A DNA stretch of 64,000 nucleotides from Nitrosopumilus sp. (GCA_965207445.1 CBDBLX010000002.1:1367849-1431848); one strand, 5' to 3'; counted from the stretch's first letter, positions 1-64,000 are shown. Notes: a model not told the origin generated them from the letters alone. Made by a program: numbers and translations.

Positions 1-355
1 TGCAACCGTCTCGTTTAATTTGCCAATCTTGTGGTATGTCGTGTCTCTTTTGGCGCGTATGCGATCAATCTCTAAAGGCATCACACTTGCACCACCCATC
101 TGATCACATATGTTGTGGTTAAATCCCCATTGTGCAATATTGTATTGTTGATGTTTCTATTTGTCATTTTTGACAGATAATGACAAATAGCGATATCTCT
201 CTATAACTATGTTATCTGTATATTTAATATCATGTTATGTGGTCGGAACAGGTGTGCCTATTTATGATCATCAATAATTAGACCTGAACGCTTACCGAAC
301 GGTTACCGCTAGATGAGTGTAAAAGTTTATAACAGTATCATGATATAATATTATT

Positions 356-645
356 ATGAGTGCTGCTGATGATATATTATCTACATTGGAGGAATTGCGA
401 GATTTGGTAAATACAACAGAACCACTAACAGACGAACAAGTTGCATATATTAAAAAATTAGGCGATAAGTTGTAGGTGTTAGTTTGGATGTACATGAAGC
501 CAAAGCAAATTTTGATTATTATATAAACGAACTTAAAATTTTAATCACCCAACTGATAGGTCAAGTGCAACCTAATCCAAATATAGTTACATACATTAAC
601 AAAGCTATTGAAATTTTAAAAGAATATGGAGAGGGCATAATCTAA
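356..645 (+). pseudogene. Frameshifted small helical protein gene
   Basis: ATG at 356 reads MSAADDILSTLEELRDLV..KLGDKL*; another frame continues VGVSLDVHEAKANFDYY..EYGEGII* and its TAA overlaps the ATG at 645 (TAATG). An AAAAGTTTATAA BRE/TATA-like motif lies about 30 bp upstream. Confidence 0.45.
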
Positions 646-1037
646 TGTTTTTAAAATATCTAGACATTGCAGCTTTATGTATTGCAAGTGGTATTATGAT
701 TTATAGTTTTTCTATTACATCGGAACTTTATGAAATATATGCATTTGTTGCAGTGTCAGCAGGGCTTGCATGGACCGGTTGCTTGCTTGTTAATGGCGCT
801 CCGGCAAGATGGTATACTATAACTACATTTAAAATTTGGTTTTATATAACTACGGGTTATTGTATGCTACTGGTATTTATCTCACTTGTAGGATTGATAC
901 CTGTCGTAGTAAATAGCATGTACGAACTTGTCCCCGTTGTAGTTGCATCGAATATTATATTATTCCGTGTATTTGTACCTACTTGTATAATACTTGTACA
1001 TAAATTACGAAACCGCCCTGAAATATTAAATATTTAA
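645..1037 (+). CDS. Hypothetical integral membrane protein (about 4 TM segments)
   Basis: 130 aa, four hydrophobic stretches, start codon coupled to the upstream stop. Confidence 0.65.
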   Translation: MFLKYLDIAALCIASGIMIYSFSITSELYEIYAFVAVSAGLAWTGCLLVNGAPARWYTITTFKIWFYITTGYCMLLVFISLVGLIPVVVNSMYELVPVVVASNIILFRVFVPTCIILVHKLRNRPEILNI

Positions 1038-1073
1038 AAATGTATATTATATAAAGTTACAATTGTATGTCCC

Positions 1074-1154
1074 GTAACCGTTCAACCCTCGTACCTGCGC
1101 CAAACAATAGTCGATAAATCTATGCCTAAATTTTGGAAGGGGTCAAACGGTTAC
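1074..1154 (+). mobile_element. MITE-like family A, copy 1 (81 bp, IS66-like GTAA termini)
   Basis: GTAACCGTTCAACC...GGTCAAACGGTTAC; interior similar to copies at 9062, 23508, 40847 and 52424. Confidence 0.8.
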
Positions 1155-1299
1155 TCTGGCAACTGCGCTGGGCACAACTCACCGGATTGGAACAAGACAC
1201 GAAGGGCGCGCTGAGACTAAGACTCCCAAGTCAAACCAAGCGCTTACGTTTCCAGAACTTGGCATATGGTTTGTTTTTATACTCCATATTCTCCAAATC

Positions 1300-1668
1300 T
1301 CAAATTACTTTGATTCCTACATCAGGATCAATTCTTTTGAATTGAAAATTGTCTATGGATGAGTACCACTCGTCTAGATCATTCTGTATCTTGTCACTAA
1401 AAAATCGTATGTTTCTGGTTTGTAAGAGTCCTGAGTATATTCGGCTGTCGGGGATTCGGTCATTTTTGCCAGACACAATCCGTTCTCTGTCTCTATTTGG
1501 CACAATGCTCAATGCGCGGTTTATTTCATTGCGCAGTATGTGAGCCATGTCGCGCTTGTTTTCCTTTTCCTTGGATTTTTTTCTCCACGTATGCAGAATG
1601 ATTCCTCCAACTATGATAAAAATACCCCTCAATACGTCGGAGAAGATCATCTCTAAGAGTTGAGTCAT
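1300..1668 (-). CDS. Hypothetical protein with N-terminal membrane anchor; TGA possibly premature
   Basis: One TM helix followed by a basic stretch; the frame stays open after the TGA (DLENMEYKNKPYAKFWKRKRLV*). Confidence 0.55.
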   Translation of the reverse strand: MTQLLEMIFSDVLRGIFIIVGGIILHTWRKKSKEKENKRDMAHILRNEINRALSIVPNRDRERIVSGKNDRIPDSRIYSGLLQTRNIRFFSDKIQNDLDEWYSSIDNFQFKRIDPDVGIKVI

Positions 1669-1934
1669 TTCATTGGTTGTTTTCCATACATAAGTTGTAG
1701 AACCGTCGAATCATTTACATCAAATTCTGCCGTCTTGGTTTTTGGGTTCCATATTTTCATCTCAATTAACCTCAAAGGTTCATCATTTTCACGTTCAGAG
1801 TCTTCAAGCATTTGGAGCATCACCTTGTCGTGTATGCTGTTAATGGTTGATTTGAACTCATCATTAAACAGTATCTCGATCTGTTTGACCTCATCTGACT
1901 CTATACTAATTGTTGCTTTTTCATCTCCCACCAT
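1665..1934 (-). CDS. Hypothetical acidic protein
   Basis: Overlaps both neighbours in an operon-like arrangement; the start is uncertain. Confidence 0.45.
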   Translation of the reverse strand: MVGDEKATISIESDEVKQIEILFNDEFKSTINSIHDKVMLQMLEDSERENDEPLRLIEMKIWNPKTKTAEFDVNDSTVLQLMYGKQPMK

Positions 1935-2359
1935 ATCTTATCTACCTGTTGTTTTGTAAAGTTGTCTCGCTTTGCAATTACTTTTTTTAAGATATCTTCG
2001 TCTGTACATTTGCCGCGCACCTTATTTAGATAGTGCAATGAGGCAGCAATCTCCAGTTCGTCTATATCTTTATCTTTGATAAACTCTAGAAATTTTTCAA
2101 AGTTGTCCCTGTCTTTTTTGTCCTTTAGTTTGATATCATCTGGTATGACTTTGTACACGTCTTGCAGATTGAATCCGTTATGTGCAAGCAGCGAACAGTA
2201 CGGCCCACGCAAATACCATGAAAAGTCATATCCCAAATACACTCCACATGCTTGCAAAAGATACACCAGTTTCTGCAGCTTGAGGCGATCATCAAACTCG
2301 TCCATTGAGAACTCATATTTCTTGAGAACAAATCCCAATTCTACGGATTCTCGATTCAT
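1901..2359 (-). CDS. YwgA/SocA (Panacea-related) antitoxin-like protein
   Basis: RLKLQKLVYLLQ...YDFSWYLRGPYCS and LEIAASLHYL motifs. Confidence 0.7.
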   Translation of the reverse strand: MNRESVELGFVLKKYEFSMDEFDDRLKLQKLVYLLQACGVYLGYDFSWYLRGPYCSLLAHNGFNLQDVYKVIPDDIKLKDKKDRDNFEKFLEFIKDKDIDELEIAASLHYLNKVRGKCTDEDILKKVIAKRDNFTKQQVDKIWWEMKKQQLV

Positions 2360-2394
2360 TAATTAGCTTGTAATATTCTGTCATTAATTAATTG

Positions 2395-2543
2395 GTGTGA
2401 ACCAAGCTCTTTGGACACAATAATGAAATCACATACTTGTATTTGGTCACATCCCTGCCTGCATATTGAGTGCCGTACATGCAATACATTTGGCTAGAAG
2501 TTATTTTTGAATGATCATATTTGTCATGGAGGTTGGTTCACAC
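2395..2543. mobile_element. MITE family B, copy 1 (149 bp) with 8 bp target-site duplication
   Basis: TIRs GTGTGAACCAAGCTC / GAGGTTGGTTCACAC; flanked on both sides by ATTAATTG (2387-2394 and 2544-2551). Confidence 0.85.
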
Positions 2544-2820
2544 ATTAATTGAGGTTGCCACCACCATCACCACCATCACCACCTCCATCCCTCCGTGGGT
2601 GTATGCCTGTGGATTTAACTGATTAAGTAGTCGTGAATTAAATATATAATTCCCCTTTAATCTGTGCTAAGACTTATGAGCGTCGCCACAGCACTAACAA
2701 CCTAACACATCATTTAATGACAGTAAATCTAACTTTTACTCGCATACAACAAAAGTGCTGTTTCTTAATATCACTAGATGACATTAATCAGATATTTTTA
2801 CATGTTAATTCATATCGGGA

Positions 2821-5800
2821 TTATCTGCAGATCTTTGGCGGAATCTGAGTGGATGGAGTCAAAGCAATTAGTTTCGTGGTAGGAGAGTCTGTTGTAGATG
2901 ATGTACCAATTACGGTGACTGTAATGTATCTAGAAGATGTATGTCCACCCATATCAGATACAACAAATACAATGTCATGGTTTCCCACATCAGAGGGCTG
3001 CGGGGTCCATACATACACACCACTTTGCGGATCTATTGTGCCCGGACTATGCCTAGAGTATACCAATGTATCTCCGTCGTTATCTGTTGCATTGACATTG
3101 ATTGTAAGTGTGCTGCCCACCGTCACGTTTGTAAACGACGTGTTGGGTGGAGGATACGTGATCACAGGAGCATAATTGTTTATCTCATTTACAGTTATAA
3201 TGACAGGTATAGTAATCACTCCTCCTCCGTTTACGTCACGTACCATGACATCAAACAAATGGGTGCCGGCATCATCCTCACCTGGTGTCCACTCAAATAC
3301 ACCTGTTGTGTAGTTGATTATGGCGCCCCGTGGCACGGATCCACTACTATTATCAAGTGTAAAAGTCAACATGTCACCGTCCGGATCACTTACTGGCACC
3401 GTAAATATTACAGTTTCATGTTCATTTACAGTGTAGTTTATCAGAGTCACATTTGCAATAGGTGGCGCGTTGACCACGGTCAGCGTGGTGGATGAAAAAT
3501 TACTATTATTACCCAATACTGAAATCGTGATCTGCTTTGAATCCTGTCCTCCGTTGTCATCAGATACCATAATAGTCATTGAGGTGGTTGTGTTGGTGTA
3601 GCTGACGTCTGGTGTCCATGTAAACGTATTATTTGACAGGGTGCCAAAGGTTGCATTGACTTTGTAAGTAAGTGTGTTTGCAGGTATATCAGGGTCAGTT
3701 GCAGACATGTTGATGATAAGAGGCGTGCCGACTATACCAGACCTATGTCCGATTTCTGCAAGTACAGGTGGACGGTTTATCTCTGCTACTGTGACTGAAA
3801 ACGTTCGGTTAGCAAATAATGGTGATGGTGAGCCGTTATCTGTGGCAGTTATTGTAATGTGATAAGTGCCGGGACCTTGGCTCTCAGTCGGAGTCCAACT
3901 AAATACACCACTAGATGAGATAGATGCTCCAAGTGATGTGGCATTTGTAGAGTATGTTAGAGTTTGTCCTGCGTCTGTGTCATTTGCTATTGCAGTGATG
4001 ATTAGTGGAATTTCTTCATTTGTCCGTTGATCTGCGATATGTAAAAGTGTAGGTGGTGTGTTGGTTGGTGAATTAAATGTTGATTGTAAAGGTGAATCTT
4101 GTGGTGGTGTTGTCGGTGAATCTTGTGGTGGTGTTGTCGGTGAATCTTGTGGTGTCTGTGTGGTCAATGTCTGCTTTACAACAAGAGGGGCCGGCACCGT
4201 TATGGTGACATCCTCATGATCTGTGCCCCCTGCACCGTCATTGACTGTAAATCGCACTACAATGGTGCCCGCATCTGTAGCAGATGGTGTCCATGTATAC
4301 GTACTACCTGTAATCAAACCTGCTGTATGGTTTGAAGAATATGTAAATGTGTTGGCAGGTATATCAGCATCAGTAGCAGACAACTGGATTGTGATCTGTG
4401 CATCAACAGATGCAGTCTTTGATCCGATTGGTGCGAGATATGGTGCTTCATTTGTCTCAGATACTGTAATTATTAGGCTCTGTGTTCCCACATTGTTTGA
4501 TGCATCTGTGGCAGATATACTCATACTGTACGTGTTGCCACCGTGTTGCTCAGATGGAGTCCAGGATAATATATTACCACCTGATATTGTCGGGAAAGGT
4601 GCCCCTCCTGTTATGTTGTGTGATGCAATAGCAAATGTGACGCCATTCTCATCTGCTACAAGTGTGTGGGTGCCTGCTGTACGTTCAGTAAACGTTGCAA
4701 TGGCAGGAGATGTGATGGTGGGATTTGTACTATCAGATACAGTTATGGTGACATCCTCATGATCTGTGCCCCCTGCACCGTCATTGACTGTAAATCGCAC
4801 TACAATGGTGCCCGCATCTGTAGCAGATGGTGTCCATGTATACGTACTACCTGTAATCAAACCTGCTGTATGGTTTGAAGAATATGTAAATGTGTTGGAG
4901 GGTATATCAGCATCAGTAGCAGACAACTGGATTGTGATCTGTGCATCAACAGATGCAGTCTTTGATCCGATTGGTGCGAGATATGGTGCTTCATTTGTCT
5001 CAGATACTGTAATTATTAGGCTCTGTGTTCCCACATTGTTTGATGCATCTGTGGCAGATATACTCATACTGTACGTGTTGCCACCGTGTTGCTCTGATGG
5101 AGTCCAGGACAATATATTACCACCTGATATTGTCGGGAAAGATGTTCCTGTTACGTTGTGTGATGCAATAGCAAATGTGACGCCATTCTCATCTGCAACA
5201 AGTGTGTGAATGCCTGCTGTACGTTCAGTAAACGTTGCAGTTGCAGAAGATGTGATGGCGGGTGCCGTGTTATCTGATGCTATAGGCGTGGCCAATACAA
5301 CACTAGAGACAGGGCTCGTGCCGGCCGTATTTATGGCACTTGCACGAAATTGATATTGCTGTCCGTTTGCAAGTCCAGTGATGGTAGCAGAGGTGCTAGA
5401 GACGGGATTTCCTGCAAACAGAGTCCACGTAGTAGCGCTACTCATCTTGTACTCTATATTATAGCCAGTAATAGGCGAGCCGCCATTGTTCCCATGTGCA
5501 CTCCACGAGAGTGCTACCTGTCCATCGCCTACCGTAGTGGTCAATCCTGTGGGCGCATCAGGTGTTGTAATCACCGTAATTATGACATTCTTATAGTCAC
5601 TATCTGAGCCATCAGAGACAGTGAACTTGATTGTGATGGTACCCACATCAGCGTGTGTGGGCGTCCATGTATACGTGTTATTTGTAATCGAACCTGCTGT
5701 ATGATTTGTAGAGTATGTTAACGTGTTTATTGGTGCATCAGTATCAGTAGCAGATAGTGTAATGTTAAGAGGGGTGCCGACTGTAGCTGACCTTGCGCTA

Positions 5801-6372
5801 ATTGGCGTGAGATATGGTGCTTCGTTTGTCTCAGATACTGTAATTATTAGACTCTGTGTTCCTACATTGTTTGATGCATCTGTGGCAGATATACTCACAT
5901 TGTACGTGTTGCCACCGTGTTGCTCTGATGGAGTCCAGGATAATATATTACCACCTGATATTGTCGGGAAAGATGTCCCTCCTGTTACGTTGTGTGATAC
6001 AATAGCAAATATGACGCCATTCTCATCTGCTACAAGGGTATGGGTGCCTGCTGTACGTTCAGTAAACGTTGCAGTGGCAGAAGATGTGATGGTGGGATTT
6101 GTACCATCAGATACAGTTATGGTGACATCCTCATGATCTGTGCCCCCTTCGCCGTCATTGACTGTAAATCGCACTACAATGGTGCCCGCATCTGTAGCAG
6201 ATGGTGTCCACGTATACGTACTACCTGCAATCAAACCTGCTGTATGATTGGAGGTATAATTCAGTGTGTTTGCTGGAACATCGGCATCATTAGCGGACAA
6301 TTGGATTGTTGATTTGCCTCTCGTCACTGAGTTGACTATCAGTGGTAGCCGATTTGGCCCCGATTGCATCAA
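2821..6372 (-). CDS. C-terminal part of a giant adhesin: cadherin/Ig-like (He_PIG-type) repeats and one fibronectin type III domain
   Basis: Repeated NxAPxL..ATDAD..YTWTP..VxD modules; FN3 motif PDAPTGL..LSW..GGSPITGYNIEYK..ITGLANGQQYQFRASAINTAG. Continues the upstream ORF after a frameshift. Confidence 0.85.
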   Translation of the reverse strand: MMQSGPNRLPLIVNSVTRGKSTIQLSANDADVPANTLNYTSNHTAGLIAGSTYTWTPSATDAGTIVVRFTVNDGEGGTDHEDVTITVSDGTNPTITSSATATFTERTAGTHTLVADENGVIFAIVSHNVTGGTSFPTISGGNILSWTPSEQHGGNTYNVSISATDASNNVGTQSLIITVSETNEAPYLTPISARSATVGTPLNITLSATDTDAPINTLTYSTNHTAGSITNNTYTWTPTHADVGTITIKFTVSDGSDSDYKNVIITVITTPDAPTGLTTTVGDGQVALSWSAHGNNGGSPITGYNIEYKMSSATTWTLFAGNPVSSTSATITGLANGQQYQFRASAINTAGTSPVSSVVLATPIASDNTAPAITSSATATFTERTAGIHTLVADENGVTFAIASHNVTGTSFPTISGGNILSWTPSEQHGGNTYSMSISATDASNNVGTQSLIITVSETNEAPYLAPIGSKTASVDAQITIQLSATDADIPSNTFTYSSNHTAGLITGSTYTWTPSATDAGTIVVRFTVNDGAGGTDHEDVTITVSDSTNPTITSPAIATFTERTAGTHTLVADENGVTFAIASHNITGGAPFPTISGGNILSWTPSEQHGGNTYSMSISATDASNNVGTQSLIITVSETNEAPYLAPIGSKTASVDAQITIQLSATDADIPANTFTYSSNHTAGLITGSTYTWTPSATDAGTIVVRFTVNDGAGGTDHEDVTITVPAPLVVKQTLTTQTPQDSPTTPPQDSPTTPPQDSPLQSTFNSPTNTPPTLLHIADQRTNEEIPLIITAIANDTDAGQTLTYSTNATSLGASISSSGVFSWTPTESQGPGTYHITITATDNGSPSPLFANRTFSVTVAEINRPPVLAEIGHRSGIVGTPLIINMSATDPDIPANTLTYKVNATFGTLSNNTFTWTPDVSYTNTTTSMTIMVSDDNGGQDSKQITISVLGNNSNFSSTTLTVVNAPPIANVTLINYTVNEHETVIFTVPVSDPDGDMLTFTLDNSSGSVPRGAIINYTTGVFEWTPGEDDAGTHLFDVMVRDVNGGGVITIPVIITVNEINNYAPVITYPPPNTSFTNVTVGSTLTINVNATDNDGDTLVYSRHSPGTIDPQSGVYVWTPQPSDVGNHDIVFVVSDMGGHTSSRYITVTVIGTSSTTDSPTTKLIALTPSTQIPPKICR

Positions 6373-8626
6373 GTACAGGTGGATGATTTGCCTCTGTCAC
6401 TGTGACTGAAAACGTCTGATTAGTAGACATTGGTGGCTGGCCATTATCTGTGGCAGTTATTGTAATGTGATAAGTACCGGGACCTTGACTCTCAGTTGGA
6501 GTCCAACTAAACACACCACTAGGTGAGATAGAGGCTCCAAGTGACGTCGTGGCATTTGTAGAGTATGATAGGGTTTGCCCAGAGTCTGGATCAGATGCTG
6601 CCACAGTAAATCTTACTTCAACTTCTTCGCTTGTTGTTATATCCTGAATTGAATCTAGTACAGGTGCAGTATTGTCTGGGAGCACATCCACTACTGAGAA
6701 TATCTGAACATCATCTCGCTCTGCATCTATTACAAAAAAGTGTGTAGAGTTAGTTGTCATGGATATTGGTTCTTTGAATTGTCCGTCTCCAGTACCACTA
6801 CTGCCAAACTTGCCAACATAATTGCCTGATGTATCAAATATCTGAACATCATCACGCTTACTATCTGTCACATACAGATACCCAAAGGCATAGAGGATGG
6901 AGAGAGGATTTTGAAACTGTCCGTCTCCAGTACCCCTGCTACCAAACTTACCAACATACTTGCCTGATGTATCAAATATCTGAACATCATCACGTAAGGA
7001 ATCCACCACAAACAAGTGCGTATAACTTGCCGCAATATCTCTCAGGCTAGTGAACTGCCCGTCATCCTGGCCATTTCTACCCACATTTTTTATATAATCA
7101 CCAGTGGCATTAAACACCTGGATCATGTCTTTGTTATGCGAAGCTGCAAATATGTGTGTAGGTGTGACTGCAATATCATGTGGTCTAAAATTATTTCCAG
7201 TCGTATTGAATACTGACACAAAACCCGTAGAGTTAAATATTGAAATACGGTTGTTGTTCGTCTCAGCTATGAACATGTGTGTACCATTATACGCGACTCC
7301 TACAGGACCGCTGAATTCTCCATGGACACTACTAGTACTATATCCGCCGATCTTGTGTGAGAACGTACCGTTGTCATGAAACACCTGGACATAGTTATTG
7401 CTATTTTGTGTTACAAATAGGTGGGTAGAGTTGGATGCAATGCGTAAGGGATCGGTAAACTCTTCGTCTTCTGAGACACCGCTACCAAATTTTCCCACAT
7501 AGTCCGGGGAGAGGTCAATATCGGCTCCGACTCGTAAGAATGCCTGAATGTCAGATCTACTATCATCAAGCACAAAAAAGTGTGTAGAGTTAGATGCAAT
7601 TGAGATTGGACTCTGAAACTGTCCGTCTCCAGTACCACTGCTACCAAACTTGCCAACATACTTGCCTGATATATCAAATATCTGAACATCATCACGATCA
7701 GTATCTGTCACATACAGATATCCCGAGGCATAAATGATGGAGCGAGGACTCTGAAACTGTCCGTCTCCGGTACCACTACTACCAAACTTGCCAACATACT
7801 TGCCTGATGTATCAAATATCTGAACATCATCACGATAAGAATCCACCACAAACAAGTGCGTATAACTTGCCGCAATATCTCGTATATTACTAAATTTGCC
7901 ATTGTTATTGCCCGTCCCCCCTATTGTCTTGATGTAATTACCAGAAAGGTCATATATCTGAATCTTTTCTGAATTTATATTATACACAAATATGTGCGCA
8001 AGTGAAACTGTAATACCATATGGCCTAAAATTTTGAGCTGTGTTAAATGTGACTGCATGCTCTCCTAAAGAGTCAAATATTTGGATGCGGTAGTTAAATG
8101 TGTCTGCCACAAACAAGTGTGTATCGTTGTATGCAATACCTTCAGGAGTGCTAAACTGGCCGGGGCCGGTACCAGTCCACATATTACCGATCTTGCCTGC
8201 AAGCGTACCGTTGGTATGAAACACAGATATAGAGTTGTCATTATCTTGTATTACAAATATGTGAGTAGAGTTAGATGTGATATCTGTTGGATTGACATGT
8301 ATTGAATTTGTTAACTGGCCTTCACCATTACCATTATTGCCGAACTTGTACTCAAACTCAGGCATGCTCTGCATGGGCAAAAAGTGAAATGCGGGAACGG
8401 CAAAGGCGTGTTGGATGTAATAATTAAAATCCTCACTATCGGCTCCATTCACTCCCACATGCACGTCTCCGATGCTTACTAAAACAATACCAAGTGTCAC
8501 AATTACAAAAAATGATATGATGCGCCCTGATAATCTACTATACCTTGTGTGTTCGCTCACACATACACACCTTTGCACATTCTGGCGATACTGGGCGCAA
8601 CACACGCCATCTAATTTAAACACCAT
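6290..8626 (-). CDS. N-terminal part of a giant adhesin: NHL-repeat beta-propellers with an N-terminal TM/signal segment
   Basis: Repeated KFGSSGTGDGQFxxPxxI...LYVTDxxRDDVQIFD NHL units, then the first cadherin-like repeat. Confidence 0.88.
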   Translation of the reverse strand: MVFKLDGVCCAQYRQNVQRCVCVSEHTRYSRLSGRIISFFVIVTLGIVLVSIGDVHVGVNGADSEDFNYYIQHAFAVPAFHFLPMQSMPEFEYKFGNNGNGEGQLTNSIHVNPTDITSNSTHIFVIQDNDNSISVFHTNGTLAGKIGNMWTGTGPGQFSTPEGIAYNDTHLFVADTFNYRIQIFDSLGEHAVTFNTAQNFRPYGITVSLAHIFVYNINSEKIQIYDLSGNYIKTIGGTGNNNGKFSNIRDIAASYTHLFVVDSYRDDVQIFDTSGKYVGKFGSSGTGDGQFQSPRSIIYASGYLYVTDTDRDDVQIFDISGKYVGKFGSSGTGDGQFQSPISIASNSTHFFVLDDSRSDIQAFLRVGADIDLSPDYVGKFGSGVSEDEEFTDPLRIASNSTHLFVTQNSNNYVQVFHDNGTFSHKIGGYSTSSVHGEFSGPVGVAYNGTHMFIAETNNNRISIFNSTGFVSVFNTTGNNFRPHDIAVTPTHIFAASHNKDMIQVFNATGDYIKNVGRNGQDDGQFTSLRDIAASYTHLFVVDSLRDDVQIFDTSGKYVGKFGSRGTGDGQFQNPLSILYAFGYLYVTDSKRDDVQIFDTSGNYVGKFGSSGTGDGQFKEPISMTTNSTHFFVIDAERDDVQIFSVVDVLPDNTAPVLDSIQDITTSEEVEVRFTVAASDPDSGQTLSYSTNATTSLGASISPSGVFSWTPTESQGPGTYHITITATDNGQPPMSTNQTFSVTVTEANHPPVLDAIGAKSATTDSQLSDERQINNPIVR

Positions 8627-9061
8627 ATGACATTCATCTCCTCGTAACTATATAACAACAACTTCACAATGTGAATACTCTTGCACAATTATGAACAGTC
8701 AAACAAGATGATTCAGAGCATTTTCACAGAATCTCAAGAAGAAAATATGTACAGTTCCACTCAAATGGTCTGTTTTTGACACAAAAATCTACAATATCTA
8801 TGGATTAAAACATACATGCAGTGTAAGTGGTCCGAACTTTAAAAAACCACCGACAAGTTGCATGCATTCTGAGCCTTTTTTCCATCTACATCTGTGACAC
8901 CAATAAGATGACTTGTTGACAACTTTACTTGGCTATCATGGCTTTTTATTGACTTTTTGGATAACTGGTCTGTGGCGTGTCTGTGAGTTGTATTGTGTAT
9001 TGTGCGGACATGATATGCACATGCAAGTATAACTTGCCCACAATTAGCACAAGGATCATTT

Positions 9062-9168
9062 GTAACCGCTCAACCACCCCCCCCCCCCCCACTCCTTCCC
9101 AAAACTTAGGCATAGATTTGCCGCCTAACATCATCTGGCGCAAGCACTGGAGGAGTTTGAACGATTAC
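9062..9168 (-). mobile_element. MITE-like family A, copy 2 (inverted, with an expanded poly-C tract)
   Basis: GTAACCGCTCAACC...TTGAACGATTAC; the interior reverse-complements to the family consensus (aaatctatgcctaagttttgggaagg). Confidence 0.75.
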
Positions 9169-9216
9169 GGAACATTTGCCAAAAAACTATTAATCATGTT
9201 ATAAACAATTGATTAT

Positions 9217-9621
9217 ATGCTAGAAAATAATGTGATTGCACTATATGATGATCACTGTAGTTTATGCACAATATTTGCGCAATGGGTAAAACGTATGACA
9301 AAGAACAAAGTACAACTTGTTGGACACTATTCACCACAAGGATCAATGTTGCGCAAAGATATACTAGAGTCAGATGCATTAGAAATGTTCTGGGTGATTG
9401 ACAAAGATACTGCATATGGTGGAAGAGCAGCAATTTGGCCACTACTAAAAATTGCAATATCTACAAAAAAAGACAAAACAGAACATAGTAAACAAAAATA
9501 TATCAAAGATACAATAAACACCAAAAAAAGATGTACAGTCTCAGATTGCAGTGGTGCAAAACACGTGTTTATTCGCTCTGCTAGTCTGATTCGAAACAGT
9601 AGGATTATACAGATACACTAA
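9217..9621 (+). CDS. DCC1-like thiol-disulfide oxidoreductase (DUF393)
   Basis: N-terminal LYDDHCSLC (DxxCxxC) motif and YGGRAA. Confidence 0.8.
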   Translation: MLENNVIALYDDHCSLCTIFAQWVKRMTKNKVQLVGHYSPQGSMLRKDILESDALEMFWVIDKDTAYGGRAAIWPLLKIAISTKKDKTEHSKQKYIKDTINTKKRCTVSDCSGAKHVFIRSASLIRNSRIIQIH

Positions 9622-10617
9622 ACAAAATATGTATAATCACACCGTATAGTTTTGAATATATGTGCAGAGAAAATAAAATGAATCCGGTGAGTCACACAAA
9701 ATGTATACTATTTTATTAATTCTATAAAAATATCGATATTAATACAATGGACGCTACAAATTACGGTATTTGTGAGATTATCCCGGTGAGATTATCCCTG
9801 CAGTTGGTTTCAAATTATGTTGTATTATGTATGTATGATCAAAAACATAACACATTGTACTAATCTTTTATATGATAATTTAAATCATACAAAAAGATAA
9901 CAATCTGCAAAGTTTAGATCAGTATTCTATGAGTTGTAGTTGGTCAATATAGTTCTCAGAAAAATCACCTTTTAAAGATCTATATAATTAGTTGTAATGT
10001 TTAGATGTGATGATAAAATCAAAGACCCACATTACACAGAACCGTATGATGATGATGATATGGCCGAATACGTTGAACCGATTGAAATCGACGATGATAG
10101 TTAATCCATCTTTTTTTATCTCTCTATTTTTTATTGTCTCTGTATTCTTTGAATTTTTAACATTAGGACTTTTTCAAAGTAAAAGAAAACAAAACACAAA
10201 CACAAAAAAGATCAGTAATTGTTTTACAAACACTCATAACCATTTTTATAATACTGATCATTTCTAGTATCTATTTATTGATCTTTTTACTCCACTTGTG
10301 ACGGATATTACATCACTCATCAAAATATCTATTGTATAATCCATTACTCGTTATCAGTCAGAACAATCTATGGCTGTTGTAGTTGTTGTAGTAGTTGTTG
10401 TTGTAGTTGCATGTAACTCTACCCCATCAGGATTTATAGACTTGTCCATTATGATGTATGATGTGTGATTGATCTATGATATATGATTGACTTGTGATAT
10501 ATGATTGATCTGTAATCTCTCTTTAACAGTCATGAGGTAAAACCGGTAGATTATCCTTTAAATGGATCAGAAGAAAAATATAATATAAAAGGGAAAAAAG
10601 ACAGATAGTGAAATCAT

Positions 10618-10986
10618 ATGACAAAGGATGAATATACTGAAAAAGAAAAAGCCAAGCCTGTTGAAGATGTTGAAAAAGAAGATGTAACAGATGATACAGT
10701 TGTGAAACCCCCTACTACAACATTGAAACCATTATCATCATCACGATCACCATTATTACCACCACCTACTGGTGATATTACTATTGCAAGGCGTAAAAGA
10801 AGCTCATGGTGGTATCTTTTACCAATATTTTTAGAGGTCATTGGAGGTGTAATAGCATACTTTGTATTACGTACTGACGATCATAGACTGGCTAGAAATT
10901 GCTTATGGCTTGGTATAATATTGAGTGCAATACATTGGAGTTTTGCAATTTTGGCTCTAGTACTATTTGACTTTAGTATTATTTGA
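10618..10986 (+). CDS. Small two-TM membrane protein of a type seen in thaumarchaea
   Basis: RSSWWYLLPIFL..IGGVIAYFVLRxDD..LARNCLWLGI. Confidence 0.7.
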   Translation: MTKDEYTEKEKAKPVEDVEKEDVTDDTVVKPPTTTLKPLSSSRSPLLPPPTGDITIARRKRSSWWYLLPIFLEVIGGVIAYFVLRTDDHRLARNCLWLGIILSAIHWSFAILALVLFDFSII

Positions 10987-11504
10987 TTTTAGTATTATAG
11001 TGATGCTCATAAATTCTGACGCCGTGAAAAAGTCACGCAATACGACTTTTAGCAGACATCTTTACGTGAGAATACTCTGATTCAGATTTGCCGTATTTTT
11101 TAAGGATAAAATATCAAAAAATTGTGGTGTTCGTACTCTCTATGATGCATGTGTGCGCTTAACAGTGGTCGTTCAGTGCGGCGCCTGCAGTGTCACCACC
11201 ACCACCAAAATCATGTGACGACTTTATTCTATGTAAAGTAATTCAGATCCGACTTGACCTCATTATACACTATTCAAGACTGCTTAGGAAAAAATTCACT
11301 TGGTTTGAAGATGCTCAAGTTATTTAATCATAGTAGAAAAAATAAAAACACACCATAGCAACCATAACTGGACTTTATCATCACACACCACAAATCCTGC
11401 ACTTTTTATGTTTTTTAGATGATGCACGAGGGCAATGATGGTATTGCTATCGATACACGCTTTAATGCAAAAAGACCGTCCAATCATACACACACACATT
11501 ATTG

Positions 11505-13136
11505 TTATCGTTTGCCAACAGTAATAGTACTATTACCCACTACCACACTGCCATACGATTTGGTAATCACACTTGTAGATGATGCACTAGGACTATAATC
11601 TATCACAATACTATTGGAAACCCTCAACAATTCTTGGTTGATTATTTTTGTAGCATCAACATCAAAGATACGATTAATCGTATCATCATATTTCCAATGA
11701 CTATGTATTTCCCCTTGCATAAAATACAGACAAGTTCTTGCTTGTGGTAGTGCTGCATTTGTATTGTATTTACTTGCTAGAGTCCATGTCATGAGTGGTC
11801 CGTGATTTGGATTATTGGTGGCCTTGAGTGCCCAATAAAATTTTACACCATCAACATTAACTGTATGATCAAGCTTGTTGTGTTGTATAGTCTCAGAATC
11901 ATGTATGGTAAATGGTTGATTCTTATTAACAGCAGTATCTACAGATATGGTTGTAGTTATGGTAGGCTTTGATAATGTTTTAACAATTTCAGCTATCTTT
12001 TGCCTCCCTGCATCAGGTGTAAAACAGTGGCATCCTCTATTACTAGCATATGCACATTGCCCTGACATATCCACCCTATATACAGCTCCTGCATCATAGT
12101 GTTCTACTGGCACACTAACACTCAGACCAACCCTGTCATTTGGCATATTAATTGGTGTGCTGTGTAATTTTAAATCAACTGCAATATTATAATTGGCAGG
12201 ATTCGTGATCCTCCATCCCAATAACCATGTATTGCCTTTGTATACTTTGAGATTTAATGGATTTACATCCACATCTATACCAGTACCTAAACTATTTGCT
12301 AAAACATTACAGTCGCCCAAAGTAGAGCGTTGTCCAGGTATTAAGCCATGTTCACTTTCCCATATTACATATTTTCTACTCTCTCCACTATCATGATGAG
12401 ACCATCCTCCATCATAATTATAATCAGATGTAGGCTCATCACCATTTGGAAATGTGATTTTGCGCGGATTCTCTGTAATCAAAACCACATATTTGATATG
12501 ATTATGGCCGCTTTCACATGATCCCCGTGTAGCATGGTATAACTCAAGTGTTCGATCCGATGTTATTTCCTGCCTGCCACCATCTATGGTCATAAGGGTT
12601 AGTTGTCCATATACATTGCTTTGTCCAATTCCACTGCCCACATCTTGTGCTAGATGGCGTAACAAATGAATATCAGTATCAATATCAAATATGATGCCCT
12701 GTGATGTTATACCTTTGTAATTGTATTTTGTATCACTGTTTGTAATATTGATAGTTGAGAGTAAATATGCATGTATGCCATGTGGTATTTCACCTATGAT
12801 ACTAGTAGACAAATTTAGAGTCTGTAAAGGTGGCACAACTACATTTGCAATATCCCAACTATCTATGAGTGTATTATTTTCATATACGCGCAGCTGTATT
12901 AGTTTGGCAGGACCATTGGGATTATTGTTTGAAATTAAAATATGTGCTATTGTATTATTATCATTATTACCATACAGTTCGGCTTTGATCAGATTGGGCG
13001 TATTGGCATGTGCTGTGCGTTGTAGTGCTTGCTGTTGTAATGTGGCTAGTTCTGATTGTGATTCAATAACAGCATACATACCACCTAGACTCAGAGATAT
13101 TAAAGCCACAAAACCTATTACTATAATTGGATTCAT
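11505..13136 (-). CDS. Secreted or pilin-like surface protein (possible minor pilin or adhesin)
   Basis: N-terminal hydrophobic helix, amphipathic helix, then beta-rich domains; 543 aa. Confidence 0.6.
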   Translation of the reverse strand: MNPIIVIGFVALISLSLGGMYAVIESQSELATLQQQALQRTAHANTPNLIKAELYGNNDNNTIAHILISNNNPNGPAKLIQLRVYENNTLIDSWDIANVVVPPLQTLNLSTSIIGEIPHGIHAYLLSTINITNSDTKYNYKGITSQGIIFDIDTDIHLLRHLAQDVGSGIGQSNVYGQLTLMTIDGGRQEITSDRTLELYHATRGSCESGHNHIKYVVLITENPRKITFPNGDEPTSDYNYDGGWSHHDSGESRKYVIWESEHGLIPGQRSTLGDCNVLANSLGTGIDVDVNPLNLKVYKGNTWLLGWRITNPANYNIAVDLKLHSTPINMPNDRVGLSVSVPVEHYDAGAVYRVDMSGQCAYASNRGCHCFTPDAGRQKIAEIVKTLSKPTITTTISVDTAVNKNQPFTIHDSETIQHNKLDHTVNVDGVKFYWALKATNNPNHGPLMTWTLASKYNTNAALPQARTCLYFMQGEIHSHWKYDDTINRIFDVDATKIINQELLRVSNSIVIDYSPSASSTSVITKSYGSVVVGNSTITVGKR

Positions 13137-13251
13137 TTCTACATATATGATAGTAACATGTTTATCTTAAGTCTATCTATTTTATAGAATATTCTATTAT
13201 TGTTATAATATTACCATATTCTTATGTATACTATAATAGTATATGTTGTTT

Positions 13252-13980
13252 TTAATTATAATACAAATTATACCTTTTGATCAGTTTGTACTCGTAGAGG
13301 ATTTCAGGCTCATAATGAAAACTAAATGGATCATACATTAAACTATACGTTGGAAATGCCAAGTTAGATGTAATACTCGTATAAGATCGTTTGATGGCAT
13401 TGTACTCTAATGTGGCATTTACTATTGGTTGTTGTTGTTGTTGCTGCTGCTGAGACATATCATACACCCTAGTCAGCGAACTAATCACTAGTGGAGTCTT
13501 GTAATAATAGGTCTGAATGTCATCCCAATGAGCACCCACACGCAACCTTTTCTCACCGTATTTTGATAAATCCAAAATGGTATTTTGTATACTCGAGGCT
13601 CTATTAATATCCCAACTGTTTGCAGCATGTATGATAGTTTCATCATAAAACATTACAGTATTAACACCATCAAATGACACTTCTACGACCCAGACTGATG
13701 AGCCGTATGCATGGTGTATGCCTATAGTCTTGTATATGAAATGCATCTGCAATGTATAGCATTTTTGTGGATGAATATACCGTATGGCATCTATACTATT
13801 GCATATATGATACTCGTATACGTCACCGGGCCGTATATTTTGACCTGTTTGCCATGTGATATATCGTTTGGATTCTGGCTCTAATTTGGCTACACCACTA
13901 TCTACAGTACTTGTTATAATCACAATAATAGCTAAAAATATACATACCATAACATATGATTGCAACAAAGATCTCAACAC
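13252..13980 (-). CDS. Secreted hypothetical protein
   Basis: Signal-like N-terminus; WQTGQNIRPGDVYEYHIC motif; poly-Q insert. Confidence 0.65.
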   Translation of the reverse strand: MLRSLLQSYVMVCIFLAIIVIITSTVDSGVAKLEPESKRYITWQTGQNIRPGDVYEYHICNSIDAIRYIHPQKCYTLQMHFIYKTIGIHHAYGSSVWVVEVSFDGVNTVMFYDETIIHAANSWDINRASSIQNTILDLSKYGEKRLRVGAHWDDIQTYYYKTPLVISSLTRVYDMSQQQQQQQQPIVNATLEYNAIKRSYTSITSNLAFPTYSLMYDPFSFHYEPEILYEYKLIKRYNLYYN

Positions 13981-14326
13981 TTGTAATGCACCTTTTAAAT
14001 AAAAGACACCTTTGTGAGTATGTTAGATAGTGAAAAAAAGTATCGTAATGCCAAAGAGTGTGATGTATGTAGGGCCTGCTGTAATATGCAAAGCATTGTG
14101 CCACATTTTCATTGTACCATATGCGGCAACAAGTGGTAGAAATCCTTTGTAATTAAGAATACATGTACGGTGACAGGTATACCATCAAAGCAAAAAAAAT
14201 AGAGTTATGTATGAGTGGACACTTGTAATACAAACGGATTAAAACACACGATATGGCATTACAACGAATCAATCATTATTATTATTATATCAAAAAAAAA
14301 AATAAAAAAAATAACGCCGTGTACTG

Positions 14327-14692
14327 TTATTTTTTTGTGTTGGTGGTGTTGGTAGTGCGACGTATTGTCTGTTCAACATCATTCTGATCGACGTATTTTG
14401 TGTATAGTAATTTGCGATCCTTATCTGTGACAATCTGTGTATTATGGCATGTTGCACACATTATGGTACCGCGCTCTACTATCTTGCGTTGAGGTCTCCA
14501 TACTTTACCACAGTCACACGACATACCATAGATCTTTGCTGGTATTACCACATCTTTTGCAGCACTACCACAACTCTTGCAGATGGGATCAGGATTCCTA
14601 CCATACTTGGATTTCTTGGTATCCCATAGACTGCCGCAATTTTTGCAAACATATCCATTGATCAAAACATGTTTGATTGGTGTTCTCACCAT
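14327..14692 (-). CDS. Multi zinc-ribbon protein
   Basis: CKNC, CKSC, CDC and CATC pairs. Confidence 0.7.
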   Translation of the reverse strand: MVRTPIKHVLINGYVCKNCGSLWDTKKSKYGRNPDPICKSCGSAAKDVVIPAKIYGMSCDCGKVWRPQRKIVERGTIMCATCHNTQIVTDKDRKLLYTKYVDQNDVEQTIRRTTNTTNTKK

Positions 14693-14857
14693 GAATATAA
14701 TAAAACTTATTATTATATAAGTATTATTATTTCTAATATTATTTGTGTTTTTTAAAAATATTAAAAATATAAAAAATAATTTAGTTGTTTATTTAAAATT
14801 TTATTTTTATTAGTAATCAGTAAAAGAAAAAGAAGAAGAAAAAAGAAAGAGATAATG

Positions 14858-15073
14858 CTATGCGTTTGAATTTACATTATCCTCAAATACTTTATTGCAG
14901 TCGTTGCAAAACATATGTGTGTCATCATGAACTGTGATGTTGCGGCTTTTGCATCCACTATTGGGACACTCTGCTAGACCAATTACCACAGGGTTGACAC
15001 CTCTTTGTATGATATCATTACAAACAGATGTGGCATTGCTTAAAAGACTAAAACTTTTTTGTGATTTTGGCAT
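14858..15073 (-). CDS. Small zinc-ribbon protein
   Basis: CPNSGC...FCNDCNKVF. Confidence 0.6.
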   Translation of the reverse strand: MPKSQKSFSLLSNATSVCNDIIQRGVNPVVIGLAECPNSGCKSRNITVHDDTHMFCNDCNKVFEDNVNSNA

Positions 15074-15157
15074 ATTTTAAATTAAAAATAAACAACTAGT
15101 GACAAGTGTGATTATACCTGAGATCATTCTCTAATAATAGACACGCAAAGTGCAGAG

Positions 15158-15559
15158 TCATAGTATGGCAGATGGTTCTATCATACCTCGATCTTTTAGT
15201 ATTTTACGTACTGTATTAATTGACCATGCATACTGTATATGGACACAAAAATTCTCATCACAATATTCGCACCATGCCTTGTTATCCTTAAAATATACAG
15301 ACACAATACGACCCACGCGATCCAGTTTATTGTCTAAAATTTTGACATGATCATCGTGCATATTCACATGCTCAAATCGTTTACGTGACTCTTTTTCTAA
15401 TTTTTCTTTTATAGCCGCATCAACAAATTGTGCCGAATTATTAATCCCTGCCGTATTCATTTTAGTTGTTTTGATGATGGCATCTACTTCATTCATTAAA
15501 CCCTCTTTGATATTTACAGTCTTCCAACCTGTGGGCATATCATATGTTAAATATAGCAT
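15158..15559 (-). CDS. Ribbon-helix-helix regulator with C-terminal zinc finger
   Basis: WKTVNIKEGLMNEVD...AQFVDAAIKEKLE (RHH) and WCEYCDENFCVH. Confidence 0.75.
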   Translation of the reverse strand: MLYLTYDMPTGWKTVNIKEGLMNEVDAIIKTTKMNTAGINNSAQFVDAAIKEKLEKESRKRFEHVNMHDDHVKILDNKLDRVGRIVSVYFKDNKAWCEYCDENFCVHIQYAWSINTVRKILKDRGMIEPSAIL

Positions 15560-15580
15560 ATTGATTAATCTTTTCTTATA

Positions 15581-17152
15581 CTAACATCCAGACCTCTGTG
15601 CCCACTCATCATCACCAAAATTAGATGCACGACACTCTTTTGTGTTGAGTTGTACTAGTCCTTTGGATAGTAATAACTCATTTAGTGGTATAGGAGGTCC
15701 TGCTTGCACAGGGGTGCCATAGCCGATACACCATGCCAAAACAGCCTTGTCTGTGTCAGTGTTTTGGATGCGTCTACCATTATCAATATCATATATGATG
15801 GATGTGCCCTGGGGGCATGATTTTCTAGTGTATGATGTGGCTTGCTCATACAAACGGTCACCTGGTTGCGGTCCATTTACAAGTGTCAGATGTAATATGA
15901 CGTTGTTTTCTATCTGTATGGTATCAGAGTGTATTACTCGGATAATTGTGCTGGTGGTAGCAGTATCATAATTGATGGGTCGTGGGATGGGTTTGAGTGT
16001 TGTTGTTGTTGTTGTGGTTGGTGGTGGTGATGATGATGGTGGTGATGAGGTGATGTTGGTGGTGATACTAGTAGGTGCAGGTGGTAAAGTGGGTGGCAAA
16101 GGTGGTTGTTGTTGTGACGGTGACGGTGACGGTGTATCATCTGACAATGTAATTTGAGGATCTGCTTTTGGTGACACATCTGATAGTGCTACCGGTTCTA
16201 TCATTATAGTAGTTGGGATTTCATCTAATACACCACCTTTTTTACTATTATTAGGCAACAATGGATCAGGTACACTTCCAGGAAACATTTTCTCTATCTG
16301 TAATATCTCTTGTTGTCTGTTCTCTATAGTACTATCTAATCCGGGAGGTCCATACACACACTCTAAACTAGTAGCTCTTATCCACCATCCATCTAGCCAT
16401 CCATAGGGTTTCATACACTCTAATCCACGTTTTGTATAATTTGCAAAACCATCGGCATACCCATCCCCATCATGGTCCTCCCACCCATCACCCAAATCAT
16501 TACCATTCTCATCATACTTGCACGGCTTTAATGAAAATCCCATTGCTACTGCCTCATTCTCATCAAAGATACGTAGCCAATCCGGTGAATTACCATACAA
16601 CTGATTAGAGCGCGGTATGCCTGTTGCGAATCCAAACATCATTCTAGCCTCCTCACCTTTTGAATTGACATTAATAGAACAGGGAGGGGCTTTTGCATAA
16701 TAATGATAGATGGATTTTTTGGTGCCATTTGATACGTGCAAAAAGTACTCTACTTTTCCATTTACCACATATTCTTCTGGTAAAGGTTCTGGTGGTTTTA
16801 TTATGGTGCCATCGATCGTTACAATGGCATCATTATAATTGTCAATATTACTATCACCCACATCAATCTCACTAGATGTTATTGGTTTGATTTCAAACTC
16901 AACATATGTATTCTCAGGTATGGGTGGTGGTAGTAAATTTTCCTGTATGTTATTATCACCTATCAACCCTATCATAATCATATTATGCACACCATCAACA
17001 CCATCCAACATAATATCAAAGCCAGTTTGCATCATTCCCAACACACCATATGACATATCCCCATGTATCATACCCACAAATAGTGCAAACACAACCATAC
17101 CTACAATCGCACTCATTGCAGATATCACAATTCTCTTACTTGTAGTACTCAA
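15581..17152 (-). CDS. Membrane-anchored protein with Pro/Thr linker and a degenerate C-terminal thermonuclease (SNase-like) domain
   Basis: N-terminal TM; C-terminal IIRVIHSDTI..LTLVNGPQ..EQATSYTRKSCPQG..LNELLLSKGL..EWAQRSGC. Confidence 0.7.
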   Translation of the reverse strand: MSTTSKRIVISAMSAIVGMVVFALFVGMIHGDMSYGVLGMMQTGFDIMLDGVDGVHNMIMIGLIGDNNIQENLLPPPIPENTYVEFEIKPITSSEIDVGDSNIDNYNDAIVTIDGTIIKPPEPLPEEYVVNGKVEYFLHVSNGTKKSIYHYYAKAPPCSINVNSKGEEARMMFGFATGIPRSNQLYGNSPDWLRIFDENEAVAMGFSLKPCKYDENGNDLGDGWEDHDGDGYADGFANYTKRGLECMKPYGWLDGWWIRATSLECVYGPPGLDSTIENRQQEILQIEKMFPGSVPDPLLPNNSKKGGVLDEIPTTIMIEPVALSDVSPKADPQITLSDDTPSPSPSQQQPPLPPTLPPAPTSITTNITSSPPSSSPPPTTTTTTTLKPIPRPINYDTATTSTIIRVIHSDTIQIENNVILHLTLVNGPQPGDRLYEQATSYTRKSCPQGTSIIYDIDNGRRIQNTDTDKAVLAWCIGYGTPVQAGPPIPLNELLLSKGLVQLNTKECRASNFGDDEWAQRSGC

Positions 17153-17225
17153 CTAAAAATAATAATAATAAAATACATTTAAACCTTTTATTTTTATATT
17201 TAGCTTAAAAAATGCACTATTATTT

Positions 17226-18173
17226 TTAGCGTCGGCGTAATATGAATTGCAAGCGTCGGCGTAATAATATGATCTGTTTTTTATCGTCTTTTTGATTTAT
17301 AGTTGTAATAATCAAAGTTCTACTGCCCTCTCGTTCTGGTCTGATGTGTAGTACAATAACACCTTCTGTAGATGTACGTAGCGTATCAAACAGTTCGTCA
17401 TCTAAATAGCACTGTACTAGTATATTGGGCATTATAGTACCATCTCCTTTATGTAGTGTCATGCGAATTGATTTTAATTCATCCAAGTCGGCACATACTA
17501 TTTCTTGTGTATGTTCTATGATTGACTGTACGTTATCACTACTACTGCTGCTGCTACTGATGCCATTTTTATCATCATTTATAGAAGAAGAAGAAAACAA
17601 CACATGCAGTAAATGTCGTGGAAATCCCAAAATTTGAGATTTTTCTTTTTCTTCTTTTTTGTAATGTTTCTTGTGCAATTTCATTGGTTTTTTATCTATT
17701 TTTTTGCTTAGCATTTGTCGTATCATTAATCGCATTATAGATATCATAACACTATCTGCTGTACCATACGCAGGCTTTACAATTGCTAGACAAAATCCAA
17801 TCAAAAGCGGAATAAATGATATGCAAACTACAAGCCAATCCAAAGTTATGTCCATATTCTTTGGCACCATTGTACTATACATCATACCAGTGATAATAGC
17901 GCCTACAACTATAACTGCAATATTGCGCATAGACATGAATCCAAAGGGTGTTGTAAGGGCAGGCTCATCAATGCTAGTATAGTCTCTGAATATCAAAACT
18001 TCTGTAGGTTGCACATATAACAAAAATGGATTTACATAAAAAGCAATATAAAGTGAAAATGGTCTCAGAGATTCAGAGCCTATTAAATACATCATAGGAG
18101 GAGATAATGTAGAGTGTCCACCTCCACACCCCTCAGATTTTTTACCGATCATCATCTTTTCTACTATTTTCAC
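17226..18173 (-). CDS. PrgI/VirB3-like two-TM conjugation protein with a C-terminal beta domain
   Basis: IFRDYTSIDEP..PFGFMSMRN followed by two TM helices; next to the VirB6-like gene; the true start is probably downstream. Confidence 0.5.
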   Translation of the reverse strand: MKIVEKMMIGKKSEGCGGGHSTLSPPMMYLIGSESLRPFSLYIAFYVNPFLLYVQPTEVLIFRDYTSIDEPALTTPFGFMSMRNIAVIVVGAIITGMMYSTMVPKNMDITLDWLVVCISFIPLLIGFCLAIVKPAYGTADSVMISIMRLMIRQMLSKKIDKKPMKLHKKHYKKEEKEKSQILGFPRHLLHVLFSSSSINDDKNGISSSSSSSDNVQSIIEHTQEIVCADLDELKSIRMTLHKGDGTIMPNILVQCYLDDELFDTLRTSTEGVIVLHIRPEREGSRTLIITTINQKDDKKQIILLRRRLQFILRRR

Positions 18174-18305
18174 AGTATTATATCATAAAAAGATTTATAT
18201 AATATTTGTAATAAAATATTATTAATTATTAATGATAAAAGTGTGAAAAATGTGAGGGGTGATGGGGTGGTAGTGAGTGAGTGGTGAGTGAGTGTAAAAA
18301 GTGGG

Positions 18306-19985
18306 TCAATGTCTTTCATGATTTATGTTATTATCGGCCTTGTTATTTCCATGGTCATCATCAGCACCTGTTTTACTCTTTTTATTTAGCAAACCACTCT
18401 GTTGTATATCACTGAGTTGTTGCTGCCCACTATGTATTCCACCTGTCACTTCAGCAGGCATTGCCCCTATCATACTATTCCCCATACCTAAACCCATCCC
18501 CTTTAGCATAGCCAAAGGACCGTGGCCTTGCGTATTAGTAGCTCCGGCTAGTGCACCTGCCCCCATGCCCATTCCCATCTGCATTGACATCATACTAGTA
18601 CTAGTAATGGCACTACGTAATGCACCTGATACTTCACTAGATGCTCTACCCACTATTGGTACTAGTGTAGCAGGCCAAGCAACAGCTAACGATATTATGG
18701 CTATAACTGTCATCCATTCCTCTATGGATGGTATGGGGGTATTTGATACATATGTCCATCCTATGAACAGTGTTAATGCAGTAAGAAATGGCGCCAATGA
18801 TGCGCCTAATAACCCATCTACATACTGTTTAGCATGTGATTTGACATATGGTATTAGCATTAACAAAATCCATACTGGTAAAGATATTAGCATAAAGTCA
18901 ATAAAGAATATTCTTATGACATTAATAGCAAATATGCCTATACTAATTGTAAGGGCAGGCGTCATCATGAAAAATGGCAATAGTATTTCACCTAGCAGAG
19001 TTTGACCAAAGTCAGCAGGATTAGCCAACGCTGTTGCCCATGATACTGGATTCAATAGACCTGCAAAGTCAAATATACATCCACTTGCAGCACCTAGCTT
19101 ACACCATAACCCATCTATGGTTGCCTGAGGTTGTTCTGTTATTGGGTCTAAGACCAATACTGCAAAATCAGTCATCAAAATTGCAAAGATATCCCATATT
19201 TCGGGCATTATCCATATTATTGCAATACCAAATACCGAATGCTTGAACATTGAGATGGCAGTACCTGGACGTACCAATTGTAATCCTTTTTCCCAAAAGT
19301 GTAGTGCAATTGTGAATATTATAACTAGTACAAGTATACTAGTGACTGGATATGCAAAATATCTATACATTGTATATTTACTGCTCTCTTGCTCATACCA
19401 TCCTATATCCTGTAATTGTTGATTTATCTCATTTTGCCTAATTTTGATCACTTTTACTCTATCATTATTACTACTACTACTACTGCTACTGCTAATATGA
19501 TCTTGCTCAGATGGCGCAAATACACTGCCGCGCTTTGTAGGCTCTCCTGCAATTTTGATCAATTCTGCATCTAGTATTTTACGCTCATCGATTAGTGGTG
19601 CAGCTTGTCTATTAACCTCATCGGATATTATTGATATACGTTTTCCATCTTTATCATAGACGTGTATTGTTGGTATGGTTGTAATGGCATCTAGTAATGA
19701 ATGTTGTATCATGCCTGTAAATAGAGCCATTATACTCACAAATACTACAAAGCCCATTAATGTCAGACCTAACATGATCGGACCTGTTAAGATAAATCCA
19801 GGTCTGCCTTTTTGTGTGATTTTGCGCTTTTTATGGTACTGGCATTTTTTTGTTATTGTAATTGTAGGGGTGGTTGTAGTGCGTGGAGATATAGTGATGT
19901 GTGGAACTATGGTATGTGGAGTTGTTTTAATTACTCTAGACATTTTTTCTATAATTGTTGTTGCTATATGAGGCATTGAACACAC
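18306..19985 (-). CDS. VirB6/TrbL-like polytopic membrane protein
   Basis: Multiple TM segments and a Gly/Ala/Met-rich C-terminal tail, in a conjugation gene context. Confidence 0.65.
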   Translation of the reverse strand: MCSMPHIATTIIEKMSRVIKTTPHTIVPHITISPRTTTTPTITITKKCQYHKKRKITQKGRPGFILTGPIMLGLTLMGFVVFVSIMALFTGMIQHSLLDAITTIPTIHVYDKDGKRISIISDEVNRQAAPLIDERKILDAELIKIAGEPTKRGSVFAPSEQDHISSSSSSSSNNDRVKVIKIRQNEINQQLQDIGWYEQESSKYTMYRYFAYPVTSILVLVIIFTIALHFWEKGLQLVRPGTAISMFKHSVFGIAIIWIMPEIWDIFAILMTDFAVLVLDPITEQPQATIDGLWCKLGAASGCIFDFAGLLNPVSWATALANPADFGQTLLGEILLPFFMMTPALTISIGIFAINVIRIFFIDFMLISLPVWILLMLIPYVKSHAKQYVDGLLGASLAPFLTALTLFIGWTYVSNTPIPSIEEWMTVIAIISLAVAWPATLVPIVGRASSEVSGALRSAITSTSMMSMQMGMGMGAGALAGATNTQGHGPLAMLKGMGLGMGNSMIGAMPAEVTGGIHSGQQQLSDIQQSGLLNKKSKTGADDDHGNNKADNNINHERH

Positions 19986-20052
19986 ATATCACTATATTGA
20001 TAGTTTTAAGGCGCAAAATCTGTGGTTAAAAATAACATTTTTCTGTAATGTT

Positions 20053-20217
20053 ATGGGCGGCGACTTTTTCTGTAGAGCCAATACACAATGCAGTAAATGC
20101 AATAGCTGGACATGTAAGATCCTAGACTCGACAGATATTGCAAAATACTGGAAAGGTGGAAATACAGTTCCTGCAATATGTGCAGACTGTGGTGAAGCCA
20201 CAAATGTTAGTCGGTAG
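20053..20217 (+). CDS. Zinc-finger microprotein (54 aa, not in the ORF track)
   Basis: MGGDFFCRANTQCSKCNSWTCKILDSTDIAKYWKGGNTVPAICADCGEATNVSR*, with two CxxC pairs. Confidence 0.55.
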   Translation: MGGDFFCRANTQCSKCNSWTCKILDSTDIAKYWKGGNTVPAICADCGEATNVSR

Positions 20218-20533
20218 TAGTAGTAGTAATAATAATAAAAAAATTATTTTACATTTTAAAATTATTATAATATTTGTTATATGGTATATTTTATCATATT
20301 TTATATATCATATTAATATTAATATCATAAAATGTTTGTAAAATTATGCTCTGTTTATATTACATTTATCATAAACTATATTTTGCATATTATATTACTC
20401 TACTATTATTAAATATAATATAATATTTTAAAATAATTTCTATTTTTACCAATTAAAATATCAAAAATATCTAAAAAAATAAAAGAAATATAAAAAGAAA
20501 AGCTTTAATAGAAAGTAAAGAGTATATTATTTA

Positions 20534-22000
20534 ATGACATTAGTATTAAAAGAAGGTGAAAATTTAGAGAACAAGTACAAGGTCAAAGGGTATGGATTTG
20601 GCAGTGGCACATTATACGTTACTAGTAGGGCTCTAGTTATAGAGGGTAAGGGACAAGGCATATACTTGCATCGATGGCACAATGAAATATCTGCAGTGGA
20701 AGCTAAAGGCCGGGGGGCAATTATTGTAAGATGGCCTGAGGGGCGTACTGTGCAATCATATAAGTTTCGTGTGTGGCATGCTAGGGATATTGTAAAAGAG
20801 ATATTAAAAAAGCATAATTATTCACAGAACTTTGGTTTAGAGGGCGTTACACATGTTATGTATACTGATGCTCAAAGAGAGTCTATAATAAAGAAGAGGG
20901 TGTTATGGGGGCAAAAACAGATAGAGCGATCTGAATATATGTTAGATGAAATCATAAATGGCAAAAGAAAAAAGGGGTGGTTTGGTAAAAAGACACCTGA
21001 CACACAGCAAGGTGTTGTACTGGCAGAAAATAAATTCTATGATGATATTGAAGAGATGTTAAAAGTTGTAGATGGTGATATAAATGGCAGTGTAGATGGT
21101 GAAAATGATGATGATGATAATGATAATGATAATGATGACAGTACCACTAATGATATCACTATTAATACAAAACAACAACAAATTGCTCAAGCCAAACGCA
21201 ACATACTGATGTGGAAACAATATATCAAAGATGCACCTGATACTCCCATTTGCCGTTCCTTGTCCGTTCCAAAAAATAACTATGTAAATATGCCAATAGA
21301 AGATCACCTATGTTGGAATAATGCATGGTATGATGAATCAACAGATATGTGGTGTACATTAAATCATAGTCTGATTACAGGTAAATTAGATGGCTCTCAC
21401 CCATTTGGAGTTTTACCACAAAGCGCTAGACATTATGAAGATACACGAATTACAACAATACCATACGAGGATATACGTATGTTTCAGGGCATGCCATATG
21501 TAATTACAAGATATGATATCAAAAAAGGCATAGATGATCCAGATGATGATGATAATAAAAATGATGAAAATACCACTCTGCCCACCATTGCATTCAAAAG
21601 ATTTGCCTATGCAGAAACAAAAACAAAAAACCATCAAAAAACACTCCCAATATACATACACACACTAACAGGTGAGATGGAAAATGACGCAGTACTGCAT
21701 AAAACATGGAGAATGTTGCAATATCATATGACTACAAATTTATTTGCAACTCATGATGTACGTAAAAAAAGTATATGTTATAGGAAATTAAATTATGCCA
21801 AACATACTGGTGAACCGATGATTAAAACCCCTAGTGGCAGTTGGGTTAGTAAAAACTATTGTTTGTATATGTTTAAGCGAGGTAGTGCTAGTGAATTCGT
21901 AGAAGATGTGATGAAAAAAAGATTCCCACATATTCCTAGACCAACAGTTGATGAAATATTAGGTACATTAAGTGATGATGTGATGAAATGGGGCGAGTGA
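20534..22000 (+). CDS. Hypothetical protein with a PH/GRAM-like N-terminal domain
   Basis: LKEGE...GTLYVTSRALVIE...EISAVE pattern; AAAGCTTTAATA promoter-like motif upstream. Confidence 0.6.
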   Translation: MTLVLKEGENLENKYKVKGYGFGSGTLYVTSRALVIEGKGQGIYLHRWHNEISAVEAKGRGAIIVRWPEGRTVQSYKFRVWHARDIVKEILKKHNYSQNFGLEGVTHVMYTDAQRESIIKKRVLWGQKQIERSEYMLDEIINGKRKKGWFGKKTPDTQQGVVLAENKFYDDIEEMLKVVDGDINGSVDGENDDDDNDNDNDDSTTNDITINTKQQQIAQAKRNILMWKQYIKDAPDTPICRSLSVPKNNYVNMPIEDHLCWNNAWYDESTDMWCTLNHSLITGKLDGSHPFGVLPQSARHYEDTRITTIPYEDIRMFQGMPYVITRYDIKKGIDDPDDDDNKNDENTTLPTIAFKRFAYAETKTKNHQKTLPIYIHTLTGEMENDAVLHKTWRMLQYHMTTNLFATHDVRKKSICYRKLNYAKHTGEPMIKTPSGSWVSKNYCLYMFKRGSASEFVEDVMKKRFPHIPRPTVDEILGTLSDDVMKWGE

Positions 22001-22321
22001 GAACAACAAATAATGATATAATTTTTCAAAGTTATACAGATTGTAGATAAAGAGAATAACATACCAACATGCCCCACACACCAGTAGTTCGCAATGTGTT
22101 TTATATGATTTTATTTAAATAATCTACAATGTCGTTAAACGTTGATGATCATACTTGATCAGATCAAATAAAAAGTATAATATATTGGGAATATTCTAGT
22201 ACTTCTGATATTATATGAAAAATGATGTACTAGAACATCAATACGAATTAGGACAAGTAAATTATAAAGTTTTACGAAAACGATTCAACGATCTTGGATT
22301 AAACATATCAACCAGATATAA

Positions 22322-22391
22322 GTGTGAACCAAGCTCCGTGCCTAGAAAATCCACCAAACGCCATTTTCCACGCACAGAGCTTGGTTCACAC
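22322..22391. mobile_element. MITE family B, short variant (70 bp)
   Basis: Perfect 15 bp TIRs GTGTGAACCAAGCTC / GAGCTTGGTTCACAC; no TSD; followed by a lone family A right end (22407-22419). Confidence 0.75.
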
Positions 22392-22462
22392 CTCTGGGTT
22401 TGAGGAGGTTGAACGGTTATGGGGGCATGGTTTGTTCTAATATACATAAGGTTACATATAGA

Positions 22463-22792
22463 TTATTTATCAAATGCATAATCAGTCATACGTTTCCAAA
22501 AATACACAGTAGATGATCCCATGACCCCACCTATCAATGACACCAATACTCACGGATCAAGGGAAAATTGCCAATCATATTTGTCAGAACTAAACCCACT
22601 TAGAAATATGATAAGGTATAGAATATAATGGTGAGTGATAACTGTATTGAACAACCACCTGCGTGTTTGTCGTTTTTCCCTTCCATCATCTGCGCGGCTA
22701 GAAGACAGATCCTTGTCTTCTTTTTTAGATCGTGAATCGGGTTTTGGCTCAATTTTAGTTGGTATACCAAGATCACTAGGAGAGCCAGTCAT
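22463..22792 (-). pseudogene. Membrane protein partner of the Panacea gene, interrupted by an in-frame TGA
   Basis: ORF 22550-22792 continues in frame past the TGA as VLVSLIGGVMGSSTVYFWKRMTDYAFDK*; its start overlaps the Panacea stop. Confidence 0.55.
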
Positions 22793-23271
22793 ACCTGTAA
22801 TTGGGATTTATAATAATCACGTGTCATACTATTTGGGATTTCAATACCTAATCTACCATCCTTGTAACATTGGTGCCACGGTGTACCAGGTTCGTGTGTC
22901 ATAGTGGAGAGTCCCCGACCTGAAAAGTGGCCATATTTATTCATTACCACATCAATAATCTTCTTATGTTGATCTGAAATTCTACTAGTCAAAAATTTTA
23001 TACGATCCTTTATTTCGGAAGAGTTTAATGATGTTTTACAGTATGGTAGTTCCATTACATCATTCCCTCCATATTCTCTTAGTGCATAATATATGGTAGG
23101 TATTACAGGGCCATATTTCCATGCTTCAACCCTGTCTAGAAAAAGTGCTTCATTTTCCAACGCCAGTGTAAAACCATGTGATATGTACGATAGCTTGTTG
23201 GATTGCATCGGAGTCAGGGGCACTGATGATGTTGCAAGTATATAATCCGCTACAAGCAAAGCAGAAGCCAT
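22789..23271 (-). CDS. Panacea (DUF4065/SocA/GepA-like) antitoxin domain protein
   Basis: VADYIL..LTPMQSNKLSYISHG..VEAWKYGPVIPTIY..LSTMTHEPGTPW. Confidence 0.88.
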   Translation of the reverse strand: MASALLVADYILATSSVPLTPMQSNKLSYISHGFTLALENEALFLDRVEAWKYGPVIPTIYYALREYGGNDVMELPYCKTSLNSSEIKDRIKFLTSRISDQHKKIIDVVMNKYGHFSGRGLSTMTHEPGTPWHQCYKDGRLGIEIPNSMTRDYYKSQLQV

Positions 23272-23507
23272 TCTAGTAACATTTGTAATAATACACTATT
23301 ATAATATTATCAATAATTGATATTCTTGGATACCCCTCTTGCATTAATTGCGGGTAAAAGCTACTGACTTTATATTCGTCCCTTCCGCACAGCACACGGC
23401 ACCCAGTCCAGTCCACTCCTCATCTGACGTGTGCTAGACACCGCCGGTGTGTGGTAGAGATGGGTACGCTCATGACGACTGCTGTGGGCAGTCGGCAGGT
23501 CGTCTTA

Positions 23508-23589
23508 GTAACCGTTCAACCCCCGGTACCTACGCCAGACGTTAGGCGGTGAATTTGTGCCCAAATTTGGGAAGAAGTTGAACGGTTAC
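23508..23589 (+). mobile_element. MITE-like family A, copy 3 (82 bp); an extra lone right end lies at 23634-23646
   Basis: Perfect 13 bp TIRs GTAACCGTTCAAC / GTTGAACGGTTAC. Confidence 0.8.
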
Positions 23590-23657
23590 GATCAGAGGAA
23601 AAGGAGGGGGAGGAAAGAGTGGTGGTGGTGAAAGTTGAACGGTTACCACCCAATAGA

Positions 23658-26600
23658 TCATTTCTCAGGACTTAGATGAAATATTCTAACTCTTTTCTTT
23701 TCCTTTGATGTTAGTTGCTCATACACATCTTTGATTTTAGGACTAGTAGACCATACATCACACCTTGCAAATCCTAACTCTGACCATTTTAGCATATTTA
23801 ATTTAACGTGCTCTGGATGCCTTGCAACTTCTGCTGTTGATTCTATCTCTACTGAGATAGGAGTTTCAGTGTCATAATTGTATGCTATCAAATCAGTTCT
23901 CAGTTGATCTTTTTTTATGGTCTGCGCTGCTGTACACAAAAAGTATCGCTTGGCAAGATAGTATTGTATTGCATATGAGGCTACTAGTGGTATGTCTTGT
24001 GCGGTTCCAATACTACTAATATCAAATTCAAAGTACATCTGCTTGATATTGTGCGGTAGACAATAAAATGTCTGTTTACCATTAACATAACTGTCCTTAC
24101 TAGTTGCCTCTAATAGATCATCTTTTACCATCTGCTTTAAAATCCCCCCGAGATCATCGTCTTTCATAGTTCCTCTACCCATCTTTCCATTATCCAATAC
24201 ACGATTAATTTCACGCCTGCCCATCGTCATATCTTTTGCACTGTATAAAATACACATTATGTGCCATTGTGTTTTGGTAGGTGGCTCATATGATATGTAA
24301 TTGAGCCACATGTTGGCGCGTCTGTCATATTCTGCTACCTTTGACTCGCCTGCCTTACCATAACCATACTTGGTCTTTTGTTTTACAACAAATTCATGCA
24401 TAAACTGTTTTGATTGTATGTTGGGATTGGTATAAACTGGCCAAAATTGAATTGGTATTGGTTGTTGTATATCTTGTTCATTTGCTATTAGTCTTGCAGT
24501 CCAATGGTGAAACTCTTGTGTTGCTAGTTGTGCTTTGACATCCTTTGATCTTTTAGGCTCCCATATCTCTGCAAATTTACTGGCATCTGTGCCTGATACT
24601 CTTCCTACAAATTGTGTGCCTGCATTTCCTGTTATGATCTCAAATAATTCAGTGCTGATTTGCGTAGGTGTTTGATGCGCTAGCAATAAACCCAAACCAT
24701 AAGAGCGTGCCTGCGTTAGTATTGCAGGTATAACTGGTAGTTTTGCTACATCCTGAAACTCATCTAGTGCTAGCAATACCTGAGTACGGCCTGCTTCATT
24801 TTGTATGTGGTTGGCCCGTTCTTGTATGGCAAACCACAACTTTATAACTATGGTTTGTTTTAAAAATGAAACAATATTTTGTGGTATGTTTAATGGTGAC
24901 AAGCGTATAACAGTATATGCACCTTTTAATATCATATCATCAAACTTTATGGTAGATTCAGGAACACACAACATGTCTCTGAGACCTTTATTGGTTGCAA
25001 ACTTTCCCAATCTATTCAAGACTGGCTCATAGGCAATCTTGCCCATTGATGCCACACTCTCAATTTCTTGTTTTAGAGCAGAATCATTTGGTTTGCCTAA
25101 TTCTTTGTACATTTTAATTAACATCGATTTGCCATCTTTTTGCATCTTGATTATAATATCACGTATATCCAACAATGTTGGTTTATCATTATTTAAGTAA
25201 ACATATTGTAGTAATGTCTCTAAGATGCGGTGCAACCTCACAAATGCCTCTTGGTCAGTGTACCAATATTTTATCATCTGCATAATATAGCCCACATATT
25301 GAGTGACTAGGTTTTGCCTACGCTCTGCTAGTATTTCCGGTGTTATGTATTTTTTTGTTTGAGAGGGAGGAGTTACAGTATTGTTATTGGTAATAATAGT
25401 AGTAGTAGAGTTGTTATCATGCACTGCACCTGCATCATCAATAACATCTCCAACCTTACCATATGGTGGTAACTCCAATACATTAATGGAGAATTTAGTT
25501 TCAATAGGATCTAAAAATGTGACTCTATTTTTTTCAAATGATTCTGTCTCACACTGTCTTATGAGATCATACGAGTCATTGCCTTTGGGATCTATGAAGA
25601 TAAATGCATTCTCAAATGTTTGATGAATGTTTGCCATCTCCAAATGTTTGGCTATACATCGGATTAGTGTAGTCTTTCCTGATTTGGTACCGCCTACCAC
25701 ATACATGTGTGTAGGTATATCAAATTGTGATAGTACGACTGCTTGTTCTTCAGAAGCTTGTACTATATTACCATACCAATCTTTAATATGCGATTCAATA
25801 TTTGGCCATTGTTTTTCTATTGATGTATGAGGCGATATTATATTGCCAAATGATCTTGTTTTTAGTTGATCTATATACCCTAGACAAAATCCGTGCTTTT
25901 TGATCTGTTGAATAGGTATCTCTGGCTTGCGCGATATGTTTAGATTGGGAGTTGATTTGGCATCAGGTAATCTAAGAAACAAACCTAGCTCATTTTGTGT
26001 CAATAGTAAAAATGGAGGTGATCTTCTTTTATGATATGTGGTACCTAGTAGCCCCCAGTATTTTTTATTGACATAACGACTGACAACATAAGATAGTAAA
26101 GTTGGGTCAGGCATCAACCTGTACTCAAACATCGATAACAAACGATACTTTTTCTTTAGATTGGGATTATTCTTTTTTATTGTTGTTGTTGTTTTGCTTT
26201 GTCGATTTTCTTGTTTTGAGTTTTCATTTTGTGTTGTTGTATCTTTGTTTTTATCATATTTTGCAACATATCTTGCAACATACCTTGCTGCAATATCATC
26301 ATGTGTGATATTATCTTTATCATTGTAAGGCTCTACGTTAATGCCACTGTAATAGTGATGTGAAATTTTTTTATCAATAGATTGTTTTTTTGTTTTCTTT
26401 AGATTTGTGTTATGATTCCCATCTGTTGGCACTTTATTTCGAGTATGTATATTATCATATAGTGTAATATTACGTTTTAGGAATTTTTTTTTGCTGTTAT
26501 TGTAATAGTTGGTTGTAAGATGCTCATAACCTTGACTACCGCCTCCGGGCATATTGATTGATTGTAATAGAGATGGATCTATTTGCAAAGACTCTTTGTT

Positions 26601-27494
26601 TTTGTCTTGAAGTATCATGCCGCGTATTGATAACATGGTGTTCTCTGATTGTGTTTTTTGTTTAATATCATACAGTAGCATATTATAATATGTGGTAAAA
26701 TCTTTATTCTTTTCTGGATGAGGTCTGCCCTTTGAGATGTCACCGTACAGGTAATCTCGAAGAGTGAGATAATTCTCAGAATTGGTAAATTCTCCATATT
26801 TGTATCGCATAATTTCAATCAGGTTATTCAAGATATTAGAAAAATTGTACTTTTGAAATACTAGTTGAATCCATGCATATGATGATAGTTGTATAGTGTT
26901 GGCAATTGTTGTGATGTTATCGTATGTATTGCGAGTATCAAATATGGATGCAAAATGACCGTGCCTATATCCAATATCAAAAATATCAAAACGATTGTTT
27001 TGATCAAATAGTACTTTTGGGAACCATTTTGGTGTTGGTGCTATTGCTGTGATGTGATTTTTAATATGGTGATTTTTTGCCGTATCATTACCATCACCAT
27101 TACCACCACCACCTCTACTCCTACTGTCATCCCCACCCTCATCATTTTGAGTCTCATCACCAAAAGGCAATAAGATTGCCCCCGGATACATTATCGCAAA
27201 GTCCTTTTTATACTTGGCAATATCACTTTTGTCTGTTATGAGCATTACATCTAGATGATTTGATTGTACACCATCCCACCACAACTCAATTGAGCGCGAA
27301 TGTGTTGCAGATGATACGCCACTAGTATTATCAAAGACTCTGCTCATATCTGCATCTAATGGCACTGATACTTGTAAGGCACGTAAATTTTGATGATGAT
27401 CTTTTGATATGTCAGTAGAACCGAACATTTTGTGTGTATTATCTAGCATTCCTGGCTGTTTCTTCTCATTTGATAATTTCCAATAACCGCACAT
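23658..27494 (-). CDS. VirD4/VirB4 (FtsK-HerA superfamily) conjugation ATPase with C-terminal wHTH and nuclease-like domain
   Basis: THMYVVGGTKSGKTT (Walker A), FIFIDPKG, LLALDEFQ (Walker B), QARSYGLGLLLAHQ. Confidence 0.85.
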   Translation of the reverse strand: MCGYWKLSNEKKQPGMLDNTHKMFGSTDISKDHHQNLRALQVSVPLDADMSRVFDNTSGVSSATHSRSIELWWDGVQSNHLDVMLITDKSDIAKYKKDFAIMYPGAILLPFGDETQNDEGGDDSRSRGGGGNGDGNDTAKNHHIKNHITAIAPTPKWFPKVLFDQNNRFDIFDIGYRHGHFASIFDTRNTYDNITTIANTIQLSSYAWIQLVFQKYNFSNILNNLIEIMRYKYGEFTNSENYLTLRDYLYGDISKGRPHPEKNKDFTTYYNMLLYDIKQKTQSENTMLSIRGMILQDKNKESLQIDPSLLQSINMPGGGSQGYEHLTTNYYNNSKKKFLKRNITLYDNIHTRNKVPTDGNHNTNLKKTKKQSIDKKISHHYYSGINVEPYNDKDNITHDDIAARYVARYVAKYDKNKDTTTQNENSKQENRQSKTTTTIKKNNPNLKKKYRLLSMFEYRLMPDPTLLSYVVSRYVNKKYWGLLGTTYHKRRSPPFLLLTQNELGLFLRLPDAKSTPNLNISRKPEIPIQQIKKHGFCLGYIDQLKTRSFGNIISPHTSIEKQWPNIESHIKDWYGNIVQASEEQAVVLSQFDIPTHMYVVGGTKSGKTTLIRCIAKHLEMANIHQTFENAFIFIDPKGNDSYDLIRQCETESFEKNRVTFLDPIETKFSINVLELPPYGKVGDVIDDAGAVHDNNSTTTIITNNNTVTPPSQTKKYITPEILAERRQNLVTQYVGYIMQMIKYWYTDQEAFVRLHRILETLLQYVYLNNDKPTLLDIRDIIIKMQKDGKSMLIKMYKELGKPNDSALKQEIESVASMGKIAYEPVLNRLGKFATNKGLRDMLCVPESTIKFDDMILKGAYTVIRLSPLNIPQNIVSFLKQTIVIKLWFAIQERANHIQNEAGRTQVLLALDEFQDVAKLPVIPAILTQARSYGLGLLLAHQTPTQISTELFEIITGNAGTQFVGRVSGTDASKFAEIWEPKRSKDVKAQLATQEFHHWTARLIANEQDIQQPIPIQFWPVYTNPNIQSKQFMHEFVVKQKTKYGYGKAGESKVAEYDRRANMWLNYISYEPPTKTQWHIMCILYSAKDMTMGRREINRVLDNGKMGRGTMKDDDLGGILKQMVKDDLLEATSKDSYVNGKQTFYCLPHNIKQMYFEFDISSIGTAQDIPLVASYAIQYYLAKRYFLCTAAQTIKKDQLRTDLIAYNYDTETPISVEIESTAEVARHPEHVKLNMLKWSELGFARCDVWSTSPKIKDVYEQLTSKEKKRVRIFHLSPEK

Positions 27495-27676
27495 TTGATA
27501 ACTAATATTACAAATGAATTAAAGTAGCAAAACTAAGACTAGAGTTCTGCTACAATACCATTATTGCTACTATCATCACCACCACTGCTACTACCACCAC
27601 TGTAAATCCCCTCACTCTAAACCATACGAGTAGTTTAATACAATCAATTACGCTGTGTAAGGGTATAAAATACAAT

Positions 27677-27708
27677 GAGATAATTCCTTTTTAAAAAAGA
27701 ATTATCTC
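27677..27708. repeat. Near-perfect 32 bp palindrome in a long intergenic region
   Basis: GAGATAATTC-CTTTTTAAAAAA-GAATTATCTC. Confidence 0.7.
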
Positions 27709-28578
27709 TGAGATTGTTTTATGCAATTTTAGTAATCATTGACACTTGCTTAAATTTTATTGTGTGAGTTTGTTTTCAAATGAGCAGTCTCAATTTGATG
27801 GTGTAATACGCACCAAAGGCGCGTCGCTGCATCGTACAATGCAAAAACACCCACTGTAATTGATAATGCGCAAACAAACTAATTTTACTAATTGTACGAC
27901 TAATCCACTGCAAAAAGAACTATTTATAAAATTTATTTTATATGTGTAATTTTAATTAAACACATAACATACAGTAGAATTTTTTAAAAAATGCAACTAG
28001 TCTTTTAAATAAATCACACACTGTAGTATATGCGGGCAAACTATTACAAAGATCAAAACAAAGAACACTCAAAATACGTGCATGTGTGTATAAGACGTTC
28101 TCATAATGCTGTTAATAAAAAAGGCGTATTGTGGCAAACTTGCAGCAAAGTCTTATCGTTCATTATTACAAAGTACACTTGTCAATGTAGTCATCACATA
28201 ACACAAGATACCCACATAAGATAAGGAGTGTGTACAACAAGTGATATTACGATATAAAAGCATCACATATGACGTTTATTGTTGTTATGTGATTGTAGTA
28301 CATGCAAAAACATCAAAGTTAGTAGGTAAAACACAACATAAACAAAACAGTTTCATCATGTGTACAATCACAAATTTATTACATGTTACCGCATCATGTA
28401 ATATTTTTATGTGGTTGTATAATTGTGTCGAGCCTACTAACATTATAAATTGCATTTTAAAATTGATGTCTGAAAATATAATTCACTATAAACACGCGAT
28501 ACACAAAATACAATCCCACTGTCATGTTTGTATGATGAATTATCATGCATGTAAAAAATGACAATAAAGGTGTGAGTA

Positions 28579-30855
28579 ATGTCGATAGATTTAGATCTTA
28601 AATCCGAGTACAGTCACGTCGGTTTTTTTAACATTCGATCAACTAACTTTGAAAAGATTGCAATAAATGAGTATGGTAAAAAATTAACAGGTCGCGTGAC
28701 AAAAGAACACGAGCCTACAATAAAACAACATGTGTTGGAATCTGAGCGATGGTGTATTGAACCCACAGCACAATCACGACAAAACATGTTGTTACTTGAT
28801 TGGGATGGTAAAACCACATCCCACATACCAAACAAATTACTATTGTTAATGTCTTGGTTCAGATCAGATGGCACCAGATACAGCTATCATGGAATTGTTA
28901 AAGTTGTAGATGCCAACTATGACTGGCTGAAAAAATTTGTAAATCAGTACTCGTGTAATGGTCTTGAGATGTGGATTGAGAACAAACGAATGTGCCTGCG
29001 AGGTATGTATACGGGTGCCACAAAACAAACAACAAAATGGAAACTCAAAGATGACAACTCAAAGCCAATCACATATATGACTAAAAAGGAGTTGGGCAAT
29101 CTAGGCATATTTATTAAAAATCCTACAAATCAAGAAACAGAAACAAAACGATTACTTGCACTACGTACAGTTGTACAAGGGGACAGGTATGCATACAATA
29201 GAGCGTATATAGGAAATACAATACGACAAGCTAATGGTAAAATTCCAAAAGAGGAATTATACGATAAATTAATTTTACAACTGCAAACAGTCATGCCGAC
29301 TTGGAGTATATTTGCACAAGGAGGGATACGACACGCAGAAGTAATGCGTCTTATCGATGATTTGTTAAACACATATGATGCAAATAAAAACCACAACAAC
29401 CACAACAACAACCACAACCACAACAACACAAAAAATGATCGATTAAATCTGTATGAGTGTGCAAGTATAATACAACACGAAAAGCCACTAGTCACAACTG
29501 CACTAAATAATATCATACATGGTTATGAAGGAAATAGGTGGTTAGAGTATACAAACAAACTAAAATCAAGAATTCGCTCTCGATTCACAACAAATGAGAT
29601 CACAACATACGAACAATACGAGATAATACGAATCATTGAGGATAACACACGCAAACACATGGAAGGTGAACCAGACACAGACGATATATTTAATAAATAT
29701 GTACATATTTTTACATTTACAAACGGGCAATATGATGCATTAACAGATGAATTTACAACGGAATGTGACTCTGAGATATTAAACACAATACGCTTTGATT
29801 TTCCATACCGGCGTGATGCTCAAGCATCCAAGTTTCTTTTAGCCATTGATGAGTGGATGAAAAGTGAAAAGGGCGATACACAGCAAGAGCGAGATGCACG
29901 AAAAATACGCAAGATACAGTGGCTCAAAGAATCATACGCACTAGCTGCAATCCCTAAACGAATACGGCAAAAAGGGCACATTTGGTACGGGGCAGGCTCA
30001 AATGCAAAAGGGTCTGCTGCACGTATACTGCAAAAATTTCTAGGTCATATGTATTGTACAGCATTAACACTCAAAGATATGAATGGTAAGGATTCGCATT
30101 GGGCAGAAGATTTGATTGACAAACTTCTTGTAGTAGGAGGGGATGGTACGGGATGGAAGGTAAGTGATACTACACATTACAAGCAACTAGTTGGCAATGA
30201 TCGCATATCTGTAAACCCAAAGAACAAGAAACGATTCACATATGACCCCATATGTCATGTTATACTATTACATAATGAGTTGCCTGATCCACATGATAGA
30301 TCAATTGGTTTTGTTCGCAAGGTGCAACTCGTAGAGTTTGAGCAACGATTCAAAGAGGATGCTAGTGTTGAGGATGCAATACTAAATGATGCAGTAGAGA
30401 TGGCAGGCATATTCAATTGGATAGCACCTCAAATAAAGCACTTTTTGAGAGGTGGGCCACTCGTAGATCCCAGTACTCCAGATGAAACTCGACGAGAGTG
30501 GCAGATGAGTGGCTCTGATATTGATGACTTTGTAAAAAATAGACTTTTAATTATTAAGGGTGCAAAAGAGACTACAGATAACATCTATGAGACATATATT
30601 GCCGAATACGAATATGCACTAAATGATAATGCTAGAACACAAAAGAATGTTGTAATCAGGCAGATAAAGGCAGCCCTAAATGAGAATACAAATAACATTA
30701 AAGTAGAGATCAAAGACCATACATCAAACAAGATCAAGGTACGGTATTTGATGAATGTGCAGATCAATGATGATAATGATGATAACGGTAATGATGATGG
30801 TAATGATGATAACAAGACAAACACACAACCTGACGGCTTAAAAGATCATATCTAA
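28579..30855 (+). CDS. Primase-helicase replication protein (AEP-like N-terminus, D5/P4-type SF3 helicase)
   Basis: LLLDWDGK, SYHGIV and GLEMW in the N-terminus; FTFTNGQYD; WYGAGSNAKGS; KQLVGNDRISVNPKNK..ILLHNELP..DRSIGFVRK. Confidence 0.85.
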   Translation: MSIDLDLKSEYSHVGFFNIRSTNFEKIAINEYGKKLTGRVTKEHEPTIKQHVLESERWCIEPTAQSRQNMLLLDWDGKTTSHIPNKLLLLMSWFRSDGTRYSYHGIVKVVDANYDWLKKFVNQYSCNGLEMWIENKRMCLRGMYTGATKQTTKWKLKDDNSKPITYMTKKELGNLGIFIKNPTNQETETKRLLALRTVVQGDRYAYNRAYIGNTIRQANGKIPKEELYDKLILQLQTVMPTWSIFAQGGIRHAEVMRLIDDLLNTYDANKNHNNHNNNHNHNNTKNDRLNLYECASIIQHEKPLVTTALNNIIHGYEGNRWLEYTNKLKSRIRSRFTTNEITTYEQYEIIRIIEDNTRKHMEGEPDTDDIFNKYVHIFTFTNGQYDALTDEFTTECDSEILNTIRFDFPYRRDAQASKFLLAIDEWMKSEKGDTQQERDARKIRKIQWLKESYALAAIPKRIRQKGHIWYGAGSNAKGSAARILQKFLGHMYCTALTLKDMNGKDSHWAEDLIDKLLVVGGDGTGWKVSDTTHYKQLVGNDRISVNPKNKKRFTYDPICHVILLHNELPDPHDRSIGFVRKVQLVEFEQRFKEDASVEDAILNDAVEMAGIFNWIAPQIKHFLRGGPLVDPSTPDETRREWQMSGSDIDDFVKNRLLIIKGAKETTDNIYETYIAEYEYALNDNARTQKNVVIRQIKAALNENTNNIKVEIKDHTSNKIKVRYLMNVQINDDNDDNGNDDGNDDNKTNTQPDGLKDHI

Positions 30856-30876
30856 TGTAAATAATATGAATTGTAT

Positions 30877-31060
30877 TAGGCACAAATCACAGCAAATCAT
30901 AGCAAATCACAGATATGATTTTTGCCGTGATTTTATCTAGGCACAAATTTACACACAAAAATAAAAAAATCACAGATATACAGATAAATTACAAAACTGA
31001 ATGAAACTAGAACTGTGATTTGTATGTGTGGTCTAGGCACGATATTACACAGATAGTATA
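30877..31060. repeat. Iteron-like direct and inverted repeats (candidate replication origin)
   Basis: AAATCA(C/T)AG four times, inverted (G)TGATTT copies and TAGGCAC three times, directly after the primase-helicase stop. Confidence 0.55.
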
Positions 31061-31393
31061 GTAAAAGATTCCTCCTGTTGGTGCGTTGTGATGTTTTGCC
31101 GTGCATCTGTGGGTTCTCCTGCAAACGCAGTTGATCGGTGTTTATATGAACTTTTTATCTGGATTTGATATTTGAGGTTGAAAAAGTGTAAGTTTTTAGT
31201 ACTTTATTGTGTGACTATGACGGTAGTTTGGAATAGGAATAGTTAGAGTCAGTATCGAAAAGACAAACGAGGGTGGTTCATCTTGAAGAAATTAGATTGT
31301 ACACCAAAAATGATAGTTTGATTTGGCATCAAAACACAAACAGATGTAGAGTGTTTTTATATATGATGTGTAATGTGCAGAATCTGGCAATGA

Positions 31394-32699
31394 TTAGGTA
31401 GAGGCATGTATGGATGCGTTTTGAATGAGTGTTATCCAAGCATCACAACTATCTGCAAGATCAGAGCCTTTTACTGGTATAATGTCAATTCCAATTGCCT
31501 TGGCAGGCGTCATGTTGTTTTTGAGGCTTGTGTGTTTTCTAAAAAAGTTACGATATACTATGATCAGACGTAAGAGTCCCTGGGTCATCTGATTTTAGTC
31601 CACGTACACACTTGAGTCTATCCTCAAATTCTCCGTTGAGTCGTTAGTAGACGTTATTTTGATTAAAAAGGTTCTGTATGTGTATCTCGCGTATGTGTAC
31701 AAACGCCGATCCTGCTCGTCTAAAGAATACTTTTCTGGCAGGCTTTATGAACTCCTGCCGTCCATCACTTACAAGTATGCGTGGTAGCCTACGCGTACGG
31801 ACAACAGCCATTTGAAACAGGTTAGTGGGATCAGATCCCTTTTTGTTCTTGAGAATCGAGGGATAAAACAAATCGGCTTGCACCATCAATCACACCAAAC
31901 AGATATCGAGTCTGTTTGCATATTTTGAATTCTAACTCGTCGACATGCCACTGAAACCATGTATCAAGACACAACAAACTTGAGAACCGTAGCATGATTT
32001 GCGAATACTCATCAGTCCATCTATGTATTGTAGATGGGTTTACAATGATCTCATCCATTGCAAACTGCACACATACTTTTTCTGGAGACATTTTGGTTGC
32101 CATTATGGTGGACAGCTCACTTGCTATTACGAATGCATCAAAATACCACCACCCCCTCCTTGAACCCTTCCATGCTAGAGAATGTAGGGCCACATTTGTG
32201 GCACTGTATCGCATTACAGATCTTTTTCTCTTGCACTTGCGCTCTCCCCATCCTACCACATCTTTGGATCTGCATTTTGGATACTGACATCTCAATTTTT
32301 TGCGCTTAATCTGTATCCTTTTTCTACGCCCGCACCACCACTCTTTGTCTAAGAGCTTGTATACGAGCCCCCCACCATCACACATGCTTGCATATCTTTT
32401 TTCCACCTGCACTGGACTAACACTGATATCTCATTCCAAGTGAACTAAGAGACACCGCATACAATAGACCTTGCACAGTTTGCTATACGACTGTCCATTT
32501 AATCGAGCTCAGTGTAGTTATAGCACCTGCAATGCATGCAATCTGAATGCCTGCCCCTCCTAATTGCATCAATCTGAGCATTGGAGCATCTCTGCTTGCC
32601 AGACTTTGGGTTGTCATTTTCTACTATGTTTTTGATCTTGGTTGGGTAGTTTCGTCTACCACCTTTTCTTCCTGAACTATTTTTTGTTTCATTATACAT
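31394..32699 (-). pseudogene. IS6-family (DDE) transposase, fragmented
   Basis: Fragments carry a zinc ribbon, STIHRW, WHVDE..YLFGVID..SRF, LVSDG, NNVY*RLNGEF and YRNFFRKHTSL..TPAKAIGI across frameshifts and stops. Confidence 0.85.
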
Positions 32700-32781
32700 A
32701 TATCACCAATTGGACATATAAGCATGTGTGTGCGTAATCCGATGTCAGTGACGTTATAACGTTGTACTGAGAACAACAAAC

Positions 32782-32955
32782 ATGACTAAATGGGCTACCA
32801 ATGCCACGGAATTCCAAGTATCCATAACCCACAATGTGAAAAGGGGTACTAGTTACTCGTACATTCCAAAGCCGGTCCTTGCCAAACTTGGTAACCCGGA
32901 GGGTTTGAAGTTTATCATACGTGGCGACAAAATACTAGTTACGTGTCCGGATTGA
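32782..32955 (+). CDS. AbrB/MazE-like microprotein (57 aa, not in the ORF track)
   Basis: MTKWATNATEFQVSITHNVKRGTSYSYIPKPVLAKLGNPEGLKFIIRGDKILVTCPD*. Confidence 0.65.
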   Translation: MTKWATNATEFQVSITHNVKRGTSYSYIPKPVLAKLGNPEGLKFIIRGDKILVTCPD

Positions 32956-33066
32956 CTGCAACGGTTCAAATCTGTATTAATTGCCACCAACCGCGTTTGC
33001 AGGAGAATCTATATCTATGTTGGTGCTTAATAAAGAATCTCTGATTTTTGTGTGTTTTTTGGATGT

Positions 33067-33222
33067 TTGTGCATAGCATACGCTAGGGGGGTTGTTTTCC
33101 AGAGGATAAAGCGGACATGTATCTATGCGGGCATCGGTTCCCAGTATCATTCTTCATCCATTCATCAAGATCTCTATGCAATTAATTTCTCGGGCATCGG
33201 TTCCCATATATACTACGCACAA
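33067..33222 (-). ncRNA. Candidate IS110 bridge/seek RNA
   Basis: Non-coding region just 3' of the IS110 transposase; 14 bp closing stem with two G-U pairs on the minus strand; two identical 16 nt internal repeats. Confidence 0.55.
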
Positions 33223-33240
33223 TTCCTTGACCATAATTTT

Positions 33241-34467
33241 TCACTCTTTTTTTCTTGGTAGTCTTTGTTTTGCCATTTTGGTCGTGCTCTTTTTTCCCTC
33301 TTCTACACACGCCCAAAAACCAATATCTTTTTTCAACATCCAAAATACAATCCTGACCATCTTGGCAGCCGCTGCAACTTTTGCCTTTGAGCCTCCACGT
33401 TTTTGTACCAGTCGTTCGTAAAATGTACTGATTGGAGTCACTTTATTGCTTCTTTTTGCCCACGTGACGTGCGTGAGTGCTGCCTCTGATAACAAATGTC
33501 GTACAGTTGAATTGCCTTCTTTTGTAATACGTCCATGCTTTATGGTTTCTGCAGAGTTTCTCACAGATGGTACGATTCCAAAGTATGCTGCGAGTTTGTC
33601 TGGATTGGGAAATCTGGATATATCATCAATTGCAGATGCTAGTGCAAGAGCCGTGACGTTTCCAATACCGGGGCATGTTTTGAGCAAATCTGCCATATGA
33701 TACCTGTCTACCTCTTTTTTCATACGGGTGTTACAGTCTGCAATATCCTCATCAAGGTTGAAAATTGTTCTCAAATACATCTCAATTCGCCAGTCATCAA
33801 GGCCGTGTAGTCTGCTTACAAATGCATTTGAAAAGGGCGCTGCCTTGATCTTGATTCCCTCTTGTAGCAGTATGCCATGTATGAGATTTTTGTACCGTGT
33901 CCTACTCTGAACTATTGCACTCCTGCATCTGACAAGGTGTTTTACTTTGATTATATCATCTCCTGGTACGTGACTTGCTACAATGTAACCTCCACGCAAA
34001 AGGTCTGCTAGTATTAATGCATCTACCTTGTCAGTCTTCTTTTTTGATGTTGCAATCACCTTTGTTGATCTGGGATTGGATAAGATTACATCCAGATTTA
34101 ATTTCTCCTTGAGAAATTTGTACATCCCATACCATACAGAGGATGATTCAATCACATACTTTGCACCGTCTGGAAATTTGGCAAACTTTTTTTCCACAAC
34201 CTTGTAATCACATTCTATCTTTTCATTTTCTAAAACTGTTCCATCAGATTGCATGATAGCAACCTGCATGAATTTTTTGTGAAGATCAATTCCGACAAAA
34301 TACTCTTCAGGTGTCTTTGTCGATTTCTTTTTCTTCTTTTTCGTCACAGGGCTTGTAACTGTCTTCATATGTACACTTTTTTTACCCCTAATCTGTTTGT
34401 TTGCATTTTTGGCTTTGTTATGGTTGGCATCATCTAACCTACTAGATCTGTGTTTCTTTTTTTCCAC
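33241..34467 (-). mobile_element. IS110-family transposase (DEDD RuvC plus Transposase_20 domain), apparently intact
   Basis: FVGIDLHK, VIESS, KTDKVDA, LKTCPGIG, RFPNPDKLAAYFGIVPSVRNSA, GRITKEGN, KAKVAAAAK. Confidence 0.95.
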
Positions 34468-34488
34468 ATATGATTAATTCCCAGTCAT

Positions 34489-36051
34489 GTGATTGCAAAG
34501 TATGTTTTTAAACCCATACTACAAGTCACGTTCATGATACAGTCCATAAACACCGTCTTTGAAAGATGTACGGCCACTAGTGCAATATATCTGCCTTCAG
34601 CAGGTACCCTCGCTTACTTGGATGGACATCCATTTTTGGCATGGTGTATGTGTCATGCTGCTGAAGAAGAAAAACAAGAGGCAAGGCCTGACAGTGTACG
34701 AGAGATACTCGCAGAGGCCGGCATAAAGCACGAAGCTGCTGTGGTACGGAATGATTACGGTGAGGCCGCCGTGGTGCCAATCACTTATGATACACCTGAA
34801 AAAGGATTCAAGTTGTTATTAGAAGCAGCTTTTGATGGTATTGACGTAATATCACAGGTGCCGCTTATGTATAGCCCGTGTGGGTTTTATGGCATACCGG
34901 ACATACTTGAAAGACACGATAATGAACCTAGCGCATTTGGGGACTGGCATTATGTGGTAAAGGAGATAAAGTCTGCAAAAAAATTCAAGGATACTCATTA
35001 TCTACAGGCCGCCTATTATACGCGGGCACTCGGACTCATACAAGAATACATGCCACCGAACTTCCTCTTGACAGATGGCACAGGTGAGACACACAAGATA
35101 CCATTTACAAAATACGAGAAATTACTTGATGAAGTGATATCAAGATATATGGTCATTAGAGATGGCTCCGTAAAGCCGGCCGCTACATATGGACAGTGCA
35201 ATAATACCGAGTGGGAGGATTACTGCAACAGGCTTGCAGTCGAAGCCGGCGACATCTCATTGTTGTCAGGTGTTGGTGATGGCGCGTTGCGGGGCTTGAT
35301 GATAAACGCGGGTGTTACAACGATAACTGATGTCTCAACAAAAAGTACATCAGAGTTATGTGATATACGTGGAATAGGATCTAAAAAGGCCGCCTCATTA
35401 AAGGCGCATGCCCAAGCCATCATATCAAATAAAGTAGTTTATAAGGATAAACCCTTACAGTTCCCTCAGGCCGATAATGTGGCATATCTTGACTTTGAAG
35501 GTTTTTTCCCGGCAATGATGCCGCTTGAAATGAAAGACGGTACTAAAATAATAGAACCCATTTGGATGATCGGGATGGTCATAGAGGACGAATTCAAATA
35601 CTATTTTGCAGGCGACCCATACGGCAATACCGTGGAAAAACCCGTCCAAAATATGATGGATATATTTCTAAATGATCTCCCCGAAAACAGCATAATTTAC
35701 CACTGGGGTAATTATGACCGCGCGTCTATGAAGCGCCTCTTGCAGGAGTATAGGTCTGACAGACTTGATGTCCTTGATTCTATACATGACATGCGTAAGA
35801 TCATAACTGCATCGTATGCACTACCTACTTACAGCAATGGTATCAAAGAGGTATCAAAATGGTGTGGTTTTGACTTTGCTTTCAAGCATCCTGACGCTGA
35901 CGCAGGCAATGTAAACACAGTATGGATGGGACTGATGGATGGCTCCATTAAGGATGTTGATACGGCGCTCGGTCCCATACTAGAGTATAATGAGGCCGAC
36001 TGCAGGATGCTCGAATGTGTGCATGAGAAATTTAAAAATATGAAAGAGTGA
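34489..36051 (+). CDS. TM0106-family RecB-like nuclease with HhH and YprB RNase H-like domains
   Basis: GIPDILER..YVVKEIKS..LQAAYY; LSGVG and IRGIG HhH; YLDFEG, IYHWGNYD, SNGIKEV, LEYNEADC. The start is probably near 34534. Confidence 0.88.
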   Translation: MIAKYVFKPILQVTFMIQSINTVFERCTATSAIYLPSAGTLAYLDGHPFLAWCMCHAAEEEKQEARPDSVREILAEAGIKHEAAVVRNDYGEAAVVPITYDTPEKGFKLLLEAAFDGIDVISQVPLMYSPCGFYGIPDILERHDNEPSAFGDWHYVVKEIKSAKKFKDTHYLQAAYYTRALGLIQEYMPPNFLLTDGTGETHKIPFTKYEKLLDEVISRYMVIRDGSVKPAATYGQCNNTEWEDYCNRLAVEAGDISLLSGVGDGALRGLMINAGVTTITDVSTKSTSELCDIRGIGSKKAASLKAHAQAIISNKVVYKDKPLQFPQADNVAYLDFEGFFPAMMPLEMKDGTKIIEPIWMIGMVIEDEFKYYFAGDPYGNTVEKPVQNMMDIFLNDLPENSIIYHWGNYDRASMKRLLQEYRSDRLDVLDSIHDMRKIITASYALPTYSNGIKEVSKWCGFDFAFKHPDADAGNVNTVWMGLMDGSIKDVDTALGPILEYNEADCRMLECVHEKFKNMKE

Positions 36052-36112
36052 AACATATAGTCACATTCATGATACATACACTTACACGGACTGTGCCCAT
36101 ATTCACCTGCAA

Positions 36113-36325
36113 CTATACCATACTCTTGAGTCTGTATCTTGCGCCTAGTTGCCACCTGCAACTTTTCAGTCTTTCCACACGGGACTGCCGGTCCCGATTC
36201 TGCGCTTGTCTACCGTCATCAGGCACGACTCCGGTCACAGACTTGCCGCTTGCTTTTGATAACTCTTTGAGATCCTTAATCTCATGATCAAAGACCTTAA
36301 TCGTATATGACTTTCTTGCGGTCAT
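36113..36325 (-). CDS. RHH/CopG-like small protein, possibly frameshifted
   Basis: MTARKSYTIKVFDHEIKDLKELSKASGKSVTG. Confidence 0.4.
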   Translation of the reverse strand: MTARKSYTIKVFDHEIKDLKELSKASGKSVTGVVPDDGRQAQNRDRQSRVERLKSCRWQLGARYRLKSMV

Positions 36326-36477
36326 GTTTGGTGCTGTGGGCGGATACTTATCAACTTGGATATTTGTAAATCAAGCATGTAATTACATGGACAACGTATG
36401 GCGTGTATATAACAGATGAAAAGATCATTTGAAATATACAATACAGATACAAATCAAACACGACGATAACAATATGA

Positions 36478-37146
36478 TTATAAAATAATTACCCAAAAAC
36501 GCACCAACAATACAAGCAACAAAGTAGCAAGCAACACAGGTACAACTGGCGCTGCTACCATCACCATCGTTCCCACTTGTCCGGGTTCATACTCCCAATT
36601 ATTATTATTATGTTGATGATCAAAGGGAGTTTTAAACAAGTAATAGTTACCATTTTGGTCCTCAATTGTAATGACATGCCTCTCCCATATGCGTCTATTA
36701 TGTGTCAAGAAAAATAACACAAACATGTACAAAAAATTACAAATGCGATTACCACTAAAACTACGAGTCTCAAAGTTATGGCACATCCCTGATAATTTCC
36801 AATGTATATTCAACACAACATTATAAGATACAACTAGTATACCAGTTAATAATATAGAGCCCAATATGACAATGCATGCCAAATATTGTACATCAAATGC
36901 AGATGGCAGTACTAGTGAAATCATCAGCATTATAATGGCATCTCCTGATGCCATTGCCTTTATACGATATAGGACAAACACAAGTGTAATTCCAATAAAC
37001 ATTGTAAGAACTTCTTCAAGTATGATACCATATGTGACATATTCCCATACTATGATACTCTGAGCAATGATTGCCACAATGATATAGTGACGGTCTCTGC
37101 CACATATGGTGCGATATGCAATATCTGTGCAAGAGTTTACACTCAA
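36478..37146 (-). CDS. A24-family prepilin peptidase (FlaK/PibD-like)
   Basis: TDIAYRTI (first Asp), MASGDA (GxD), multiple TMs, C-terminal VMVAAPVVPVL. Confidence 0.75.
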   Translation of the reverse strand: MSVNSCTDIAYRTICGRDRHYIIVAIIAQSIIVWEYVTYGIILEEVLTMFIGITLVFVLYRIKAMASGDAIIMLMISLVLPSAFDVQYLACIVILGSILLTGILVVSYNVVLNIHWKLSGMCHNFETRSFSGNRICNFLYMFVLFFLTHNRRIWERHVITIEDQNGNYYLFKTPFDHQHNNNNWEYEPGQVGTMVMVAAPVVPVLLATLLLVLLVRFWVIIL

Positions 37147-37212
37147 TATGATTAAAATAATTGATAGGCGTAAATATTCTGATAATGATACAACGTCTAG
37201 TGTTATGGTTTG

Positions 37213-37938
37213 TCACCTTGCAGTATCAATAATTTTTTCACGTATCTCTGGCAATGACAACTGATGTTCTTGCTCTATTGTGAGTGTGGGTTGATACGAC
37301 TGTAGCAATATATCGCGTATCATATTACAGCGCTGCTCTACCCACACACTTTGCATGATCAATGAATTGTGCATGTGCTGTAATCTATTCAAGTCACAGT
37401 ATATGACATATTTGGTCGTACCCAACAACAAACCCTTTTTGCACAATATGTGGAGTATCTTTCCTACGTACGATGTATTCATCATAGGCCAATCCTCAAA
37501 AAAATTGTATATTGTCTCTTTTGGTAGTTTTGTGTTGTTGGTGTTATGATGATGATGATGGCTTACTTTGGATAGATTGTATATACTCCATACATCATGA
37601 TATACTTTTGCCAATATACATAATCCTGAAAAAGATATGCCAATCTCATTTGATAAAATAAACCCCAGACCGGCTACTGTTGGGTATGGTAAATTATAAT
37701 CCATGTTGTACTTGTACAGACCCCTACTAACAACTGCAAACAGATGATTATCATCATCACATTGATCAAGTGTATTGTTAGAGTCACGTCTCACAATCCC
37801 ATCACTGATCATATCACGTACAAGACATTGTGTAGTCTTTCCACCACATACAGCATTTATCAATTGAGAGGTAATTTTTCTGCGATAATATATCAGTCTC
37901 TTTATATTTTTGACTCTATTGTCATACTCTATGTTCAT
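37213..37938 (-). CDS. Hypothetical protein, probably winged-helix DNA-binding
   Basis: wHTH-like segments (LVRDMISDGIVRR, ILHILCKKGLLL); stop/start overlap with the upstream gene. Confidence 0.55.
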   Translation of the reverse strand: MNIEYDNRVKNIKRLIYYRRKITSQLINAVCGGKTTQCLVRDMISDGIVRRDSNNTLDQCDDDNHLFAVVSRGLYKYNMDYNLPYPTVAGLGFILSNEIGISFSGLCILAKVYHDVWSIYNLSKVSHHHHHNTNNTKLPKETIYNFFEDWPMMNTSYVGKILHILCKKGLLLGTTKYVIYCDLNRLQHMHNSLIMQSVWVEQRCNMIRDILLQSYQPTLTIEQEHQLSLPEIREKIIDTAR

Positions 37939-39203
37939 TTGAAAAATATCACCCCACGTGCATTTTGATGTTTTTTTGTAAACTGTTGTAAATCAGCAGG
38001 ATTAGCAAATGTTGTCATTTTTATATCACTTGCAGAGATATGAGTATCAAATACACTTACACCCGTAGTGTGAGCTGCTGCAGATAGTCCTAGCCACTCT
38101 TCTGCTGCTTGTGGCATCATGTATGGTGATGATGCACCAATATCATCTAATTTGATGATATGTTGGTTGTAGTCATCTGTGAGTTTTGATACACGTTTTG
38201 CTTTGGGGTCGATGATATATGCCGGATGTGTCTTTGTTTTTGGAATTATGATAACGTTGCCTGGAATATTTTTGAGTATCGACTTTGATTGTTCTATGGT
38301 CTTTTTTGTAATCTTTTCACCATCAGGGCATATTATGTTCGCCTCGTATTTTTTATCTGTTGTGTTTTGATCTAAATTATTTATATGGTCATCATTATAA
38401 TCAATGGTGTTTTTGATATTTTTGTTTGTGTTGCATGTATCTTTCTCTTTTTTATAATCTGCCTCATCATATGCAACATCATTTATTATAATTTTGATTT
38501 CACCAGGTGTTGGCCATGTAAATCTAGCATCTGTTATGGTTCTATTTTTTGTCATTTGTGAAATCTTTTTTGCAATTGTGCTTTGATCTTTTGATTTTGA
38601 TATTATGTGTGGTATGTAATATGGCAATACAAACTGCGATAATCTATCTGCTAAATGCTCGCATAACTCTGTTAATATCTCTATAACATCATCAGATATT
38701 GGCAATGTGAGGAATTTTGCATTGATAGTATTGTCAATTTGTAATAGTTTGGTGTAATTTTCATCTGGTGTTACATGTGACTGTTTTAGATATTTGACAA
38801 CTTTATCCAATTTTAGTGGGTTAAATCCACTAGGTCTTTGATTGTACTGGACGTGTTTTATTATATAGTCATGTATTGTATTGTATGATTCAATTTGAGA
38901 TTTTAGACAGAAGGGTTTTTTGTTATGTGTTGTTGTTGCTGCTGCTGCTGCTGCTGCTTTTAGTGCACCCAAGTATATGTTGGTTCCTTCTAATAAATAG
39001 TAGTGTTGATTTTCTTCAGATTGTAATATCTGGGCAACTTTGATGAGTGGTAGTTTGTCTTTATTACCTTCTTTTATTATATTTTCATATAAATTAATCT
39101 GTTTTTTTATTGGGATTGTGACATCTAGTGAATGCCGTACAATATGATTGATGGGGATACAATCGATGCGCGGTGGTGGCAGTAAGATAGTTTTTTTCAT
39201 CAT
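37935..39203 (-). CDS. Divergent ParB/Srx-like N-terminal domain protein
   Basis: IPINHI..LPLIKVAQ..YYLLEGTNIYLGALK resembles ParB (normally DGxxR). Confidence 0.5.
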   Translation of the reverse strand: MMKKTILLPPPRIDCIPINHIVRHSLDVTIPIKKQINLYENIIKEGNKDKLPLIKVAQILQSEENQHYYLLEGTNIYLGALKAAAAAAATTTHNKKPFCLKSQIESYNTIHDYIIKHVQYNQRPSGFNPLKLDKVVKYLKQSHVTPDENYTKLLQIDNTINAKFLTLPISDDVIEILTELCEHLADRLSQFVLPYYIPHIISKSKDQSTIAKKISQMTKNRTITDARFTWPTPGEIKIIINDVAYDEADYKKEKDTCNTNKNIKNTIDYNDDHINNLDQNTTDKKYEANIICPDGEKITKKTIEQSKSILKNIPGNVIIIPKTKTHPAYIIDPKAKRVSKLTDDYNQHIIKLDDIGASSPYMMPQAAEEWLGLSAAAHTTGVSVFDTHISASDIKMTTFANPADLQQFTKKHQNARGVIFFK

Positions 39204-40000
39204 GCTAATTTGCCCCTTTGGTCATAATTGATAATATTTTTACCACATGATGTGATTCCACACTGCTCTTTTGCCAATTTTATTGCAAGTTTTACTGCAT
39301 GTGCTGATGAGTAGTTTTGCAATGTAGGTATGATTGATTTTGCATTGTTTGCAACCTCATTTACAATATGCTCAGGGTAATTGTTATGCAGTGTCGCAAT
39401 CTCACTATTTAAGATGAAACTGGCATTATTATTATGATGATGATTGGTAAGACTAGGAACCATGTCCAAAAACCCAATCTTTTTTATGATCATGTTACCA
39501 TTTTTATCTAAATAAGATGATGCTTCCATTGACACTTTGAGATAATTATAAACTCGCTTTACATTTAGATTCATACGTATTGCATCATGTAATTTTTGTT
39601 CGTTGATTGGGTGTCCATGTGCTCTACATACCACGTAAAATACTAGTACCAGTATTTTGGCTTTGGTCATTTTTAGATTGGCACGTAGTTTTTGATACCA
39701 CTTCCAGATGTCTCGTGATGTAATGCTGGTAATGTATAGTTTTTCTGTAATGTTGCTAATAACTGCTAAATCAGGATTCTGCTCACAAATAAAGCGATTC
39801 CCATATAATTTGGGATCATTTTTGCTCCCTAGTGTTTGCATCAAGTACAGGTTAATCTGATTTTCACCATGAACAATCATATTTTGGGTATGTTCTTTGA
39901 CTATACCACACATACGGCATACAATCTCACCGTCATTTGTTATGATTTCATGTTTAATGTCATGTTTACATTCCATTTGACTCACCCTCTGCTTTTGCAA
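39200..40000 (-). CDS. Transcription factor B (TFIIB)-like protein
   Basis: Zinc ribbon CKH..DGEIVCRMCGIV followed by cyclin-like helices (FYVVCRAHGHPI). Confidence 0.75.
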   Translation of the reverse strand: MQKQRVSQMECKHDIKHEIITNDGEIVCRMCGIVKEHTQNMIVHGENQINLYLMQTLGSKNDPKLYGNRFICEQNPDLAVISNITEKLYITSITSRDIWKWYQKLRANLKMTKAKILVLVFYVVCRAHGHPINEQKLHDAIRMNLNVKRVYNYLKVSMEASSYLDKNGNMIIKKIGFLDMVPSLTNHHHNNNASFILNSEIATLHNNYPEHIVNEVANNAKSIIPTLQNYSSAHAVKLAIKLAKEQCGITSCGKNIINYDQRGKLA

Positions 40001-40149
40001 AAATGCAATTCATACAATACTCTGAATTATGCTCTATATAACATTTATGATAAATTTAGTATAAATAATTTTATTATTGTTTGATAAATTTGTTAAGAAT
40101 ATATAGTACATGAATGATAATATTACTATTATTATAGTAATGGTGATGT

Positions 40150-40788
40150 ATGGTGAAATCTCAACGAAAACTACAACATAGAGTAAAGCGGGGTTATGAT
40201 TACTTTGTGGTATCAATACCTAGTGAGATGGTCAAGTGTATGAGTTATGATGATGGTAAATGTAAAAAGTATGATGTAGAGTTGGAATTAAAATCGGATA
40301 ATTCAGTTGTAATGGGTATTGTAAAACCATCACCATCATCACCATCAGCACTACAGCCACCATCACCATCATCACCATCAAATGTTAAAACATCTGATAA
40401 GTCAGGGTGCAATAAAATGATGGTAGATACTAGTGCAGATACACCTATCACTAGTACACAAAGATTAGAATCTAACACATGTGCCAGTGCAACCACTGCT
40501 GATGTTATATCTGATGCACCCATTTTGCATATTAATACACCTACTACTGTAATATCAAATGAGCATGTCGCATCTGTAAATTTTGTTGAAAAACAAAATG
40601 ATATGAAATCACATGATTGTGAGTCAAAGAATATGGTAGATGGTGTAAAGACAGATGGTGTAAAGACAGATGGTGTAAAATCTGATAAGATTAAAAATAA
40701 TCTAGAAACTGATAAAACTATATTAAATAATATAATAAGTGATAAATACACTGTAACCATTTATGGGGACAATGATGATGTTGATTGA
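40150..40788 (+). CDS. AbrB-like N-terminal domain protein with a low-complexity tail
   Basis: RKLQHRVKRGYDYFVVSIPSEMV; divergent from the TFB-like operon. Confidence 0.55.
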   Translation: MVKSQRKLQHRVKRGYDYFVVSIPSEMVKCMSYDDGKCKKYDVELELKSDNSVVMGIVKPSPSSPSALQPPSPSSPSNVKTSDKSGCNKMMVDTSADTPITSTQRLESNTCASATTADVISDAPILHINTPTTVISNEHVASVNFVEKQNDMKSHDCESKNMVDGVKTDGVKTDGVKSDKIKNNLETDKTILNNIISDKYTVTIYGDNDDVD

Positions 40789-40846
40789 TAGTCTTCTTCT
40801 CCCATCATATCTAAGGAGTGTACACATCTCACTATAATCATCATCA

Positions 40847-40925
40847 GTAACAGTTCAATTTATTTTAAAACTTAGGTACAGATTCATTGCCTATATCTGG
40901 CACAGACATGAGGTTGAACGGTTAC
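40847..40925 (-). mobile_element. MITE-like family A, copy 4 (inverted, degenerate, 79 bp)
   Basis: GTAACAGTTCAA...GGTTGAACGGTTAC with a consensus-like interior. Confidence 0.7.
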
Positions 40926-41310
40926 ATGTCTTGCATGTACGACTACTATTGATATTTTTTGTAGTACTACTGTACGGTCTATGGATAATGATAAGATGTG
41001 AGGATCTTCATCGAGGTGAGCTGACAAGTGGAAAATTATTCACAATGGATTATTCATGGATTCAATTGTCGGATTAATCAGAAGACTGCTTCGGCGGGAA
41101 TTAGAGCACGGTGGTTCCTTGCCATTGTAAATCTGCCGCACTGTATAATCAAAAATAAGATCATTAAAATTGAACACATTACAAACTACTGACATGTAGA
41201 AAAGGAAGATCAACGGCAAGGGACTCTGGGTGGCAGGACATTAAATGGTGTGCCTTAGACACGGTACTGTAAAAGAACGGCAGGGTTTTGGATGCAAAAG
41301 AGCATAAGAG

Positions 41311-44127
41311 ATGAATTTAAAAATCAATAATTTGACAATATATGATAGTATGAAAAGACATGATATGTTTGTTCCCGAAGCACTAGCAAAGCTTTCTGAG
41401 ACTGTCAAGTATGATGATGAGCAAATAACTGCTGCAAAGGAATGGATCAGTAAGATAAAACAAAGAGCACTAGTCAAAGAAGAAGATCATTATGATGAAT
41501 TTCGAGAAAATGTTCTTGTTAGAATTTTAAGGTATGATCGCAAAAAAATAATTACATCTGCATCTAAATCCGGTAGAGAACCTGACTTTACTTTTGGAAG
41601 TATGGAACTCTGTGTAGAGGTCAAAGGACAAGATACTGACTTACTTAAACCGCAGGGCAGAAAGTATGCTGAATATAAAACCCCCATGTTACAGGCCACA
41701 TTATACAAGGGTCAAGGTTACAAGAATGCATTTTGTACAAATTACAAGGACTATTTATTGATAGGTGAGAATAGTCGTCGGCATATGTTTAATTTTATGG
41801 ATATTGAATGTGATGGCGGTAAAATCAATACTCAAAAATTGCAAGAATTTTTGTATCTATTTTCACAGGAACATCTTATTGAGAAACAGAGCTCAAATAG
41901 GCTCGTTACAGAAACTATCATGTTCAATAGAGATATTACCAAAAAATTTTACGACTTGTTTGATCAAACGCGTAAACTATTAATCAAAGACATATCAAAA
42001 AATGGAGCGATCTCACAATCCGAGGCCATGTTGCATGCACAGACAATACTAAATCGACTAGTATTCATATTGTTTGTTGAGGGTAGAGAGATGGTGGGAG
42101 ATAAATGCCTATTTAGAAATCAAACACTAAATGTGTTGAAAAACCATCCCACATCAAAATCTAGGGGTGTCTGGGACATGATAAAAAACAGACTGTTTGT
42201 GTATTTCAATGAAGGTAATGGTGATCTTGATATATCTGCATTTAATGGAGGATTGTTTGATTCTGAAATACCTGAAAATGTATGGTTTGCAGATATTGAT
42301 CAAAGCATTACACGAACGACTATTCAAAAAGATGATGCAGAGTTAGAAGAAATTCTCAAAAAATATGCTGTGAATCCAATAATAATAAACATGATTGAGA
42401 TGGCAAGGTATGACTTTGCAGATAAACTTGGACCCAATTTACTAGGCAACATATTTGAAAAATCAATGTCTGCTCTTGAAAATGCAGGTATTGAAGGTGA
42501 TCTGTTGCGCAAAAATACAGGTGCATATTATACACTTGAAAATGTCACATCATACATATGTAGAAATACCATAATACCATACTTGAGTAAAAGTGGGGAT
42601 GCAAAAACCGTTGAAACTCTCATAAAAGAATACACAGATGAATATGACATTGAAACCCTTGAAAAAAAACTAGAATATTTACGCATACTTGATCCGGCGT
42701 GTGGCTCTGGTGCGTTTTTGACAAAGACAGTTGATATATTATTAGAAATACATCATCAGATACACGAATATAAAAAAATTCGTGATTTATTTCAGAACAA
42801 AAATGGTGCGTCACTAGATGCGTGGTTGCAAGAAGAGATGAGTCAAAAGATCATAGAGCGAAATCTTTTTGGTTTTGATCTTAATGCCAAGGCAGTTGAG
42901 ATAGCCAAACTTTCACTCTTTTTGAAGATTGCCTCAAAAGGAAATAGATTGCCTGATTTGTCATCATATATTGTAGATGGAAATACACTAAATGTCACGA
43001 TTTTAGACTATGATAATGAGAAATTTCTTGAAATAAAGACGCATGGTGGCTTTGATATTATAGTTGGTAATCCTCCGTATGTAGAAGCATCAAAAATAAA
43101 GTATGTGCCAACCATATCTAAAACAAAAACATGTGGAAATACCTTTGCATACTTTTTTGAAAAGGGTTTTAGTATGTTAAAACCAGGTGGCAGACTTGGC
43201 TATATTGTACCGGTTTCAAGTGTATCGACTCCGCGCATGGTACCACTCCAAAAATTCCTTGTAGAGCAAAGTACAGAATTAAAAATAAGCAATTATGATG
43301 ACCGACCAGGAAAGTTATTTGAAGGATTGGAGCATTGCAGATCGTCTATAATATTATGTAAAAAAAAGAAGACACATACAAATGATAACGATTGCAAAAT
43401 ATACACAACAGGCTATAAAAGATGGCATACAAAAGACGTTGGAGGTCTTTTCAAAAATCTACACTACATTAACCATAATGAAAAAACAGATACTTGTATA
43501 CCAAAATTAGGTGATGAGATCGAGTTATCAATATTTAGAAAAATATTCAAACATGATAATAATAATAATAATAATAAAAGTACACATGATCTCAAAAGTA
43601 AACAAGTGATATATCATAACGCTCCACAATATTGGATACGTGGAATGAATTTTACGCCTCTTTTTTCTAGAAACGGAAAACGTGAGACTTCTAGTCATGA
43701 CAAGTTGCTTTTAGTTAAAGATGATGATGAGTCCACCATAATGACCGGACTACTCAACAGTTCATTATTTTATTGGTTTTTCATAAAGACGTCAAATTGT
43801 AGAGATTTAGGGCAAAAAATAATAGATGATTTTCCACTTTATGGAAAATGGAGTAAATCTGAATTGAAAGTAATACGGACACTTGTCAGTGACCTTATGA
43901 AAGATTATAAGAAAAATTCACTCAAAATAACGACTGTTAACAAACGTACAGGTATACAAGAAAAGGAAACATTTTTTGCAAAAAAGAGCAAGCACATAAT
44001 AGATAAAATAGATGATGTATTTGCAGCCCATTACAAACTGAGCGATGAAGAGAACTATTACATAAAAAACTTTGATCTTGATTTTAGAATGCAAGAACAA
44101 ACTGATATAAATTATATGGTTAAATAA
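41311..44127 (+). CDS. Type IIG restriction endonuclease-N6 adenine methyltransferase fusion
   Basis: PDF..VEVKG nuclease motif; GAYYT, ILDPACGSGAFL, FDIIVGNPPY; C-terminal LLNSSLFYWF. Confidence 0.9.
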   Translation: MNLKINNLTIYDSMKRHDMFVPEALAKLSETVKYDDEQITAAKEWISKIKQRALVKEEDHYDEFRENVLVRILRYDRKKIITSASKSGREPDFTFGSMELCVEVKGQDTDLLKPQGRKYAEYKTPMLQATLYKGQGYKNAFCTNYKDYLLIGENSRRHMFNFMDIECDGGKINTQKLQEFLYLFSQEHLIEKQSSNRLVTETIMFNRDITKKFYDLFDQTRKLLIKDISKNGAISQSEAMLHAQTILNRLVFILFVEGREMVGDKCLFRNQTLNVLKNHPTSKSRGVWDMIKNRLFVYFNEGNGDLDISAFNGGLFDSEIPENVWFADIDQSITRTTIQKDDAELEEILKKYAVNPIIINMIEMARYDFADKLGPNLLGNIFEKSMSALENAGIEGDLLRKNTGAYYTLENVTSYICRNTIIPYLSKSGDAKTVETLIKEYTDEYDIETLEKKLEYLRILDPACGSGAFLTKTVDILLEIHHQIHEYKKIRDLFQNKNGASLDAWLQEEMSQKIIERNLFGFDLNAKAVEIAKLSLFLKIASKGNRLPDLSSYIVDGNTLNVTILDYDNEKFLEIKTHGGFDIIVGNPPYVEASKIKYVPTISKTKTCGNTFAYFFEKGFSMLKPGGRLGYIVPVSSVSTPRMVPLQKFLVEQSTELKISNYDDRPGKLFEGLEHCRSSIILCKKKKTHTNDNDCKIYTTGYKRWHTKDVGGLFKNLHYINHNEKTDTCIPKLGDEIELSIFRKIFKHDNNNNNNKSTHDLKSKQVIYHNAPQYWIRGMNFTPLFSRNGKRETSSHDKLLLVKDDDESTIMTGLLNSSLFYWFFIKTSNCRDLGQKIIDDFPLYGKWSKSELKVIRTLVSDLMKDYKKNSLKITTVNKRTGIQEKETFFAKKSKHIIDKIDDVFAAHYKLSDEENYYIKNFDLDFRMQEQTDINYMVK

Positions 44128-44235
44128 ATTCAATGTGTTATTATAATTTCTGGTATATGAAATAATACGTTATTTATTTATACATATAATAATATGTCAT
44201 TGGAAACAGAAATATCTATTATGTTAGAAATTATG

Positions 44236-44327
44236 ATGGTGTTGGAAATATGGTGTTGGAAATATGGTGTTGGAAATATGGTGTTGGAAATATGGTGTTG
44301 GAAATATGGTGTTGGAAATATGGTGTT
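44236..44327. repeat. 14 bp tandem repeat ATGGTGTTGGAAAT, about 6.6 copies
   Basis: Identical units read directly, with no spacers. Confidence 0.95.
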
Positions 44328-44553
44328 AGGAGTGACAGATTAAATGACATTAGAGTAAATTGTTACTAAATCAACAATACATGTGCATCTTTTTGGCCAA
44401 AATGTATCTTTGGGTACACTATATGCATATACTTATTAAATGTGTGAAATGGCCTTTGTGCATTGTGTAATGTTGTATGATATTGGATGATATTATATGT
44501 TAATGTATGACTAAATATAACACCACCACACATTGTATCGCCACATAGTAAGA

Positions 44554-45357
44554 TTATACCTTGTATGGCCACTTTTTCTTGTAATACCATGCATATACTG
44601 CTGCCATGGCCTCACAATCAAATCGGTTATACTCTAGCATCTTCTCTAAGCTGACTTTATCACCTGTTTTCACATACCTGTTCCACAGATTACCACACTC
44701 AACTGCAGAGACCTCTGTATCATCATACTTGTAATATCCACAATAGTCTGCTACCACTTTTATCGAGTATGATGAGAGAGGTAGTATGCATGCTTTTTTA
44801 AATGCAGGCAACATATTATGTAGGCAGTCAAGATATCCACAGTTCATACGTCGCAGATTTACAGCATCATAAGAACTCCAATGATAAATGGTGTGACAGT
44901 TTGGCATGTTCTCTTTGATGAATTTATTGTACATTTTGGCAAGCTTTTGCTCTGTATTGTTGTATAGTGGGACGTATCTATGTGTACTATTGTCATCGGG
45001 TTTATACAGTATACCGATCAAAAATACATCTTGGTGAAATGACATACTTTCAATATCTAGATATGCACACCCCTCTGACAATACATTTGGCATAAAGATG
45101 GGATTATTAGTTAGAATGCTTTGTGCCTGTGTTGCACGCCCAGACTTTGAGTGAGCCAACTCTAAAAGTGAGTGTATTCCTTGAGCGCGGAGTTTTTGCT
45201 CTGCATTATATCCAATACCTGGCATCAAGTTTAGGCTTCTTTTTTTGGGTGGTAGTAGTGCAGGTAGATTATTTCTTTTGGGTTTATGTTTGTGGGTATG
45301 TTTATTATTTTTGTTGTTGTCATTTGTTAGTTTTTTTCTATTATTCTTTGTTGACAT
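44554..45357 (-). CDS. YprB-like RNase H (DEDD-type) exonuclease with an HhH motif
   Basis: MPGIG, YLDIES, IYHWSSYD, SYSIKVVA, LEYNRFDC. Confidence 0.82.
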   Translation of the reverse strand: MSTKNNRKKLTNDNNKNNKHTHKHKPKRNNLPALLPPKKRSLNLMPGIGYNAEQKLRAQGIHSLLELAHSKSGRATQAQSILTNNPIFMPNVLSEGCAYLDIESMSFHQDVFLIGILYKPDDNSTHRYVPLYNNTEQKLAKMYNKFIKENMPNCHTIYHWSSYDAVNLRRMNCGYLDCLHNMLPAFKKACILPLSSYSIKVVADYCGYYKYDDTEVSAVECGNLWNRYVKTGDKVSLEKMLEYNRFDCEAMAAVYAWYYKKKWPYKV

Positions 45358-45711
45358 TTGACTTGCCTTTATTTTATTATCGCGTGTGTCATATAATTTT
45401 ACTCTATTATCTAACGTGTTGCATAACTCGTAAATTTATACTCCTCCGGGGTCGTGGCCATGTGGTCTGAGCCGCGCAACCTACGTTACACGATTCGAAG
45501 CCATAATAATTTCATTAAAGATCCGATAGTTTTCTAATATTTTGTATTCATAATATATGTTCAACTTTGAGATGAATATCAATCAAAATATCAGATCTTT
45601 AATCATATCAGTATGCATGACTGTGTGCGTTCTAGGCAAGCATTTAACTAGTCATATATTTGTGAATCAGGTATATAATTCCCCTTTTTAATTAAAGGAA
45701 CAAAAGATGAT

Positions 45712-48700
45712 GTGAAAACAAGTATTATGTGCAGTAGTGGAAAATATATTATTTTATTATTTTTTATGGTTTCATTGGTATTTTTTGTTCTAGTACATTA
45801 TGTACAAGCGGTGAATGCTCAAGAGCAGGAACAACAACTGCCATATTATGAAAATGACTTGCAGATACACATACCACACAAAATGATAGTTGGAGAGACC
45901 TATTATGGCATTATAGTGTCAAAGACGCCTGCATATGTGTCAGATGTAATTACTGCTACTAGTAGTATACAATCCACTGCTGCTATTACAACAACAACAA
46001 CAGATGCAACTGCCATAGAACCACTATCACTCATAGACACAACATTAGAGCATTTCTGGTCCATCATATTTGGGGAAAATCATACACAAGAGTCTACTAT
46101 AGTAACACCAACGCCCCAACAACAACAACAATCATCATCATCACAGCAAAAAGGCAGAATCATACATCTAGCCTTTAATCATGAGACGGGTTCTAATCCA
46201 CCTATCAAAATTCTATCCTCTCACAACAACACAGTAATTTTACCATATGGCATGAACCATGCTATATTCAAGTTTCAAGCATTACGTGATGGTATAACAA
46301 CAGTGCATGCATCTTATGATGGCCGCATCACCCACACTACAAGTACTATACACTCTTTGAATACAGGACCAAAAACACTTGATCTAATACTACCTGGAAA
46401 CACAACTAGTACTAGTAATCTTAATGCCATTATAATGATCAAAGATGGCAATAACTATCCTACTACTAGCAACAAGGATATCAAAGTCCGCATTATACCT
46501 ACAAATTTGATAGAGACACCAAATGAAATCATAATAACAGCAGGACAGACCCACACAGTTTTCCCCATTGTGGTGCAAAGTACGGGGCAAATCAATGTTG
46601 TAAGTGAAGGGCTGATATCAGATACAGAAAATATCGCATATGAAACAGACAAAATAACTGTGAAATTGGGCATAGCACCAAATGTGGCACTAGTGGGTGG
46701 TACTGTACAGTATGTTGTGTGGCTAGAGCGCAATGGCGTGCCATTTTACCCTCCACATACCATCAAAGGGGAACTTCAAACCACAAATACAGATGCTGTA
46801 CGATTTACACCATATGCACCACCTCACAAAAATGACAATAACTTTGAGTTTACAATGTATGATGGTATTGCCACTGGTGTATTGTATGCTGCAGGTGGTG
46901 TGGGGGTTGTAGGCAATAGTATGGAATCACCACACTACACATCTGATAATTTTGCAACCATAACTGCCATAATACCTGAATATGGTGTTGCATATGATAA
47001 TGTCTGTGTTGGTAGTATGGGTTCTATTCAGACAAATATAGAAAAAACAGAGTTAGAAAATTATCATTATAATAATAATAATGAAAATGAAAATGAAAAT
47101 ACCAAAAACAATAATTTAACAAATCCCGATCATAACACAAACCCCACCCACAACCCAATCCCCATAACAGCATCACGTCTCATAGCACAAGGCAATTCTA
47201 CTGGATGCACTGACAATCTAGAATCAATAAATGATTTAACAACTGAACTATTTTACCAAAGTACAATTTCACAAAATGATCAAGGAGATAATAACTCAAA
47301 TGAAGAGAGCAAAAACATACAGAATATTATTTTAAATGCTATAGATCCAACAACAAATCTAGTAAAATTATGGTTGTATCCAGATGATACTAGTTTTAGT
47401 ACATATGCAATAGTGGGATTTTACAATCACAAAGAAACAGAGTATTTTGTGTCATATGTGCAAGATAATCAAAGAGTAGATATAACATCAAAGGTAATTT
47501 TGGAGACACCTACAAAATTAGTAAATCAGTATATTACAGCCTCATCTAATAACAAGGCAAATAATAATAATAATAACAACAATAATAACAATGACGGTGA
47601 ATTAACATTCCAATCCACACATGTGGTACAACCTACAGTATATACAAACATGTATACATTTCCTATTTTATCTGGACATGAAGGCTCACATGATATCAGT
47701 ATAACTACACAAGGAAGTACTGCAACTGACACACTTAGAGTAATAGCACCACATCAGACACAATACAAATTACAAGTTCAAACCATACCCATAGCACTAG
47801 AAGAGCAAAGTATAGAGCAGCAGCCATTAGCATTCATTACAATAACTGATTCAGCTGACCGCATACTAGACATTAAAGAAGAGTTTGGAGTTGATCGTAT
47901 TATACATACGATATTTTCAGACAGTAGAACTCCCAAAAATACCATAATTAATCAAATATACAATACGGGAATATTATATGATGATAATGATGATGATAGT
48001 ATTACTGAACCCATTGTATTGACATCAACACTAGAAGGCACACCTGGAGCTGTAAAACCTGCAATATATGAAATGACACCTATAGGTATACCTGTCGCAG
48101 TTGATATGTTCATGCCCCATACAGTACATATCGGCGAGATATTTCCCATTACAGTACATCTTGTAGACACATATGATACTCCTATTTTGCGTATGAATAC
48201 AACGACGCTACCGCCTACGGGGTTGAACTTTATGTATGAAAATGGATTTGGTATGTTGATCGATGGTGTTGCCTCAAATATGCATAAAGATGAACCAATT
48301 AATCCTGCAGAGCAACAACAGATTATCAGCATACTACATGAACAAGGCGGCTCTACTACCAGTATGATCAGAGGATTTCTCAATCCATCTGATTATAACA
48401 TATTTGGTGTTCCCAATGTTGTATCTGCAGGTGATTCATTTGAGTTTCAAGTCGCAGCATCGAGTTTTGTAATCTCAAACTCATATGGTAATGAGGATCA
48501 AAAAGATATCAAAATAACATATGATCAAAATGGCGATATTGTAGATGCATATTTTTCTCATGATGATGATTATAATGATTATGATGGTAACGCATACAGT
48601 AATAATGCAATCCCAATACCTGCCCACATCCCACAATCATATGAAATAATCAATCACAATACAGCATGGGACTATACGCAAATATCACCTGGCAAGTTCA

Positions 48701-49551
48701 ACATTACAGCACATGAACTAGGCAATCACAATATTACAATGCGCATCAATATTATGGGATATGAGTCACAGACCATTGTAATACCATTTAGTGCCAAAAT
48801 GTCAGTGCCAATTATAGTCAAAGCAGTTTCAGCAGATGGTAGTGTAGAATTAGAGGCTGACTTTGATATCATAACTTCTTCTTCTACTACTACTATCATA
48901 CCAATTAATAATACAAAAACACCTTTTAGCACTATTTTTACGCAACCAGATAATTATGAATTTGTATTCAAACCAAACCTAGATCATGGGTATGCTTTAA
49001 CAGATATACAATTTACAGACGGTGGCATACTAGTAAATGATAATACTATCCATATCAGACCATCTGATAACCAAATTACCATAATAGCAACGTATGAAAA
49101 CAGAGTATATGTTAATGTGATAGGTGGGCATGGAACAGGGACATATCAATATGGTGAAACTATCATATTACAAGCAACACCTGCAGATGTAATACCATTT
49201 ATCATGCCAACAAAATTAGCCTATTGGGATGGTGCCCCCGGCGGGTTTCAAACAGATGAGCAGATACACATAATAGCTGATCGTGATATGAATATTTTTG
49301 CCATATATGAGCCAGACTATACGCGGATACTATATGCAGTGATTATAGGTATGGTGGTAGTGGGTGTTATGATATTACGTAGGTTTGGCTCTCGTATTAT
49401 GTATCAGATCGGCGAGTTATCAGAGTATGTTAAAGAGAGAAAGACTAACGATTATGATGATGAAGAAGGAGGAGGAGAAGGAGGAGGAGAAACCAAAGAA
49501 GAATATTATGACAACACCACAAGTATAATCGACAAAAAATACACACATTGA
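45712..49551 (+). CDS. Large cell-surface protein (signal peptide, beta/Ig-like domains, C-terminal TM anchor)
   Basis: 1279 aa; hydrophobic N-terminus ending AVNA; TM near the C-terminus; first gene of the pilus cluster. Confidence 0.8.
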   Translation: MKTSIMCSSGKYIILLFFMVSLVFFVLVHYVQAVNAQEQEQQLPYYENDLQIHIPHKMIVGETYYGIIVSKTPAYVSDVITATSSIQSTAAITTTTTDATAIEPLSLIDTTLEHFWSIIFGENHTQESTIVTPTPQQQQQSSSSQQKGRIIHLAFNHETGSNPPIKILSSHNNTVILPYGMNHAIFKFQALRDGITTVHASYDGRITHTTSTIHSLNTGPKTLDLILPGNTTSTSNLNAIIMIKDGNNYPTTSNKDIKVRIIPTNLIETPNEIIITAGQTHTVFPIVVQSTGQINVVSEGLISDTENIAYETDKITVKLGIAPNVALVGGTVQYVVWLERNGVPFYPPHTIKGELQTTNTDAVRFTPYAPPHKNDNNFEFTMYDGIATGVLYAAGGVGVVGNSMESPHYTSDNFATITAIIPEYGVAYDNVCVGSMGSIQTNIEKTELENYHYNNNNENENENTKNNNLTNPDHNTNPTHNPIPITASRLIAQGNSTGCTDNLESINDLTTELFYQSTISQNDQGDNNSNEESKNIQNIILNAIDPTTNLVKLWLYPDDTSFSTYAIVGFYNHKETEYFVSYVQDNQRVDITSKVILETPTKLVNQYITASSNNKANNNNNNNNNNNDGELTFQSTHVVQPTVYTNMYTFPILSGHEGSHDISITTQGSTATDTLRVIAPHQTQYKLQVQTIPIALEEQSIEQQPLAFITITDSADRILDIKEEFGVDRIIHTIFSDSRTPKNTIINQIYNTGILYDDNDDDSITEPIVLTSTLEGTPGAVKPAIYEMTPIGIPVAVDMFMPHTVHIGEIFPITVHLVDTYDTPILRMNTTTLPPTGLNFMYENGFGMLIDGVASNMHKDEPINPAEQQQIISILHEQGGSTTSMIRGFLNPSDYNIFGVPNVVSAGDSFEFQVAASSFVISNSYGNEDQKDIKITYDQNGDIVDAYFSHDDDYNDYDGNAYSNNAIPIPAHIPQSYEIINHNTAWDYTQISPGKFNITAHELGNHNITMRINIMGYESQTIVIPFSAKMSVPIIVKAVSADGSVELEADFDIITSSSTTTIIPINNTKTPFSTIFTQPDNYEFVFKPNLDHGYALTDIQFTDGGILVNDNTIHIRPSDNQITIIATYENRVYVNVIGGHGTGTYQYGETIILQATPADVIPFIMPTKLAYWDGAPGGFQTDEQIHIIADRDMNIFAIYEPDYTRILYAVIIGMVVVGVMILRRFGSRIMYQIGELSEYVKERKTNDYDDEEGGGEGGGETKEEYYDNTTSIIDKKYTH

Positions 49552-49580
49552 TGCTGAAAAAAAAAATAAAGTGATTTGCC

Positions 49581-51698
49581 ATGAAATTTTTCTCAAATGT
49601 ATTACCAAAGAACAAAAAATATGTGACTAGTCAAAAGTCTACAAATAATAATAAAAATAAAAATAAAAATAAAGTCAAAAAGAACACCGTACCAACATCT
49701 GCAACAACTACAACCACCACAACCATAACAACAACAAAAAAGAGATCAAGAAACATCACAACAGTCGTAAAACCCACAAAAAAAGAAAAGTTGGTACATA
49801 CACCACTCATTAAAAAAGTCTACACATATTTTTTACGCGAATACACAAAAGATATTCCACTAGCAGGCATATCAGCATCCCCCAGACATACAGCTACAAT
49901 ATCAACTGTAAATACAATTTTGCTAATTCCTATCAGTGCCATATGTGTAATATGTGGAACACAATTCATTTTACCTCTTATATTATCAAATATGATACAA
50001 CCTACACTACAACACATTCTCACACCATTCATTGCAATTTTACTCATAGTTATAATACCAACATCATACTATTTCTCAAAATTACATGGATTAAGAGATT
50101 ATATCAAAAGGCGCAAAAAATCAGTTGATGGTGAGATATTCTTCTTTACAGTATATTGTGATGTTGTGGAGAAGACTGGTAAAGGATTACGAGGTGCATT
50201 TGAAATGTTAAGATTAGAAGGAATGTCCGATGATCCCTATACAAACACAAATAGCAAAAAAAGTACCCATAATCATCTCTTTCCCTCAATGTACAAAGAA
50301 GCCTGTATAATACACAGAGAGATTCAAGTATTCTCAAAGAGTTTCATAGACATTATACGGCACACGAGTAGTATACATCCATCTAATAATTTCAAAGACT
50401 TTTTACGCGGCTATATCATATCCCAAGAATCAGGTGGTACGGGTGCTAGTATATATCTGCAAGAAAAACTCAGAGAGTATCATAATGCAGCACAGCGCAA
50501 ACTAGACAGTTATGGTAATACATCTGAGATGCTAGCAACAGTAGGGTCTTTTGGCCTAGTGATGTTTCCAATATTTATTGTCGTAGGTGGGATAATTATA
50601 CCGCCTGCCACTTTATTGTTTGTATGTGTGTTTGGTATAATTGTGATACCAATTATGATCATATTTTTAATTAGAATGGCTCAAAAGATGAATCCCATAC
50701 AGACGCCTAAAATTAAACTGCCATTATTGCCTATAGTGGCAGCAGTGGTTGTGGGTATGGGGTTGTTTGTTTTATCCATTTTGTTGGCAGATATGATGCA
50801 ATTATCTACTATAGGTTCGGATATTGTAGTTGTTGATGATGGTAGTGGTGGTAGTGGTAGTGGTGGTAGTGGTAGTGGTGGTAGTGGTAATGACAATGAT
50901 GGTAATATAACAACACCCCTTTTTTCATCCTATTGGGAAATCATTGTCATACCTCTAATATTATGGTCCATCATAAATTACTCATTTACAAAACATCAAC
51001 TATATGGAATGTCAAAACTAGAAAAATCCATACCAGATTTCATACGTGATATTAACCAAAAGACAAAGTCAAATCCCTCATTTTATGCTGCATTCACATC
51101 CATAGAATCAGCATCACCATACACAAAGCAATTTAATCACATGTTACATATGATAAAATCTCAATTGTTATTGGGTGCCAATATGGCAAATGTGCTATCC
51201 AAAGTTCATACTAATAGTTGGCTGTGCAATTGCACAATGCGTCTACTATCATATGCTGTTCGTACTGGCTCTGTTACACCTGCTGTACTGGATCGTTTGA
51301 GTATGTTTGTATCTCACTATTTGGAGTCTCGCAAAAACCTCGCAGAAAAGACTGCAACACCGTTAATGACAGGATATATGGGCTCTATAATTGTAGTAAT
51401 GATGATTTTAATGATACCAATGGCTAATTTTGATGTATCGTTTGGTACTGGGTTGAATCCATCAAATACAGGAGAGGACATCATATTAAATAACACAGGT
51501 GGCTTTGACCCGCATCATATGTTAAGTGAGCTCAATATGATTTTGGTAATAATAGGGGCATTTTGTAGTATGGTGTTAATAGCACAGATCAGATATGGCA
51601 CCATACTACATAGTATGCATACGGGTATACTGCTTGCTATAATTACGGCTATATTTTACTATGATAGGTATGCAGGTGGTGTAACAGTGGGTGGGTAA
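49581..51698 (+). CDS. Type IV pilus/archaellum membrane platform protein (TadC/FlaJ, T2SSF-like)
   Basis: Two T2SSF-like halves (HPSNNFKDFLRGY..SGG..YLQEK; LEKSIPDFIRD..RTG) with multiple TMs. Confidence 0.82.
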   Translation: MKFFSNVLPKNKKYVTSQKSTNNNKNKNKNKVKKNTVPTSATTTTTTTITTTKKRSRNITTVVKPTKKEKLVHTPLIKKVYTYFLREYTKDIPLAGISASPRHTATISTVNTILLIPISAICVICGTQFILPLILSNMIQPTLQHILTPFIAILLIVIIPTSYYFSKLHGLRDYIKRRKKSVDGEIFFFTVYCDVVEKTGKGLRGAFEMLRLEGMSDDPYTNTNSKKSTHNHLFPSMYKEACIIHREIQVFSKSFIDIIRHTSSIHPSNNFKDFLRGYIISQESGGTGASIYLQEKLREYHNAAQRKLDSYGNTSEMLATVGSFGLVMFPIFIVVGGIIIPPATLLFVCVFGIIVIPIMIIFLIRMAQKMNPIQTPKIKLPLLPIVAAVVVGMGLFVLSILLADMMQLSTIGSDIVVVDDGSGGSGSGGSGSGGSGNDNDGNITTPLFSSYWEIIVIPLILWSIINYSFTKHQLYGMSKLEKSIPDFIRDINQKTKSNPSFYAAFTSIESASPYTKQFNHMLHMIKSQLLLGANMANVLSKVHTNSWLCNCTMRLLSYAVRTGSVTPAVLDRLSMFVSHYLESRKNLAEKTATPLMTGYMGSIIVVMMILMIPMANFDVSFGTGLNPSNTGEDIILNNTGGFDPHHMLSELNMILVIIGAFCSMVLIAQIRYGTILHSMHTGILLAIITAIFYYDRYAGGVTVGG

Positions 51699-51768
51699 AA
51701 GTTGTGTCTTAGATGTGATAGGTAACAAAGTTATAAAGAAAAAATTTTGCTTTTATATATATTAGAAA

Positions 51769-52356
51769 TTGAGTGTAATGGAAAATAAAACATCCAATAA
51801 TACCAAAACAACAACTGCATCAGTAACGACAACACAGCAACAGCAACAGCAACAACCCACAAAAAAGAATCCACAAAGACAAGCCATATCTGGCATGATC
51901 GTCACAATCATACTGATAGGTATCGTAGTATCAGTAGGTGGCATACTAGCAACTACAACTACAGATTTGGTCTCAACGGGGTTAGTTCTAGAGACTGTAG
52001 AGGTGAAACGACTAGTTATACAGAATACGCAGAATAGTTCATTTGTATCTGCAATGATAAAAAACAATGGAAATACTGATCTAAAAGGTGCATTCATAAC
52101 AATTCAAAAAGACGATGGTAATTGTGTGCCTGGATATGGTAATAGTAGTACAAACTGTGGAGATGCAGACAATACAATACACTTTGGTAAAAATTCCGAT
52201 AACGCAAATGCAATAACTCAATCAGGAGAATCTACTACAATAAACGCCCAGCTTGCAGAACGTCTTCCCATAGGCAAAAAAGTCATAGTTACGATACAAG
52301 CTGATGTTGTTGGTGGTGGGCAATATCTCACTACAAAGTTAGTATCACCGCAGTAA
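51769..52356 (+). CDS. Archaeal type IV pilin
   Basis: Class III signal QRQA/ISGMIVTIILIGIVVSVGG, and IKNNGNTDL. Confidence 0.8.
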   Translation: MSVMENKTSNNTKTTTASVTTTQQQQQQQPTKKNPQRQAISGMIVTIILIGIVVSVGGILATTTTDLVSTGLVLETVEVKRLVIQNTQNSSFVSAMIKNNGNTDLKGAFITIQKDDGNCVPGYGNSSTNCGDADNTIHFGKNSDNANAITQSGESTTINAQLAERLPIGKKVIVTIQADVVGGGQYLTTKLVSPQ

Positions 52357-52423
52357 AAATAATCCATTTTTCTTTCTTTCTTTTTTTATTTATCCATATA
52401 TTATCTTTTATACACATGTATCT

Positions 52424-52504
52424 GTAACCGTTCAACCCCCGTGCTTGCACTAGATGTCAAGTGACGAGTCAGTACCTAAATTTTGGAAGGGGTTGAACGG
52501 TTAC
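52424..52504 (+). mobile_element. MITE-like family A, copy 5 (81 bp)
   Basis: Perfect 16 bp TIRs GTAACCGTTCAACCCC / GGGGTTGAACGGTTAC. Confidence 0.82.
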
Positions 52505-53166
52505 GACCCGTCTTTGCAGCATCCGCTAGGCCCAGAGGCACAACATCCTCAAAACCCCGCCATAAGAGGCAAAGTATCCGTAAACGTTGAAGACGTGGCA
52601 AGTTTTTTGATCTTGCAAAAAAAGAGGCAAAGACTACATCTGAAGGCGAGTTTACAAAGGTCATGTCTATGCTAGCAGATAATATACACCCGTTGATTCT
52701 GGGTGCCGTTAACAGATCTAGGAACGAGATCCGTTTCTTGGCAAAGACACTGCTAAAGCAACATCTGAATGACGCGCAAAGAATCGAATCCATTGTAAAC
52801 ACCCTTGTGGAGGAGCGGTTCTCCCACAGTTACCTGATGGGAAGAAAAGAGGCAAAGGACATACAACTTAACATAATCGACGTGCCTGCATCACTGACTG
52901 CAGGCATAATGAGCCTGTATCACGAGTATGCTCAGGCGCTACAGCTTGATGTCCCGTACAATGCTGAGACGGCACTGAGAACAGATACTGAAAAGACGAT
53001 TACACTGAACCATTCTTTGATCGAGAGTGAGCACATGACCCACACCTACTCTACAACCATCAGACTCAGTCGCGTGCAAATTGACGACTCGCAGACGGGC
53101 ATTCCAATGAGAACTATCAAGTCAGAGTCAATCAAAGAAGAGTGGCTACAAAACAACAATGTTTGA
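52505..53166 (+). pseudogene. 5'-truncated SDH_sah/ClpP-like serine protease fragment
   Basis: DPSL..PLGP..VSVNVEDV then, after a frameshift, IHPLILGAVNR..LAKTLL..SHSYLMGRKEAK; begins exactly at the MITE edge. Confidence 0.65.
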
Positions 53167-54209
53167 GATCTGATTATAAGATGCTTTATATAGAATTTTA
53201 TATATATACTATTAGACTTGACTGACAAAGCACATGAGAAAAATTATTCACACGAGAAACTTGATGGTGTCTTTGATTCAATGCCTGTCTTCAAAGAAAC
53301 CACTTCGGGGTTGGCATCTGCATCTCAGCTTGTGGACTCTACTGCAGACATAAAGTTTGTCTCTGACACGACTGATGCATCATATCTGCCGAATCCCACT
53401 CGTGACTAGCGCCCGTTTGAATCACATGAATCTAGAATCCTGTTCTACTGTTTACTACGCATTCCCGCCGCGGTAGGATCTAATCTACGTTCATGCGGAA
53501 TCTTTGTTCAAAATGTTTCACATAATGCAGTTCGTTGTTGGTTAGATCATAGTGTTTTGCCACGATGTAATCAATATGATCAATAATTTTCTTACAAAAT
53601 ATCTTATTTGTCTTAATGTATGAACCAATCTTCCTGACTTATATGATCATTCAAAAATAACTCCTCACAAATGTATCATATGTACGATATTTAATATATA
53701 GATAAGAATATTACTATATACAAGTATATAATTTATTATTATGTCCAATGAGCTTGGTTTACACGAAAAAGTCGCTGCCACATGACTTTTTAATATAATT
53801 ATGTTATTGTAAAACTTGCCCCATATTATGCCATTTTTGTACCACCCACACACTCTCTACCTTTGACACTACTAACACAATATACACAAACTGGCCGTGC
53901 CGCCACCATCCAATCCGATGTTTTTGCCTTGAACAACGTGACGCTGCATGTTACCTGCATGGCCACCATATCACATACCATAACGCCTGTCCGATATCTA
54001 TCTAAACTGCAGCATAAGTGAGTGAGAGTTGTGGGGAGTGGGCAAGGGTGAACGCTTGCAACCCAAAGACACAAGGCAAAATCAAAAAAGCAAAATTGCA
54101 GCATTTGAAAGCTAAAGAGTGTCTTGCAAAAGAAAAGATAAACAAGATCGTCAGAAATTATTATTAGAAGAATAATTTTATGATCAATATACAAGCCTCA
54201 TATTACATT

Positions 54210-55874
54210 TTATTTTTTTGAGATATTCATATAATATTGATGTATCGTATCGTGTATTTTATCAATGTCTGTGATGTTATGGTCTATGATATACTGCAAT
54301 GTATTCATTCTATCTGTAAGATTAGATTTGACATCTGTTATACCTAACATTAATTTCATGTCTTGGGATAATTTCTGACTCTTTGCAATTACAGTGTCAA
54401 TATCATCAGGCAATAACTGATTTGAGGCATTATCATAATAGAAAATATCAGTTAACTGATTCTCATCTTTGATGATATTACCAGTATTGTCATACTTTTT
54501 GTTATTCTCAGTAATGGCAGTGAGTTTACGCTGCCTTTTTCCATCATGCAAAATCCAGGACATGTGTAAAATGTATGTTAAAAGAGATGTTTGGGACTTT
54601 GATAGTGATATGGGTTCTGCCTCTAGTCTAGTTATGGCATGCTCTGCATTTGTTGCATGGAATGAACACATACACCCAGAACCAGATGCTGCTGCTTGAA
54701 ATAGACCGTCTGCTTCCTTTCCTAGTATTTCACCTACTACAACAAAGTCGGGTCTAAAGCGCAATGATAATTTGCATAAATCAAACACATCAAAGTTCAC
54801 CATATTAGTATTACCAGCATTTAGTGACGAATTTATTGTAGTTTGATGTCGGCTCACATACTGGTGCGGCAACCGTAATTCCAAGACATCCTCGATAGTG
54901 TAATAATGCCAGTTTGGATTTGACATTGTAAAAATGGCATTTATCATTGTAGTTTTGCCTGCAGATGGAGCTCCTATTATCAGACCGAATCCACGCAGGT
55001 CCATTATACACCACAAATATGCAGCTGCCAAAGTTGAAAGTATGCCACTAGATAATAAATGATATATGGTAATATAAGATGTTGATGGTTTTCTAATTGA
55101 TATTGTGGGAGAGTCTGGTGTAATTTTACGATTGCCAGTAAATGTGTATCGCTCACCATACTCACCAGAAAACGATGTCATTGGTCGTGTATCATTGGGT
55201 GGCTCACCGTGTCGTTGTGATACACGCTGTATTAGTTGCTCCATGTCTGATTCGCACTGAAATTGCACGTTTGTTCTCAAAAGTGTGTGTTGAGGATGGT
55301 TCTTGTGAACTATTGCAACAGGTCGATTCCAGTATATACATAGTATGTCTTCAATATTAGGATCTTTCATGAAAACATCTAGTTCTGCTAGTCCCAAGAT
55401 ATTTCGCATCATATAATATTCAATTGACTCTTTTTCCATTTTCCACACATCAAAGTCAGATGTGCCTTTTGATTCTGCCTCTAATGTACGACGTAATAGA
55501 TTCATGATATTGTCGCGTTCTATGATATTGTCATATGTGAAAGAGTGGTGTATGTTAGTCATAAGTCGGTCGTATGCACGTCTAGCATTTAGTGAGAGAG
55601 GAGGCTCTCTTATGATGTATTGACCATCTGATGTTATGTATACGTGGGCGTTACCTCTATTAGATAGTGTTTTGTTGTTTGCAGTACTGCCACTGCCGCC
55701 GCCACCACCACCGTGTACATGTGAGGCATTTACCAAATATTCCTCTACAATATCATAGTTGGTAATATCAGCATCAAATCTACATATTGGATAGGTTATC
55801 TTTTTTCTTTCGCGTTCTATCGTTTTTCTTTTTTGTTGTTGTTGTTGTTGTTTTTGGTTATTTTGTTTCATCAT
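54210..55874 (-). CDS. Type IV pilus/archaellum assembly ATPase (VirB11/FlaI/TadA family)
   Basis: DPNIEDI, TISIRK, GAPSAGKTTMINA, TIEDVLEL, SLRFRPDFVVVGEILGKEA, SFHA. Confidence 0.92.
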   Translation of the reverse strand: MMKQNNQKQQQQQQKRKTIERERKKITYPICRFDADITNYDIVEEYLVNASHVHGGGGGGSGSTANNKTLSNRGNAHVYITSDGQYIIREPPLSLNARRAYDRLMTNIHHSFTYDNIIERDNIMNLLRRTLEAESKGTSDFDVWKMEKESIEYYMMRNILGLAELDVFMKDPNIEDILCIYWNRPVAIVHKNHPQHTLLRTNVQFQCESDMEQLIQRVSQRHGEPPNDTRPMTSFSGEYGERYTFTGNRKITPDSPTISIRKPSTSYITIYHLLSSGILSTLAAAYLWCIMDLRGFGLIIGAPSAGKTTMINAIFTMSNPNWHYYTIEDVLELRLPHQYVSRHQTTINSSLNAGNTNMVNFDVFDLCKLSLRFRPDFVVVGEILGKEADGLFQAAASGSGCMCSFHATNAEHAITRLEAEPISLSKSQTSLLTYILHMSWILHDGKRQRKLTAITENNKKYDNTGNIIKDENQLTDIFYYDNASNQLLPDDIDTVIAKSQKLSQDMKLMLGITDVKSNLTDRMNTLQYIIDHNITDIDKIHDTIHQYYMNISKK

Positions 55875-56071
55875 ATCACACTAAACCTTTTTGATCATAG
55901 TGCAAGGACACAACTGCAATCCCCACAAATTTACATTACACAACACATTCCAAATATTACTATAATGCCAATATGCATTGTCATAAACTACACGATCATA
56001 CCTGTCACTACTACAATACACCATACTTTCATAATCTATTATAATTTAAAAATACAAAAAACTAAAATGTT

Positions 56072-56220
56072 GTGTGAACCAAGCTCCATGACAGATGCAC
56101 TCATTTGAAAATAACTCCTAGCCAAATGCATTGCATGCACAATATTCAATATACAGACAAAAATGTGATCAAACACAAGTGTGTAATTTTATTATTGCAT
56201 CTAAAAATCTCGATTCACAC
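56072..56220. mobile_element. MITE family B, copy 2 (149 bp, inverted relative to copy 1)
   Basis: GTGTGAACCAAGCTCCATGAC...GATTCACAC is a diverged reverse complement of 2395-2543; flanks AAAATGTT / AAAATATT (7 of 8 match). Confidence 0.8.
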
Positions 56221-56295
56221 AAAATATTTGATTTGCATCTTGGTAAGTACATATGACTGGCATTGTGACTGGTATATATGAATAATCGTGAGTGT

Positions 56296-56375
56296 TCACA
56301 TCTACTGAATGGTTCTTTATATGTAGTTGATCACATCTACTGAATGGTTCTTTATATGTAGTTGATCACATCTAC
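56296..56375. repeat. 35 bp tandem duplication, about 2.3 copies
   Basis: TCACATCTACTGAATGGTTCTTTATATGTAGTTGA twice plus a partial unit. Confidence 0.9.
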
Positions 56376-56455
56376 GGGGATTATATACAAAAGTATTCTA
56401 GGTAGTGTCCAGCACAGCTTACACACCATTATCCTGTTGCTTTGACCACATATGC

Positions 56456-59338
56456 CTACTTTATAATCTCAGATACCACACTGTCAATATTTTGGCTGAC
56501 TCCATCATCCCTTAGTGCCTGTTTAATTTTGTTATATGTTGGATCAGGTATGCCGGATGCTACTTGTTCGGCATGTTTAGCATAGTTTACAAGCTTTACA
56601 TGATTTGGATTTTTTTCATTGAAACGTGGAATTGGAATTTCATGCCAAAAATATGTGTGAAAGTCTCGGTCAGATTTTCTTGTTTGTTGAAAACGGTCAT
56701 GTAAATAGTCGGCATTTAGGATGCCCACTAGAAAAAGTGATTCCGACATAGATCTAGTACGTACTAGGTAAAGATTATCAGTGCACAGCATTGGTTTAAT
56801 TTGTCTTGCTGCATATAGATTGGCTCCGGACTTGTTATATAATACCAAATGTTTATTGAAGGGGAATTGATTACTCAAAGCATTGTTGAAATTAAGACGT
56901 TCCTCCAAAGTTTTTGGCGTGGTGGTACCAGTTCCACAATGTGCAGAATAAATGTCGGATACATGTCGCCACCATTTTTCATTATTACGATTTTTTAAGA
57001 ATGCACCATTATTATCTATGGGGAGTATTACATTGTATGGAGTACCAACTACAAAAGGATACAACCCATTCTTATTTGATAATACATCATGCATCCAAAT
57101 TTTTGGCACCCCATCGTTTACTTCAAATGTCATACCTCTCCATACCCCTTGAACACTATGTTTCGTAGTACCGTATATTCGGTTTTCATATTTTTTTGTA
57201 TTTTCTAAAATTACCAAACAATGTGGCACGATTGTAGCTCCTTGATGTGCTATTGGTTTTTTGTCTTCAAACCATTCAGATTTTTTTATTTTATATTGTT
57301 TTATAGAAATAAATTTAGATTTTTGATTTAACGTGTCCCAACTTTCAGACGGATTCGGTGTTCCTTCACCATCATTCATAACTAATCTCTGCGGTTTTTG
57401 TCTAGACATACCAAACATATTAACACATGCCTTGGAATGTTCGGGAAATGCTAAATCTCCCAGATCATATACTACTGGAGCCTTTGTCTGCTCGACATAT
57501 TTTATCCAGTTACCACCCTTCATGGCCGCATCAGGTAGCACCCAGCCGGATATCATATCTTCTAGGCCGTATATTTTCTGGCATTGAAGGACAAACAAAG
57601 ATGCAATGTTAAAGCCTGTTGCATTCTTACCACCTGACCATAGATCAAGTTTCTTTGCAAGTTGAATCGTTTCATTCTTACGCGCCTCATCTTGAATACT
57701 AGACATGCGTACCCATGGCGGATTTGCCACTATTCTCGATACGCTCTGCTTTAAAAGATAAACACCTGCATAATTTATCACATACCATGCCCATATGTCA
57801 TTGCCTTCTTTTCTGCATACATTTGTCAGCACGTTAAACGCCTTGTGTAGTACCTCTCGCCTTGATTCTTCCTTGATGTCATCATCGACTCGTGCCGGAA
57901 AAGCTCTGCCGTGTACTGCTGCTTTTACAAACTGATGCATTTTTGCATCAAAATTCTTTGATTGTATAAATTCAAGTGGCATGCGTATCTCGGTGCCTTC
58001 TCTTGACGTTATCTTGAAGATGTGGCTTTCCAACTCGTCTATCCTTTGCTGTTCGTCATCATCTACATTGCGGGTAATTTGTAGTGAATCACCTTGGTAC
58101 ACGTGTAATGGAGCACCGGGTTTGTCCGGCAGTGCGCGAAGTATATTGGCCTTTGCCATTGCGACTGCCACTGGATGTATGTCAATGCCATATATCATCT
58201 GTACTATCATATCCGTAAGATCACGATCAGTCATGGTTGCATCAATCACTGGTTTTGAATTTATGATGCGTCTTACTGCATGATAAAGAAACGTACCAGA
58301 ACCACATGCAGGATCCATAATACCACCAAGACTTTTGTTTGCGTTGTGATCATTTCCTGATCGTACCCAACTCTCAATATACTCATCATCTATCACATCC
58401 ATGCATAGTTTTTCAGCAAGCCAGTCTGGCGTATAATATTCACCATAGATGTGCCTGTCTTTTTTATCGACAAGCCCCATGTATATGGCACGCAGTGTAT
58501 CAGCAGTGGTTTGTTTCCAATTACGTTCTTTGATTAAAGCATCCACATATGAAAACCCGTCTGTGTCCTTGGCCCATGATGCAAACCCATATCTGATTTC
58601 AGCACTTCCGTACATTTCCGATATTTTAGTTGATATCACTATAAGCAGTGTATGTAACACAAATAACTCATCCTTATGGCCGCCATCAGGCTGGTTCCCT
58701 GATATCTTGAGTTGTCTGTACCACAATTCACGTTGTGTTATGACATCCCTTACATCCTTTTTCTTTTCATATGTATCTGTTAGTATCTCAAGAGATTCCT
58801 TGAACATGTCAGTGGGATCTTCAGGCGCCCATTCTTTTCCCACCTTTCTGTCCACTAGGAGTTTTTTGAGCATGTGTATGTTTGTCGAGTCTAAACGTCT
58901 GCCTTTCCATTCTGTAAGTGTCTTGAGTCCGGTATCTGTCAGTTCGAAAATATACCATATTTGACTGTCAGTAACTATCCCAAGCCATGGTAAATCCATG
59001 TCATCTTCTGACGTGTCAAGCCCTCTGATTTCATTTGGTTTTTCTGCATTGATGTATCTACCAACCTGGTCAAGTGGTGTCTCGCCTGGACGTGAGCCGT
59101 ATGCTTGATTATATGGCTGTGCATGTCCCTTTTGTTTTACTTCAATCATAACACGTCTGTTTGGAAGATAGATATCTGCTGGCCCTTCATTTGTTTGGTA
59201 TTCTACACGTACCATTGGAGCACCTACAGAATAAAGCCAGTCGCGAATGTTGGCTCGACGCGTTTCCTCATTATCGCTTACAGGGTGTAATAGGCGCCAT
59301 TCGGGTGTGTTCCTGTCACTGTTCTTTACAGAGGCCAT
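56456..59338 (-). CDS. Type IIG-like restriction endonuclease-N6 methyltransferase fusion
   Basis: PADIYL..MIEVK nuclease motif; GEYYTPDWLA, MDPACGSGTFL, IYGIDIHP, ANPPW. Confidence 0.9.
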   Translation of the reverse strand: MASVKNSDRNTPEWRLLHPVSDNEETRRANIRDWLYSVGAPMVRVEYQTNEGPADIYLPNRRVMIEVKQKGHAQPYNQAYGSRPGETPLDQVGRYINAEKPNEIRGLDTSEDDMDLPWLGIVTDSQIWYIFELTDTGLKTLTEWKGRRLDSTNIHMLKKLLVDRKVGKEWAPEDPTDMFKESLEILTDTYEKKKDVRDVITQRELWYRQLKISGNQPDGGHKDELFVLHTLLIVISTKISEMYGSAEIRYGFASWAKDTDGFSYVDALIKERNWKQTTADTLRAIYMGLVDKKDRHIYGEYYTPDWLAEKLCMDVIDDEYIESWVRSGNDHNANKSLGGIMDPACGSGTFLYHAVRRIINSKPVIDATMTDRDLTDMIVQMIYGIDIHPVAVAMAKANILRALPDKPGAPLHVYQGDSLQITRNVDDDEQQRIDELESHIFKITSREGTEIRMPLEFIQSKNFDAKMHQFVKAAVHGRAFPARVDDDIKEESRREVLHKAFNVLTNVCRKEGNDIWAWYVINYAGVYLLKQSVSRIVANPPWVRMSSIQDEARKNETIQLAKKLDLWSGGKNATGFNIASLFVLQCQKIYGLEDMISGWVLPDAAMKGGNWIKYVEQTKAPVVYDLGDLAFPEHSKACVNMFGMSRQKPQRLVMNDGEGTPNPSESWDTLNQKSKFISIKQYKIKKSEWFEDKKPIAHQGATIVPHCLVILENTKKYENRIYGTTKHSVQGVWRGMTFEVNDGVPKIWMHDVLSNKNGLYPFVVGTPYNVILPIDNNGAFLKNRNNEKWWRHVSDIYSAHCGTGTTTPKTLEERLNFNNALSNQFPFNKHLVLYNKSGANLYAARQIKPMLCTDNLYLVRTRSMSESLFLVGILNADYLHDRFQQTRKSDRDFHTYFWHEIPIPRFNEKNPNHVKLVNYAKHAEQVASGIPDPTYNKIKQALRDDGVSQNIDSVVSEIIK

Positions 59339-59461
59339 GACAACAACCTCCTTTTCTTTTTTTGTTTTTGTGCAGTTACACTACATATAAAATATCGTTT
59401 GTCAAAAACATCTTTACAGTTAACTTTACATTTGCAAAAACAAAGCCCCCAATGTCGAGGG

Positions 59462-59505
59462 TACTTCTCTGTTACTTCTCTGTTACTTCTCTGTTACTTC
59501 TCTGT
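59462..59505. repeat. 11 bp tandem repeat TACTTCTCTGT, 4 copies
   Basis: Read directly; lies next to the 3' end of the IS1595 remnant. Confidence 0.9.
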
Positions 59506-59519
59506 AATATTATTGACAT

Positions 59520-60467
59520 TCATACAACACCTCCATCAAGCATACTAGGAGTTATGAGCGTCTTATGCGTAAGCCTCGATCCGACCATGCTCTCGGCCAT
59601 TGTCCCCATCATATCTATCATGTCCATGTTCCTAATGTTGTACCGTCCTGCGAATTCATTAACGTATCGGTACAAGTGATCCTCTGAGATGTGGTGATAT
59701 ACACCGGCATACCCGCGCTTCATCGTGGACCAGAAAGATTACATGCCATTTGTATGAACATGTCCCCTTACATACTCTCCCACGGAGTGGTTGACGGATT
59801 CGTGATTCAACAGTCCGGTGTATGACGAGTTCTCATCTGTGTATTTCTTGTTGTCCTTGTCGACGTGCCTGTCGATGAAGTCAGTGAGTCTTGCCTTTGT
59901 GGTCTCCGGTACGAACTTGGCAGTTATCTTGTTGGTCATGCGATCCTTGGCCCCGACTACGGCAGTCTTCTTCTTGGTGCCCCTCTTGTCGGCGTGGCGG
60001 TTCATGTCGGAGTCGCCGAAGAACGCTTCGTCGATCTCGGCCGGACCCGTCATGCCGTCCACACCCACCAGATTTTTCCACAATTCGCGGAAGCGGTGTA
60101 TCATAAACCATGCGCCCTTCTGCGTCATGCCAAAGTCACGGTGGATATTCATTGGCAATACACCCTTGAGGTTGATGGCAACCAGATACGTGCCTATGGC
60201 CCACTTGCGGTATGAAATCTTGGGAGATTCCATGACCGTACCCCTCTTGACTGAAAAGTACGATCTGCATCCGTGATAATAATACGGCATGATCAGATGA
60301 CTTGCTTTTATGGTATCAGGGTTGTTGTATGTGGGACATCTGCGCCCGTCCTTTCATATCCTTTATTCGAACCACTGTTCGGCAGTCTTGTTGTCAGGGA
60401 ACATCTCAAACAACCTAATCAGCAGGATGCCCTTCCTGAAGTGCTTGCCCGGCGTATTCTGGCTCAT
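59520..60467 (-). pseudogene. IS1595-family transposase with in-frame stops
   Basis: MFPDNKTAEQWFE*RI*, FSVKRGTVME, AEIDEAFFG, YTDE, HESVNHSVGEYVRGHVHTNGM*SFWSTMKRG, HLYRYVNEFAGRYN; visibly higher GC than the flanks. Confidence 0.92.
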
Positions 60468-60639
60468 GGTATTCTACTGCACCACTCGATACAAAGACTA
60501 CTTTTATATATAATCCCGGTGTTTTGTATCGTGCATTTAATTATCTCCATTTACAAGGTATGGACAGTCTCATCTATTTATTCTCATAAATTGTAAAAGT
60601 CATTAAAAATGAAGACAACGTCAGGTATACAGAATAACA

Positions 60640-63600
60640 CTAGACGGTAATCTTTTTGATCTGTTTGTATGCCACACATGATAGTATTAATCCCATTATT
60701 ACTAGTGATATTAACCACCATCTAGGCTCATCTAATTTCTTTGGGGCATATGGTTTTAGTGGTTCGACGTATGCATGTGCCTCACCGCCCCATTCATTAT
60801 ACAATATGATGTGTAATGTTTGATTCAGAGTAGGTGGGTTTCGCTGGGGTGGTGGTTGCTGCGACTGTGGCGTATGTTTTACATCATTACCCTCATCTTT
60901 TTGCACTAAAAGCGACAATGATGCAGTAGGTATGATACATAGATTATCATTATTATTGGAAAAACAGTAGGGTATTGTCACATTGTTAATTTCCACTCTT
61001 TTAACCATCCCAAAATTATATGGTTGTGAAATGATAAGACTACCAACATGTGTCTCTACTATGGCAATATTATCAGTTCTAGCATTTATGGTTATATTCT
61101 CTAGACCTCCAAAATTATAATATTCAGAGTTGTATGTGTGTATAGTATCATTAATTGATATGTGACGTGTGATTGGAGAAGGTAAAGATAGTCCTAGATG
61201 GTATGGTAGGCCTAATCGAAATGATTCAAGGTCATTTTTTGCATAAAGTTGTACTAGTGTTTGAATGTCATTTATCTCCGAGAGTGTGCGATTATAGTGA
61301 TAAGTGGTATCAATTATGATTTGAGGTTGTGAGGTTGTTGTATTATGATGTGGGGTAATGTTGTCAGTAGATGTAGATGAAGAAAAAAAGAACGTAAAAA
61401 ATGATGAAAGGGAGGTATCATTGGTGAAAATCGAACTCCATGGAATATTTTTTTGTCCACGTTTTTTGTTTTCATTTTTGTTATTGTTGGTATTGTTATT
61501 GTTGGTATCATCTAAATTATTACCATATTGCACATCATCATCATCATCACCATCTTGCAAAGATGGTTGGGATGTATCATTGTAAAATGCACTCATCTGT
61601 TTTTTGTGCGCCTCTATTATATCAGATGATATTGTAAAGTCAGCAAACTGCAGACTGGTTCGCAATATTGTAGTATTTAGTACACCATAACTATTCCACT
61701 CTTGTTGCATATCATATGTATCATCTAGTATCGCATTGGTGATTATGGTATTGTTTTTTGTATCGTGCATAATCTTGTCATGAATATATGATGAGAGATA
61801 TTCTACATTATCATTATTGCCACGATTACCTACAATGGCAGCATCAATATTACCAGATGTACTAGTATTACCAGATGTACTAGTATTACCATATTGCATA
61901 GTAGTAAAATTATACGGTTCGACTTTCAATCCCAACAAGTCTGCTGTTTGTATCGTGCCGTTCTGGTCAATTGATGTAATAATGATTTGTTTGGTAAATG
62001 GTGCATCTACATAGCGCATTATAGTCTTGTATAGATGTGTCTGTGCTAAACCTGCAAAATCATAACTATATGCATCAACTACACTAGTGATATTTTCATA
62101 TCTAGTGCCACCTGGCGGATGAGGTATAATGCTGCGATCATTATAGTTTATTGTATTGTTATTAAAAACATCAAAAGATGTTAAATTAAACAAAGAATTG
62201 AATCTCGGCAAGCTCTGTATATTTGGCAACCCTGTAGTAATATTTTGCAAAAATCTATTAGGTGCAATGTTGTTAATAGTGCTATTATTTGTCAGGGGAT
62301 TTTCATTATTGCCAAATATGTGACCGTCATTGAGAAATGTGTCGTTTAGACCAGTATTCCTAATCATATTAGCATGATCTAATATTGTAATGTTTGGTGT
62401 ATAATTTCTAGTTGTAAGATTTTTGTACCCAAAGACATAATCAGATATTGGCCACTCTAATAGTGCCACACCGTATCCTTGTTGTATGAACATTATACTA
62501 TTAGCATAATTTGTGTAAGAGAGGGCTGAAGAACTATTATTATTACTATGACCATATAATATAATATTACGCGCTTCATCTAATCGAGGTTTCTCTGCAG
62601 TGATAAAATCAATCTGATTGCCATAGTAATAGTCATAGGCAGTATTTGTCGTCTGCCAACTGTTGATATATGAGCGGCGTTCGGGCCACAAGATTTTATC
62701 TTTGTGTATGATAGTGTTAATATCATTGCCATTATTATCATTGATTTGATATCGCCTATTATTGTTATCACTGGTATGATCATTATATATTATAGTCGCA
62801 ACCTGATGTGTAGTTGATGGGACTATTATGGTCTGATTTATACTAGTACCATTAGATAATATTGTTTCAACAATTTTCGTTTTGGTTGTATGAGGCCACA
62901 ACTCATCTTGCCAACTGCCCATATATTTCATAATAATTCCACGTCGATTGTCATAACTATACTTGTGGCCATCTGCCAATACTGGATACGAATATGCAAT
63001 CTCATATACCGGATTGTACGCTACAATTGTAGCATTGGTTGTGCCATTACCATATGCCACATCTCGATTGATATTGTAGGCAGTCATATTATATGTAAAA
63101 TCATACAAACCATATGCAAAGTTATTTGTCGCATTGTATATGGTCATTCCATCACCATTACCATATGTGAGGAATTCGGTGTGCCATGTCTGTGGATATT
63201 GTAATTGAGTTTTATGTGTACAAGGAAATGTTTCTGTAGTGTTGATGCAATGAAAATGATCCTCTATTGGTAAAATTGTATTATTATGATGTATTGTAAA
63301 ATTAATGTGCTTGTACCTTTCATCTTTCCACTTCCATGATGGTTCATGATAAACATAAACAGGGTCATTATGATAATAGGTGCCATCTTTATTTTTAGCC
63401 TCATATTTACCATCATGTTTACCATCATGTTTACCAGTATGGTGATACATTGGGGGTTTTGTTAATATGACATGTAAAGAGGGATCTTGTATCAGAGGTG
63501 CAAAATTCTTGGTTGTAGTCTTTATGGCTTTGATCGGCGTCCCACCTGCCTGATGATATGGTGTTAGATATGTGCCCTTTAGTGTAAAATCAAATACTAT

Positions 63601-63987
63601 AGTATCTTTGCCATTTATGGTTAGAGTGTTGGGGTATGCATTTCCCTTTTTTTCATCTATTATAACATTACATGTATCAGGTGCTACCACATACGACGAA
63701 TTATCAATATTGGGTGGAATGTCATTTACATTTATTCCTCTAGATGCAAGTTCATCATACAAACAGACCCTTTGAGTATGAGGTCTTATCTCTACTGTAC
63801 CATATATGCACCCTGAATCAGCTTGTAATCTATCAGTATGACACATCATATTGACGCGCTCATCAAATTGCCTCTTACTATTAGAGTCTGCATATGATTC
63901 AAACTCTTTTTGTGATATTGTACTATTACCTTTGACTAGTTGCCATACATACGTGGGCCGATTCAGTATATCCTTGTCACTACGCAC
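60640..63987 (-). CDS. Large surface protein with a C-terminal TM anchor (5' end probably outside the window)
   Basis: More than 1100 aa, Asn/Thr-rich, many NxT/S sequons, C-terminal WWLISLVIMGLILSCVAYKQIKK. Confidence 0.75.
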   Translation of the reverse strand: MRSDKDILNRPTYVWQLVKGNSTISQKEFESYADSNSKRQFDERVNMMCHTDRLQADSGCIYGTVEIRPHTQRVCLYDELASRGINVNDIPPNIDNSSYVVAPDTCNVIIDEKKGNAYPNTLTINGKDTIVFDFTLKGTYLTPYHQAGGTPIKAIKTTTKNFAPLIQDPSLHVILTKPPMYHHTGKHDGKHDGKYEAKNKDGTYYHNDPVYVYHEPSWKWKDERYKHINFTIHHNNTILPIEDHFHCINTTETFPCTHKTQLQYPQTWHTEFLTYGNGDGMTIYNATNNFAYGLYDFTYNMTAYNINRDVAYGNGTTNATIVAYNPVYEIAYSYPVLADGHKYSYDNRRGIIMKYMGSWQDELWPHTTKTKIVETILSNGTSINQTIIVPSTTHQVATIIYNDHTSDNNNRRYQINDNNGNDINTIIHKDKILWPERRSYINSWQTTNTAYDYYYGNQIDFITAEKPRLDEARNIILYGHSNNNSSSALSYTNYANSIMFIQQGYGVALLEWPISDYVFGYKNLTTRNYTPNITILDHANMIRNTGLNDTFLNDGHIFGNNENPLTNNSTINNIAPNRFLQNITTGLPNIQSLPRFNSLFNLTSFDVFNNNTINYNDRSIIPHPPGGTRYENITSVVDAYSYDFAGLAQTHLYKTIMRYVDAPFTKQIIITSIDQNGTIQTADLLGLKVEPYNFTTMQYGNTSTSGNTSTSGNIDAAIVGNRGNNDNVEYLSSYIHDKIMHDTKNNTIITNAILDDTYDMQQEWNSYGVLNTTILRTSLQFADFTISSDIIEAHKKQMSAFYNDTSQPSLQDGDDDDDVQYGNNLDDTNNNNTNNNKNENKKRGQKNIPWSSIFTNDTSLSSFFTFFFSSSTSTDNITPHHNTTTSQPQIIIDTTYHYNRTLSEINDIQTLVQLYAKNDLESFRLGLPYHLGLSLPSPITRHISINDTIHTYNSEYYNFGGLENITINARTDNIAIVETHVGSLIISQPYNFGMVKRVEINNVTIPYCFSNNNDNLCIIPTASLSLLVQKDEGNDVKHTPQSQQPPPQRNPPTLNQTLHIILYNEWGGEAHAYVEPLKPYAPKKLDEPRWWLISLVIMGLILSCVAYKQIKKITV

Positions 63988-64000
63988 ATTAGAATCATAT

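What the first reader, a model, noticed from the sequence alone, without database searches (positions are those of the whole stretch)
33067..33222. Structured non-coding RNA candidate (bridge/seek-RNA-like) downstream of an archaeal IS110 transposase
Seen: starting about 20 nt after the transposase stop, the sense (minus) strand has UUGUGCGUAGUAUA (33222-33209) pairing over 14 bp with UAUGCUAUGCACAA (33080-33067). Two of the pairs are G-U on this strand and would be A-C mismatches on the other, which favours a sense-strand RNA. The stem encloses two identical 16-mers, UGGGAACCGAUGCCCG (33206-33191 and 33143-33128, 63 nt apart), each followed closely by GCAUAGA. The CATAGATA after the second repeat recurs at 33020-33013, a possible element end. 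Known: IS110/IS1111 recombinases use a two-loop non-coding RNA to specify target and donor DNA. Inference: this is a two-loop guide RNA built from a duplicated scaffold, possibly a distinct archaeal programmable recombinase. The protein also has an unusual ~55 aa lysine-rich N-terminal extension.
Basis: partly seen in the sequence, partly recalled or inferred. Interest (0 to 1): 0.85.

Follow-up and report, generated by a model that had tools for sequence, protein, structure and literature searches.

The report
Archaeal IS1111-type guide (bridge/seek) RNA
The non-coding tail of this archaeal jumping gene very probably encodes a folded guide RNA of the bridge/seek type already known from bacteria, so it is a new archaeal example of a known mechanism, not a new kind of system.

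Summary
The sequence features are real. Window 34479-33008 (minus strand) is a 1.47-kb IS110-family element of a Nitrosopumilaceae archaeon. The candidate RNA (33237-33061) lies inside it, between the transposase stop and the right end.

Across 31 relatives a conserved fold is supported by compensatory changes: 91% of cells paired against 28-46% in slid controls. It consists of two homologous modules, each a closing helix, a guide, a hairpin (the two 16-mers) and a second guide.

The four guide segments track each element's own insertion-site flanks and own ends (permutation tests: 0/20000 for three segments, 6/20000 for the fourth). The top-strand guide lies 5' of the bottom-strand guide, as published for IS1111 seekRNAs. 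A Klebsiella plasmid IS110-family element with long subterminal repeats shows the same guide-hairpin-guide layout around one hairpin.

In this copy the donor guides match well. The left-target guide matches 8 of 10 and the right-target guide only 6 of 9.

No expression data exist. The scan reached the same reading earlier on another archaeal genome (e1-2586528). Verdict: a new member of a known kind, of moderate interest.

The parts
33008..34479 (-). IS110-family element, copy A1 (about 1.47 kb). The left boundary is 34479. The right boundary lies between 33011 and 33008.
   Evidence: A 98%-identical second copy (C2:1189626-1188156) matches from 34479 to 33011. The neighbouring element's inverted repeat resumes at TTCTCC, 33007.
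33241..34467 (-). Transposase ORF of 408 aa counted from the GTG inside the left subterminal repeat. An internal ATG lies at 34368-34366.
   Evidence: Pfam PF01548 (9.5e-22) and PF02371 (5.5e-23). The frame from this GTG is open and in phase in 40 of 42 distinct relatives.
34465..34472 (-). Left subterminal inverted repeat CATATGTG, which contains the in-frame GTG.
   Evidence: [CT]ATATGTG is found upstream of the gene in nearly all relatives. It is the inverse partner of the right-end (C/A)ACATAGA.
34473..34479 (-). AATTAAT: the last bases of the left junction. The inferred core is TA (34476-34475), followed by AT.
   Evidence: Matched in the same sense by the S2 guide. The core is inferred from empty and occupied sites in another genome.
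33061..33237 (-). Candidate guide RNA, full extent as modelled (177 nt).
   Evidence: Covariance model R1 scores 149.1 bits, E = 2.6e-28, at C2:1400909-1401085, which is these window coordinates.
33225..33231 (-). P1, 5' strand (GUCAAGG). It pairs with 33170-33164 (UCUUGAU).
   Evidence: Helix 1: 96% of cells paired, and 4 of 6 pairs show changes on both sides.
33216..33220 (-). P2', 5' strand (GUGCG). It pairs with 33180-33176 (UGCAU) and closes the target-binding module.
   Evidence: 97% of cells paired. The pair at columns 22/66 is CG in 19 rows and UA in 11.
33207..33215 (-). [quoted passage not shown]
   Evidence: Family level: the reverse complement matches each element's own right junction at 6.81 of 9 positions, against 3.98 when permuted (0/20000). 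This copy scores 6 of 9.
33191..33206 (-). H1 hairpin (the first 16-mer).
   Evidence: A UG...CG hairpin sits at this place in 51 of 52 sequences examined. Stems covary (GGG/CCC, GAGG/CCUC, GGAG/CUCC).
33181..33190 (-). S2, the left-target guide (AGAAAUUAAU), same sense as left flank plus core.
   Evidence: The 5 variable nt match each element's own left junction at 3.22 of 5 positions, against 1.33 when permuted (0/20000). This copy scores 4 of 5.
33155..33159 (-). P3, 5' strand (GGAUG). It pairs with 33117-33113 (UGUCC) and closes the donor-binding module.
   Evidence: 98.7% of cells paired. Variation is mostly on one side, so covariation support is weak.
33144..33154 (-). S4, the right-donor guide. 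The reverse complement of AUGAU matches ATCAT at the left end.
   Evidence: 4.31 of 5 against 3.74 when permuted (6/20000). This copy scores 5 of 5.
33128..33143 (-). H2 hairpin (the second 16-mer).
   Evidence: Helix 5: 94.8% of cells paired. The pair at columns 103/115 is AU in 18 rows and GC in 13.
33119..33127 (-). S3, the left-donor guide (CAUAGAUAC), same sense as right end plus core.
   Evidence: 7.53 of 9 against 6.62 when permuted (0/20000). ATAGATA, ATGGATA, AAGGTAA and ATGGGTA variants track the right end.
33074..33085 (-). P5, a small 3' hairpin (UAGC-GUAU-GCUA). Many relatives have a GNRA loop here. Its role is unknown.
   Evidence: helix 6, 82.8% of cells paired.
33027..33034 (-). 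TTTATTAA, a TATA-like box preceded by a purine-rich stretch, 5 nt upstream of the right subterminal repeat.
   Evidence: YTTAWAAA stands at a fixed distance in all 35 distinct right ends. Its function as a promoter is inferred.
33012..33021 (-). Right subterminal repeat AACATAGA plus the inferred core TA.
31112..33007 (-). Neighbouring 1.9-kb multi-copy element whose terminal inverted repeat was hit by the insertion.
   Evidence: Six full-length copies and many partial copies exist elsewhere in the genome. The repeat is GGTTCTCCTGCAAACGCGG, and four copies carry 8-bp direct repeats. In the window the GG lies upstream of the IS110 element and TTCTCC lies downstream.

Best explanation
This is the guide RNA (bridge RNA or seekRNA) of an IS1111-type member of the IS110 family, living in an ammonia-oxidising archaeon.

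The roughly 177-nt RNA is encoded between the transposase stop and the right end. It folds into two homologous modules.

- **Module 1, target-binding.** It is closed by helices P1 and P2'. [quoted passage not shown]
- **Module 2, donor-binding.** It is closed by helix P3. It carries a right-donor guide (S4, which pairs with the left end of the element), hairpin H2, and a left-donor guide (S3, which pairs with the right end).

The DEDD recombinase would bind this RNA, bring the circularised element's right-left junction together with a target, and exchange strands at a short shared core (TA, often TAAC).

Shown here: element boundaries, conservation of the RNA, compensatory base-pair changes, and correspondence of all four guide segments with each element's own junctions.

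Inferred from the published bacterial systems: that the RNA is made, that it is bound by the protein, that a circular intermediate forms, and that strand exchange follows.

In the window copy the donor guides fit well: S3 8 of 9, S4 5 of 5. The left-target guide fits 8 of 10. The right-target guide fits only 6 of 9. The copy therefore sits at a half-matching site, inside the terminal inverted repeat of another mobile element.
For: 1. **Family.** Pfam PF01548 and PF02371.
2. **The RNA region lies inside the element**.
3. **Distribution.** Transposase homologues occur in 58 of 401 genomes of the class. Model R1 finds the RNA in 35 of 38 thaumarchaeal loci; the three misses are N-terminal gene fragments. 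In the window's own genome R1 gives 5 hits: A1, A2, B1, B2 and one solo remnant.
4. **Fold.**
 - 91.3% of cells paired against 28-46% for slid partners.
 - 16 of 28 pairs show changes on both sides.
 - 0 of 500 shuffles reach the observed value on 4 of 5 measures.
 - On the alignment fitted to the model: 91.5% paired and 19 of 28 pairs.
5. **Guides against each element's own junctions, with permuted pairing as control.**
 - S2: 3.22 of 5 against 1.33.
 - Reverse complement of S1: 6.81 of 9 against 3.98.
 - S3: 7.53 of 9 against 6.62.
 - All three: 0/20000.
 - Reverse complement of S4: 4.31 of 5 against 3.74 (6/20000).
6. **Close copies differ mainly in the target guides.** 32 of 208 guide positions differ, against 60 of 1910 in the rest of the RNA (odds ratio 5.6). 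Each copy's variant matches its own flanks (L041/L080/L081, L042/L091, L074/L075, L092/L093).
7. **Empty sites in genome G305.** They read ...GTAA[CT]|AGG[TA]TAGCCCCTG, and occupied sites read CACATAGATAA[CT]|AGG[TA]TAGCC. The reverse complement of that element's S1 is ACTAGGTTAAC.
8. **Guide order and location.** They agree with the IS1111 description in PMC11187229 (abstract, sections 6, 8, 9) and PMC11208160 (passages on IS1111).
9. **A bacterial counterpart.** A Klebsiella plasmid IS110-family element shows a 7-mer match to its right flank just 5' of a hairpin and a 7-mer match to its left flank just 3' of that hairpin.
Against: - No RNA data are available: no RNA run holds the stretch.
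- No Rfam family matches.
- Model R1 does not hit the haloarchaeal or Agrobacterium IS110 loci: 0 of 3. Homology of the RNA to bacterial ones therefore rests on layout, not on a profile match.
- The window copy's right-target guide fits its flank poorly (6 of 9), as does that of copy A2 (5 of 9).
- No site matching the predicted cognate target was found in the genome.
- Copy A2 has a split transposase gene and A3 is truncated, so this family may be decaying.
- P3 has little two-sided covariation (1 of 5 pairs). An alternative pairing of GGAUGA with a downstream UCAUCC-like segment was seen by eye and not tested.
- The loci are related to one another, so the permutation counts overstate independence.
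- The exact crossover position within TAAC is not resolved.
Confidence: 0.85

Rival explanations
1. DNA-level reading. The duplicated 16-mers and the internal copies of end-like sequence would be protein-binding DNA sites (internal transposase-binding repeats or remnants of nested ends), and not an RNA.
For: The segments that match the ends are identical in sense to the DNA ends, so they could be read as DNA repeats. In genome G305 the right ends of two copies are joined to exactly these internal sequences of sibling copies, so the DNA there is recombination-prone. No transcript has been shown.
Against: The helices keep pairing through changes on both sides, with G-U pairs on the sense strand only. 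S1 and S4 match the junctions as reverse complements while S2 and S3 match in the same sense, which is the dual-strand pattern of bridge RNAs (PMC11208160, sections 6-7). Target guides change between near-identical copies in step with flanks that are not part of the element.
Confidence: 0.05
2. A distinct archaeal programmable recombinase whose RNA is a single long closing stem (33222-33209 with 33080-33067) enclosing two loops.
For: The stem exists, and the minimum-energy fold of this one sequence contains it. Its first five or six pairs can also form in the closest relatives: 8 of 31 rows have G-C at columns 21/187 and U-A at 22/186.
Against: Across 31 relatives 49.8% of cells pair, no better than slid controls, and covariation equals the shuffles. 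The 5' strand overlaps helix P2' and guide S1, both of which are supported. The architecture and guide order match bacterial IS1111-type elements.
Confidence: 0.04
3. Relic copy. The RNA family is genuine, but the window copy is no longer functional (guide drifted, not expressed), so here it is only a fossil of a guide RNA.
For: - The right-target guide fits neither of the two full copies (6 of 9 and 5 of 9).
- No cognate site exists in the genome.
- One sister copy has a split gene and one is truncated.
- S1 is complementary to the element's own 3' hairpin region, which would sequester it.
Against: The window copy has an intact 408-aa frame. All helices can form, apart from G-U pairs and an A-C mismatch at one P1 alignment column. 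The donor guides are a perfect or near-perfect fit. The model score is high (149 bits).
Confidence: 0.25

Closest known systems
IS1111-group seekRNA elements (ISEc11, ISKpn4, ISPa11, ISPst6; Siddiquee et al. 2024, PMC11187229; abstract and sections 6, 8, 9 read)
   Same: - DEDD transposase.
- Subterminal inverted repeats.
- Long non-coding region downstream of the gene.
- Short segments matching both strands of the target, with the top-strand match 5' of the bottom-strand match.
- Size: the paper reports a long RNA of 154 nt and a short one of 82 nt. Here the whole RNA is about 177 nt and module 1 about 68 nt (33231-33164).
- A preference for repeated sequences as targets.
   Different: - The host is an archaeon.
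- The transposase is longer (375-408 aa against 330-350 aa) because of a conserved basic N-terminal extension.
- The C-terminal motif reads G-I-V-P-x4-S-A where the paper gives S/T-G, occasionally T-A.
- The right end carries an archaeal-style TATA-like box.
- No biochemical evidence exists here.
- Transposase identity to plasmid-borne bacterial relatives is only 23-29%.
IS621 bridge RNA (IS110 group; Durrant et al. 2024, PMC11208160; passages read)
   Same: - Two binding modules, one for the target and one for the donor.
- Each module has one guide for the bottom strand and one for the top strand.
- A short shared core is covered by the guides.
- The guides covary with the target and the donor.
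   Different: - In IS621 the RNA is in the left end, upstream of the gene.
[quoted passage not shown]
- IS621 has only 2-3-bp subterminal repeats.
- Here the RNA is in the right end, the order is reversed, and each loop carries an inserted hairpin.
IS110-family element on a Klebsiella pneumoniae plasmid (NZ_CP104605.1, locus L137)
   Same: - A subterminal repeat pair, which I read by eye as about 13 bp.
- Non-coding region 3' of the gene.
- The hairpin GGCCTCAGAGGCC is flanked 5' by a reverse-complement match to the right flank (TATAAAA) and 3' by a same-sense match to the left flank (TCCAGTT).
- The right end reads CCATAGATA, like the archaeal CACATAGATA.
   Different: - Only 26.7% protein identity.
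- Model R1 was not run on it.
- The donor-side matches in that element were seen by eye only and fall below the 7-mer threshold.

Membership tests
IS110 family (DEDD transposases) | N-terminal DEDD/RuvC-like domain (PF01548) plus C-terminal Transposase_20 domain (PF02371) | tested here: met
   PF01548 E = 9.5e-22 (residues 58-202) and PF02371 E = 5.5e-23 (residues 260-338).
IS110 family (DEDD transposases) | Conserved C-terminal G--P----S(G) motif with the catalytic Ser | tested here: met
   The translation reads GIVPSVRNSA. The motif is described in PMC11187229 section 6 as SG, TG or occasionally TA. Here it is SA, a variant.
IS1111 group | Subterminal inverted repeats of 7-17 bp | tested here: inconclusive
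   Left CATATGTGG against right CCAACATAG in this copy gives a 5-6-bp perfect core. The sister family B has TATGTGG/CCACATA, 7 bp. This is at the short end of the published range.
IS1111 group | Long non-coding region and guide RNA downstream of the transposase gene | tested here: met
   230 nt lie between the stop (33241) and the right end (33011). The left non-coding stretch is 12 nt if the GTG is the start.
IS1111 group | Transposase branches within the IS1111 clade; length 330-350 aa | not tested
   No reference set of ISfinder proteins was on hand, so no tree was built. The length of 375-408 aa is outside the stated range because of the N-terminal extension.
Bridge RNA / seekRNA | Conserved secondary structure supported by covariation | tested here: met
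Bridge RNA / seekRNA | [quoted passage not shown] | tested here: met
   Family level: S1 and S2, 0/20000; empty against occupied sites. For the window copy alone the fit is partial: S2 4 of 5, S1 6 of 9.
Bridge RNA / seekRNA | Segments matching the element's own ends (donor recognition) | tested here: met
   (S3 0/20000; S4 6/20000). Window copy: S3 8 of 9, S4 5 of 5.
Bridge RNA / seekRNA | RNA is transcribed, binds the recombinase and is required for transposition | not testable with these tools
   No RNA run holds the stretch.
Any Rfam family | Match to a curated covariance model | tested here: not met
   No relevant match at E <= 10 in the window region or at E <= 1 in five related loci.

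The most novel reading that the evidence does not exclude
This thaumarchaeal clade may be a separately adapted lineage of RNA-guided recombinases whose expression is wired to the circular intermediate in an archaeal way.

A purine-rich stretch plus a TATA-like box sit at a fixed place in the right end. After circle formation they would lie 22 nt upstream of a GUG inside the left subterminal repeat. That would give a leaderless mRNA that adds a conserved, lysine- and arginine-rich N-terminal extension to the recombinase and carries the guide RNA as its 3' tail.

The extension and this control logic are not described for the bacterial enzymes in the papers I read.
Probability: 0.3. Interest if true: 0.55.

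Novelty: new member of a known kind. Interest (0 to 1): 0.4.

Why it matters
It extends the RNA-guided IS1111/IS110 recombination mechanism, on comparative evidence, to a widespread clade of ammonia-oxidising archaea: 58 of 401 genomes sampled carry a transposase homologue.

It also gives a fully annotated guide layout, with four guide segments, a core and closing helices, that could be tested directly.

Natural variation in this clade shows what reprogramming looks like. Near-identical copies differ mainly in the target guides, and each variant fits its own site. Guide-coding DNA can itself be hit as a mimic target.

For genome annotation, the result explains why these elements sit in the terminal repeats of other mobile elements. 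For tool development, it offers a compact mesophilic archaeal orthologue set. The principle itself is already known.

Tried and rejected
- **Rfam scans**. Only chance-level hits, none relevant.
- **Model R1 on two haloarchaeal and one Agrobacterium IS110 locus**. No hit, so nothing can be said about RNA homology there.
- **Sequencing runs**. No RNA holder listed.
- **Laying contigs of four runs of one sample**. The contigs break at the repeats. No listed piece spans the whole stretch. The only joints are two internal skips (337 and 63 nt, within the element at 34048-34386 and 34302-34366), which I did not interpret. No contig skipping the whole element and no circle junction was seen, so the boundaries could not be refined.
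- **Search of the own genome for the cognate target predicted from S2 plus the reverse complement of S1**. Only the guide-coding DNA itself and hits with 1-3 mismatches came back, none convincing.
- **Using the neighbouring element's 8-bp direct repeat to fix the insertion point**. The far-end flank cacagatg resembles the sequence upstream of the IS110 (CACATGACTG) only imperfectly. The result is inconclusive.
- **Pfam on the neighbouring element's broken ORFs**. No family found, so I do not name its family. The likeness of its inverted repeat to IS6-type ends is recalled, not tested.
- **A first hairpin finder**. It picked wrong hairpins and was replaced.
- **First end-finding patterns**. They mis-picked the TATA-like box or internal sites and were replaced.
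- **MAFFT and the model built from it.** They misalign H1 by one column in about 13 rows, so the H1 figures (69-74% paired) understate it.
On checking, it proved to be in a shifted register and was dropped.
- **A C/D-box or K-turn reading of the UGAUGA-like stretch.** Considered by eye; the motif is not conserved across families, and I did not pursue it.

Full report
**What is in the sequence.**

On the minus strand the window holds a 408-aa ORF (34467-33241) with the two Pfam domains of IS110-family transposases.

- the 14-bp complementarity, 33222-33209 with 33080-33067, including two G-U pairs;
- the two identical 16-mers, 33206-33191 and 33143-33128;

The antisense strand folds worse than its shuffles.

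**Element boundaries and surroundings.**

The window's own genome (2.6 Mb, two contigs) holds several related sequences:
- a second copy, 98% identical, matching 34479 to 33011;
- a truncated third copy;
- two copies of a 66%-identical sister family B;
- a solo remnant of the RNA plus right end.

The candidate RNA therefore lies inside the element.

DNA downstream of 33010 is the end of a different 1.9-kb element. That element has six full-length copies and many partial copies, a terminal inverted repeat GGTTCTCCTGCAAACGCGG, and 8-bp direct repeats in four copies. In the window its GG lies upstream of the IS110 element and TTCTCC lies downstream. The IS110 element therefore sits inside that repeat. 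The direct-repeat check of this was imperfect.

**Relatives.**

The transposase has homologues at E <= 1e-30 in 58 of 401 sampled genomes of the same class. That tally includes one genome flagged as unpublished, G283, of which nothing else was used.

Named records identical to some of these loci are Nitrosopumilaceae or Thaumarchaeota metagenome-assembled genomes.

The region 3' of the gene has the same layout in essentially all full-length loci.

**Fold.**

I aligned 31 of the 51 usable RNA sequences. I left out near-duplicates and rows with long insertions or strong divergence (L043, L045, L048, L051, L052, L054, L056, L057, L082, L095, L096).

RNAalifold on this alignment gave:
- P1 (GUUAGG/CCUAAC type);
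- P2' (GYGCG/UGCRK);
- P3 (GGAUG/UGUCC);
- hairpin H2;
- a small 3' hairpin.

With H1 added, 91.3% of cells pair against 28-46% for slid partners. Sixteen of 28 pairs change on both sides. No shuffle in 500 reaches the observed value on four of five measures.

A covariance model built from this alignment hits 35 of 38 thaumarchaeal loci. The three misses are N-terminal gene fragments. It hits none of three haloarchaeal or Agrobacterium loci. The fitted alignment gives 91.5% paired and 19 of 28 pairs with two-sided changes, but that alignment leans towards the model.

It reaches 49.8% paired, slid controls reach 21-50%, and 191 of 500 shuffles reach its covariation score. Its 5' strand is P2' plus the S1 guide.

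**Guides.**

I segmented 51 of 58 extracted sequences at the two hairpins. Six non-homologous or truncated rows were dropped beforehand, and one row had no H1. I located both junctions in 44 of the 51. L045, L048, L051 and L054 were dropped for insertions or missing ends. L057, L095 and L096 were dropped because no left-end motif was found.

After removing duplicates (n = 41, 43, 38 and 16), each segment matches its own element's junction better than other elements' junctions:

| Segment | Compared with | Own junction | Permuted | Permutations reaching observed |
|---|---|---|---|---|
| S2 | left flank | 3.22 of 5 | 1.33 | 0/20000 |
| S1, reverse complement | right flank | 6.81 of 9 | 3.98 | 0/20000 |
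| S3 | right end | 7.53 of 9 | 6.62 | 0/20000 |
| S4, reverse complement | left end | 4.31 of 5 | 3.74 | 6/20000 |

The loci are related to one another, so these counts overstate independence.

A signal that does not depend on deep relatedness comes from close copies. In 13 pairs of close copies, the target guides differ at 32 of 208 positions and the rest of the RNA at 60 of 1910 (odds ratio 5.6). Each variant fits its own flanks.

**Target and core.**

In genome G305 three copies sit next to AGGTTAGCCCCTG, the end of a short inverted-repeat element. The motif has 46 hits with up to one mismatch, 23 on each strand.
- Empty ends read ...GTAA[CT]|AGG[TA]TAGCC.
- Occupied ends read CACATAGATAA[CT]|AGG[TA]TAGCC.
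- Left junctions read ...GTAAC|CATATGTG.

Target and donor thus share TAAC or TAAT. I infer a core of TA, possibly longer.

Two further G305 copies have their right end joined to the S2-coding and S3-coding DNA of sibling copies. This is what one expects if guide-coding DNA mimics the sites that the guides recognise.

**Comparison with what is known.**

The seekRNA paper states three things about IS1111-type elements: the non-coding region is downstream of the gene, long and short RNAs of 154 and 82 nt co-purify with the transposase, and the top-strand match lies 5' of the bottom-strand match, the reverse of the IS110 type (PMC11187229: abstract and sections 6, 8, 9).

The bridge RNA paper describes the target and donor loops, dual-strand pairing that includes the core, and a predicted bridge RNA in the right end of 93% of IS1111 elements (PMC11208160, passages).

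A preprint reports 662 archaeal IS110 recombinases (10.1101/2024.06.21.599552, passages).

A Klebsiella plasmid element with long subterminal repeats shows the same guide-hairpin-guide layout around one hairpin.

A full-text search for IS110 or bridge RNA together with thaumarchaeal terms listed no paper, among the 15 shown of 1,949, that treats these elements. This shows only that I found none.

The scan itself reached the same reading earlier on another genome (e1-2586528).

**The window copy.**

- S3 CAUAGAUAC against the right end CATAGATAT: 8 of 9.
- Reverse complement of S4, ATCAT, against the left end ATCAT: 5 of 5.
- S2 AGAAAUUAAU against GGGAATTAAT: 8 of 10.
- Reverse complement of S1 against the right junction: 6 of 9.

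No cognate site was found in the genome. Copy A2 has a split gene. The copy is intact but may be stranded at an off-target site.

**Side observations.**

The reading frame from the GTG inside the left subterminal repeat to the [FY]VG[IMLV]D motif is in phase and free of stops in 40 of 42 distinct relatives. The leader lengths range from 51 to 192 nt. The other two frames are open in 1 and 6 of the 42. The basic N-terminal extension is therefore under selection.

A YTTAWAAA box with a purine-rich stretch before it stands 5 nt upstream of the right subterminal repeat in all 35 distinct right ends. In the inferred circle junction its 3' end would lie 22 nt from that GTG. That is the usual spacing between an archaeal TATA box and the transcription start (established knowledge, recalled). 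It predicts a junction-dependent leaderless mRNA. This is inference only.

**Verdict.**

This is a genuine, well-supported archaeal member of the known IS1111-type guide-RNA class. No expression evidence exists.

Noticed in passing
window 34467-34300 (minus strand); loci L021-L098: The frame from the GTG inside the left subterminal repeat into the transposase is in phase and free of stops in 40 of 42 distinct relatives, although its length varies from 51 to 192 nt. It encodes a lysine- and arginine-rich N-terminal extension with a recurrent ..SDG.. motif. The two exceptions are broken copies.
   Followed up: partly
window 33034-33027 (minus strand); 35 distinct right ends: A TATA-like box (YTTAWAAA), preceded by a purine-rich stretch, stands at a fixed 5 nt upstream of the right subterminal repeat. 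In the inferred circle junction it would lie 22 nt upstream of the GTG of the left repeat. This suggests a junction-dependent archaeal promoter and a leaderless mRNA.
   Followed up: partly
window 34404-34385 (minus strand): The nucleotide motif GCAAACAAACAGATTAGGGG in the leader is conserved across families. It is read in two different frames in different clades (..NANKQIR.. against ..MQTNRLG..). It is therefore conserved as nucleic acid and not as protein. Its role is unknown.
   Followed up: no
window 31112-33007: A 1.9-kb element with six full-length copies and many partial copies elsewhere in the genome. Its terminal inverted repeat is GGTTCTCCTGCAAACGCGG, and four copies have 8-bp direct repeats. 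The window copy is about 92% identical to the others, and its ORFs are fragmented. None of the ORFs has a Pfam match.
   Followed up: partly
loci L069-L073 and L099-L128 (genome G305): A short inverted-repeat (MITE-like) element whose ends read GTAA[CT]AGG[TA]TAGCCCCTGCC. The motif has 46 hits, often as inverted pairs about 95 bp apart. It is the preferred target of that genome's IS copies.
   Followed up: partly
loci L070 and L071 (genome G305): The right ends of two copies are joined directly to the S3-coding and S2-coding DNA of sibling copies. That is, recombination has occurred into DNA that mimics the guide-recognised sites.
   Followed up: partly
all segmented RNAs: The two hairpins of one element resemble each other more than they resemble hairpins of other elements: 0.82 identity against 0.73, 0/10000 permutations. 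They are identical in 4 of 34 distinct pairs, including the window's. This suggests co-evolution or conversion between the two modules.
   Followed up: partly
own genome C2:1572346-1572524: A solo copy of the RNA plus right end, without a transposase gene, 82% identical to family B (model R1: 85.8 bits).
   Followed up: no
own genome, upstream flank of family B copy B1 (C2:1285181-1285706): The 532 nt upstream of copy B1 are a repeat with at least five other copies at 96-98% identity, so this copy too lies at the end of another repeated element.
   Followed up: no
window 34489-36051 (+): A 520-aa ORF with RNase_H_2 (PF13482) and a weak helix-hairpin-helix match starts 10 nt from the left end of the IS element, on the opposite strand.
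   Followed up: no
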